Source: Torpedo marmorata
Taxonomy: Eukaryota
Direction: 5' to 3'
Assembly (NCBI GenBank): GCA_977017645.1
Contig: OZ360221.1
Coordinates: 92,318,001 to 92,382,000 of the forward strand
Length of the DNA stretch: 64,000 nucleotides
Shown here: positions 1 through 64,000 of the stretch, piece by piece
Numbering within the stretch: position 1 is the stretch's first letter
Layout: every line of letters starts with the position of its first letter
Notes under the pieces: model-generated
The model's input: the letters and a program-made list of their open reading frames with translations, nothing else
Told to the model about the DNA's origin: nothing
Database searches by the model: none
Translations under genes and position numbers: made by a program

Positions 1-84
1 TTCTCTCCTACTGACTACATATTTATGTTACGTGAGGTGAAAAGAAAATGTCTTTTACTTAAATGTGCTGTGGTCCCCATTGAG

Positions 85-1410
85 AATGACTAACCTAGAA
101 CATAGAGACTTAGAGGTACAGTTGTATAGTTCCATGAAAGTGACAACATTGGTAGAAAGGGTGGTGACAAAGGTATTTGACATACTTACCTTCATTGGTC
201 AGGGCATAGAGTACAGGAGTAGGCATGTCATGTTATCAGATTATTGAACATTGGTGAGACCGCACTTGGAATATTGTGCGTAGTTTTGGTCACAACTAAA
301 GGGATCATTAAGCTGGTAATGGGTGCAGAAAAGATTCACAAGAATGTTGATGGAAGAAGGAGACTTGAATTATATGGAGAGGCTAGATAGGCTGGGACTT
401 TTCTCCCTGGAGAACAGGATGCTAATTGGTGACTTTTTTAGAGATTCATAAAATAATGAGGGACATAGACAAGGTAAATGGCCATAACTAAAACACGAAA
501 GCTGCAGACATCGTGGTTGAAGTAAAAACACAATGCTGGAGAAACTCAGCAGGTCAAACAGTGTACTTTATGTAGCAAAGATTTCGGGCTTGAGCCCTTC
601 ATCAAAGTATGGAAAAATGTCGGCAGGACCCCAAACAAAATGTTAGGGTGGGAGGGGTAGGGGAAGGAGCACGGACCCAAAGGCAGGAGGTAGTCGGTGG
701 ATAAGGGAGGGAGGAGGGCACAGCAGCAAGCAGGGGGAGGAGGGATGGCTCTGTGAATAGAGAGGGAAGGGAATGTAAAGCTAAGGGAAAGAAGACAAAG
801 GGAAAAGTGAAGGGAGTGAGAATGGAGAGCAGGTTAGCAGAAACCGGAGAAGTTGATGTTAATGTCATCCGGTTGGAGAGTGCCCAGACAGAAAATCAAG
901 TGTTGTTGCTCTAATTTACAGGTGGTTTTGGTGGGATAGTACATGAGGCCATGGACAGACATGTGAGTATGGGAGTGGGACGCAGAATCGAAATTGTTAG
1001 CCACTGGGAGATCGCTGTCACTGATGCGGACAGAGCAAAGGTACTCAGCGTAGCGATCTCCCAGTCTGCGCCCAGTCTCTGGTCATGGTCATAACTTAAT
1101 GGTCATAGTCCTTTTCCAAGGGTAGGAGAATCTAAAACGAGAGGGCAGAGATTTAAGGTCAGAGGAGAAATAATTAAAAGGGATCTGAGGGGCAGCTTCT
1201 TCACACAGAGGGCAGTGGATATATAGAACAATTTGTCAAAGGAAGTGATAGAACCAGGGGAAATTTTAATATTCAAACGGCATTTAGACAGGTACATGGA
1301 TAAGAGAGATTCAGGATATGGGCTGAATGCAAGCAAATGGAATCACATAAGCCAGTATGGACAAGTTGGGCTGAAGGGCCTGTGGCTGTACTACAGATTT
1401 CTGTGACTCA
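85..1410 (+). mobile_element. Decayed CR1 LINE 3' fragment, split by a Penelope insertion at 487-1080
   Basis: Typical CR1 RT C-terminal and 3' UTR motifs (GGTGAGACCGCACTTGGAATATTGTG, GGGCTGAAGGGCCTGT tail); the sequence resumes after 1080. Confidence 0.75.
487..1080 (-). mobile_element. Penelope-like element 3' fragment (end of GIY-YIG domain plus tail with partial hammerhead)
   Basis: Homologous to the GIY-YIG copy at 21232-22308; carries the shared tail CTGGAGAAACTCAGCAGGTCAAACAG and TTCGGGCTTGAGCCCTTCATCAAAGTATG. Confidence 0.8.
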
Positions 1411-2219
1411 CATATTATTGTTTTTTTTTTTAAGTAGTCTGTCTCAGTAAGAATGAAATTAATATAACTATTTTCCTTTATGTTGAAAAAATTGACTTAT
1501 TTTCAAAACATGAAAAATATGAGTTTGTGCCTAATAGGTTCATAAGGGAAGTTATGAAAAACTTCTTCAGATTGAAACTTTGTTACAGTCAATCTAAATC
1601 CAGTGGAGACTGATTAGCTCAACCATTTGAAAATCGGAAAATAAAAATGAACAAGTTGTTGAGAGAATGCATTGCAAGGAAATTGTCACTAGTTATTTGC
1701 CCTACAGGCATTGATCACATATAATAATCCTGTGCAATTGGACAAGTGCCAATGGTGCTCAATGCTAATGTTAATGCAGCATGGTTTGTGTCATCAGATG
1801 CTTACTCATGCGCTCCAGCTTCCCTTCATAGAGGCATACTCATCCAAAATTTCAAGATGTGATAGATAGGTGACTCAAATTATACGAGTGATTAGCAATT
1901 CTGTTTCTGTCGTATTCATATACTTGTAGTTTTGTGTGTTCTAAGCTGAGGAAAGAAATGACAACTACTCATGGAGATTTAAATCAAGAAGGAATCTCTT
2001 GTAACTAAAGAGGTACAGTAGTTAGAAACACTAGTGTACCTGACGATAGGGTCAGAGAGGATAGGCACTAACTATCAGTTGTTTCTGAGAGACTATTGCA
2101 AGGGAGTAGCTAACAAGGAACAAGTCAAGTGTGAAAGATGCTCTCAGCTCTGAGTATGAGACCCAGTACAGTGAGGAATTCTGTGACATGGAAAAAAACA
2201 GCAACCAACTAATTTATCT

Positions 2220-2320
2220 CAATAAAGGGTTGTGTCCCAAAACGGTGACTGACCGACCATTTCTACCCTTGGATGCTGCCAAACCCTCTGAGTTCCTCCA
2301 GCAGCTCATTGTTTGCTGGC
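2220..2320 (+). repeat. Degenerate Penelope-tail-derived repeat
   Basis: GATGCTGCC...CTGAGTTCCTCCAGCA motif shared with 5565-5755 and the Penelope tails. Confidence 0.45.
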
Positions 2321-2639
2321 AGCAGTTTGGGTTGGGCGCCTGTTATACAGCCCACCCTATTTTACTCTCATTGAGTTCTCCAGAGGGTAAAATCAAGTGA
2401 GCTTTAAAATAGGTGAAAAAAAAATAAGTGACCCTATTCAAACCTATCTGTCCTCTACTCTGTAGGTTACATTGTGATTACCCTCTGCAGTTCAAAGCTG
2501 CACCTATTGAAATAAAACAACAGGACAACAAAGGCTTTTCCAACTTTTTTGTGTAGATGAGCTTAGCTTGACACTCAGCTTGTTATATAATGAAAGGAGG
2601 ATGTGTGACTAGTACTTTTGCAGATCACATGTAAATCCC

Positions 2640-4618
2640 TGCCCGCTACCCCTTGCGTTGTTGATAATGGCTAAACGCGGACATTCCGGACACGGCGCTG
2701 CAGCCCAAGGGCTACACCCTCCATCGCACTGACAGAAGCCCTGGATGAATCAGAGAATTCGCAACCTGCTGAGGGCGAGAATAAGGGCGTTTAAGTCCGG
2801 GGAGTGGGATCTTTACAAGAAGTCCAGGAATGACCTGCGGAAGGCCATCTCTGAAGCAAAGTGGCAATAACCGGAGGAAGCTAGAGACGGAGGCAGATAC
2901 ACGCCAGCTATGGCAGGGAGTGCAGGCCATTACAGCCTACAAAGCGAGGGAGAACATTATAGACGGCTGTGATGCTACACTACCCGATGAGCTGAACACC
3001 TTCTATGCCCGCTTTGAGAAGAAGAACCAAACAGTGCCTACTAGAATCCCTGAAAAGGCTGAGGACCCTGCGATATCTGTCTCTGAGGGCGACATCAGAA
3101 CATCATTCAAGAGGGTGAATCCTCGCAAGGCGTCAGGCCCTGACGGCATACCTGGCAGGGTATTGAAAATCTGCGCCAACCAACTAGCCGGAGTGTTCAC
3201 GGACATTTTCAACCTCTCATTGCGGCAGTCAGAGGTTCCCACCTGCTTCAAAAGGGCATCAATCATCCCGGTACCCAAGAAGAGTAGTGTGGGCTGCCTC
3301 AACAACTACCGCCCAGTAGCACTAACTTCTACTGTAATGAAATGCTTTGAGAGGCTGGTCATGGCCAGAATTAACACATACCTAAGCAAAGATCTGAACC
3401 CACTGCAATTTGCCTATCGCCACAATCGCTCCACAGCAGATGCAATATCGCTGGCTCTCCACTCAGCTCTGGATCACCTCGAAAACAGCAATTCATACAT
3501 ACGGCTGCTCTTCATCGACTACAGCTCGGCCTTCAATACCATTATTCCCTCAGTGCTGGTCAAGAAGCTACAAACTCTAGGCCTCTGTACCCCCCTCTGC
3601 AACTGGATCCTTGACTTTCTCATCGGAAGTCCACAGTCATTACGAATTGGAAACAACGTCTCCTCCTCACTGATTATCAACACAGGCGCACCCCAAGGAT
3701 GAATGCTTAGCCCACTGCTCTACTCGTTATACACCCATTACTGTGTGGCTAGGCACAATTCCAATGATATCTACAGGTTTGCCGATGTCACCACAGTTGT
3801 CGGCAGAATCACAAACAGCAATGAGGAAGCGTACAGGAGGGAGACAGATCAGCTCATTGAATGGTGTAACGACAACAACCTTGAGCTCAACATCAGCAAA
3901 ACCAAGGAGATGATTGTGGACTTCAGGAGGAAGTCAGGGGAACACGACCCAGTCCTCATTGAGGGCTCAGTAGTGGAGAGGGTCAAGAACTTCAAATTCC
4001 TGGGTGTCAACATCTCCGAGGATCTGTCCTGGAGCCTCCACGTTGATGCAATCACAAAGAAGGCTCGCCAGAGGCTTCACTTTGTGAGGTGTCTGAGGAG
4101 ATTTGGTTTGTCACCGAAGACTCTCATAAACTTCTACAGGTGTACCGTGGAGAGCATTCTGGCTGGTTGCATCACTGCCTGGTATAAAGGCGCCAACTCT
4201 CAGGACAAGAATAAACTCCAGAGGGTTGTTAACTCGACCTGCGACATCACAGGCACCAGACTTCACTCCATCGAGGACATCTACATGAGACGGTGTCTTA
4301 AAAAAGCAGCCTCTATCCTCAAAGACCCCCACCACCCAGGCCATGCCCTCTTCACTCTGCTTCCATCGGGAAAAAGGTTCAGGAGCCTAAAGACAAGCAC
4401 CCAACGGCACAAGGACAGATTCTTCCCCGCTGCCATCAGATTCCTGAATAATTAATGAACCAATGACACTGCCTTACTTTTCGTGCACTATTATTTATAT
4501 TTTTTTACAGTAATGTCGTAAGATGGTTATAATATGAATGTTTGCACTATGATGCTGCTGCAAAACATCGAATTTCATGACTTGTTCATGACAATAAATT
4601 CTGATTCTGATTCTGAAT
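2640..4618 (+). mobile_element. Rex1/Babar-clade LINE, 5'-truncated and internally deleted
   Basis: RT ORFs at 2830-3702 and 3703-4455 (YRPVALTS, FIDYSSAFNT, GAPQG, FADV); AATAAA followed by a (TTCTGA)n tandem tail at about 4599-4618. Confidence 0.9.
2830..4455 (+). pseudogene. Rex1 reverse transcriptase, one premature stop at about 3700
   Basis: Two consecutive in-frame ORFs (290 aa and 250 aa) with non-LTR RT motifs. Confidence 0.85.
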
Positions 4619-4619
4619 G

Positions 4620-5270
4620 AGAAATATAGTTGTAAACTGCTGGATTCAATCCTGATAAATGTGAAGTGATGCACTTTGGGAGGACTAGAAGGATAGGACA
4701 TACAGTGAACAGTCGGGCCTTGGGGAGTATTGAGAAGCAGAGGGCCTTCTGCATAAGTACAAGGATCCCTGAAGATAGCAGGCTGACCATGGTGTCAAGA
4801 AGGCACATTTACCTTCATGAGCCATGGAATAGAATGTAAGAGCGGGGAGGCTATGGAACAGCTTTATAAAACTATTGTTTCAGCTCACCACACTAAAGGA
4901 AGGATGTGATTTCACAGCAGAGAGTGCAAAAGAAATTCACTAGGATGTTGCTTGAGATTAAGTATTTCAGTTATGAGGAGAAACACGATAGCCTGGGATT
5001 GTTTACTTCAGAACAGTGGGTGGGGGTGATACAGATAAAGGGGTAATAGGTTAAGAAGGGAGTTGAGGAAGAACATTTCAATCCAGAGAGTGGTGAGTGA
5101 AATACCTCTTAAATTTTAAGAGAGAATCTGTCTGAGTGAGTGGTGGAGACTGGTTCTCTCTTAATATTTAAGAGGTATCCGGACAGGCACTTGAGTAGCT
5201 AAGATATAAAGGCAAGGAACCATTTGCTGGTAAACTAGATGGCTGCTTGATTATTGGCTAAGTGACCTAT
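4620..5270 (+). mobile_element. Decayed CR1 LINE 3' fragment
   Basis: TTCAATCCTGATAAATGTGAAGTGATGCACTTTGGGAGG (FNPDKCEVMHFGR) CR1 motif and downstream CR1-like sequence. Confidence 0.7.
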
Positions 5271-5272
5271 TT

Positions 5273-5547
5273 AAAAAAAAAATTTAATTTTTAAAAAAAT
5301 TAGTCATACAGCACTGTAACAGGCCAATTCGGCCCGAGGAGTCCGTGCCACTCATTTTACACCCAGTTAACCTACACCCCGGTTAGTTTTTGAAGGGTAG
5401 GAGGAAACCAGAGCCCCCAGAGAATACCCACGTAGACACGGGGAGAACGTACAAACTCCTTACAGACAGTGCGGGATTCGAACCCAGGTCCAGTCCCGAT
5501 CACTGGCGCTGTAATTGCGTTGCGCTAACCACTACGCCAACTGTGCC
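5273..5547 (-). mobile_element. tRNA-derived V-domain SINE (HE1-like) with CR1-type tail
   Basis: Minus strand has a B-box (GGTTCGAATCC), the V core GTTTGTACGTTCTCCCCGTGTCT..GGTTTCCTCC, a GGGCCGAA..GGCCTGTT tail and an A/T-rich end. Confidence 0.8.
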
Positions 5548-5564
5548 GTATGACTCTCCAAGAG

Positions 5565-5755
5565 CAACAAACACTCTGCTGGAGGAACTCAGCAAATTGA
5601 GCAGCATCAGTGGGAAAAAAGAACTGTTCTGAAAGGGTTCCAGCCTGAAACGTCAACAGTTATTTTTCTTCCACTGATGCTGCTCGACCTGCTGAGTTCC
5701 TCCAGCAGATTGTTTGTTGTTCTAGGTCCCAGCACCTGCAGTCTCCTGTGTGTCT
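5565..5755. repeat. Fold-back (hairpin) element built from two inverted Penelope-type tails
   Basis: Arms of about 55 bp, including a perfect 20-bp inverted repeat at 5575-5594 / 5690-5709; the loop contains the hammerhead-like remnant CTGAAAGGG..CCTGAAACGTC. Confidence 0.7.
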
Positions 5756-6610
5756 CTAACTCCAGGAGAAGTTCTTGGAATGTTCAAAGATGAATCGCAC
5801 AGCAGTGCATTTGTACTGCCCTTGGTTAATTTGACAAATAAAGCTGAACTACATATAAAGCTCAAGAGGAAAAAGAGGTATCCAAGGACTGCCAGTGCCC
5901 AAATTATTGAAGCTGCAAGCTGAAAGCTCAGTGCCGAACCGGGTCCCAGTGATGAGGGAATCCATTACTGTGATCAAGAATCAAGCTTTCAAGTTCTGGA
6001 ATGTTTTTATTGTGATATAGCAAATAATAAAAATAAAACATAGGAAATTTTCACCATTTTTGTCCGGCAGTGGAAATTGTACACACGAGAATGACAGTCA
6101 GTTGAAGAATCAGACATTAATAAACTTATTTGAATGTAGCAGAATCTTGCAAGTACTTGAGATACTATATTTGGAGCTGTGTTTTAGAAAACTTGAACGG
6201 AGAGAGAGGAAACAACAAGCTGAAGAAAGAAATCAACACCATAAAAGGACCTGAAGTTTCATCTGAAGCAGCTTGATGTCTTTATATAGAATAAAAGACT
6301 AGAGCTACAGAAGTAAGCGATTCATTTCCAAAAGACACAACTGTAATTCAGTGAAATCAAAGAAACTACGAATCAAGAATTGTTATTGCATGGAAGGAGG
6401 CCATTTTGCCTGACAGGTCCATAATGTAAATACAATCCATCTGGTCAAACTCCTCATCCTCTCCCCCTAGCCCCACATCTTTTCTTTCAGATATGATGGG
6501 AGTATCGGTCCAGTTAGCGCCAGTGACCGGGTTCCCATCCAGCACTGTCTGTAAGGAGTTTGGACGTTCTTCCCGTGACCTGCATGAGTTTTCTTCAGGT
6601 GCTCCGGTTT

Positions 6611-9567
6611 CAAAGTTCAAAGTTCAAATTTATTGTCAGAGTACATACATGACATCACATACAACCCTGAGATACTTTTTCCTGTGGGCACGGCAGAATT
6701 TCTACTTATCGATCATGCAAACTGTACTCAAGATAAAGATACAAATACAAAAGAGAGAAATGTAAACAAAGAAAGAAATGTAAACAAACAGACTGTGCAA
6801 ATACAGAACAAATAACGATTCATTCATAAATAAAATGCAAAGTAAGAATCCTTAAATGAGTCTTTGATTGATTTTGATGTAGAGGAATCTGATAATGGAG
6901 GGGTAGCAACTATTCCTGAACCTGGTGGTGCGAGTCTTGTGGCACCTATACAGGTATACCCCGCTTTACGAATACTCGCTTTACGCAAATTCGCTTTTAC
7001 GAAGAAACCTGTGTTCGCTTTTAAGAAAGGATTTTCGCTTTTACGAAAGCAGCGAGCCGTTATAGAGGCTGCGCGCGCATGCCGAGGAGCTCCTTCCCCG
7101 GGAACTACGATGAGATGTCAATAAATAGATGAACCTCTTCCTCTCTCTGCTACATCTCAGTCTCCTGTACCTACCACCCAGTGGCGTCACTAGGGTTGGT
7201 GTAACCCCGTCTCCCCCCCACCACCCATGGACCGAGTGTACGAGTGTACCGAGCGTAGAAGAAACAGGTGTGTGTTCCTTGTATGTCCGGGTTGGCGGCG
7301 GCGGCGCTGAGCGGTGGGGGGGGGGGGTGGGGGTGGGGGGGATCTGACCGGAGCGTATTAGAAGGTTCAAAAAGTAAATTTCTACTTTATAGGCTGTGTA
7401 TTTATCATATCATTCCTGCTTTTAATAAATGTTAGTGTTATTTTGGGTTTTATGTGTTATTTGGTATGATTTGGTAGGTTATGTTTTGGGTCTGTGAACG
7501 CTCAAACAATTTTCCCATAGAAATCAATGGTAATTGCTTCTACGATTTACGCCATTTCGGCTTACGAAAGGTTCCGTAGGAACGCTCTAGTTTCGTAAAG
7601 CGGGGTATACCTGTACCTCTTTCCTGATGGCAGCAGCGAGAATAGAGCGAGAATCATCTCGGGTGGTGTAGATCCTTGATGATTGCTGCTGTTCTCCAAT
7701 GGCAGCGTTCCATGTAGATTTTCTAGATGGTGGGGAGAGTTTTTCCTGTGATATACTGAGCTGTGTCCACTACCTTCAGCAGGGCTTTCCACTCAGAGAT
7801 ATTGGTGCCTCCACACTTTCCACCACACATCTGTAGAAATTTGCCAAATTTCCGACATCATGCCGAACCTCTGCAAACTCCTGATGACGTAGGGGCACTA
7901 ACGTGCTTTCTTCTCGATGATAGGTCCAGGAAAGGTCTTCCAAGATAGTGACTCCCACAAATTTAAATTTGCTCACCCTCTCCACCTCTGATCCCCCAAT
8001 GTTCACTGGATCATACACTTCTAGTTTTCCCTTTCTAAACTCAACAATCAGCTCCTTGGTTTTGCTGACAATGAATGAGAGGTTATTGCTGGTGCACCAT
8101 TCAGCCAAGTTTTCAATATCCCTCCTGTAGGCTGATTGATCACCCCTTTTTATACAGCCCACTACTGTGTTATTATCAGCAAATTTGTAAATGGTGTTAT
8201 TGTCGGAGGTGTAAAGCAAGTAGAGCAGGGGCTAAGAATGCAGCCCTGTGGTGCTTCGGTACTGATGGAGAATGTGGAGGAGATGTTCTTCCAATCCTCA
8301 CTCATTGTCATCTGGAGGTGAGAAAATCTAGGATCCAATGACACAGTGGGGTATTGAGGCACAGGTATTGGTGTTTGCTGATCAATTTTGAGGGGATGAT
8401 GGTGTTGAATGCCAAACTAGTTGATAAAGAGCATCCTGATGTATGCATATTTGCTGTCCAGGCATTCCAAGGTTTTATGGCGAGCCAGTGAAATGGCATC
8501 TACCGTAGATCTATTGCTGCGGTAGGCAAATTGGAATGGATTCATGGCGGTGTTCAGACAAGAGCTGATATGCCTCAACACCAGTGTCTCCAAACACTTC
8601 ATCCCTGTGGATGTGCATGTCACTGGATGGTAGTCATTTAGGCAGGTTGCCACACTTGGGCAGTGGTACGATTGAAGCCTGTTTGAAACAGGTGGATACC
8701 ATGCCCTGCTGGAGTGAGATGTTGGCAATATCTGTGAATACATCGTCAAGTTGGTCAGCACAGCTTTTGAGTGCTCAGCCAGGTACTCCGCCCGGACCGA
8801 ATGATTTCATCGGATTCACTCTCCGGAAGACATCCCGTACATCATCTTTGGATACTGACAGTTGAGGAGCATCGGGGATGTGGGGGTGCGCAGTGGTTAT
8901 TCCTTGTTCTGGTGGTCAAATCGGGTGTGGAAGGCATTGAGCTCAACTGGGAGTGAAGCTTTGGTATCTCCTATTGCATCAGGTTTGGTTTTGTAGCGGA
9001 TTATGTCATTTAGGCCCTCTCACAGCTGTAGGGTATCCTTCATTGTTTTCATTCTCGTCTGGAATCTCTGCTTCATCCGGGAGATGGCTTGTCATAGATC
9101 GTACCTGCTCCTTGTGTAGTGTTCTGGATCTCTGGACTTAAATGTCCGTGATGTGGCTGTCAGCAGGTTCTGGATTTTATTGTTCATCCAGGGCTTCTGG
9201 TAGGGAAAACCCTAAATGATTTGGTGGGGGCACACTCATCCACAGCTATTTTGAATAAAGTCTGTAATGGCTCAGGTGTAATCATTCAGATCCTCAGCTG
9301 AGTTCTTGAACACCACCCAATCCTCAGCCTTCTGGATGTCCTGATCTCTGAAGCCACTCCTTTTAGGCTCTGTCTGTATGCAGGCAGGGTGATCCGAATT
9401 GCCAAAATGCAGTCTCGAGGAAGAACGAAAGGCCTTCCTGATCTTAGAGTAGCAGTGATCAAGTGCGCTGGGACCTCTGGTATAGAAGGTTACAGGCTAG
9501 TGATAATTGGGCAGGGTCTTCTTGAGACAGGCCTGGTTAAAGTCACCACTATGATTTGTGGTGCGTC
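6611..9567 (-). mobile_element. Rex1/Babar LINE, decayed, containing a Tigger-type MITE
   Basis: Frameshifted RT fragments (ORFs 7776-8219, 8308-8499, 8417-8761); (TGAACTT)n tail at about 6611-6628. Confidence 0.88.
6951..7613. mobile_element. Non-autonomous Tigger/pogo-type (Tc1/mariner) MITE
   Basis: Perfect 22-bp TIR CAGGTATACCCCGCTTTACGAA; TA duplicated at 6949-6950 and 7614-7615 within the Rex1 sequence GGCACCTATACCTC. Confidence 0.9.
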
Positions 9568-10999
9568 ACATCTCTCACCCTCCAAAAAAAATGTACGGGG
9601 CTGGTACGTTAATTGTGTGTGATTGGGCTACACAGGTTTCATGGGTTCAAAGTGGCTTCTACTGTTCTGTATCTTTAAAATTAAATCAAAATTAAATGAT
9701 CCACTCCCTTCTGCATGCTATCATTTATCATTTCCAGTTCCACTTCTCAGCCCCTTCAACACCCACTTGGTCTCCATTATCTCTGCTCCCCATCCATTTT
9801 CCTTTGCTCCTGTAAATGGGAGAACAATGATATCTTAAAGTGAAGAGGGCTAAATTTCATGATTGTTTTGGTGCTCCCTGATTAGGGAATAGTGCAAAAA
9901 TGGGTGAAATTCAATTTTTATTTTTCCATCAAGTTTTAACCTAGAGGTGATAATACAGCGGCCGATAATGGCAGTGACTGAATAAAGGTATTCCTCTATT
10001 ATCCGACATTTCATGAACACATTTTTCTACAACCTTTGGGTTCAATGTCTTCAATCAACAAATCATATTGCCACTCCTCACGCATTGAATATGCAATTGA
10101 AAAAATAAGCATGATGCACTTTGCTCTCTTTTCAGTTTTCAAAATATTGCTTAATGAAACATTTTTCCAGCAATCATCCCCTTCATAAAACAAGGAATAC
10201 CAATACAAATTTTACGCAAAAAAGGAAATAATAATAATAAACCAACTGGTTTGAAAACTAATGATCTGCAACCCAGGATGCTTTGTGGTGAATTGACAAA
10301 CTGTTATATTTGTGAAAAGATGTACCCTCAGGAAAGTGATCAATATCCAGAGTAAAGTCTGACATGAAACAAGGGATTTCAAAGTTATTTTGCTATAAGA
10401 CAAAAAAATAAGTTTAGGCATACGAGCATGATATGTACACATACATTCATTTGTGTTGCAGAAATGTAAGTAGCAAAAACTAATTTAAAGAGAAGTATTA
10501 TCCCAGATACGTCTGGAACTGTACCTAAAACGGACCACCTGACCACCCCAACAGGTGCAAAGCCCATCGATTTCGAGATAAGTATTATTTCAATTTCAGT
10601 TCAATGTTTAGGTCAAAAGGGGATTATTGTAGAATTAGTGTAGATGGGTGGTTGATGACTGCTGCAGGTTCAAAGGGACTGTCTCCGTGCTGTATGTCTC
10701 AATGATGGTGCTTGCTGATGGATGGTAAGGTGGAGGTTGTATCCATCCACTCGTCTAAAGTCTATCAGCAGCTTAAGAGGGAAGGCATCACGGTTACCCT
10801 CAGGATGTCAGCTAATTGGCTTAAAAAGAAAGCCAAAAATCATGCAGTTAAACAAGAAAGTCTGCAGATGCTGTGATTGTAGTTTGCACAAAAATGCTGG
10901 AGAAATTCAACAGGTCATGCAGCATTTTTTATTTAGCAAAGATAAAGATACATAACAAATGTTTAGGGCCTGAGCCCTTCATCAAGGTATGAGCAAAAG

Positions 11000-12330
11000 T
11001 TAATAATCTTCGTCATACTTTGTTTACATATTTCTTTCCAATGTTCTTCATCTATTGTTCCATTCAAATCTGATTCCAATTTTAATCTTGATTTATGAAT
11101 TCCTGGTTTAGGCATTTTTCTCTGTAACAATCTATACATTTGAGAAATAAATGTATTTACACCCCCATTAGTAACTAATAATTCCAATTCACTTTGTCTT
11201 GGTAAAGTCAATTTGTAACCCAACCTTTCAACTAAAAATGCTCTAATTTAATAATAAGCAAAAAGTGTATTGTTTAATACATTAAACTTCTCTTTCATTC
11301 TTTGAAAAGTAATAAATTTACTAGCTTCAAAACAATCATTTATTTTTTTAATTCCTTTTTGAAACCAAATTTTAAATAATTGATTGTCAATAGTAAATGG
11401 AATAAGTTTATTTTGATATAAAGGCATTTTTTGAGAAATTAACCCTTTCCCTCCTATCTCCCTATCCACTTTATTCCATATTTCTAACAAATGTTTTAAA
11501 ATAGGAGAGTTTTTACCTCCTCTTAATAGTAATTTAGAATTCCATTTATAAATAACTTCTTCATTCAAATCCTCTCCTATATTATTTAATTCTATTCTAA
11601 TCCAAGCAGAAGATTTTCCTAAAACCTAAGAAATTAAAGAAATTTAATCTGACATTATCAGGTTTATGTTTTAGATGTAATAGAGAGGAAGGTTCTTTTG
11701 TACATTCTACGTGGCTTTGTCCAAAGATATATGATTTTTGGTTGAAAGTTAAAAAGTTTTTAGATAAAGTATTAAGAATTACACTCCCAATGGATCCTAT
11801 GATATTTTTGTTTGGACATATTAAAAGAATTAGTATTAAAATGAGATTAAATATGTATCAAATAGAATTTTTGCAAATTGCTTTAGCTGTTTCAAAGAAA
11901 TGCATTGCTATTATGTGGAAATCTGATGTAGATTTAGGGTTAGAAAGATGGCATGCAGAACTTCGTTCATGTATACCACTTGAAAAAATTACTTATAATT
12001 TACGTAATAAATATCATTTCTGTTTGAAAATATGGAGCCCATATGTAAAAACTGTCGGTTTAAGGATTTGAAGATCTCTGGATATCAGATCTGACTGGTG
12101 AACCTGTGTTCCACAATAAAATCAGCTTATAGTTGTTCTTTTTAGATTGACATTCTCCATACTTTATCTTTTTCTTTCTTTCTTTCTTTTTTTTTAAATT
12201 TTATTAGAATAGTAAGGGTGGGAGGGGAGGGAGGGAGGGTGAAAATATATCACATGTATTTTGATAATTTTGCATTTTATAATATGTATTATCGAGTGAT
12301 TTAAATTATTTAATAACATTTTTTTTTTTT
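11000..12330 (+). mobile_element. L1-clade 3' fragment with 5' inversion (about 11000-11620 inverted)
   Basis: ORF2 C-terminal pieces on both strands (11248-11568 and 10963-11223 minus, 11742-12071 plus); 16-bp TSD AAGGTATGAGCAAAAG / AAAGTATGAGCAAAAG at 10984-10999 and 12331-12346. Confidence 0.88.
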
Positions 12331-12379
12331 AAAGTATGAGCAAAAGGCAGGCAGCTGCCTGAATAAAATGGCTGGGGGG

Positions 12380-12590
12380 AGGGGCAGGGAGAGGAGGGGC
12401 AGGGAGAGGAGGGGCAGGGAGAGGAGGGGCAGGGAGAGGAGGGGCAGGGAGAGGAGGGGCAGGGAGAGGAAGGGCAGGGAGAGGAAGGGCAGGGAGAGGA
12501 GGGCAGGGAGAGGAGGGGCAGGGAGAGGAGGGGCAGGGAGAGGAGGGGCAGGGAGAGGAGGGGCAGGGAGAGGAAGGGCAGGGAGAGGAG
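12380..12590 (+). repeat. Purine-rich 15-bp minisatellite (GGGCAGGGAGAGGAG) x about 14
   Basis: Direct tandem array inside the Penelope 3' region. Confidence 0.95.
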
Positions 12591-14532
12591 CACAAGCCCA
12601 CAGGCAGGAGGTCATAGGTGGATATGGGCAGGAGGGCACAAGAGCAAAAATCTCAAAAGTGATAGAGGTAGGGTACGGCTCTCTGAATGGAGAGGGAAGG
12701 GGGTGAATAGTTGAAGGGAAGGAGACACAAAGAAGGGGAAGAAAACCAGAGAAGTCAATGTTAATGCCATCCGGTTGGAGAGTGCCCAGACGGAATATTA
12801 GGTGTTGCTCCTCCAATTTACGGGTGGCCTCGGTTTGGCAGTGCATGAGGCCATGGACAGACATGTCGGCGTGGGAGTGGAGCATGGAATTGAAATGGTT
12901 GGCCACTGGGAAATCCCCATCATTGCTGTGGACAGAGCGTAGATGATCAACGACTCGATCTCCGAGTCTGCGTCCAGTCTCTGTAGAGAAAGCCCCAATG
13001 GAAGCGCCAGATGGAATAGATAACCCCCACAGATTCACAAGTGAAGTATTGCTTCACTTGAAAGGACTGTTTAGGGGCCCCGAATGGTGGTGAGAGAGGA
13101 GGTGTGGGCGCAGGTGTAGTACTTCCTGCGGTCATAGGGGTAAGTTCCAAGGGAGAGATTAGTGGGAAGTGATAAGTGGATGAGGGAGTCATAGAGGGAG
13201 CGATGCCTACGGAAGCAGAGAGGGGAGGAGAGGGGAAGATGCATCTGGCGGTGGGATCATGTTGTAGGTAACAGAAATTGTGGAGGATAATCAGTTGGAT
13301 GTGGAGGCTGGTGGGGTGGTGAGGACAAGAGGAATGCTGTCCTTGTTGCGTCTAGGGGCAGAGGGGGCCAGGGCAGATGTGCGGGAAATGGAGGAGCAGC
13401 GAGTAAGGGCTGAGTTGATGGTGGTGCAGGGAAAGCCACATTTTTTTGAAGAAGGAGGACATCACAGATGATCTGGAATGGAAGATCTCATCCTGGGAGC
13501 AGATGCAGTGCAGGAGCCCTTGGAGATAGCAGTGAAATGGCATATAAGAACATCGCGGGTCAAAATTAAAGATCAACCTGAATCAACGTCCGTGCCTTCA
13601 GCAATATCCAGCGTACTCAAAGACAACGCATGGAGAGAACTAATGACTCAATTGGGTCATCCAAGATAGAGCGGCATTCCCATCCTCCTTTTTTGTTGGG
13701 TAAAAAGCAACAATGAAATTGACAAAAACTCTCCTCCATATAATAGCCAAAGCTTTCTCTATTTTTCGAGAAATGTGAAGAGGGCAAATTAGGCTGTATC
13801 TTGATGCCAGTGTTGAAAGGAGCAATATCTCTATTACAAATAACATCATCAGCATGGCTGGAGAAAGCCTCCACAGGTCTCTTGTCTGGTGAAGCATCCG
13901 TGGCCAGTTATTGGGTGAGAGAAAGTGAGTCTGAATGCCAAGTGATGAACTAGGTTCACCTGGAGGTCACGTTTTGGATCATAATTGGGATCCCTACAGA
14001 GCAAAGCAAATCTCATAATTTTGACTGCTAACAAAGAGAGCAGGGGTAAAAATGTATGAAAAGTGGTTGGTTTAGAAATTGATGATGGTTCTCTATGAGC
14101 GTTGAGAGGAAGGAATTTGCTGGAGGATACCTGCCGCAGCTGTCCGAACCACAGTTTGTGAAGCTGCGGAACCAATGGGCAAAGTTTCCTGTACAAGGCC
14201 CACTGTCCAGAGTCACCATTCATGAGCCCTGCCCTCGCCACCCTCCCACCCTCCCCAATCAGACCTGGAACAGATGTGAATGGCCACTTTCAGTAATCCT
14301 TTGTACCTGGGTGGTGTCCACCATGGTTGGATAGGTGAGTCCTGAATCCCCAATGACGACTTCATTCCCCTCCCACCCCCTCAGCCACCTCCTGCCTAGA
14401 ACTTTCTGGTAGGCTGTGGTAGGATGCAAACCTATGTGAAAATCTGTGAACCGTTTTGGAGTTATTAAACATCTGATATTCAGAGACATTGAAAAACTAG
14501 TAGAAGTTTTGTAAATAATTGAGAAAGAAATA

Positions 14533-15344
14533 CTGTATATTTCGGCATATAAGTTGATCGGCGTATAAGTCGATCCCACTTTTTCAGCCTCAATTTAATG
14601 GTTTTATGGTATATCCGGCGTATAAGTCGACCCCCAATTTTCAGGCTGTCCGGGCCTCCCAGAAACAACACAAAATTTGTTACAACACCACAATTGCCAA
14701 GTAACAAAGCTGTAAATTAAGCAAGTACCGGTAAGTAAAAAAAACAGTAAAAAAAAACCTTTGCTTCTGGCCGGGAAGATGCAGGTGCGGCGACGTCTTT
14801 CTCCTGAGAAGGTGCGGCGACGTCTTTCTCCCGAGCAGGAGCGGGGAGCTTGTTCTCCCGAGCAGGAGCGGGGAGCTCGTTCTCCCGAGCAGGAGCGGGG
14901 AGCTCGTTCTCCCGAGCAGGAGCGGGGAGCTCGTTCTCCCGAGCAGGTGCGGGGAGCTCGTTCTCCCGAGCAGGAGCGGGGACGTCTTTCTCCTGAGCAG
15001 GAGCGGGGAGCTCAGGCCCCTGAGCAGGAGCGGCGACCTTGTTCTCCCGGGTAGGAGCGGGGACCTCAGGTTCTACAATTGTAGAATGTCTGGGTGGGTT
15101 ATGGCGGCGCCCGGCGGTGGCGAGATGTCGGGGAGCGGCGGCGCCGGCAGTGGGGAGGTGCTTCCAGCGTCGACCTATATGCCAAATCAGTTTTTCATGG
15201 GTCGACTTATACGCCGAATCGGCGTGGATTGGTTTTTGATCTGATTTTAAGGTCTCAAAAGTATATCCGGTGTATAAGTCGACCCCCGTTTTTTGAGAGA
15301 TTTTTGAGGGTTTCAAGACTCGACTTATACGCCGAAATATACGG
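14533..15344. mobile_element. Tc2/pogo-like MITE, copy 1, with an internal 27-bp minisatellite
   Basis: TIR C(C/T)GTATATTTCGGC(G/A)TATAAGT, TA flanks at 14531-14532 and 15345-15346; internal GTATAAGTCGACCCC repeats; 27-bp array at about 14796-15065. Confidence 0.88.
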
Positions 15345-15519
15345 TAATAATTATATAGTAAAGCTAAAAATACTAAGCTGGAGAAGTAAAGTCAATTAAA
15401 GACACATGAAAATGAACATAAATAAATAAACAGACAGATAAATAGATAGATAGTTAGATAGATAGAAATAAATAAATACAGTTAAAGTAAATCAGTTAAA
15501 AAGTTCAATTATTCAATTT

Positions 15520-18500
15520 TCTCAGATTTCAGATTCAGATTTCAGATTTATTGTCAAAGTACATACATGACATCACATACAACCCTGAGATTCCTTTTTC
15601 CTGCGGGCGCGGCAGAATTACCACTTATTGGTAGTGCAAAAAATAAACTGTACACAGTGTAAACATGTAAATAAATAAAAGAACTGTAAACAGATAACGA
15701 ATGTAAACAAACTGACTGTGCAATACAGAGAGAACAAAAGAAAATCAATAAAGTGCACAAGTAAGAGTCCTTAATTGAGACTCTGATTGAGTTTGNNNNN
15801 NNNNNNNNNNNNNNNNNNNNNNNNNNNNNNNNNNNNNNNNNNNNNNNNNNNNNNNNNNNNNNNNNNNNNNNNNNNNNNNNNNNNNNNNNNNNNNNNNNNN
15901 NNNNNNNNNNNNNNNNNNNNNNNNNNNNAGAGCAGTCTGATGGTGGAGGGGTAGCAGCTGTTCCTCAACCTGGTGGTGCGAGTCTTGTGGCACCTATACC
16001 TCTCTCCTGATGGCAGCAGTGAGAACAGAGCGTGTGCAGGGTGGTGTGGGTCTTTGATGATTGCTGCTGCCCTCTGACGGCAGTGTTCCCTGTAGATGTA
16101 CTCAACAGTGGGGAGGGTTTAGCCTGTGATGTCCTGGGCTGTGTCCACTACCTTTTGGAGGGCTTTACGCTCAGGGGTATTGGTGTTTCCATACCAGACC
16201 GTGATGCACCCGGTCAGCACACTTTCCACCACACCTCTGTAGAAATTTGCCAGGGTTTCTGGTGTCATACCAAACCTCCGCAAACTCCTGAGGAAGTAGA
16301 GGCGCTGACGTGCTTTCTTCACGATGCCATTAGTGTGTTGGGTCCAGGAAAGATCCTCCGAGATAGTGACTCCCAAGAACCTAAATTTGCTCACCCTCTC
16401 CACCTCTGATCCCCCAATGATCACAGGATTGTATACCTCTGGCTTTCCTTTCCTGAAGTCAACAATCAGCTCCTTAGTTTTGGTGACATTGAGTGCAAGG
16501 TTGTTGTTGGTGCACCATTCAGCCAAGTCTTCAATCTCCATCCTGTATGCTGACTCATCCCCATCCTTTATACAACCCACTACCGTGGTATCGTTGGCAA
16601 ATTTGTGGATGGTGTTATTGTCGTTCCGAGCTACACAGTCGTAGGTGTAAAGTGAGTAGAGCAGGGGGCTAAGAACACAGACCTGTGGTGCTCCGGTACT
16701 GATGGAGATTGTGGAGGAGAATTTCTTACCAATCTTCACTGATTGTGGTCTGGAGGTGAGGAAATCCATGATACAATTACACAGTGGGGTGTTAACTCCC
16801 AGGTCTTGGAGTTTGCTGATCAGTTTTGAGGGGATGATGGTGTTTAATGCCGAACTATTCATCTTTGCTGTCCAGGTGTTCCAGGGCTTTGTGTAGAGCC
16901 ATGAGATGGCATCCGCCGTAGACCTGTTTCTACGATAGGCAAACTGGAATGTATCCGTGTCACTGCTCAGACAGGAGCTGATATGCTTCATCACCAGCAT
17001 TTCAAAACACTTGATCACTGTTGATGTCAGTGCTACTGATCGATAGTCGTTAAGGCAGGTTACTACACTCTTCTTGGGCACCGGTATGATTGATGCCTGT
17101 TTGAAACAGGTGGGTCCGATGCCCTGCTGGAGTGAGATATTGAAGATACCCATGAATACCTTGGTAAGTTGGTCAGCACAGATCTTTAATACTTGGCCAG
17201 GTACTCCATCCGAGCCGGATGCTTTCCTCGGATTCACTCTCCTGAAGGCAGCACGCACGTCATCCTCAGATAGGGACAGGATGGGATCGTCAAGGGACGT
17301 GGGGGTACGGAGGGCTCTTCGCTGTTACTGTTGTCAAATCGGGCATAGAAGGTGTTGAGTTCCTCTGGGAGAAAAGCTTTGACGTCAGCTACTTTACTGG
17401 ATTTGGTTTTGTAACAGGTTATGGCATTGAGACCCTGCCACAGCTGTCGGGTGTCCCTCGTTGTTTCCATTTTCATCCGGAATCTCCACTTCGCCGAGGA
17501 GATAACTTTCCGCAGGTCATACCTGCTCCTGCTGTACTGATCTGGATCTCCGGACTTAATGCCTGCGATCTGGCTCTCAGCAGGTTCCGGATTTCATTGT
17601 TCATCCAGGGCTTCTGGTTGGGGAAAACCCTGAATGAGTTGGTGGGGACACACTCATCCACAGCTGTTTTGATAAAGTGTGACAGCCTCAGTGTACTCGT
17701 TCAGATTCTCAGCAGAGTCCTTGAACACTGCCCAATCCGCTGACTCGAGGAAGTCCTGTAACCGTTCTTCAGCCTCCTGCGACCACTTTCTAGCTGTCCT
17801 GACCTCTGGAGCCTCTCTTTTTAGGCTCTGTCTGTATGAAGGCAGAAGGAACACAGCCAGGTGATCAGACTTGCCAAAGTGCGGTCTCGGGAAAGAAGGG
17901 TAGGCATTTCTTATCTTGGTGTAGCAGTGATCAAGTGTGCTGGGACCTCTGGTACAGCAGGTTACATGCTGGTGGTAGTTAGGCAGGGTTTTCTTGACAC
18001 AGGCCTGGTTAAAGTCGCCGACTAAGATTTGTAGTGCATCGGGCTGGGCCGTCTCTTGTTTACTGATCACATCATGTAGCTCCGCAAGTGCCTGCTTGTA
18101 ATCGGCATCGGGAGGGATGTAAACTCCGGTGAGAATCACAGATGAGAACTCACAGGGTAGATAGAAGGGTCTGCATTTAATCGAGGTTTGCTCTAAGGCA
18201 GTAGAGCAGGAGGTCGACATAACTCCAATGTCCGTACACCACGCAGTATTAACGGAAAAGCACACACCGCCTCCTCTCCCTTTTCCAGAATCCGAGTTCT
18301 GATCCAGTCTATGGATGGTGAAACCGTCTGGTCGGATAGCGGTGTCTGGTGTGTTCTCTGTTAGCCAGGTCTCGGTGCAGCAAACAACTGAGATTTGTCT
18401 TACTTGTCTGTGGTAGTAGCCTTGCCCTCAGGTCGTCGATTTTATTCTCCAGTGACTGGACATTTGCCAGTAATATGGACGGTAGGAGAGGTCTCAGACC

Positions 18501-18570
18501 CTGCGCTTCAGTCTTGTTTGAATCCCGGCCCTCAAATGAATTGGTTCTCTGACGCCATGTCAGGTCTGAC
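15520..18570 (-). mobile_element. Rex1/Babar LINE, near full length (APE plus RT, frameshifted)
   Basis: APE ORF 17654-18265 (GDFN, SDH) and RT ORF 16119-17258; (TCTGAA)n-like tail at about 15520-15548. Confidence 0.92.
15796..15928. other. Assembly gap (133 N) inside the Rex1 3' end
   Basis: Run of N. Confidence 1.
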
Positions 18571-19029
18571 TGGTAAAGAATCAGAGAGATGTAATTCTAG
18601 GCTTTATGTGCAAGGGAATATCTGAACCACAACAATGCTATCAGAACCACTGGGCACAGCCGGCATGGCTTTGCTCAGTGATCCTCAAATTATATTTTTC
18701 TGGAACCGAAGACAGCTGCTACACGATGTCATTACATAAAGACCATTAAGGAAACATTTAATGGATGGCCAACTTGTGAGCAAATGATCCATGTGTTTGT
18801 TGATGCATTTGAAAACAATGAGTTGACCAAATACTGACAGAACGTAAGGGACATTGAAATTGACAGCAGCATGAAACAGCAGTGGATCCAGTACGCTAAT
18901 TTGTGATGAATTGTGGAAATCAGTAACGACAGGGTTGTGCGGTATGTTGGCCATTTCCTGGCACTGGCTACTTAGAAATAAAATTGTGACTAATCATATT
19001 TTTGATTAGTGACTAAGAACTGAGCATTA

Positions 19030-19555
19030 AGTATCAGATCAGATACTATTTATTGTCATGTAATAAAACATTAAAGGAAAATTACATGAAATTGCCTTTA
19101 GTCTGCCATAAGGCAGACAAAGATGCGCCATTAGCATTGCTGGGTGACCCTTACAATCAGTGAAAGAAAAGCAAAAGGGACTCCCCTCAGAATCACTGAG
19201 TGTCCATGGATTCGCCTCCAGCGCTCCCACAGCCTCTGGGCCACACAAGACTCCAGTTCAGTTCAAACCATCGGTAACCTGAGCTCAGATCCAAACCTCT
19301 AACACGATGAGAAAGCCTTCAGTGCCCTGGGCCCTTCGGGAGATCTTCTTGCCCTCAGCACCCTCTCGAATCCTGGTTCTGATACCTGGTTCTCATGAGC
19401 CAGTGTCCAGCACTCCGCAGCCTGGTGTGAGTCCTTTGACCTCAAGTCGCAAGTAGCCCGCAGCTTGTGTGGGTTCCTCGCCCGCAAGTCGCCAACTGCT
19501 CACCGCCTGTGTGTGTTTCCGCCGCAGAGCCTCTCACTGGTCCGCCACCAATTTA
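19030..19555 (-). repeat. Unclassified retroposon fragment with a Rex1-like 3' end
   Basis: Minus strand ends ATGACAATAAATAGTATCTGATCTGATA, like the Rex1 tails; the body is not homologous to the other Rex1 3' UTRs in the window. Confidence 0.4.
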
Positions 19556-21298
19556 CCAAACTTCCTTAGCACCTTCCAGACTCACAATTTCTACCTGCTG
19601 AAAGGACAAGAGCAGCAAAAGCATGGGAACCCCACCACTTGTAAGTTGCTCTCCAAGCCATTCACCATACTGACATGGAAATATATTGCTGTTCTTTCAT
19701 CACGAGATCAAAATCCTATCTCCTTACGAGCATTATGGGTATCCCCACCCTCAAGGACTGCAGCAGTTCAAGCAGGCCCCACCACCTTCTCAAGGGCAAT
19801 TAGGGAAGACAAATTAAATTCTGGCTCAGTCTGCAAAGCCCATAAAACTTGAATGGATTTTTAAGAAATGACTGTCAATGAAGAGGACAAACTTTGATTC
19901 TTCTGCTGAAGGGAAGGTTGCATCCACTCAGAGACGTAGGATTTCCAGAAATTCCCACAAAGGAAGAAGAATGTCTGATGCTTATAAACATGGAAACTGG
20001 TTACTATTCATTCGTTAGCCAACCAGAAGGCCTGGATGAACAATGAAATCCGGAATCTGCTAAGTGCCAGATCGCAAGCATTTAAGTCCAGAGATCCAGA
20101 ACACTACACAAGGAGCAGGTATGACCTACAGAAAGCCATCTTCCAGGCAAAGTGGAGATTCTGGTTGAGAATGGAGATAATGGAGGATATCCGACAGCTG
20201 TGACAGGGCCTAAATGACATAACCTGCTACAAAACCAAATCTGGTGCAGTAGGACACAGCACTCTGAGATGAACTCAATGTCTTCTATGCCTGATTTGAC
20301 CACCATAACAAGGAAGAACCACTGCGCACCTCAATGCCCCCTAATGATCCTCTACTGTCAGTATCTGAGGATGACGTTCGGGCTTCCTTCAGGAGAGTGA
20401 ATCCAAAGAAAGCATCCAGTCCGGACCGAGTACCCGGCCAAGTACTGAAGACCTGTGCCGACCAACTTGCCGATGTATTCACGGATATCTTCAAACATCT
20501 CACACCGGCAGGGCATGGTTCCCATCTGTTTCAAACAAGCCTTAATCGTACTGGTGCTTATGAAATGTGTGGTAACCTGCCTAAATGACAATCGACTGGT
20601 GGCACTCACATCCACAGTGATGAAGTGTTTTGAGAGGCTGATGTTGAAGCATATCAACTCCTGTCTGAGAGGCGGCATGGATCCATTCCAATTTGCCTTC
20701 TGCAGCAACAGGTCTACGGCAGATGCCATCTCACTGTCTCGACACAAAGCCCTGGAAAACCTGGACAGCAAAGATGCATAAATCAGGATGCTCTTCGACT
20801 ACAGTTCGGCATTCAACACCAACATCGCCTGAAAACTGATCAGCAAACCCCAAGACCTGGGCTTCAACACCCCACTGGATAATTTGGTCCTGAATTTCCT
20901 CATATCCAGACCACAATCAGAGAAGATTGGTAAGAACATCTCCTTCACAATCTCAGTGTCTGCCCATGACCTCAAGTGCTATCTCACTAAGACCACCCGT
21001 AAATTGGAGAAACAACACTTGATTATCCGTCTGGGCCCTCTCACGCCGGACGGCATTAACATAGACTTCTCCGGTTTCTGCTAACCTACTCTCCATTCTC
21101 CCTCCCTTCCCTTTCCCCTTGTCTTCTTTCCCTTAGATCTCCTCCCCCTTCCCTCTCTATTCACCGAGCCATCCCTCCTGCCCTTGCTTGCTGCTGTGCC
21201 CTCCCTCCCTTATCCACCTATTACCTGCTGCAAAAAACACAAAAGCTGGAGAACTCAGCAGGTCAAACAGTGTCTTTTATGTAGCAAAGGTAGAAATA

Positions 21299-21339
21299 CA
21301 TAACCGACGTTTCGGGCTTGAGCCCTTCATCAAAGTATG
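21299..21339 (-). ncRNA. Minimal type I hammerhead ribozyme motif (U3 variant) in a Penelope tail
   Basis: CAUACU-UUGAUGA-A-GGGC(UCAA)GCCC-GAAA-C-GUC-GGUUAUG: core boxes, stem II tetraloop, and stem I pairing CAUACU with GGUUAUG. Confidence 0.7.
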
Positions 21340-21517
21340 AGAAAATGCCGGCAGGCGTCCGAACAAAGGAGTGAGGGGGGAAGGGAGGTGGCAAAGGCAG
21401 GAGATGATAGGTGGAGAAAGGAGGGAGGGGACAGCAGCAAAGAGGGGGAGGAGGGATGGCTGGGTGGGTGGAAAAAAACAGGTGAGGGGGGAGGGGGGAG
21501 AGAGAACAACAAACAGG

Positions 21518-22258
21518 TTAGTGGAAAGCAGAAAAGTCAATGTTAATGCCATCTGGCTGGAGAGTGCCGAGACGGAATATGAGATGTTGTTCCTCCAATT
21601 TGCGGGTAGTCTGGGTGGGATAGTACATGAGGCCATGGACAGACATGTGAGCGTGGGAGTGTGACCCAGAATTGAAATGGTTGGCTACTGGGAGGTCGCT
21701 GCTGCGGCGGACGGAGAGGAGGTGCTCAGCTAAGCGGTCTCCCAATCTCCGACCGGTCTCTCCAATGTAGAGAAAGCCACAAAGGGAGCACCGGATGCAG
21801 TAGATAAGTCCTTTGGATGTACAAGTGAAGTGTAGTTTCACTTGGAAGGCCTGTTTGGGGCCCTGGACCGTGGTGAGGGGGGAGGTGTGGGCGCAGGTGT
21901 TGCACCTACTGCGGGCACAGGGGAAGGTTCCGGGGGTGCGATGGGTGGGGAGGGACGAGTGCACGAGTGAATCGCGGAGGGAGCGGTCCCTGCGGAAGGC
22001 CGAGAGGGGAGGAGAAGGAAAAATGTGTCTGGTGGTGGGATCCTGCAGCAAGTGCCGGAAATTCCGGCGGATAATGTGTTGGACGCGGAGGCTGGTGGGG
22101 TGGTAGGTGAGGATGAGGGGTACTCTATGTTTGTTGCGTCTGGGGGCAGAGGGGGCCAGGGCAGATGAGCGGGAAATGGAGGAGATGCGGGTGAGGGCTG
22201 AGTTGATGGTGGTGGAAGGGAAGCCACGTTTGTGGAAAAAGGCAGACATTTCAGAAGA
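21518..22258 (-). pseudogene. Penelope ORF C-terminus: RT-thumb/linker, Cys motif and GIY-YIG endonuclease (5'-truncated, open)
   Basis: CARSRCNTCAH; GLIYCIRCSLCGFLYIGETGRRLGDRLAEH; RKLEEQHLIFRLGTLQPDGIN. Confidence 0.88.
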
Positions 22259-22390
22259 TGGAAGGGAAGCCACGTTTGTGGAAAAAGGCAGACATTTCAG
22301 AAGAGGAAATTACCTGCTGCCTTTGGGACTGTGCTCCTCCCCCACCCCTTCCTCCCTACCTTTTTGTTCAAACACCTGCCGACATTTTTC

Positions 22391-22431
22391 CATACCTTGA
22401 TGAAGGGCTCAAGCCCAAAACGTTAGTTATG
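22391..22431 (+). ncRNA. Hammerhead motif copy, degenerate (GAAA changed to AAAA)
   Basis: CATACCTTGATGAAGGGCTCAAGCCCAAAACGTTAGTTATG. Confidence 0.5.
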
Positions 22432-23192
22432 TATCTTTATATATGCTATATAAAGTACACTGTTTGACCTGTTGAGTTTCTCCAGCATTGTGCTTTTACT
22501 TCAACCATGATGTCTGCAGAATTTTGTGTTTTACTTCCTCCACAATCTACCTCAGTACCGGAGCATCACAGGGCTGCATACTTGGCCCCATCTTCAACTG
22601 ACTGTGTGCCTCGGTACAACAATAACATCATCTACAAATTAGTTGATAATACCACAGTAGTGGGCTGTATAAATAAGGGGTGGTGAATCAGCAAACAGGA
22701 GGGACATTGAAAACTTGGCTGAATGACGTACTAACAACAATCCCGCACTCAATATCACCAAAACCAAGGAGCTGATTATGGACTTTGGGAAGGGAAAACT
22801 AAAAGTGTACAATCCAGTAATTGGGGGAATCAGTGGTGGTGAGGATGAGCAAATTTAAATTCCTGGGTGTCACTATCTCGGAGGACCTTTCCTGGACCCA
22901 ACATATAAATGTCATCGTGAACAAAGCATGTCAGAGCCTCTACTTCCTCAAGAGCTAACGGAGGTTTGGTATGACATCGAAAACCTTGGCAAACTTCTAC
23001 AGATATGTAGTGGGAAGTGTGCTGACCAGTTGCATCACGGCCTGGTATGGGGGCACCAATACCTCTGAGCGGAAAGCCCTCCAAAGGATAGTGGACACAG
23101 CCCAGTACATCACAGGCAAAAGTGTGTCCACCGTCAAGAACAACTACAGGGAACACTGCCGTCGGAGAGCTGCAGCAATCATCAAGGATCCT

Positions 23193-23425
23193 TGATGCAC
23201 CATCAATAACTCCAAAGACTAGAAGTTAGACAGGAACTGATAGGCTTTTATTCACATTGGAATGGATGTACACTCGTGGTGGTCATCTGAGCTGGAATGG
23301 GGAGGGAGCTGTGGCACAATAGCCTTTATTCAGGGGTCTGTGGGAGGAGCCACAGGTACAGCCAGTAAGGGGCATGTCCAGATGACCACAAACATATATA
23401 CAGGTATTTACAGTGGTTTACCACA
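23193..23425 (-). mobile_element. Solo LTR related to the Gypsy A LTRs
   Basis: TGATG...TGGTTTACCACA, about 233 bp, collinear with 37223-37456; degenerate 5-bp TSD (ATCCT / TTCCA versus Rex1 ATCCA). Confidence 0.85.
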
Positions 23426-24349
23426 TTCCACACCTCCCAGGACATGCTCTGTACTCGCTGCTGCCATCAGGAAAAATGTATAGGTGCCACAAGACTCATA
23501 TCATCAGGTTCAGGAATAGTTGCTACGCCACCACCATCAGACTCCCAAACAACAAACTCAATCATAGACTCATTTAAGGACTCTTACTTTGCAGATTATT
23601 TATTATTGAATATTTATTTTTTTCTCTATTGCACAGTCAGTTTGTTCACATTTCTTTCTTTGTTTACATTTCTCTCTTTTGTATGCGTATCTTTTCTTGA
23701 ATACAGTTTTTTTGCCGATAAGTAGAAATTCTGCCTGGCCTGCAGGTAAAAGCATCTCAGGGTTGTATGTGATGTCATGTATGTACTCTCACAATAAATC
23801 TGAACTTTGACTTTGACTTTGCAACTATAACTGGTTGCAATGAGGATATCATGTTATTTTGTGGCATTGAGTGGTGCAGTGGGCCCAAAGGGATTGTCTC
23901 AGTGTCATGGTCGCAGTTATTTCTCTCAGGTGCCAGTGTGAACCAAAATGTAGTGATAGCAGGCCTATCAGGAGACTGTCACACCTGCAGGCCAGGCAAT
24001 TGCAACTTACAGAAGTTGTGTGGAAGCATAGGAGTGAATCACAGCAGCAGTTTGCAGTATCGAGCTATATTTTACAGCAGCTACGGGAACAAGGTGAACA
24101 AGGACAGAAACCTTCAAAACTATGTTACTGCTCACTCTATAGAGATCAGTGTTCCTTTACTGCAGCGAATGAAGGCTTCCTTTAAAAATATGTTAAAGAG
24201 GATGAGCCTGACTTTAGAAAAGATATGGAACAAAAGAAATACTTGTTCCAATTAAGGTCTCAGACCTTAAATGTTAACTGTTTCCTTTTCCACATGTGCT
24301 GCTTGACCTGTTCAGTACTTCAAGCATTTTCCATTTTCATTTGAAATGC

Positions 24350-24626
24350 AAGTCGCGTAGTCATACCCCATGAAAACAGGCCATTCGGCCCACCATGTCT
24401 ACACTGACCAGTGGATAACCCTCTGCATTAATCCCATTTCCAGCATTTAGCCCGCAGCCTTCTACACCTATGATTTCATTGCTAGGCCGAACACTTCATT
24501 AATGCTTCCATCAATGTCTCTGGCTCTGTATGAAATTTTGATTGGGCTACGTTTAGAACACCGTGTCTAGTTCTGGACATGACACCACAGGGAGGATGCA
24601 GAGACCCTGGAGAGGGTTCACAAAAG
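24350..24626. repeat. Short CR1 remnants (3' tail on minus at about 24350-24470, RT piece on plus at about 24520-24626)
   Basis: AACAGGCCATTCGGCCCA tail motif; CTGGAGAGGGTTCACAAAAG. Confidence 0.5.
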
Positions 24627-24796
24627 ACCGCGCTTCTTCCACATGTGATTTTGATCCCATTTCCATCCTGTTTTGAAAATGCTTTAGAGCCCATTATTTA
24701 ATTTATTTTGAACGGTATTTTATCAAACACATTGTTTCAATGTAATGGATATATTGCCAAATGATTTACGCACATTTGTAAAAGCATGGCCTGATT

Positions 24797-25203
24797 TGTG
24801 TACTATCCCACCCAGACTACCCGCAAATTGGAGGAACAACATCTCATTTTCCGTCTGGGCACTCTCCAGCCAGATGGCATTAACATTGACTTTTCTGCTT
24901 TCCACTAAACCTGCTTGTCGTTCCCTTCCCCTCCCCCTCACCTGTCCTTCCTGTTTTTCTCCATCCACCCAGCCATCCCTCCTCCCCCTCTTTGCTGCTG
25001 TCCCCTCCCTCCTTTCTCCACCCATCATCTCCTGCCTTTGCCACCCCACTTCCCCCCTCACTCTTTTGTTCGGACGCCTGCCGGCATTTTCTCATACTTT
25101 GATGAAGGGCTCAAGCCCGAAATGTCAGTTATGTATTTCTACCTTTGCTACATAAAAGACACTGTTTGACCTGCTGAGTTTCTCCAGCATTTGTGTTTTT
25201 TAT
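24797..25203 (+). mobile_element. Penelope 3' fragment, same subfamily as 21232-22308
   Basis: Close similarity to the reverse complement of 21232-21630; hammerhead motif at 25093-25133. Confidence 0.85.
25093..25133 (+). ncRNA. Hammerhead motif copy in a Penelope tail
   Basis: CATACTTTGATGAAGGGCTCAAGCCCGAAATGTCAGTTATG. Confidence 0.55.
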
Positions 25204-25204
25204 T

Positions 25205-27210
25205 GTGACAGTCAACATGGCTTTCTCCAGGGTAGGTCATGTCTTACAAATTTTATTGCGTTTTTTTGAAGAGGTGACAAATGTGGTTGATGAAGGTAGG
25301 AGAGTGGATGTTGTCTAAAAGGACTTTAGTAAAGCATTTGACAATCCACACATCTAGAATTTCATCCCAGTCATTTACCTGTATCACAAACACGAGGGGC
25401 CCCAGCACTGATCCCCGTGGAATACCTGCTGTCACGGAACATTAATGGTGGGCTGATCCAGAAGTAATGTGCGTGGGATCCACAGCGAATTGATGGTTTG
25501 GATACAAAATTGGCTGGCCCTTAAAAGATTGAGGGGAGCAGTGGAAAGGTTTTAATCTCCCTGAGGTGTTAAGGTTCTGTGTCCACAGGTGTTCCATGGG
25601 GATACAGTTAATAACAGGACCATTAACAGGATTGAGGTACAAAAGGATCTGGGAGTCCAAGTCTATAGGTTCCTGAACATGGCCATGCAAGTAGATAGGG
25701 TGGTAAAGAAAATGTGTGGTATGCTTACCTCATTAGTCAGTTATGTTGCAGTTATATAAAATTTCAGTTAGACAGCACTTGAGTGCAATTGTGGAGGTTG
25801 AGGCTTTGGAAAGGGTAGCAAAGAGATACTGTATACCAGGGTGCTGTGATGCTGCCTAAATTTGAGGGATGAGCTATAAGGAGAGATTGGACAAACTTGG
25901 ATTGTTTTCTCTGGAGTGTCAGAGGCTGAGGGGAGACCTGATAAAAGTTTATAAAATGATGAGAGGTGTAGATAGGGTAGACAGTCGGAATCTTTTCCCT
26001 GGGTAAGAATGTCCAATAGTAGAGGACATGTTCAAGGTGAGAGGGGGAAAGTTTAAAGGAGAAGTGCAGGGTAAGTTTTTTTTACACACAGTGAACAATA
26101 AATGCCTGGAATGGGCTGCCATGGGTAGTGGTGCAAGCAGATACGACAGTAACGTTTAAGAGGCTTTTAGATAGACACATGAATATGTAGGGCATGGAGT
26201 GATATGGATCATGTGCAGGCAGAGGAGATTTACCGTATATTTCGGCGTATAAGTCGACCGGCAGATAAGTCGACCCCCCTTTTTCAGCCTCATTTTAATG
26301 GTTTTATGGTATATCCGGCGTATAAGTTGACCCCCAAAAATCGCGATGCCTGAGATGTTGCGCATTGACCGGCATATAAGTCGACCCCCAATTTTCAGGC
26401 TGTCTGGGCCTCCCAGCAACAACCCAAAATTTGTTACAACATCCCAATCGCCAAGTAACAAAGCTGTAAATTAAGCAAGTACCGGTAAGTAAAAAAAACA
26501 GTAAAAAAAACCTTTGCTTCTGGCCGGGAAGATGCAGGTGTGGCGACGTCTTTCTCCTGAGCAGGTGCGGCGACGTCTTTCTCCCGAGCAGGAGCGGGGA
26601 CGTCTTTCTCCCAAGCAGGAGCGGGGAGCTCATTCTCCCGAGCAGGAGCGGGGACGTCTTTCTCCCGAGTAGGAGCAGGGACGTCTTTCTCCCGGGTAGG
26701 AGCAGGGACGTCTTTCTCCCAGGTAGGAGCGGGGAGCTCGTTCTCCCGAGCAGGAGCGGGGAGCTCGTTCTCCCAAGCAGGAGCGGGGAGCTCGTTCTCC
26801 CGGGTAGGAGCGGGGACCTCGGGCTCTACAATTGTAGAATGTCTGGGTGGTTTATGGCGGCGCCCGGCGGTGGGGAGGTGTCGTGGAGAGGCGGCGCCGG
26901 CGGTGGGGAGGCGCTTCCAGGGTCGACCTATACGCCGAATCGTGTTTTCAGGGGTCGACTTATACGCCGAATCGTGTTTTCAGGGGTCGACTTATACGCC
27001 GAATCGGCGTGAACTCGATTTTGAGCTGATTTTAAGGTCTCAAAAGTATATCTGGCGTATAAGTCGACCCCCGTTTTTTGAGACATTTTTGAGGGTTTCA
27101 AGGGTCGACTTATACGCCGAAATATACGGTAGTTTAATTTGGCATTGTGTTCGGCGCCATCATTATGGGCGGAAGAACCCGTTCTTGTATTGAACTCTTC
27201 TATGTTCTAT
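25205..27210 (+). mobile_element. Decayed CR1 LINE with an internal inverted piece and a MITE insertion
   Basis: QHGF..GRSCLTN, DFSKAFD and CR1 3' motifs; TTCTATGTTCTATG tail at about 27198-27211. Confidence 0.75.
26233..27129. mobile_element. Tc2/pogo-like MITE, copy 2
   Basis: TIR CCGTATATTTCGGCGTATAAGTCGAC with TA flanks at 26231-26232 and 27130-27131; collinear with 14533-15344; 27-bp array at about 26550-26815. Confidence 0.9.
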
Positions 27211-28009
27211 GATGATTTTCCTTCTTCTCTTTGACACAGGGTGGATCCAGACTTTCATTTAGCTTGACTTCCACCATCAGTAAGAATTGCTGTGTCTGTC
27301 AAGGCTGACAGTTTTAATCCAGTTTCAGTTTACGTAGAAGACAAATTTCTGGAAACAGTGCTCATATTCCATTGTGGACCAGCCTGTCAGGGACATCATG
27401 TGACATCAAAGATCTTTAAGCTGTGATTTGTAATTGATATTACAAATGCCACATGCTGAGATGTTATCTTTGATTTCAGTATCATGCCAGGAATAATATT
27501 CACATCTTTGGCTTAGTGCACTCACACTTCAATCCAAAAATGACTTGAGTGGGTTTTCTGCAACATCTCTGCCATCTGCAATCCAGTGATAATGATCGTA
27601 CTTTTCACAGGTCCCCATACCTTGAACAAACAGTTTGCTTTGAAAAAAAATGGCTGCTCTTTAATCACAAGAGGAACCATTATATTTTGCAATCAAGCCA
27701 TCCAGATTGAGCTGAAGTTGAATTTTTATTTTTAAAGTTGTATTTCTGCAAGATGGCCTTCTAAGGTCTAGTCTCTAGAGTTACTCAGCAAAGTTGATTG
27801 TCTTACCAGTTCAATTAATTCCATTTTTATCTCACTCATTCTCTCTGATTTTATCTGTCTCAGCAATTAGTTTATTCAAAATTTCAGTAATGATCGTGCA
27901 AGAATTGAATTTTCTTTTCATTCTTAATCTTCAATCTGACGTGCCAAGCAGTGACCAATCTCAACTTCCTCTTGAGGTCACTGCCATCTCAGAAGTTGAT
28001 TTGTTTCAT

Positions 28010-29400
28010 TGAACATGGCATCAAGAGGTAACTGCGAACATTGGTTGCAGTGAAGGTTATGGATCTGGGTAACATCTCAGCCATTGTACTAACTGTCAAT
28101 TAGACCATAGAACAGGGATGACCTTTTAAGCCATCCAGAAAATACCGCAACCTGACACACTCTCAAACAATAACAAAGCAATGTAAGCTGACTTACAATT
28201 TGGTCACTGGTGTTCAGTTTGGGTTTTACCAGCACCACCCAGCTGATGAACCTGTTACCAACATGGGCAAAAGACGTGAATTATTGAGGTGAAGTGGTGA
28301 CATCAACTGCATTTGATTCAGTGTGACCTCAAGAAATCCAGTTAAAATGAAATCAGAGGGATTAAAGGCAATATTTATTTACCTGCTGGAGTCATTCCTA
28401 GCTCAAAGGTAAATGGTTATGATTTTGGAGTCATATCAATTCCATTAAATTGCTTCTGGAGTTTCTCGAGGCCAGGGTCCTGGTCCCAAACATGATTGGC
28501 AATGGCTTTCCTTCGATCATAGGGTCAAAATGAGGGGTATATCCTCATGATTGCACATGGTTTAATTTCGTTGCAACTCCTTAGAACCTGAAACTGTCCA
28601 CACCTGCATGCTTTAAGAGCTGAACAGCATGCAAAACGGTCAGTAATGTTTGCATTGCACAAGAGGCCAACAGAGACTTTCTCCGAGAATTTAACTAGCT
28701 CGCTTTGAGCTTCAGTGGTGTTTGAGTTCACCATGGACTAAGGACTCAATTACATTAGCCACATATCTACTGTGGAACAGGTCAGAAGCTAAATATTCCA
28801 CAGCAAGGTACTCATCTCCTGACTCCCACAAAACTTTTCTACCATCTTGAAGATATAAGTAAGGAGGATAATGGAAGTTCACCATTCAAAAGTGTTAGGG
28901 CGCTACTTCAACAACAGACAAATAACTTGAGTCTTTCCACAGCGAAGCTCCTCTCTGAACCTTCGCTTGCGACAACTCAATTGTTTTGATTGGAGCAGCC
29001 TGACAATGAATGATGTGGGAGAAGCAGCAAAGGCACAAAGGAGCCAGGTGGTTCCTCCAAGTGGTTGCATATTTTGCCACGTGTACTGGCACTATAGCTG
29101 CAGTGTGCACTACCCACAAACATAACGCAGCAACTCTCTAAGGCTGCTTCATGACATCTCCCAAGCCTTCAACCTCTACCATCCAGAAAGACAAGGATTC
29201 CTGAGAAATGGGAATGCTCAGATTCTTATCCGAGCCACATAATATCTTGGCTTGGGAAAGTACTGCTGAGCCGTCACTGTTACTGGACTCACACCATCGG
29301 AGTAGCTTCCCATGGAGACGACAGCAATTCAAGCAGACAGCACACCACCACTGTCTCATAGACAATAATTGCTGGCCTTGCCAGCAGCATACATATTCAA
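28010..29400 (+). mobile_element. Old CR1/L2-group LINE remnant
   Basis: Degenerate RT-like stretches (CAGTTTGGGTTTTACCAG, GACATCAACTGCATTTGAT, CAGGGTCCTGGTCCCA); 3' end resembles 19560-19850. Confidence 0.45.
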
Positions 29401-29519
29401 CATGAAATGAATCAGGGTCTCATTATGCCTGGACATGGAGGAGTTGTCTCAGTTATCTCTGAAAGGTTTGCAGAAGCTGCAACCAGTGTTAGACTCACAT
29501 GCAATGATTGCCCTACAAA

Positions 29520-30316
29520 TAAAACACAAAACACGAAAGGCTGCAGACGCTGTGATTGTAGTAAAGCACACAGAAATGCTGGAGGAACTCAGCCGGTCTC
29601 ACAGCGTCCATAGGAGATACAGAAATATTACCGATATTTCGGGCCTGAGCCTTTCTTCAAGAAATAAGCAAAGAACAGGAAGGCGCAAGAATAAAGAGAC
29701 TGAAGGCTGGCCGGGGGAGGAGTCCAGACCAACAAAAGGTATTAATTGGATATGATAATAGGAGAGATAAGAATTGATTGTGGCTCTGTGAAAGGAGTCA
29801 GAGGGAAAAGGGAGACAGAGCTGGGGGAAAGGAAACAGGGGGAAGAAGGGTGGGGTTAGTTTCATGGAAACCGGAGAAGTCGATGTTAATGCTATTCGGT
29901 TGGAAGGTGCCCAGACAGAAGATGAGGTGTTATTCCTCCAATTTGTGGGTGGTCTCAGTCTGGCAGTGCATGAGGCCATGGAATAGGTTGGAAAATTGAA
30001 ATGGGTGGCCACTGGGAGATCTACGCTATTGCAGCGGACAGAGCCGAGGTGCTCAACAAAGCGATCTCCCAGTCTGCATCCAGTCTCTCCGATTTAGAGG
30101 AGACCACAACGAGAACAGCAGATGCAGTAGATGATCCCTGCAGATTCACAAGTGAAATGTTGCTTCACTTGGAAGGACTGTTTGGGGCCCAGAATGGTGG
30201 TGAGGGAGGAGGTGTGGGCGCAGGTGGAGCATCTCCTGCGGTCACAGAGGTAGGTCCCAAGGGGACGATTGGTGGGGAGGGAGGAGTGGACAAGGGAGTC
30301 ACGGAGGGAGCGGTCC
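29520..30316 (-). mobile_element. Penelope-like 3' fragment of a diverged subfamily
   Basis: GIY-YIG-region homology to 21518-22258; tail and degenerate hammerhead at about 29626-29668. Confidence 0.8.
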
Positions 30317-30319
30317 CAG

Positions 30320-30778
30320 CCCCTGAGTTTGGCCCCCCCGCTGTCCCGGCCCTGGTTTCCCCGGCTGTTCCGGTCCCGGCTCTTGTGTTTGGCGTCTCAC
30401 TTTCTCTCTTTCACTTTACTGTTTCTCTTACTCACTTTTTTGTTGTTTTCCTCTCGAGTTTCTTCCTTTTCTTTTTCTTGCTGCCGAGCACGTGCTTTCG
30501 TCGCTTGACGTCGTTCCTTTTGTCGTTCTTTTTTCACCAAATTTTCACCTCCGACGTCCTTCTTTTTTAGAAATCCTGTGGATCCCGTCGTCCAGAGTGT
30601 GGATTTTTCATCCTCGTCGCCACTTTGTCCCCTTTGGAAATATCACTGCTGGTCGCTCGAGACTCAGAGGAGCTGTAATTCATTTGAAGATGGCGCCAAA
30701 CTGAAATTCCCCATAGAACGTAACTCCGTGTATCTGACATCACGCGCACATGACTCGCGCATGCGCGTTCCCATAACA
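30320..30778 (-). mobile_element. Orphan 5' LTR (30626-30778, 153 bp) with PBS and purine-rich leader of a Mag-like Gypsy
   Basis: Minus strand reads TGTTATG...GGGGACA, then a 3-nt spacer, then TGGCGACGAGGATG (plus 30609-30622), the same PBS as Gypsy B and C. Confidence 0.7.
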
Positions 30779-30961
30779 TTCCCCATCCCCCACCCCAACG
30801 CCCGCTTCCGTAAAATCCCTGCTGTATTTAATTTGCGGCTGCTGTTAATCCCCACTAGTTTAAATTCCCCACTTATTTATTTTGCCCCTTTTTACAGAGG
30901 TGCCAGAGCGGCGCTCCGGCGAGCTCTGGCAGCACTGCACCCCTGACCATAGATAGAGTAC

Positions 30962-31842
30962 TGTTACAAATTCAAACCAGCAACGACAGAAGACACAATG
31001 CAAAAGGGGTAAAATTGAAATTTATATTTATTAAAGACAATTAAACATATAATTTCACAACAATTAACCCCACTATAAACGTCTATAAACACTATTCTTA
31101 TCTAAAAGGTGTGTGTGTGTGTGTGAGTAAAGCCCAGACCATTACAGTCTGTGCCCAACCCTCATGTAAAAATGGAAAAGCTTTCCCCAAAAACCCCAGG
31201 TCAGTCATAAAAACAAGTCAGTCAAAAAAAGAATAATACAGTCCACAAAATTTCACTCTCTAAGTTCAGGTTCCATATTCAGCTCTGTGTGCTGGGAGAA
31301 GGACTTCTTAATGAACGTTGGAGAGAGACAATGACTGTTTATGCTTACGAATACTTGCTTTGTTTTCCTTCTCTGATGACTTTCCCTTTTGGTAGAGATT
31401 CACGAGGATTGCGACTCCAAATCAGTATACCACTGATTGAGGCGTGTACTTGGATCTCACAGCTGGTCTCGCTGATCTCACGCCTGTTCTCCACAAAAGT
31501 TGCTTTTAACTCAGAATTTTGCTGAGACAGGAGGCCATGTGCTATTCTCCCAGCCTTTTTCCCTGGGATCCACAAGCCTAGATTTTGCTGTGTTCTCTAG
31601 CCTTTGTAACTCCAAACTGCCTGCTTTTTGCAGAGGTTTGCACCTGCCTTTTGCAAAAGTGCAACAAAGTATCTTTTCCACAGCCTGTCTCTCTCTCTCT
31701 GGTCTCTCTCTCTCTCTGTCTGGGTACACCAAGTCCTGGGCAAGTTAACTCTTTCAGTACCTGGTCCCAGTGTGTACTCCAAAAGACTTCATCCTTCCTG
31801 CTGACCGTCCGCCGTCCAAATGGTCAGTCATGGTCCATAACA
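30962..31842 (-). mobile_element. Solo LTR of 881 bp (Gypsy or ERV)
   Basis: TGTTA...TAACA termini; 4-bp TSD GTAC at 30958-30961 and 31843-31846; AATAAA on the minus strand near 31030. Confidence 0.75.
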
Positions 31843-32489
31843 GTACACATCCTCAGAGGAAATAAAAATATTTTCGTTAGAAAAGGAGAACCTAGAGACC
31901 AACTGGGTTTTGGGATGAAGCTTAAATTATTCAGGAGGCTGCTGCTGCCTTTCGTTCCAGGATAATTTTTTTGTTTTCGTTTCTGACATTTGGACAGAAT
32001 TACTAACTCCTGAAGGTGAAATTATGTGACATTTGATCACCTGATCCCAGATAGTAAAACCAGCGGGGTACACTGGTGGTTTTGTGTCCTCAATACCTGG
32101 TATCGTCAGAGCAGCTCAGTTGTTTTGATTGGATCAACCTGAGAACAAATGATGTGGGAGGAGCAGCAAAGAGCCAGGAATAAACAAGCTGCTCCTGTCC
32201 AAGTGGTGAGATCTTTTACCGCAGGTGCTGCAAAACCATTGCCCTGCAGTCCAGGAGATCAGTCCTCAAAATCAATGGGAAACTTCACAATTTGGGAATT
32301 TTGAAGCTTTGTTGCTATTGTGTAATTTGAATATCCTAGCCATTAATTGTGAAACACTGACACTATTAGTGGGCCAAACTGTTATTTTGTGAATTGTTTT
32401 GAATAATGTAAAGTCAAAGTGGAAACATTTTGCTGCTTTTAGTTGTGTGCTTCTATTCAGGCTCATTGTAGAGATTAAATAAAACATTT

Positions 32490-33770
32490 AAAGTTCAAAG
32501 TTCAGGTTTATTGTCAGGGTACATAAATCACATTACATCACATACAACCCTGAGATTCTTTTTCCTCTGGGCGAGGCAGAATTACTACGTATTGGTAGTG
32601 CGAAAAAACCGTACTCAAGAATATACTACACACGTGAACAAATAAAGAAATGTAAACAAACTGACTGTGCAATACAGAGAGAAAAAAAATCAATAAAGTG
32701 CAAAGTAAGAGTCCTTAAATGAGTCTCTGATTGAGTTTGTTGTTGAGGAGTCTGATGGTGGAGGGGTAGCAGCTGTTCCTGAACCTGGTGGTGCGAGTCT
32801 TGTGGCACCTATACCTCTTTCCTGATGGCAGAAGTGAGAACAGAGCGTGTGCTGGGTGGTGTGAATCCTTGATGATTGCTGCTGCTCTCCAACAGCAGCG
32901 TTCCCTGTAGATGTTCTCGATAGTCGGGAGGGTATTGCCTGTGATGTACTGGGCAGTGTCCACTACCTTTTGCAGGGCTTTCTGCTCAGGGGTATTGATG
33001 TCCCCATACGAGGTCATGATGCATCCAGTCAGCACACTATCTACTACACATCTGTAAAAATTTTCCATGGTTTCCAATGTCATACCAAACTGCCGTAAAG
33101 TCCTAAGGAAGTAGAGTGCTTTCTTCACGATGCCATTAGTGTGTTGGGTCCAGGAAAGATCCTCTGAGATAGTGACTCCCAAGAACTTAAATTTGCTCAC
33201 CCTTTCCAGCTCTGATCCCCCAATGATCACTGGATTGTACACCTCTGGTTTTCCCTTCCTGAAGACAACAATCAGCTTCTTGGTTTTGGTGATATTGAGT
33301 GTGAGGTTATTGTTGGTGCAGTATTCAGCCAAGTTTTTGATCTCCCTCCTGTATGCTGACTCATCACCCTTTTTTATACGACCCACTACCGAAGTATCCT
33401 CAGTGAATTTGTACATGGTATTGTCGTACAGAGCCACACAGACATAGGTGTATAGCAAGTAAAGCAGGGGGCTAAGAACGCAGCCCTGTGGTGCTCCGGT
33501 ACTGATGGAGATTGTGGAGAAGCTGTTCTTACCAATCCTCACTGATTGTGGTCTGGAGGTGAGGAAATCCAGGATCCAATTACACAGTGGAGTGTTGAGT
33601 CCCAGGTCTTGGAGTTTGCTGATCAGTTTTGAGGGGATGATGTTAAATGCCAAACTGTAGTTGATAAAGAGCATCCTGATGTATGCGTCTTTGCTGTCCA
33701 GGTGTTCCAGTGCTTTGTGTATAGCCAGTGAAATGGCATCCGTCATAGACCTGTTGCTACGGCAGGCAAC
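32490..33770 (-). mobile_element. Rex1/Babar LINE 3' fragment with an open RT C-terminal ORF (32715-33776)
   Basis: [25 protein letters not shown]; (TGAACTT)n tail. Confidence 0.92.
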
Positions 33771-35781
33771 GTACAACTTGCTTACTTTTGGTAGTTTATG
33801 GAAATCATTTACATGTGAATTTTAATTTTGTATCAGATTTTTTTCACCGGTTGAAATTTTTCTCACTTCAGATTGGATGGTCAGAGTGCTTATTTTCTTC
33901 CCACTGTTCATGTAATCTTCATGAATGATCTCGTTTTCATTGCTCTCAACAATACCTCTACTTATCTTTCACCAGGAGGATATCTGGGAGTATTTCACAG
34001 AATATCAGGTGGTGAATGAGAGTCAGAATGCAGAGATACAGTGAAAAGCTTTGTTTTGCATGTCATACAGGAAGCTCGCAAAAGGTCGCCACATTCAGGC
34101 ATCACTGTGGATCTAGAAAAAAATTTAACAGAAAATGGTAACAAGATTAATCATGACAAGGTATCGTTCAAGTTTAACATTAGCATTGACATTAACATGA
34201 CAGGAAAATCAAATTTAAACTTTAAGTAAAAGATAACAGCAGCTTCCTGATGAGAATCCGCATGACCGCTGTTCCAGTCATAGTCCTGTAGCTGTCCTGG
34301 CTCTGGTCTGGTCTGCTCTCTCCCTGTCGTTGGGCTCTCCCTGTTCACACCGACCTCCTTCGCCAAAACCACTCATCTCGCTGTCTGCAACCACCACCGC
34401 CTCTCCCACAGAACCCTCGGATCTTCCTTGGATGGCCAAATAACACAGTGCAGTCTCACATGAATATTGCATTTTCTCAGACTGCCAATTTATTCTCACT
34501 TTGCCACCATATATGGTATGAGTAAAGATAACACCAGATGTGATGCTAGCATTTGTTTCCCTGAAGCAGTAATCACAACTGTTTTATTTTAATGTGATTC
34601 TCTGCACCTGCTTCTTTCACAGGGAAAGGCAAGCTCGAAGATTGGCTGCTCAGGAAACAAGGCTCATTCTGAAGCCTAACCATGAATCCGTGTTCCAATT
34701 TATGATGTGTATCTGAATGAGTTTACACAAGCACTCCCACAGTGGCACTTGAATAAAGGAGATTCATGGTGGTTCGGACCCAAAAGCTATTGCCATTAAA
34801 ACTAACACTGCGTGATGCCAATTTTATCCACTTCTTCTGACAGGTTTTGTGTCATTTCACCAATAGCCTAGATATGTCAGTTTTGAGTGACAGCAGCTTT
34901 ACCTATGATTAGCCTGACTTCAGTCGTAGGGAAAATGCTGGAAAATATTTTTACAGATATGGTAACAAGGGCAACAAGGGCACTTGGAAAATCGTGCGAT
35001 GTTTAAAGTACAAAGTTCCGATTCATTGCCAGAGTACATATATGACATCACATACAATCCTGAGATAATTTTTCCTGCGTGTCACGCAGAATTTCTACTT
35101 ATCGGTAGTGCAAAAAACTATATTCAAGAAAAGATACGTACACAAAATGGAGAAATGTAAACAAACTAACTGTTCAACACAGAAAATAAACTATTCAGTA
35201 ATAAATAATGTGCAAAGTAAGAGTCCTTAAATGAGTTTGTTCTTTCGGAATCTGATGGTGGAGGGGTAGCAATTGTTCCTAAACCTGGTGATACAAGTCT
35301 TGTGGCACCTATACCTCTTTCCTGATGGCAGCAGCGAGAACAAAGCATGTCCTGGATGATGTGGATCCTTGATGATTGCTGCTGCTCTCCGATGGCAGCG
35401 TTTCATGTAGATTTTCTCGATGGTGGCGAGAGTTTTGCCTGTGATTACTGGGCTGTGTCCACTACCTTTTACAGCGCTTTCCACTCAGAGGTATTAGTGC
35501 CCCCACACCAGGCCATGATGCAGCCGGTCAGCACATTTTCCACGACTCATCTGTAGAAAATTGCCAAAGTTTTCAATGTCATACCAAACTTCTGCAAACT
35601 TCTGAGGAAGTGCAGGCGCTGGCATGCTTTCTTCACGATGATATTCGTGTGTTGGATCCAGGAAAGGTCCTTTGAGATACTGACTCCCAGTAATTTAAAT
35701 TTGCTTTCCCTCTCCACTTCTGATCCTTCAATGATCACTGGACTGTACACTTCTGGTTTTCCCTTCCCAAAGTCCCCAATC

Positions 35782-36027
35782 AGGGGGGCATGGTTAGCGT
35801 AGCACCAACGATCGGGACTGGGGTTTGAATTCCCGTGCCGCCTGTAAAGAGTTTGTACGTTCTCCCCGTGTCTGCGTGGGATTTCCCCGGGGGTTCCGGT
35901 TTCCTCCCACCCTCCAAAACGTACCGAAGGTTGTAGGTCAATTGGGTGTGATGGGGCCACACGGGCTGGTGGGCCGAAAGGGCCTGTTACTGTGCTATAT
36001 GTCTAAATTAAATTAAATTTAAAAAAA
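35782..36027 (+). mobile_element. V-domain tRNA SINE with CR1-type tail
   Basis: GGTTTGAATTCC B-box, V core and GGGCCGAAAGGGCCTGTT; probable AATCA(G) TSD. Confidence 0.82.
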
Positions 36028-36124
36028 TAATCAGCTCCTTGGTTTTGGTGACATTGAGTTGTGAGGTTGAGTGAGGAGTACACCATTCAGCCAAGTTTTC
36101 AATCTCCCTTCTGTATGCTGACTT

Positions 36125-36449
36125 CATTCATTCAGGTGCCTTGCTGTTCAGCGTGGGCGATCATGTCTCTCCATTCGTCATGATCTCTGACCCTCCGAAT
36201 TGTAGTTGTTGCCTTCCCTGTTCTCCTTCGGTGAAGGCTCCATCTTTGAGCTGAGACCGTAGTCGATGTTGAGTTCATGATTATACAAGGGAAGAATACT
36301 GAAGTGGTTTCCCGTTGCCTTCTTCAGTTGCTGTGTCCATACTGGACGGGTTACCCTGGCCATTGATCAGCAGATTCATCTGCCCAGCGTTTTTAGTTTT
36401 ACAAGCATAAATTCCAATTTGTAGAATCTGCTTGTAAAAATCATCCACC
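36125..36449 (-). mobile_element. RTE-related short non-autonomous retroposon/SINE
   Basis: 10-bp TSD ATGCTGACTT at 36115-36124 and 36450-36459; RTE/BovB-SINE-like motif GAAGGCAACGGGAAACCACTTCAGTATTCTT; (TGAA)n tail. Confidence 0.7.
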
Positions 36450-37222
36450 ATGCTGACTTATCGCCCCTGTTTATAACAACCCACTACCATGGTATCGTCA
36501 ACAGGTTTGTAGATGCTGTAGTTGTACCGATCCACACAGTCATAGTGTATAGCGAGTGGAGTCGGGGCTAAGAACGCAGCCCTATGTTGCGCCGGTACTG
36601 ATAGAGATTGTGGAGGAGATGTTCTTACCAATCCTCACTGATTGTGGTCTGGAGGTGAGGTAATCCAGGATCCATTACACAGTGAGATATTGAGGCCCAG
36701 ATGTTGTAGTTTGCTGATCAGTTTTGAGGGGATGATGGTGTTGATTGCCGAACTGTAGTCGATGAAGAGCATCCTGATGTAGGTGTCTTTGCTGTCCAGG
36801 TGTTCCAGGCCTTTGTGTAGAGCCAGTGAGGTGGCAACTGCCGTAGACCTGTTGCTGCGGTAAATTGGAATGGATCCATATCGCCGCTCAGACAAGAGCT
36901 GATATGCTTCAACAACAGCCTCTCAAAACACTACATCACTGTGGATGTGAATGCCACTAGTCATTTAGGCAGGATATCACACTCTTCTTGGGCACCGGTA
37001 CGATTGAGGCCTGTTTGAAACAGGTGGGTACCATGCCCTGTTGGAGTGAGATGTTGAAGACATCCGTGATTACATTGGCAAGTTGGTTAGCATAGATTTT
37101 CAGTACTCGGCCGGGTACTCCGTCCGGACCGGATGTTTTCCTTGGATTCACTCTCCCAAAGGCAGCCCTCACATTAACCTCAGATACTAACAGTAGAGGA
37201 TCATATGGGGACATGAGGGGGT

Positions 37223-37456
37223 TGATGAGCCCATCAATTACTTCAAAAGACTAGAAGTTGTACTTGAACTGAAAGGCTTTTATTAGCAAAAGAAAGGAGT
37301 CACATCCATGCTGGTAATCTGTCCCGGACTGGGGGAGGAGTGGTGGCACAATCGCCTTTATTCAGGGGGTCTGTGGGAGGAGCCACCGGGACAGTCAGCA
37401 GAGGGCATGTCCAGACATATCACCCAGCCACAAACTATACAAAGTGGTTTACCACA
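37223..37456 (-). repeat. Gypsy A 3' LTR
   Basis: TG...CA direct repeat of 48157-48390; purine tract GGGGTGAA adjacent on the minus strand. Confidence 0.95.
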
Positions 37457-37516
37457 TTCACCCCACGGGGTGAAGGGTGTAACAATATTTACAAAAGAAA
37501 TTACAAATTAGTATAT

Positions 37517-39710
37517 TTACAGGTCGAGTCGATCAGGCAGTCGAGTCCGCCGTTGTGATCGGCGCAGTACTTGTGGTGATGGGGCAGGTGGCGGTGCTGC
37601 CTCCTGCCTGATTGGAGGTACCAGCACGTCTGGCGTAAGCAGAACCTCGTGTGTGTACGCCGCAGCTGGTACGGGGGTCTCGTTTTGTGTCAGTTTTGAA
37701 TTGGGTGGTGTCTCCTTTGTGTCTCTAGTGGTCGGTGCGGGGGTAACAGTAACCATGGATTGTTCGGGGGTGGGCACCAGTGCTCCTGCGGGCGCCACGT
37801 CCCGGATGGAGACGGTGTCTTCCCGCCCATCAGGAAAACCACGTAGGCGTACTGGGGGTTCGCACGTCGTAGTTGAACTCTCTCAACCATCGGGGCGTAT
37901 TTATTGCTCCTGACATGTTTCCGGAGCAGCACTGGCCCTGAGGACGTCAGCCAGGCTGGTAGGGTAGTCCCGGTGGTCGACTTCCTGGGGAAGGAAAAGA
38001 GTCTCTCATGAGGGGTGGCATTGGTGGATGCGCATAGCAGGGAGCGGATGGAGTGGAGTGCCTCGGGAAGGACATCCTGCCAGCGGGAGACTGGTAATCC
38101 CTTAGACCTGAGGGCTAAGAGTGTGGCCTTCCAGACCGTGGCGTTCTCCCTCTCCACTTGTCCATTCCCCCGGGGGTTATAGCTCGTGGTCCTGCTAGTC
38201 GCGATACCCCTGGCCAGCAGGTATTGGCGCAGCTCGTCACTCATAGCAGGGGTATCCAAACAATGTGAAGAGTGTACGGAGGGATTTTATGACCGAGGTG
38301 GTCGTGGTATCGGGGCAGGGAATGACGAAAGTGAACCGCGAGTACTCGTCAATGACGTTAAGAAAGTACACATTACGGTCGGTGGAGGGGAGGGGGCACT
38401 TAAAGTCGGCACTCAGTCGCTGAAATGGGCGGGTTGTTTTGATCAATTGTGCCTTGTCAGGTCGGTAGAAGAGCAGTTTGCATTCCGCGCAGACTTTGCA
38501 GTTCCCGGTCATCGTCCTGACCTCTTCAAGGGAGTACGGCAGGTTTCGAGCTTTCACAAAGTGGAAAAGCCGGATGGTAAAGGTCGCAGTGGAGGGCATA
38601 TAACCGGTCAATCTGTGCGCTGGTGCACTTCCCCCGGGATAGGGCATCGGAGGGCTCGTTGAGCTTCCCAGGCTGGTACATGATATCATTGTTGTAGGTT
38701 TTATTCTCCACCTCAGGATTTTATCGTTTTTGATTTTATCTCGCTGCTGATTGCTGAACATAAATGCGACTGAGCACTGGTCAGTCAGCAGGGTAAACCT
38801 TTTACCGGCAAGATAGTGCCTCCAGTGCCTTATAGCTTCCACGATGGCCTGGGCCTCTTTCTCCACCACTGAGTGCCGAATTTCTGGGCCTTGAAGGGTA
38901 TGGGAGAAGAACGCCACCGGTCTTACCGCCTGGTTGAGGGTAGCAGCCAGTGCAAGGTCGGACGCGTCGCTTTCTACTTGGAAGGGAGTGGACTCGTCCA
39001 CCACGTGCATTGCTGCTTTGGCAATGTCCCCTTTGATGAGGCTGAAGGCCACGCGTGCCTCAGCTGAGAGGGGGAAAATGGTGGACTTGACTAGGGGGTG
39101 CGGGCCTTGTCCGCATAATTAGGGACCCATTGTGCATAATATGAGAAGAATCCCAAGCACCTTTTGAGAGCTCTGAAGATGTGGGGAAGCAGTAGTTCTA
39201 GCAGGGGGCGCATGCGGTCGGGGTCGGGGCCGATGACTACGTTCTCCACAACGCACCCCAGGATAGCGAGTCGGGTGGTTCCGAACATGCACTTATCCTT
39301 GTTAAAAGTGAGATTAAATGTTTTGGCCACCTGGATGAACTTCCGGAGATTGTTATCATGGTCCTGCCGGTCGTGACCACAGATAGTAATATTGTCCAGG
39401 TATGGGAACGTGGCCTTTAATTGGCACTGGTCCACCATCCTGTCCATCTCCCTCTGGAAGATGGATACCCCATTTGTGACCCCGAAGGGGACGCACAGGA
39501 AGTGATAGAGCCTGCCATCCGATCGAAGGCGGTGTAAGGGCTGTCCTCCCGGTGGATGGGGAGCTGATGATAGGCAGATTTGAGATCTATGGTGGAGTAT
39601 AGCTTGTACTGAGCTATCAGATTCATCATATCTGCAATGCGTGTTAGAGGGTACGCGTCGAGCTATGTGAACCTATTGACGGTCTGACTATAATCTACCA
39701 CCATCCTATT
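37517..39710 (-). pseudogene. Gypsy A pol (RT, RNase H, integrase), frameshifted
   Basis: STIDLKSAYHQ, YLDN, VESDAS, EKEAQA, TDQ, GNGQVEREN, LRRSQR..PDRL. Confidence 0.88.
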
Positions 39711-41281
39711 TTTCTCCCTGTTCTTTTTTAAAAAAAAATATTTTATTTAAAATTTTAAAATCACAAAATACATAAAGTAAAATATAAAATTATGAAATTA
39801 TTTGTGATACATTTTCACCCCCCTCCCTCCCTCCCTCCCCTCCCCAACCCTCCCAACCCCATTAATCTAATAAAAATATAAAATAAAAATAGAAAAAGAA
39901 AAAGAAAGAAAGAAAAGGATAGAGTTAGGGGAATGCCAATCTATAAACTACTTCTATTATGGAGGTCAAATATGCCAGTAGACCCAATACCCAGAGATCT
40001 TCAAATTCTTAAGCCAACGGCTCTCATATATGGGCTCCAAATTTTTAAGAAAAAATGATATTTGTTACGTAAATTATAAGTAATTTTTTCAAGTGGTATA
40101 CACGAACGAAGTTCTGCATGCCATCTTTCAAATCCTAAATCTAAATCAGATTTCCAAGTAATAGCAATGCATTTCTTTGAAACAGCTAAAGCAATTCGCA
40201 AAAATTCTATTTGATACATATTTAATTTCATCTTAATACTAAATTTTCTAATATCTCCAAACAAAAATATCATAGGATCCATTGGAAACGTAATTTTAAA
40301 TACTTTATCTAAAACATTTTTAACTTTCAACCAAAAATCATAAACTTTTGGACAAAACCATGTAGAATGTACAAAAGATCCTTCTTCTTTATTACATCTA
40401 AAACATAAACCTGATAATGTCGGATTACATTTCTTTAATTTTTTTAGGTGTTAAATATAATTGATGAAAAAAATTGTATTGTACTAATCTATATCTAACA
40501 TTAATAATCTTCGTCATACTTAATTTAGATAATTCTTTCCAATGATTTTCATCTATTCTTACATTCAAATCTAATTCCCATTTTAATCTTGATTTATGCT
40601 ATCCTACTTTAGGTATTTTCCTCTGAAACAATTTATACATTTGAGAAATAAATTTATTAACATCTCCATTAGTAACTAATAATTCTAATTCATTTTGCCT
40701 TGGTAAAATCAAAGCATAACCTAATTTCTCAATCAAAAAAGCTCTAATTTGATAATAAGCAAAAAGTGTATTATCTAATATATTAAATTTATCTTTCATT
40801 CTTTGAAAAGTAATAAATTTCCCAGCTTCAAAACAGTAATTAATCTTCTTAATTCCTTTTTGTTGTGTATTTCGGGTGTAAGCTTACAATAACACACCGA
40901 GACGACAGTCTTCATTCATCATTTATTACTAAACTAAAATGGCATTCAGAGTTACCCCTTATATAGTACGTATGACATCATTACGTCATAAGTTATACGT
41001 TACATATACAACACTCTTCCCCCCCACGAAATATAGATGGTTATTATGATTATATATTCCCCGATTACTGGTAAACTATAGTAACTACTGGAATATAGCG
41101 GGGAAACTACAATTACAAACAAAACATGCAAGTAAAACTAGAACTACTAACTGTTAGTATCATACTGATCATCACTAAAGTGAAAAATCATTTAAGGTAC
41201 ATAGTCTCTCAAATGTTCTGGTGGACGTCGTTGACGATGTGATCTTCTTAGGGGAGGATCCCCTACAGCTGTCGAAACCAA

Positions 41282-41371
41282 TGGACTCTTGGCCTTTTCT
41301 GGACTCTTTGCTTTTTCTGGACTCTTTGCTTTTTCTGGACTCTTTGCCTTTTCTGGACTCTTTGCCTTTTC
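41282..41371 (-). repeat. 18-bp x5 coding tandem repeat (EKAKSP) in the integrase tail
   Basis: TGGACTCTTTGCCTTTTC units. Confidence 0.95.
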
Positions 41372-42287
41372 TGCTGTAATATCTTCTTCGAAATGGAAAC
41401 TGGAATCTGGAGTCTGTCTTTCTAGATCAACCTCATCGTCATTAACCCACAATGGCAAATTCTTCGGCTCCTCTGTGCCGAATACTGGATCTTCCACAGC
41501 TCTCAGCTGGTCAATATGTCGTTTCCATATGTTAGAGTCTACTTGTATTGCATATGAGCAAGGGCTTAGCTTCTTAATGATCACACCTCTTATCCATGTT
41601 TCTTTATTATTTCTGTAATCTCTTACCAACACTCTTTCACCCACTTCCAGAGATCGTGTTGGTTTAGTTGGTGAGGTGTCGTATTCAATACGACCGCTGA
41701 TATCCGGATGCACTGCGGATAGCCTCGTTCGAATATTCCTACCAAACATTAATTCTGCTGGCGTTCTTTTAGTTGTTGAATGCGGTGTATTTCTGTATCC
41801 TGCCAGGAAATTTGCTATTCTATGATTCCATGACAAGTTAAGCAATTTTCCTGCTTTCATTGCGTTTTTAAATGTTCGCACAAAACGTTCCGCTTCTCCA
41901 TTAGTACTCGGGTGGTACGGTGCTGAAAGTACATGGCGTATACCATTTTTACGCATGAACATTTTAAATACATCTGAAGTAAACTGAGGACCATTGTCTG
42001 ATACTAATTCCACTGGTAAACCAAATGATGCAAACATAGTTCTTAATTTTTTAATTGTTTGGAGGGTTGTTGTTGTACGCATATGTGAAACTACTGGCCA
42101 TTTGGAATGTGCGTCGACCACAATCAAGAAATTCTCCCCCATAAATGGACCGGCAAAATCAACATGAATTCTGTGCCAGGGTCGAGATGGCCATTTCCAT
42201 GGATTTGCCTCGGCCTGGGGAGCTTTAGGTTGCATGTCTTGACAAATGCCACACCTTCGTACAGTTTGCTCAATATCCATATCCATT

Positions 42288-42345
42288 ATATTATGTAATG
42301 TGTGATTTAAAAATTTAAATAAAATATTAAAAAAAAAAAAAAAAA
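42288..42345 (+). mobile_element. Extremely 5'-truncated L1 (3' end plus poly-A)
   Basis: Matches the L1 3' end at about 54890-54940; 16-bp TSD AATATCCATATCCATT at 42272-42287 and 42346-42361. Confidence 0.9.
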
Positions 42346-45300
42346 AATATCCATATCCATTGATGGCCACCAAACATGCATTCGGGCTAGCGCTTTCATG
42401 CGGACTATTCCCGGATGGTTATCATGCAGTTCTGCCAATATGTCTTTTTGCCATTTCCTGGGAATAATAGTCCTGGCCCCCCATAATAAACAACTTTCTT
42501 CAATAGTTATTTCATTTCGTCGGATGTAGTAAGGTTTAAGTTCTGTGGAAATAGTGTCCCCTTCTGGCCATCCATTTAATGTAAAATACAAAACCTTGGC
42601 CAGTGTTGGTTCATTTCTTACCTCTTTACTGATTATTTTGGCTGTGATGGGCAGATGGCGAAGCTGTTCTTGATTAATAGCTGTGGCCTCTGAAGTCCAT
42701 TGAACTATCTCTTCTGTCTGACCGGTCTCCGGCAGAGGTAGGCGTGACAAGGCATCGGCATGTCCATTTTGTGTTGCAGGTTTATGTTTCAACTCATAAT
42801 CGTAAGCGGCAAGCATTATTGCCCATCTCTGGATTCTGGTTGCTGCCAATACTGGGATGCCTTTCTTAGAACCCAAAATAAAACTGAGTGGTTTGTTATC
42901 CGTTACTAATGTGAATTTCCTTCCATATAAATACTGGTGGAATCTTTTGATTCCGAATACTATGGCCAATCCTTCTTTTTCTAACTGTGCATAATTTCGT
43001 TCACAAGCTGTCAAAGATCGAGATGCATACGCCACTGGTTGCTCTCCCTTTTCGGTTATTTGTGACAATACTGCTCCTAGACCCACCGGTGAGGCATCTA
43101 CCGCCAAAGTTACTTCTCTGTTAGGATCATAGTGAACGAGTATATTATTGCTCATAGTTAAAAGTTTTTTTAACTTGTTGAAGGCATCATTCGCTTTTGT
43201 ACTCCAGTACCATTTTTGATCCTTTCTTAATAACTGGTTCAATGGGTTGCACACCGTAGACATGTCTGGAATATGTTTTCGATAATGGTTGACTAACCCC
43301 AAAAACGATTGTAACTCTGCTTTGTTGGTTGGACAAGGCGCTTTTCGGACGGCTTCAGTACCTGCTGCATTCATTTGAACACCTTCTTTATTAATGGTAA
43401 ATCCCAAATAAGTTACTGAGGGTACCATAAATACACATTTGTCTTGACGCAGACGGACATTCGCTTGTTGTAGTCGTGTTAGGACCTTTTCCAGGTTTGT
43501 TAAATGTTCTGTATCATCTCGTCCTGTGATAATGATATCATCCAGGTAGCAACCCACATTTAGTCCCTGTAGTAATTTGTCCATGATTGATTGGAATATC
43601 GCAGGTGCAGCTGATATTCCATAGGGCATTCTGGTATATGTGAATAATCCCCGATGGGTATTAATTGCCACATATTTCTTTGATGTCTCATCTAATTTCA
43701 CTTGTTGGTACGCTTGAGAAAGGTCCAACTTGGTGAATTTCTTTCCCCCATTTAGTGATTGGAATAAATCTTCGGCTCTGGGCATTGGGTGTTGTGGTAT
43801 TTGCAGAGCCTGATTAATGGTGACTTTGTAATCCCCACAAATTCGAATCTCTCCGTTCGGTTTCCGAACCGGTACGATGGGTGCTGCCCAATCACTGTAT
43901 TGCAGTTTTTCAATAACTCCCTCTTCTTCTAATCTATTAAGTTCTGCGTCAATTTTTCCTTTTATTGCAAACGGTACTGTTCTTGGCTTATAAAACTTTG
44001 GTTCCGCCTCTGGTTTCAATTTCAATTGTGCCTCGACTCCTTTGATTTTCCCCAGACCTTTATTAAATAATGTCTGATAATTCTTTAGCACTTGTGATAA
44101 CTTTGATTCCTCTCCTGATTGAACCTTTAGCACTGATCCAATCTCCGTCCAATCTAATGGAATATGTGATAGCCAGTTCCTTCCAAATAAGGCTTTTCCC
44201 TTCGCATCAATAACGATAATAGGTAAATCTTTTAAGATCTTACCCTTATATTCGACTTCTACTTTGCATTTACCAATCACTGTGATTTTCTCTCCTGTGA
44301 CTGTCCTCAATAGGATGTCGGATGGTCCTATGGTGATGTTGGGCCAATACTCAAACAATAATTTTTTCGGCATTAGGGTTACAGAGGCTCCGGTGTCTAG
44401 TTCCATTCGAATGGATTTACCATTGATTTTTACATCTATATAAATCTCTGACTTCTTGTCCCCCACACTGTGGATATGCATTACCTCCGCTACCTGAGCC
44501 TTTTGTTCTGTTTTTTCTTCCTCCGAGTCATTCGTTGACTCGCTACTAGGGGTTTCCACTGTCTCTTTATCTTTAACTTTTTTCACTTTGAATGACTGTT
44601 TGCTCATATTTGTCTTCTGTTTGTTACTTTTCTGGTACAGCAATTTTCTGCTTGGACATCTAGTCTTGATATGTCCTTCTTTATCACAATAATGGCATTT
44701 GGCCTTTCTAAAGTAACAATTGTCAGAGCTGTGGTTGCTTTTTCCACAGCGGAAGCACTGTGGTTTACCAGGTTTGTTAACATATCCTACTGTTGAGGCT
44801 TCTCCCTGTATGATATCAATATTTTTCCCAGCCATTTCGAAACTTAATGCTGTAGCATAAGCAGTGGCAATATTTAAATCTGGTTTACTCAGCAATCGTT
44901 GTTGGGTGGTACGGTCAGCTAGACCCATCACTAATTTGTCTCTTAATGCATCATTTAAGAATTCACCAAAGTCACAACGTTCTGATAACCGACGTAGTTC
45001 AGCCAAATATTCGCTTATTGGCTCGCCTATTATTTGTTTTCTAGAGTAAAACTTATAACGCTCTGCAATAATTACAGGTCTTGGACAGAGGTGTTTTCCT
45101 ATTACTGTGCATAGTTCATCATAAGTTTTAGTACTTGGTCTCTCAGGTGCCAACAGAGACTTCATAAGTTTAAAAATTTTACTTCCTACTTCACTTAAGA
45201 ATAACGCTGTTTTTCTGCTTGTTACTGGTGTATCATGTACATTGTGGGCAACACAGTACATATTGAATCTTTCAATGTAGTCATACCAGTCTTCTGAGTC

Positions 45301-45459
45301 TTTGAACTCTCCGAAACGGCTGTCGGCCATTTTGAGTTGTTTTCCCGCGTTTTTCTTCTTTCTTCTTTCTTCTTTGAAAGTGAGCTTATGGAGCTCACTG
45401 TTTCTTTCTTCTTTCTTCTTTTCTTCCCCTCCCTTTCCTTGTTAGGGAGGTCCGTTTTT

Positions 45460-45472
45460 ATCCTCGTCGCCA
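45460..45472 (-). promoter_or_regulatory. Gypsy B primer-binding site TGGCGACGAGGAT, complementary to the vertebrate tRNA-Ser(GCU) 3' end
   Basis: Lies 3 nt inside the 5' LTR; tRNA-Ser(GCU) ends ...AUCCUCGUCGCCA (from memory). Confidence 0.75.
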
Positions 45473-46666
45473 ATCTGTTGTGTATTTCGGGTGTAAGCTT
45501 ACAATAACACACCGACGACAGTCTTCATTCATCACTTTTTGAAACCAAATTTTAAATAATTGATTATTAATAGTAAATGGAATAAGTCCATTTTGATATA
45601 AAGGCATCCTTGAAGAAATCAATCCTTTTCCTCCTATTTCCTTATCCGTCTTATTCCATATTTCTAACAAATGTTGAAAAATAGGTGAATTTTTCTTTCT
45701 TGTTGATATTAATTTAGAATCCCATTTATAAATAATTTTTTCTTTGGAATCTTCTCCTATATTATTTAATTCTATTTTAATCCAAGCAGAAGATTTAGTT
45801 GAATCAAAAAATTCATTAATAAATTTTAGTTGAGCTGCTTTATAATAATTTTGGAAATTAGGAAGTTGTAAACCACCCATTTCATAATTCCAAGTTAATT
45901 TTTCCATACCTACTCTTGCTAACTTTCCTTTCCATAAAAATTTTCTAATAATTAAATTTAAATCTTTAAAAAATTTTTGAGGAATTCCATATGGAATTGA
46001 TTGAAAAAGATATTGAATTCTTGGAAAGACATTCATTTTAATACAGTTTACTCTTCCCATTAAAGTTATAGGTAAATCTTTCCAATTTTCTAAATCTTTC
46101 TTTATTTTCACAAATAATGGTAAATAATTTAATTTATATAAGTTATTCAATTTTATATCGACCCTTATTCCCAAATATTTAATTCCTTCCTTTGCCCATT
46201 TAAATTGTGTGATTTCTTTACATCTACTATAATCCCCTTGTGATAATGCCATAATTTCACTTTTATCAGAGTTAATCTTATATCCAGATATTTCCCCATA
46301 TTCTCTCAATAACAGAGACAATTGTACTAAGGATGTAGTAGATTTTGTCATATATATCAATACATCATCTGCAAACAAACTAATTTTATGTTCTTCCATT
46401 CCAACTTTAATACCAACTATTTTCGGATCTTTTCTAACTAATTCTGCCAAGGGTTCTATCGCCAAAATAAATAATGCTGGTGACAAAGGACATCCTTGTC
46501 TAGTAGATCGAGTCAAAGGAAATTTTGAAGAAGTTTGTCCATTTGTAACTACTTTAGCTGATGGTTCTTTATATATAGTTTTAATCCAATTAATAAATGT
46601 ATTTCCAAAACCAAATTTCTCCAATACCTTAAATAAAAAATTCCACTCTAATTTCTCCCTGTTCTT

Positions 46667-48133
46667 GATGACAACCATCTGGGCCCTCCAGGGACTTGTG
46701 CTCGCCTCAATGATCCCTTCCCTAAGCAACCGCTGCACCTCCGACTTAATGAAGGCCCTGTCCCCTGCGCTGTATCTCCTGCTTTTGGTTGCCACAGGTT
46801 TACAGTCAGATTGGCGAACAGCGTTGGGGGAGGGATCTTGAGGGTGGATTGGCCGCAAGTAGTGTTTGTGATGCGGCTGCGTGTGTGGTGTGGCGGGATA
46901 CGTCTACCATGTTTGAGGAATTGATGGTTACCGACACTGACGACCCTTTGGCTTACTGGCTGTGTCATGAGTCTGCAACGCTGCGCCGTGTCAGGGTGGA
47001 TGAAGCTCTCCGTGCTGCCCGTGTCGAACAGGCAGCTTGTCCTGCCTCCCTCCACCAGAATGTCCATCATAGACCTCGTGAGTTGGTGGTGCACTTTGGT
47101 CGAGTGTAACGGGTGCCAAAGGTGAGTCGCTGTCTTGATCTGACGCGATGGAGTGCCTGTTGTTCTGGGTTGGCGGCACCCGTGGGTCGTGTCGGTGTGA
47201 TGACGGCGAACAAAATGGCCGCTCCCATGACTCGCACGTGTTGGCCGTGGGTATGTAAGATTGTGGCGACTGAAGTGACGACAAACAAGATGGCCACCCC
47301 CATGTCTCGCACATGGTGGCAGCGGACGGGCAAGATGGCGATGGTAACAATGGCGACCCCCATGCCTCGCACGCGGTGCTGCTCGATCCCGCTCGCGGTT
47401 TTGACTTACAGACCTTGGCGAAATGGCATTTCTTCCCGCAGCTGGCACAGGTCGCATCTCTGGCCGGGCAACGTTTCCAGGGGTGATTTTCGAGTCCGCA
47501 GAAGTAGCACTTCTCGGACTCGCGGCTGACTGCAGCTGTGGTTGATTCGCTGGTGTGGTGCGGGGTCTGCGGTATCCACGGAGCCGGCGGGATATCACGT
47601 GCCTGGATAGCATCGGAGTTCTGCAACGCGGCTTCCAGCGTGTCTTCCAGCTCTATCGCCAAGCGTAAGGTGAGGTCGGCTTGCTGCAGCAGGCGCTGGT
47701 GCACATACACCGACCAGGTCCCAGTGATGAAAGCGTCTCTTGCCAGGAGCTCCGCGTGTTCTCCGGGCGTCAGTGCCTGGTAATCACAGGCCCGCACGAG
47801 TGTCTGTAGGGCCCGGACGAACTCCGCGCTCAACTCACCGGGCCGCTGCTGCCGCGTCGTTAACCGGTGTCGCGCGTATACCGTATTAACTGGCCGTATA
47901 TATTGTCTTTTAAGAGCGTTCATAGCGTCTTCGTAGGTCTGCAGGTCTCGGATCATCGAGTAGACCCGTGGGCTGACCCTAGAGAGGAGGACTTTGCGTT
48001 TTGAAGCGTCTTCGTGCACCTTGATTTCCTCCAGGAATGACTCAAAGCAGGCTAGCCAGAGTTCGAAAGCGTTGCCGGCCTCTGGTGTTTGCGGATCGAG
48101 GTCCAGCTTGTCGGGTCTCAAGATATTTTCCAG
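46667..48133 (-). pseudogene. Gypsy A gag, protease and RT start
   Basis: RPDKLDLDP N-terminus, CYFCGLENH..C and CASCGKKCH..C knuckles, LFDTGS, SPWRAQ; the probable start codon has decayed to CTG at 48133. Confidence 0.85.
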
Positions 48134-48156
48134 GCTTAAAATTTTGCTTATAAAAT

Positions 48157-48390
48157 TGATGAGCCCATCAATAACTTCAAAAGACTAGAAGTTGTACTTG
48201 AACTAAAAGGCTTTTATTAGCAAAAGAATGGAGTCACATCCATGCTGGTAATCTGTCCTGGACTGGGGGAGGAGTGGTGGCACAATCGCCTTTATTCAGG
48301 GGGTTTGTGGGAAGAGCCACCGGGACAGTCAGCAGAGGGCATGTCCAGATATATCACCCAACCACAACCTATACAAGATGGTTTACCACA
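48157..48390 (-). repeat. Gypsy A 5' LTR
   Basis: Direct repeat of 37223-37456. Confidence 0.95.
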
Positions 48391-48859
48391 GGGGTGCAAC
48401 AGTTTTTGCTTGTCTAGTGGTCAAATTGGACTTATAAGTCATTGAGTTCATCTGGGAGTGAAGCTTTGATATCTCCTACTGCACTGGATTTGGTTTTGCT
48501 GCAGGTTATATCATTTAGGCCCTTCCGCAGCTGTCGAGTATCCTTCGTTGTTTCGATTCTTGTCCGGAATCTTTGCTTTGCCCAGGAACTGGCTTTTCAT
48601 AGGTAGTACTTGCTCCTGGTGTAGTGCTCTGGATCTCCGGTCTTAACTGCCAGTGATCTGGCTCTCAGCAGGTTCTGGATTTCATTGTTCATTCAGGGCT
48701 TCTTGTTAGGGAAAACCCTGAACAATTTGGTTGGGACCCACTCATCCACAGCTGTTTTAATAAAGTCTGTAACGGCACTGGTGTAATCATTCAGATCTTC
48801 AGCTGAGTTCTTGAACACAGCCCACTCCATTGACTCAAGGCAATACCCTCTGATCCAGG

Positions 48860-50690
48860 CAGCAGCTTGATAAATCACTTTATACTCTTTCCAAAGCCTC
48901 CACATCCTTCCTGTAACACGGTGACCAGAATAGTACACAATACCCCAAGTGCATCCTAATCAAAGTTTTGTATAGCTGCAACGTGACTTCCTTACGTTTA
49001 TACTTAATGCCCCACTCAGTGAAGGTGACATACCACGTGCCTTCTTTACCACCCTTTCTACCTATGTGGCTACTTTCAAGGAGCTATGGATCTGAATCCC
49101 CAGATTCAGATTTCAGATTTATTGTCAGAGTACATACCACTTATTGGTAGTGCAAAAAAAACTGTACACAATGTACACATGTAAACAAATAAACAAATGT
49201 AAACAACTGACTGCAATACAGAGAGGAGAAAAAAAACAAACAATAAAGTGCAAAAGTAAGAGTCCTTAAATGAGTCCCTGATTGAGTTTGTTGTTGAGGA
49301 GTCTGATGGTGGAGCGGTAGCAGCTGTTCCTGAACCTGGTGGTGTGAGTCTTGTGGCATCTATACCTCTTTCCTGATGGTAGCAGCGAGAACAGAGCGTG
49401 GGCTGGGTGGTGTGGATCCATGATGATTGCTGCTGCTCTTTGACGGCAGTGTTCTTCGTAGATGTTTTCGATGGTGGGAAGGGGTTTGCCTGTGATGTCC
49501 ATGGCTGTGTCCACTACCTTTTGGAGGGCTTTACGCTCAGGGATATTGGTGTCCCCATATCAGACTGTGATACAGATGGTCAGCACACGTTCCACCACAC
49601 ATCTGTAGAAATTTGCCAGGGTTTCTGGTGTCACACCAAACCTCTGCAAACTCCTGAGAAAGTAGAGGTGCTGGCATGCTTTCTTCACAATGCCATTAGT
49701 GTGTTGGGTCCAGGAAAGATCCTCCAAGATAGTGACTCCCAAGAATTTAAATTTGCTCACCCTCTCCACCTCTGATCCCCCAATGTACACATCTGGTTTT
49801 CCCTTCCTGAAGTTAACAATCAGCTCCTTGGTTTTGGTGACATTGTGTGCGAGGTTATTGTTAGTGCACCATTCGTCCAAGTTTTCAATCTCCCTCCTGT
49901 ATGCTGACTTATCTCCTCTTTTTATACAACCCTCTACTGTGGTATTGTCAGCGAATTTGTAGATTGTGTTGTTGTCGTACCGAGCCACACAGTCATAGGT
50001 GTAAAGCAAGTAGAGCAGGGGGCTAAGAACATAGCCCTGTGGTGCTCCGGTACTGATGGAGATTGTGGAGGAGATGTTCTTACCAAACCTCACTGATTGT
50101 GGTCTGGAGGTGAGGAAATCAAGGATCCAATTACACAGTGGAGTGTTGAGTCCAGGTCTCGGAGTTTGCTGATCAGTTTTGAGGGGATGATGGTGTTAAA
50201 TGCCGACTGTAGTCAATAAGGAGCATCCTAATGTATGCATTTTTGCTGTCCAGATGTTCCAGGGCTTTATGTTGAGCCAGTGAGATGGCATCCGCCGTAG
50301 TCCTGTTGCTACGATAGGCGAATTGGAACGGATCCATGTCGCCACTCAGACAGGAGCTGATATGCTTCAACTCCAGCCTTTCAAAACACATCATCACTGT
50401 TGATGTGAGTGCCACTGGTCAATAGTCATTTAGGCAGGTTACCACACTCTTCTTGGGTACCGGTACGATTGACGCCTCTGCACATCAATACTTTTAAAAA
50501 TCCTGCCATTAACTGCATACATTCCACTTACATGTGACTTTCCAAAGTGAAACACCTTTCACTTATCCAGGTTAAACCCACCTGCCATTTCTCTACCCAT
50601 ATCTATAACTGACCTACATTCTGTTATATTCTTTAATAGCCCTCTACACTGTCCACAACTCCACCAATCTTTGTATCATCCATAAATCTA
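48860..50690 (-). mobile_element. CR1 fragment split by a Rex1 insertion
   Basis: CR1 RT motifs at 48860-49095 and 50480-50690 (FNLDK.ERCFTL-like; GTGTACTATTCTGGTCACC). Confidence 0.6.
49100..50478 (-). mobile_element. Rex1/Babar LINE 3' fragment
   Basis: RT ORFs at 50173-50415, 49560-50093 and 49266-49514; (TCTGAA)n tail. Confidence 0.9.
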
Positions 50691-51201
50691 ACTTTTAGAT
50701 TCTGCTTCCTGTCCTTAACTCCCAACCAGCAGAGGTGACAAGCTTATGATTTGCTCTTTATCTCATGGTCACTTTGATCACGTTATGTTCTAATATTCTA
50801 AATTCCAAAGAAAATATCTCTAACTTTTGTAATTCCTCCTTGTAAGTTAACATTTGGAGAAAAAAATGATAAATGTGTTGGATTTCCCAAGGAAGCTCCC
50901 GCAATTCCAAAACTGGTGCCAACAACTGCTGATGGTCATATGTGGTCCAAACAGAGTGGTGCATAGCACTAGTTTCTTTTATCTAATTCTAGCTTGGCAC
51001 TTTTTGTCATGTATTCTATGTTAAGAAATACACTGCAGACAAAGTCATGATGCTTCGTTAGTCGTTTAATACAAATCTGAAAATGGTTCTCCCACCACAC
51101 ACAGTATATATCAGTCAGAACGTCATCACGTTGACGTAATTACGTCATACGCCTGTAGGCGTATACATAACACTCTTCCCCCCCCACAAAATAAATGTTT
51201 G

Positions 51202-51204
<3 letters not shown>

Positions 51205-51264
<60 letters not shown>

Positions 51265-51265
51265 C
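51205..51265. repeat. (TA)n(TG)n microsatellite in the Gypsy C 3' UTR
   Basis: Read directly from the sequence. Confidence 0.95.
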
Positions 51266-51389
51266 AGTATTTATAATAAACTGCAATAACTATGTGTGGG
51301 TGCAGTATTTAAGCGTAATACATGGTGCCTCTAGACTAATGGTGATTACAATTACAATGTAATGTAAGTATAAAAATGATAAAATGTTA

Positions 51390-52354
51390 AGTTACTGAAC
51401 ATAGTCTTTCAGTCGTTCTGGCGGACGTTTTTCCCGTTTTGATCGTCTCAGAGAGGTCGACTCTGTCGGGATATTTTGCGGACTCTTCGCCTTTGGGGTG
51501 GTACCTCGGTTGGTGGCAAGGACTGTGAACTTGATCTTTGGCGAACCTCACTCGGCTGTTGTATAGGACTGGGTTGTTGAAGAGGACTGGTCTGTTGAGG
51601 GCCTCTTGGTTGAGGAGGGGTCTGTTGAGGGCTACTTGTTTGAGAAGGGGTCTCCCTTCTCATGGATATTTCTGGAACCCAGGGAATTTCATCTGGAAGC
51701 TCATCGGGATCTTGAGCCGAAGGCATGGCCATAGGATCATCTACTGCTCTTAACTGGTCGATGTGTCGTTTCCATATTTTAGTTCCCACCAGTATAGAAT
51801 AAGAACAGGGACTTCGTTTTTTAAGGATAACCCCTCTTATCCACTGCTCTTTGGAGTCTCGGTAATCCCGTACCAATACTCGCTCTCTCGCTTCTAGAGA
51901 TCTGGTAGGTTTACTTGGAGACGTGGATTGCTGTATGCGAAGGCCGATGTTCGGATGTCTTGTTCTTAAGTTACGTCCAAACATTAATTCAGCCGGTGTT
52001 CTTTTGGTTGTAGAGTGCAGCGTGTTTCTATATCCTAATAGGAAATCTGCGATTTTGTGATTCTATGATGCGTTTAGGAGTTTTTTTAGTTTTCATGGCT
52101 TTTTTGAAAGTCTGCACAAAACGTTCAGCTTCACCATTAGTGATGGGGTGGTAGGGTGCAGATAAGACATGTCGTATATTATTATTACGTAGGAATACTT
52201 TAAAAGCATCCGATACATACTGTGGACCATTATCGGAAACGAGTTCAATAGGCAATCCATATAATGCAAATATACTTCGTAGTCTTTCAATTGTCTGGTC
52301 TGTTGTTTTTTTTTTCATGTGGGATACCACTGGCCATTTAGAGTGTGCATCGAC
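51390..52354 (-). pseudogene. Gypsy C integrase core and C-terminus, frameshifted
   Basis: LVSDNGPQY, NGEAERFVQT, WKRHIDQLR. Confidence 0.85.
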
Positions 52355-52369
52355 AACAATGAGGAAGTT

Positions 52370-54947
52370 AACCCATTTATTACCAAAAACTTTTTTGAAT
52401 GCTATTATTACAGTTATACCAAAGAAAGATAGAGATGTATTAAAAACTGAGTCATATAGACCTATTTCTTTATTAAATGTAGATTATAAAATTATGGCAA
52501 AAATTTTGGCTAATAGAATAGCTAAATATTTACCAAATTTGATACATCCAGATCAAGCTGGCTTTATTAAAAATAGATATTCAAAAGATAATATAGCTAG
52601 ATTATTAAGTTTAATTAATTTACATAAAAAGGAACAGGATTTACCACTGGTGGTAACGTTGGATGCAGAAAATGCTTTTGATAGATTAGAATGGAATTTT
52701 TTAATTTAAGGTGTTAGAGAAATTTGGTTTTGGGAATATTTTTATAAATTGGATTAAAACTATATATAGAGAACCTACAGCTAAAGTAATTACAATGGAC
52801 AAATATCGCCAAAATTTCCTTTAACGCGTTCTACGAGACAGGGATGTCCTTTATCACCAGCTCTATTTGTTTTGGCAATAGAACCTTTAGCTGAATTGAT
52901 TAGGACAGATCCTAATACAGTAGGGATTAAAGTAGGTATGGAAGAACATAAGATTAGTTTGTTTGCAGATGATGTATTAATATATATGACGAAATCTATT
53001 ACATCACTTCAACAATTAGCTATCATATTAACAGAATATGGTGAAATATCTGGGTATAAAATTAATTCAGATAAAAGTGAAATAATGGCTTTATCTCAAG
53101 GTGATTATACTAGGTGTAGAGAAGTTGCGGAATTTAAGTGGGCAAAAGAAGGAATATTTGGGAGTTAAAGTGGATATAAAATTAGAAAATTTATATAAAT
53201 TAAATTATGTACCTTTATTTACGAAAATAAATAAATAAAGATTTGGAAAATTGGAAAGATTTGCCTATAACTTTAATGGGGAGAGTAAATTGTATTAAGA
53301 TGAATATCTTTCCAAGAATTCAATATCTTTTTCAATCAATTCCTTTTGGAATTCCAAAATTTTTTTTTAAAGATTTAAAGTTTATAATTAGGAAATTTTT
53401 ATGGAAAGAGAAGTTAGCAAGAGTGAGTATGGATAAGTTAACATGGAATTATGAGATGGGAGGATTGCAACTTCCTAATTTTCAATATTATTATAAAGCA
53501 GCTCAATTAAAATTTGTTAATGAATTTTTTGATTTAACTAAAACTTCTGCCTGGGTTAATATAGAATTAAATAATATAGGAGAAAATTATAAAGAGGATA
53601 TTATCTATAAGTGGAATTCTAAATTATTATTAGTAAAGAAGAAAAATTCACCGATTATTAAACATTTGTTGGAAATATGGACACAGGTAGATAAAGAAAT
53701 AGGTGGGAAAGGATTAATTTCTTTAAATATGCAATTATATCAAAATCCACTTTTATTATTTACTATGAATAATCAGTTATTGAAAGCATGGTTTCAAAAA
53801 GGAATTAAGAATTTTAAAGATTGTTTTGAGGCTGGAAGATTTGTTACGTTTCAAAGATTGAAGGAAAAATTTAATGTATTAAATAATACATGGTTAGCTT
53901 ATTATCAAATTAAAACTTTTTTGATTTGGAAATTAGGAGAAGACTTGATTGCTCCAAGACATAATGAGTTAGAATTATTAATAACTAAAGCAAATGTTAA
54001 TAAGTTTATTTCTCAAATGTATAAATTATTTCAGAGAAAAATGCTTAAAGTAGGATTACATAAATCAAGATTAAAATGGGAATTAGATTTAAATGTTAAT
54101 ATAGCTGAAAATCATTGGAAAGATTTATGTAAATTAAGTATGACTAAAGTTATTAATGTTAGATATAGATTAGTACAATATAATTTTTTTCATCAATTAT
54201 ATTTAACACCAAAAAAATTAAAGAAATTTAATCCGACATTGTCGGATTTGTGTTTTAGATATAAGAATGAAGTAGGTTATTTTGTTCATTCTACATGGTT
54301 ATGTCCAAAATATCAAGATTTTTGGTTGAAAATTAAGAATTTTTTAGATAGAGTTTTTAATGTTATGTTTCCAATGGACCCTATGTTATTTCTATTTGGA
54401 GATATTAGAAAATTTAGTATTAGGAATAAATTGAATATGTATCAGGTAGAATTTCTGCGAATTGTTTTAGCTGTCTCAAAAAAATGTATTGCTATTACTT
54501 GGAAATCAGATTTAGATTTAAGTTTAGATAGGTGGCATGCAGAACTTCGTTCATGTATTCCTTTGGAAAAGATTACTTACAATTTACGCTATAAATATCA
54601 TTCTTTTTTAAAAATTTGGAGCCCATATATGAGAATTAAGGGTTTAAGGATTTGAAATCTCTAGAAATCAGGTCTATTGGCGAGTTTAACCTCCAGGATA
54701 AAATTAGTTTTTAGATGGTTCTCTCCTCACTATTAATCTATTTTTCTTTTTCTTTTTTTTTTTACTATGTATTTTTATTATTCTCTCTTTTTTTTTTAGA
54801 ATACTGGGGTTGGGGGGGTTGGGGAGGGGTGGGAGGGTGTGGGGGGAGGAAATTTATATCACTTGTATTTTGGAAACTATATATTTTTTGATTTATGTAT
54901 TGTGTGATTTAAAAATTTAAATAAAATAATAAAAAAAACTAAAAAAA
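52370..54947 (+). mobile_element. 5'-truncated L1 inserted in Gypsy C integrase
   Basis: 15-bp TSD AACAATGAGGAAGTT at 52355-52369 and 54948-54962; RT motifs YRPISLLN and FADD; G-rich UTR and poly-A. Confidence 0.93.
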
Positions 54948-54962
54948 AACAATGAGGAAGTT

Positions 54963-56986
54963 TGATCCCATAAATGGACCAGCGAAATCAATGTGAATTC
55001 TGTGCCATGGTTGCGATGGCCATTTCCATGGATTAGCTTCGGCTTGAGGAGCTTTGGGTTGCATGTCTTGACAAATGCCACATCTTCTAACTGTTTGTTC
55101 AATATCAATGCCTATTGAGGGCCACCAGACATGCATACGTGCCAATGCCTTCATCCGAACTATCCCGGGATGGTTGTTATGGAGTTCGGATAACATGGCC
55201 GTTTGCCATTTTGTAGGGATGATTGTTCCGGTTCCCCACAATAAACAACCTTCTTCAATTGATATCTCCTGCCGTCGTGTATAATAAGGTCTTAGCTCTT
55301 CAGAAATAGCTTCGGCCTCGGGCCATCCATTTAATGTGAAGTACAGGACTTTTGATAGTGTAGCTTCTTTCCGTACCTCTTTGCTGATCGTCTTTGCCGT
55401 AATTGGAAAGCGGTGAAGTTGTTTTTGATTAATAGCTGTAGCTTCCGCCGTCCATTTAATTATCTCGTCTTTTTGTTCAGTTTCTGGTAGCGGTAAGCGA
55501 GACAGAGCATCAGCATGGTTGTTTTGTGTTGCTGGTTTATGTTTCAAATCGTAATTATACGCGGCGAGCATCATGGCCCACCTTTGAATTCTTGTTGCAG
55601 CTAGCACTGGTATCCCCTTTTTAGGGCCTAGAATCAAACTTAGTGGTTTGTTGTCTGTTACTAAGGTAAATTTTCTACCATATAAGTATTGGTAGAATCG
55701 TTTGACACCAAATATTATGGCCAGCCCTTCTTTTTCCAGTTGTGCATAATTACGTTCACAAGTCGTCAAAGACTGGGAGGCATAAGCAACCGGTTGTTCT
55801 CCTTTTTCTGTTATCTGTGACAACACTGCTCCTAATCCTACTGGTGAAGCATCCACCGCAAGAGTCACTTCTTTTCCTGGGTCGTAGTGGACGAGAACAT
55901 TGTCGCATGACGTTAATAGTTCTTTTAAGCGATCCACCACGTGACTAGTCTCTTCATTCCTGCACCATTTTTGGTCTTTTCTCAATAATTGGTTACGAGG
56001 GCTGCATAGAGTTGACATATTTGGGATGTGCTTTCTATAATGGTTAACTAAACCTAGGAGCGACTGCAATTCGGCGCGATTTGTGGGATAGGGTGCTCTG
56101 CGGACAGCTTCGGTACCTGCGGTGTCCATTCGGACCTCTTCACTGTTAATTGTAAAGCCTAAATATGTTATGGAAGGTACCATAAATACACACTTGTCTC
56201 GGCGCAGACGGACGTTTGCTTGTTGCAATCGCGTTAGGACTTTTTTTAGGTTGGATAGGTGTTCAGCGTCGTCTTGGCCTGTAATTATAATGTCATCGAG
56301 GTAACATCCTACATTAATGCCATGTAATAATTTGTCCATGGTTGCTTGAAATATTGCCGGGGCTGCTGATATCCCATATGGCATTCGGGTATAGGTGAAT
56401 AACCCTAAGTGAGTATTGATTGCCACATATTTCTTGGAGTCTTCATCCAATTCTATTTGCTGGTATGCTTGTGATAAGTCCAGCTTTGTAAATTTCTTTC
56501 CTCCATTCAGGGCTTGGAATAATTCTTCTGCTTTAGGCATAGGATTTTCCAGTATTTGCAACGCTTGGTTAATGGTGACTTTGTAGTCACCGCAAATTCG
56601 GATTTCTCTATTGGCTTTGCGCACTGGCACGATGGGTGCTGCCCAATCGCTGTATTGGATTCTTTCCAGTATTCTGTCTTTTTCCAATCTCTGGAGTTCT
56701 GATTCAATGTTTTCTTTTATTACAAATGGTACTGTTCTGGGTTTAAAGAATTTTGGTTCCACCTCTGACTTCAGGTGTAATTTTGCCTGGACTCCTTGGA
56801 TTTTTCCCAGGTTTTTTTCGAAAACCGTCTGGTATTTCTTGAGAACTGGCTCAAGTTGTTGCTTGGCCTTATCTTCCAGGCCTAAGTTCATTATGTATCC
56901 AATTTCCATCCAGTCTAGTTGAATGTGTGGCAGCCAGTTCCTTCCGAACAGCGTGGGCCCCTTGGTTTCAATGATGTAGAGGGTTA
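54963..56986 (-). pseudogene. Gypsy C pol (RT, RNase H, integrase HHCC), open segment
   Basis: ORF 54939-56909 with YLDD, VDAS, EKEGLA and H..HPG..C..C. Confidence 0.9.
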
Positions 56987-57001
56987 ATCTTTTCGGTGTT
57001 T

Positions 57002-60000
57002 TTTTTTTTTTTTTTTAATAATTTTATTTAGTTTTTAAAATCACAAAATACATAATCAAAAATAGTATATTATTCAAAATACATGTGATACATTTACCAC
57101 CCCCCCCTCCCTCCCTCCCTTCCCCAACCCTCCCACACTATTCTAATAAAAAAAAGAAAAATAAAAATATATAAAAATGTTAGTTAAAAGAAAAGAAATA
57201 GAATGAGAAATAAAGTTAAGAGAGTTAGTATGAGGAGAAAACTATTTCAAACTAACTCTATTTATATATTGGAGGTTACTTTTGTCAGCGGTACTAACTT
57301 TTAGAGAATTAATTCATACCCATAATTCTCATGTATGGGCTCCAAATTTTCAAAAAGAAATGATATTTGTCTCGTAAGTTATACGTAATTTTTTCCAGTG
57401 GTATACAAGAACGTAACTCTGCATGTAATCTATCTAAATTCAAATCTAAGTCTGATTTCCAAGTAATAGCAATACATTTTTTTGAAATTGCTAACACGAT
57501 TCGTAAAAATTCTATTTGGTACATATTTAATCTATTTCTAATACTAATTTTTTTAATATCTCCAAACAAAAATATCATAGGATCCATTGGAATCGTAATA
57601 TTAAAAATTCTATCTAAAAAATCTTTGACTTTAGACCAAAAATTTTTAATTTTCAAACATGACCATGTACAATGTACAAAAGAACCTATTTCATCTTTAC
57701 ATCTAAAACACATATCTGACAATGCCGGATTGAATTTCTTTAATTTTTTGGGTGTTATATATAATTGATGAAAAAAGTTATACTGTACTAATCTATATCT
57801 AACATTAATAATCTTAGTCATACTCAATTTACACAATTCTTTCCAATGTTGTTCATCTATACTAGTATTTAGATCTGATTCCCATTTTAATCTAGATTTA
57901 TGCAGTCCTACTTTAGGTATCTTTTTCTGAAATAATTTATACATTTGCGATATAAATTTATTAACATTTCCATTAGTAATTAATAACTCTAACCCATCCT
58001 GTCTAGGAGATATTAATTGATTCCCTAATTTCTCAACTAAAAATCCTTTAACTTGATAATAAGCCAAAATTGTATTATCCATTATTCCAAATTTTTCTTT
58101 CAATCTAGAAAAAGTAACAAATCTTCCTGCCTCAAAACAATCTTTAATCTTCTTAATTCCTTTTTGATACCATAATTTTAAAAATTGATTATCCATAGAA
58201 AATGGTATTAATAAATTCTGATATAATGGCATATTTAAAGAAATTGATCCTTTTCGCCCTATTTCATTATCTAATTGATTCCAAATCTCTAATAAATGTC
58301 TAATAATCGGTGACTTTTTCTTTTTAATCAATAATAATTTAGAATTCCATTTATAAATAATATCTTCCTTATTTCTTTCTCCTATATTACTTAATTCTAT
58401 ATTAATCCAAGCCGTATTTTTAGTTAAATCAAATAGTTCATTTATAAATTTTAATTGTGCTGCCTTATAATAATATTGAAAATTAGGAAGTTGTAATCCA
58501 CCCATTTCATATTCCCAAGTTAATTTATCCATACTTACTCTTGCCAATTTTCCTTTCCATAAAAACTTTCTAATAATATTTTTTAAATCTTTAAAAAATT
58601 TTTGAGGAATACCAAAAGGTATAGATTGAAAAAGATATTGAACTCTTGGAAAAATATTCATTTTAATACAATTCACTCTTCCCATTAAAGTTATAGGTAA
58701 ATCTTTCCAATTATCCAAATCCTTCTTTATTTTCTGAAATAAAGGTATGTAATTTAATTTATATAAATTTTCTAACTTTGTATCCACTTTAACTCCCAAA
58801 TATTTAATAGCTTCTTTAGCCCATTTAAATTTTGTAACTTCTTTACATTTAGTATAGTCTCCTTGAGATAAAGCCATTATCTCACTTTTATCCGAATTTA
58901 TTTTATATCCAGATATTTCACCATAATCCCTCAATATTTTATCTAATTGTTGAAGTGATTCAATAGACTTTGTCATATATATTAATACATCATCTGCAAA
59001 CAAACTAATTTTATGCTCTTCTGCACCTACTTTTATCCCATTTATATACATATCTTTCCTAATCATTTCCGCCAACGGTTCTATTGCCAATACAAATAAA
59101 GCAGGTGACAATGGACATCCTTGTCTTGTTGACCGTGTCAAAGAAAATTTAGATGATATTTGACCATTTGTAATTACTTTAGCTGTAGGTTCCTTATATA
59201 TAGTTTTAATCCAATTTATAAACGTGTTTCCAAATCCATATTTCTCTAAAACCTTAAATAAAAACTTCCACTCTAATCTATCAAACGCTTTTTCTGCATC
59301 TAATGCTATCACTAACGGTAAATCCTGTTTCTTTTTTTGTAAATTAATCAAACTTATTAATCTTGCTATATTATCCTTTGAATATCTATTTTTAATAAAT
59401 CCTGCTTGATCTGGATGTATTAAAAATGGTAAAAACTTAGCTAATCTATTTGTCAAGATTTTTGCCATTAATTTATAGTCTACATTTAACAATGATATAG
59501 GTCTATACGATTCAGTTTTCAATACATCTCTATCCTTCTTTGGTATAACTGTAATAACAGCATTTAAAAATGTTTTCGGTAATAACTGAGTTTCCTTTAT
59601 TTGAGTCAATACTTCCATATATATAGGTATCAATAAATCTTTAAACTTCTTATAAAACTCTACCGGAAATCCATCATCACCAGGAGATTTACCACTATTC
59701 AATGATGATAGAGCCTCACCTACTTCTCTCATTGTAATTGGTAAATCTAACAAATCTCTATTAAAACTATTTAATTTGGGCAATGTAATTTTAGATAAAA
59801 AATCATCAATTTTTACAACATCTTGACTCATTTGTGAAGTATATAAATTTTGATAATATTCTTTAAATTAATTATTTATTTCTTGAGGTTTATAAGTTAT
59901 TTCTCCATTACTTTTCTTTATAGCATTTATAGTTTTAGAAACTTGTTCTTTCTTTAATTGCCATGCTAAAACTTTATGTGCTCTTTCTCCCAATTCATAA

Positions 60001-60920
60001 TATCTTTGCTTTGATCTACCAATTAATTTTTCTATTTTTCGAGTTTGTAATATATTATAATGTAATTTTTTTCCCCATTAAACGTTGTCTCTTAAAAATT
60101 GTTTTATTTCTTTGAAAATCTTTTTCCATAACTTCAATCTCCCCCTCCAGTTTTTCTTCTTCTTTCAAGTAATCTTTTCTGATTTTTGCCGAGAAGCTTA
60201 TTATCAATCCTCTTAAATATGCTTTTAAAGATTCCCAAATTATAAACTTATCATCAACTGAATTGTTATTAATTCTTAAAAATTCCTGAATTTCTTTTCT
60301 TATATATTCACAGAAATCTTTTCTGTTTAATAAAGAAGAATCTAATCTCCAATTATATACAGTTTTTTCTTTCTCTGGAATTATACATGTCATTAATAAC
60401 GGTGAATGGTCCGAGATTATTCTTGCTTTATAAGAAATTTGAGTTATTCTATCTTGAATTTGTGAAGATATTAAAAATAAGTCAATCCTCGAGAATGAAT
60501 TATGTCGAAAGGAATAAAATGAATAATCTTTTTCTCTAGGGTTTAACTTTCTCCAAATATCTACTAAATTTAAATCATCCATTAAATTAATAATTCTTTT
60601 AACTATTTTAGGTCTAACAGATGTTCTAGATGTTTTATCCATATTTGCATTAAGACAACAATTGAAATCTCCCCCAATTAAAATATTTTCCTTAGCTTCA
60701 GATAGATGTAAAAAAGTATCTTGAATAAATTGTTCATCCTCTGGGTTTATAATATATAAATTTAAAAAAGTCCATGTTTCTGAATAAATTTGACAATGCA
60801 CCATAACAAATCTACCAGCTATATCCGTCACTACTGATTGTATTTTAAATGGTAATTTTTTATTGATTAAAATCGCTACTCCTCTCGCTTTAGAATTAAA
60901 AGATGAAGCTACTACATGTT
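57002..60920 (-). mobile_element. L1 with nearly complete ORF2 (APE, RT, CCHC), inserted in the Gypsy C protease region
   Basis: 15-bp TSD ATCTTTTCGGTGTTT at 56987-57001 and 60921-60935; poly-A tail. Confidence 0.95.
57309..60900 (-). pseudogene. L1 ORF2: endonuclease, reverse transcriptase and C-terminal Cys motif (frameshifts between 59831 and 60055)
   Basis: GGDFN, SRID and SDH in ORF 60055-60831; 840-aa ORF 57309-59831 with RQGCPLSP, FADD and CFRC..HCTWSC. Confidence 0.92.
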
Positions 60921-60935
60921 ATCTTTTCGGTGTTT

Positions 60936-61992
60936 GATCTTTATATTTCACGTTTACGTTGACTTTTCTAAACGCCTTGACCTTCTCCCCCGTAACTGTT
61001 TTTAACACCGTGTCGACCTCTTTAATGGTGAGGTGGGGTAGCAGTCGTCTTTTTTAAAATAGTGGCATTAACGACACTGCTGCCCCTGTATCCAACTCCA
61101 TTCGAATAGATTCGTTATTAATTTTCACTTCGACGTAGAATTCCGATTTTTTATTGTTCAATCCGCGAACATACATGACTTGCACTGTTTTGTCTTCTTC
61201 CGAGTCGTTTGTTTTAGTGCTGGTGCTGGTATTTTCATCCTTCTCTTCCACCGCCCTTACTCCGGGTGAATGCTTTCCATATTTCAGTCCTTTCTTTCTA
61301 TCCTTTTTACCTTTGTTTCTTGGACATTTGGATCTGCTGTGACCCTGTTTATCACACAGATGGCATTTTGATCTTTTAAAATAACAATTATCAGGACTGT
61401 GATTGCGTTTCCCGCAGCGAAAGCATTCTTGGCGGGAAAATCTGCCCACCACTAGTGGATCGCCTTGGCTAATGTCCAAGTTATTATCGGCCATTTCGAA
61501 ACCCAAATCTGTATCATATGCTGAATCAAGTGTCGTTTGTTTTTGACTTAGTAATCGTTGTCTGGCACTGCGGTCTGCTAAACCCATAACTAATCGGTCT
61601 CTTAAGGCTTCGGTTAAGAATTCACCAAACTCACAATGTTGTGAAAGTTTACGTAATTCAGCCAAAAATTTGCTTACCGATTCGCCTGTTCTCTGTTTAC
61701 TGAAATAAAATCTTTGTCTTTCTGCCATTACAGGTGGTTTGGGGCTTAGATGTGCCCCTATTATACCACACAACTCTGCATAACTTTTTGTTCCTGGTCT
61801 TTCAGGTGCTATTAAAGATTTTACCAGTTGAAATGTCTTACTTCCCAACTGGCTTAGAAATAGCGATCGTTTTCGGTTGAACGGCGGAGTCTCAGTAATA
61901 TTATAGGCAAGACAGTGATGATCAAATCTCTCTACATAGTCATACCAGTTTTCTTCGGAATCCACGAACTTTCCAAACGATGCTTCAGCCAT
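60936..61992 (-). pseudogene. Gypsy C gag and protease start
   Basis: CFRCGKRNH..C and CHLCDKQGH..C knuckles, ELDTGA; homologous to Gypsy B gag. Confidence 0.9.
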
Positions 61993-62339
61993 TCTGAGTT
62001 TTTCTCTTCTTCTTTAGCTTTTCTAACAAGCTTGCTTATCTATTGTTTACAAAAATATCTTCTGGGCTTCCTGCCAATTCTGCTAACATTCCTTTTTAAC
62101 TCTTCACTCCAAGAACTGGAGCCCAGGGGAGGTCCGTTTGAATCCTCGTCGCCAATCTGTCATGTATTCTATGTTAAGAAATACACTGCAGACAAAGGCA
62201 TGATGCTTCGTTAGTCGTTTAATACAAATCTGAAAATGGTTCTCCCACCACACACAGTATATATCAGTCAGAACGTCATCACGTTGACGTGATGACGTCA
62301 TATGCCTGTAGGCGTATACATAACACTTTTGATTATTTT

Positions 62340-63440
62340 CATGATCCGTCTATGAGGCTATGATGCTTTGTGTACAAATATTAATGGTAAATGGACAAAA
62401 TTGACAAATGTAAGGTCCACTTTGGACCATTACATATAGCTCAGAAAATCTTTTAAATGGTGAAAAGGTAGAAGCAAGGGAAAGACAAAGCAATCCCTTT
62501 TCACCATTTAAAAGGAATTCTGTGCTATCTTTAATGATCCAAAGTGGACCGTAGAATTGCTGATTTTGCAATCTAAGTGTCAGTTTTGCCCATGTGCCTA
62601 TTAATATCTCTTTGCAATTTAAAGTTCCTCTCCACACTGCTTACTGTGCCACCTATCCTTTGCTTTATTGGAAAGCTTAAATACGTATCTAGCTTTTTTA
62701 TCCTATTATTTAAAGTGTTTATAAATGTAGAGACTAGTGGGAATTCCTCCAGAAATCATGTAGGACACCAGGAGTCACATCCTGCCAGATTGTGGATCTA
62801 CCCATTATTCCTATTCTGTGTTTCCGCATTCACCCTATCAACAGTTTCTTAAAATGGAAAGGTGTGATGAAAAGAGTTCTGCAGCAATCCACAATGAAGC
62901 CAATTGTATTTAGTTTCAGTGTGACCCAGCTTGTGGAAACAATATTATAATTTGCTGACAGTATTAAATGAGAGGGTTGTGTGAGACTATAGAATAAAGT
63001 AAATGGATAACTCATGCACTTCATTGTTGAAAAATGTAAAGTGAAACCATTTGGAACCAATGGAGAGAGCAAGAAAATATTTCTTAAATTGTGTGATTTA
63101 TTGGGAGCAGTTTTAGTCTCATTATCTAAGGAAGGATGTATTGGCATTGGAGAGATTCCAGAGGAGGTTCACGAGTATGATCCCTGGAATGAAAGGGTTA
63201 TCATATGAGGAGTGTTTGATGGCTCTGGGACTGTACTCGCTAGAGTTTAAAAGAATGAGGGGGGATCTCATTGAAACCTTCATGAAGGGCTCAAGCCCGA
63301 AACGTCGGTTATGTATTTTTAACTTTGCTATATAAAGGACACTGCTTGACCTGTTGAGTTTCTCCAGCTTTGTGTTTTTACTTCAACCACGGTGTCTGCA
63401 GATTTTCGTGTTTTACTTCAATGGGCTGACCGGCCTACTT
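62340..63440. mobile_element. Rearranged CR1 fragments (fold-back at about 62390-62600, plus-strand 3' part at 62990-63277)
   Basis: ALERFQRRFTSMIPGMKGLSYEE CR1 motif; inverted CR1 copies. Confidence 0.6.
63277..63418 (+). mobile_element. Penelope tail-only insertion starting at the hammerhead motif
   Basis: CCTTCATGAAGGGCTCAAGCCCGAAACGTCGGTTATG followed by the shared tail. Confidence 0.75.
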
Positions 63441-63717
63441 CCACTCCTGTCTTATGGTCTTAGTGAAAAGCAAGCAGAAAAATAGGGCACTTTGGTGTCA
63501 AGAGATGCAATTCATTTGAATATGCTTTCTACTCCTATTATTTGTTAGTAAAACACCAGCTGTGTATCTATTTTTTACTAATGCTTCCACATTTATCCAC
63601 TTAAGAATTCAAGTTTGCATTGCATTTCACTGAGAAACTAAGATCACAGTAATTTCATCACAAACAGCCATCTGTTATTGGAAGTAAGGCCTATATAACT
63701 GAATTTCATTTATTAGA

Positions 63718-63960
63718 AAATAGAACAGTACAGCACAGGAACAGGCCATTCAGCCCATGATGTCTTTGCCGAACACCAAATATCTTCTGCCTCCACATGA
63801 TACTTATACACTGATTCTCTGCATATTAATGTGTCAATCTAGAAGCCACTATCTACTTCCACTGCTAACCCTGACAGCCTGTTCAAGGCACTCTTTGTAT
63901 ATAAAAGCTTGCCACGCACATCTCATTTAAACAACTTCCACCCTGCCTTCGAATTTATTT
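63718..63960 (-). mobile_element. CR1 3' end fragment
   Basis: TAGAACAGTACAGCACAGGAACAGGCCATTCAGCCCA is the reverse complement of the CR1 tail. Confidence 0.65.
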
Positions 63961-64000
63961 GTTCCATCTTGGGTCCCTCTCTCCCATTTCTCTACCTCTC

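Follow-up and report, generated by a model that had tools for sequence, protein, structure and literature searches.

A Torpedo marmorata Ty3/gypsy retrotransposon with a primer-binding site complementary to its own LTR: sequence evidence for a predicted self-primer

The retrotransposon on the minus strand of the window (the whole 64,000-nucleotide stretch of Torpedo marmorata DNA analysed here) raises the question of how reverse transcription is started in an element whose 5' LTR is not followed by a tRNA-type primer-binding site. With its TG..CA LTRs, a target-site duplication and the order gag-PR-RT-RH-IN, the element belongs to an abundant family of Ty3/gypsy retrotransposons, of which it is a decayed copy. 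The features referred to below are as follows, all on the minus strand and with LTR position 1 at 48390.

48157-48390, minus: 5' LTR, TGTGG..CATCA, 234 nt
37223-37456, minus: 3' LTR, identical to the 5' LTR at 223 of 234 positions
48391-48395, minus: target-site duplication ACCCC, upstream copy (downstream copy at 37218-37222)
48289-48298, minus: TATA-like box TGAATAAAGG (LTR 93-102), read from the sequence and putative in its role
48260-48266, minus: Inr-like CCAGTCC with the predicted transcription start at A 48264 (LTR 127), placed by the primer-copy ends of aberrant insertions at LTR 125-129
48212-48264, minus: predicted self-primer of ~53 nt (LTR 127-179), deduced from aberrant insertions
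48212-48225, minus: paired 3' end of the predicted primer, TTTTGCTAATAAAA, including the AATAAA hexamer (from covariation and copy counts)
48211-48212, minus: predicted cut AATAAAA/GCC (LTR 179/180), placed by the junction in all extension products and by minus-strand ends
48163-48211, minus: predicted R-U5 helix, beginning at the cut, 48211-48202 pairing with 48172-48163
48193-48188 and 48178-48173, minus: AACTTC and GAAGTT, enclosed by the predicted R-U5 helix
48155-48172, minus: alternative terminal hairpin ATTGATG-GGCT-CATCAAT, competing with the R-U5 helix
48142-48155, minus: primer-binding site, 14 nt, one base past the LTR end and 13/14 complementary to the element's own LTR
46991-48133, minus: gag frame with two CCHC knuckles, start codon mutated
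46652-47088, minus: protease remnant
37796-39713, minus: RT, RNase H and integrase in frame-broken pieces, separated from the protease by nested insertions
37457-37474, minus: polypurine-tract remnant in the inverted repeat TTCACCCC..GGGGTGAA, shorter than in relatives
23193-23425, minus: solo LTR of sister family B (segment CAATGTGAATAAAA)
45460-45472, minus: TGG-type primer site of a nested, unrelated Gypsy B, serving as an internal control

The distance from the LTR end to the start of the gag frame is 24 nt, in agreement with the ~25 nt given in the original prediction, and a single spacer A (48156) separates the LTR from the 14-mer 48155-48142. This 14-mer is complementary to the LTR segment 48225-48212 at 13 of 14 positions, a match equalled by 7 of 100,000 shuffled LTRs and confirming the reverse complement to the AATAAA-bearing segment that had been noticed in the single copy. 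Sister copies of family A (n = 28, leaving out L027) pair with their own LTR at 14/14 positions in 22 cases, at 13/14 in five and at 12/14 in one. A TGG within 8 nt of the LTR end is present in 0/28 of them, bearing out the absence of a tRNA primer site after the 5' LTR; intact copies with a normal TGG site, from which the window element might have lost it, are likewise missing among these 28. Across the 6.2 Gb of the genome the junction pattern, in which the first seven bases of the site were fixed as TTTTATT (as they were in both extension-product patterns used below), gave 9,871 matches compared with 29 for the reversed pattern.

Sister family B, to which the solo LTR at 23193 belongs, has a different LTR segment (CAATGTGAATAAAA) and is represented by 29 other loci, of which nine are 5' junctions with this type of site. 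Seven of these nine carry TTTTATTCACATTG, the exact complement of their own, different LTR segment and the post-LTR sequence that the original prediction had deduced for this family from the solo LTR. When each site in the first 30 junctions is compared with its own LTR, the seven positions that vary contain 193 Watson-Crick pairs out of 210, and none of 100,000 label shuffles exceeded 169/210. When 32 distinct copies are aligned, two-sided (compensatory) changes occur in six of the seven variable pairs and 96-97% of cells are paired, counts in which copies of the same subfamily are not independent; the proposed covariation of the two 14-mers across subfamilies is found. Judged by the sequences, the site of this family is not a damaged tRNA site. 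The lack of TGG, the covariation of the 14-mers and the outcome for the solo-LTR family give good support to the self-priming branch of the original prediction.

Two groups of loci depart from this arrangement. L186 and L210 hold a different repeat ending ATCA-ATTTTATT, which is junction-like and has neither gag behind it nor an upstream complement. In a subfamily comprising L184, L190 and 19 more loci the leader reads GAAT after the 14-mer, and their own LTR has no matching ATTC; this leader may be a relic of an old primer run-through.

The complementarity extends beyond the Torpedo genome. A search with 21 aligned long relatives, which share 43-63% identity with the first row, led to 521 related metagenome stretches, 80 of which were kept. 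Among the 37 metagenome loci with a gag start an anchored complement, beaten by at most 1/200 shuffles, is found in 27, with three further loci weak and seven without a candidate complement, and 30 metagenome junctions gave no flagged TGG primer site. Twenty distant families, hand-picked and with CA/ATTT required, were represented by a single locus each, and 11-19 pairs with at most one mismatch are present in 17. In each of these 17 well-paired families AAA closes the paired segment, 20-65 nt upstream of the LTR end.

It is likely that the element primes reverse transcription with a ~53-nt piece from the 5' end of its own RNA, and when all variants of self-priming are taken together the idea becomes highly probable, both estimates resting on comparisons of DNA. 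Transcription would start at the Inr-like AGTC, at A 48264 (LTR 127). Nucleotides 40-53 of the RNA (LTR 166-179) would pair with the primer site, the next bases of the RNA pairing with U5, and the RNA would be cut between AAUAAAA and GCC (LTR 179/180) to yield a 53-nt primer, the cutting enzyme probably being the element's RNase H by analogy with Tf1. The new 3' end would prime minus-strand DNA, which would stop at the cut and be transferred via the short remaining R. Plus-strand copying is predicted normally to halt after the 14 paired bases, regenerating the primer site from the LTR, and a candidate stop is a weak hairpin, GGATG/CATTC, located just 5' of the paired part. Such copying of the 14 paired bases would by itself enforce the covariation of site and LTR.

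The fold of the leader RNA is only partly that drawn in the original prediction. The window RNA folds no better than shuffled versions (z -1.37 and -0.80), with z values of -0.4 to -4.7 for other copies. The two inner inverted repeats described there are both present, but the multi-branch fold built from them is not favoured: the minimum-energy folds of the window copy and of five other genome copies omit ATTGATG/CATCAAT and contain instead a competing helix, GCCTTTCAGT/ATTGATGGGC, which begins directly after AAUAAAA, with GCC.. pairing to ..GGC in U5. Two-sided changes among the 32 distinct copies number zero for AACTTC/GAAGTT and one for the terminal hairpin, which does not appear in the minimum-energy folds and was discarded as the principal fold. 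The retention of a TGATG/CATCA hairpin in the solo LTR at 23193-23425 was correctly noted, the LTR there ending TGATG-GTG-CATCA. Within the genome 91% of cells of the R-U5 helix pair and its changes are one-sided only. In the 20 distant families its summed length is 68, compared with a null mean of 44.8 and a null maximum of 58 in 2,000 draws; it reaches at least 4 bp in 11/20 families, and variants changing in step are seen as GCCTA/TAGGC, ACCTA/TAGGT and ACCAT/ATGGT. The 5-bp hairpin GGATG/CATTC just upstream of the paired part is 89% paired with weak covariation.

If the primer is derived from the LTR, a mis-copied product is expected to consist of the LTR end, the site and then further inverted LTR. 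The corresponding extension pattern has 148 matches in the genome compared with nine for controls, and examination of 90 loci gave 64 true extension products, five unrelated loci and 21 from the subfamily with the native GAAT leader, the last two groups being dropped. All 64 are joined at AATAAAA-T-TGA, several with clean 5-bp duplications. The primer-side arms of this first set run to the U3 start in 38 loci, end at LTR 158-160 in six and end internally in 20. After L249 and L250 were merged and L255 (with a 6-nt deletion) was dropped, 7 of 18 internal ends fall at LTR 125-131 (p 2e-5; 0.003 corrected; 8/19 with L255 kept), with eight others at LTR 119-152 and three at 24-118. A second pattern (75 matches, control 0) supplied 33 further, held-out loci, the arms of which reach the U3 start or beyond in 26. 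Three of the seven held-out internal ends lie at LTR 126-128 (p 0.003; 2/6 and p 0.03 without one intra-LTR jump), the others being at 120, 114, 111 and 51. For ends between LTR 24 and 129, 9/17 are within 125-129, and those upstream of 127 include 111 and 114 plus the ambiguous 119 and 120. Switch points near LTR 127 have microhomologies of 1-12 nt. In L220 the piece is bounded on both sides (LTR 119/127-179, T, then 234-181 reversed) and lies within coding sequence. Run-through products number ~100 compared with ~10,000 normal junctions.

The end cluster coincides with CCAGTCC, which we take to be Inr-like and, with TGAATAAAGG ~30 nt upstream, to form a TATA-Inr-like layout; the TATA-like box ~30 nt upstream of the predicted start is retained in the divergent L148 family. 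On the other side of the junction, 19 of the 97 loci have a minus-strand arm that stops or folds back within LTR 175-183, and a single locus has one ending near 127 (125-129). The 19 comprise six ends at LTR 175-181 and 13 fold-backs at 176-183, the latter sharing 3-5 nt of microhomology that could make this a hot spot alone. In these aberrant insertions the LTR segment with AATAAAA at its end is linked directly to minus-strand U5, which suggests that the primer has been preserved together with minus-strand DNA and favours a long self-primer that pairs only through its final 14 nt. Where repeats are abundant, a genome's few mis-copied insertions can in this way map a start, a cut and a strong-stop end from DNA, independently of RNA.

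Other rearranged LTRs were encountered in the same searches. In L194, L205, L201, L222, L227, L243 and L256 an inverted ~26-nt copy of the element's own U5 end is inserted exactly at the predicted cut; LTRs of this kind occur in several subfamilies, L194 and L205 being solo-LTR-like with clean 5-bp duplications. L203 and L207 are fold-back insertions from different subfamilies that share the same end at LTR 97 in the TATA-like box, and their end is not CA.

Priming by the 3' copy of R is an unlikely alternative, in which the 3' end of the RNA would pair with the site and be cut after AAUAAAA with the whole RNA attached. The same 14-mer is present in both copies of R, the AAA ending of the paired segment in 17/17 well-paired relatives suits such a primer, and the arms of 4/33 held-out loci (L351, L356, L358 and L381) pass through U3 into the polypurine tract. 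Arms reaching the U3 start or the polypurine tract are explained as readily by a fold-back via the 14-nt repeat as by a 3'-R primer, which weighs against the ~53-nt primer; mis-transfer of the plus strand to the 3' R yields the same four products. A 3'-R primer also predicts a minus strand extending to the transcript start, whereas the 19 of 97 stops or fold-backs are at LTR 175-183 with a single one near 127, and the cluster of primer-arm ends at LTR 125-131 requires an RNA 5' end.

Quite improbable, too, is a Tf1-like short primer of 18 nt with transcription starting at the second Inr-like motif CCATTC (LTR 162), an early idea of the analysis that was demoted to a rival; on this reading the ends near 127 would be due to pausing at a C run or to a minor upstream start. 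Most subfamilies have an almost invariant CCATTC immediately 5' of the paired segment, the complement starts at an Inr-like A in two distant relatives (L084 and L103), and six arms end at LTR 158-160. These six arms, although close to CCATTC, are explained by the AATGG common to the LTR and the gag start. A start at 127 has a TATA-like box ~30 nt before it and a start at 162 has none at that distance, and the L148 and L184 families have no CCATTC, yet keep the upstream CAGT motif. The concentration of 9/17 ends from LTR 24-129 at 125-129 favours the ~53-nt self-primer over this shorter one.

The alternative branch of the original prediction, in which the duplex serves to hide the 5'-LTR AAUAAA from premature polyadenylation while another RNA primes, is very unlikely. 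In this genome's subfamilies the duplex does include the hexamer, and the 5' LTR is the sole place where the fold is possible. Among the 17 well-paired distant families A[AT]TAAA is inside the paired segment in 10 and absent from it in seven, so the duplex is independent of the poly(A) signal, and in L062 AATAAA lies 26 nt downstream, outside the duplex, results that contradict occlusion as its main purpose. The duplex moreover starts exactly one base past the LTR end, the place required of a primer, no other primer site is visible, and the junction fossils would be left unexplained. Masking of AAUAAA at the 5' LTR may be a side effect in families having the hexamer inside the duplex. Retrocopies with a poly(A) tail, sought to map the poly(A) site, gave 11 matches at two places.

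Host tRNAs were compared using a partial set of 38 tRNA genes of eight amino-acid types. For each of the 14 site variants the anticodon arm of tRNA-Ile(AAT) matches best, over 9 nt in two variants (the commonest among them), 8 nt in one and 5-6 nt in 11, so that the search for a host-tRNA match, put forward as a challenge to self-priming, had a mixed outcome: a 9-nt match exists but falls to 5-6 nt for most variants. Lineage-wide pairing with one tRNA 5' half, as in Bianca, is not found among the 14 variants. Least probable of all is that a tRNA-Ile(AAU) of the host, cleaved in its anticodon arm, supplies its 5' half as primer, in the manner reported in PMC6317226 for half-tRNA-Ile in Bianca Copia. 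TGCTAATAA of the host tRNA-Ile(AAT) matches the commonest family-A site over 9 nt, beginning 3 nt from the LTR end, but the match is down to 5-6 nt for 11/14 variants, distant relatives differ in sequence, the sites follow their own LTR rather than a tRNA, and every extension fossil has its junction at the complete AATAAAA end, with a spacer of one base. The TGCTAATAA stretch of the tRNA-Ile(AAT) anticodon arm (L382-L387) is also present at the end of the predicted family-A primer.

A double CCHC gag marks the Mag lineage of Ty3/gypsy elements, and Mag elements use tRNA primers. The knuckles in the window frame are two CX2CX4HX4C motifs, also present in relatives, and neither the chromodomain PF00385 (E<=0.05) nor the Tf2-type SH3 domain PF24626 is found in any of 21 intact relatives, upholding the earlier description of a Mag-type gag with no chromodomain. 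A quick tree built from 44 RT-RNase H rows unites the 20 rows of the clade in one branch with support 100. Its nearest group comprises unnamed Mag-like tRNA-primed rows (SH-aLRT 89), with no named Mag or Cigr-1 row among them, and the branch of the clade is long, its RT identity with the Mag-like rows being only 24-34%. The clade is separate from the plant chromovirus-like P0081, the single row of that kind and itself on a long branch, in a tree that has no Tf1/sushi rows because searches of the genome for the chromodomain and the Tf2 SH3 yielded none. These comparisons place the clade, weakly, next to the Mag-like elements. Chromodomain matches genome-wide number 15, none beside an integrase, and the 12 Tf2-SH3 loci examined are all Gmr1-type, with integrase before RT where both are present; chromoviruses look rare or absent in the genome. 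The nearest named proteins are from rays at ~80% identity, and named members of the clade come from rays, sharks, the tunicate Styela, the sea anemone Actinostola and the nematode Trichuris, with no relatives found among viral contigs. The RT motifs of the clade have no match in the searched supplements, including that of PMC6238403, in which the Cigr-1 clade is listed under Mag.

Like the Mag-lineage Ty3/gypsy elements and Cigr-1, the clade has a double CCHC gag, short LTRs and one long frame, but lacks the TGG primer site carried by the Mag-like element that is nested in the window. The gag of Saci-2 is described as CCCH in the relevant passage of PMC2582038, in contrast to the double CCHC of the window element.

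The closest functional parallel is Tf1. In Tf1/Tf2 of Schizosaccharomyces pombe, in Tj1 and in Tf1/sushi elements the post-LTR primer site is likewise complementary to the element's own R, and in Tf1 a second helix joins the post-primer bases to U5, as predicted here. In the account of PMC7175516 the first 11 nt of Tf1 pair and RNase H cuts between nucleotides 11 and 12; the Tf1 leader is presented in PMC10085805 as a three-duplex "pretzel" of which the duplex beside the primer is required; and the primer is stated in PMC11042837 to be copied into the cDNA end. Counterparts of the central duplex and the R-U5 duplex of the pretzel appear to be supported by the sequences examined here. Tf1, Tf2 and Tj1 carry a chromodomain according to PMC10085805, whereas the clade has none (21/21 intact relatives) and has a double CCHC gag. 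The predicted primer of ~53 nt, with only its last 14 nt paired, differs from the fully paired 11-mer of Tf1, and the predicted cut follows an AAUAAA-like hexamer. The clade appears to work like Tf1, yet is not assigned to Tf1/sushi.

In the portions of the cited literature drawn on here, yeast Tf1 is the one element in which self-primed reverse transcription has been shown, and self-priming is taken as characteristic of the Tf1/sushi chromoviruses. In plants, self-priming has been predicted for TAR (Houba, Osr-1) Copia and Tcn1 Gypsy elements, which have a complement of at least 10 nt located 0-5 nt past the 5' LTR (PMC6317226, in part), and because of TAR Copia the prediction already extends outside chromoviruses; these elements differ from the clade in belonging to another superfamily or to a chromovirus clade and in having plant hosts. 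No paper on self-priming in this kind of element was found by full-text searches with a coverage short of most subscription journals and of Repbase Reports. Self-priming itself is a known mechanism, and what is new here is the primer map with its predicted start, cut and strong-stop end.

The chances are evenly balanced that a broader set of propositions holds jointly, namely that a pan-animal, non-chromovirus Gypsy clade has independently evolved a self-priming unlike that of Tf1; that its primer is capped, ~53 nt long, paired by the last 14 nt and cut directly after the poly(A) hexamer; that a stop signal limits plus-strand copying; and that the duplex makes the primer and can also silence the 5' poly(A) signal. 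If true, priming without tRNA would have arisen a second time, in an animal clade of wide distribution, and would be a solution that recurs; self-primed elements would evade tRNA fragments as a means of control and go unnoticed when annotation relies on tRNA matches. A primer that is long and only partly paired also raises the question of how the plus strand is stopped without a modified tRNA base.

Several further features of the window and genome were recorded. The inverted repeat at the polypurine tract (TTCACCCC..GGGGTGAA) folds at about -15 kcal/mol in the sister copies L032 and L043, before the 3' LTR; its middle is gone in the window copy, and the fold in distant relatives is weaker and different. 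Nested Gypsy B has a near-open pol frame and the primer site TGGCGACGAGGAT (45460-45472, minus), presumably of the tRNA-Ser type. Gmr1-type elements (L272-L318), with integrase before RT and a primer site TGGGGGCTCG.. that we assume to be of the tRNA-Pro type, have 41,875 first-look candidates. The window also includes a run of N at 15796-15928 and tandem arrays of 27-nt and 15-nt units, located at 14684-15145, 26437-26898 and 12337-12634.
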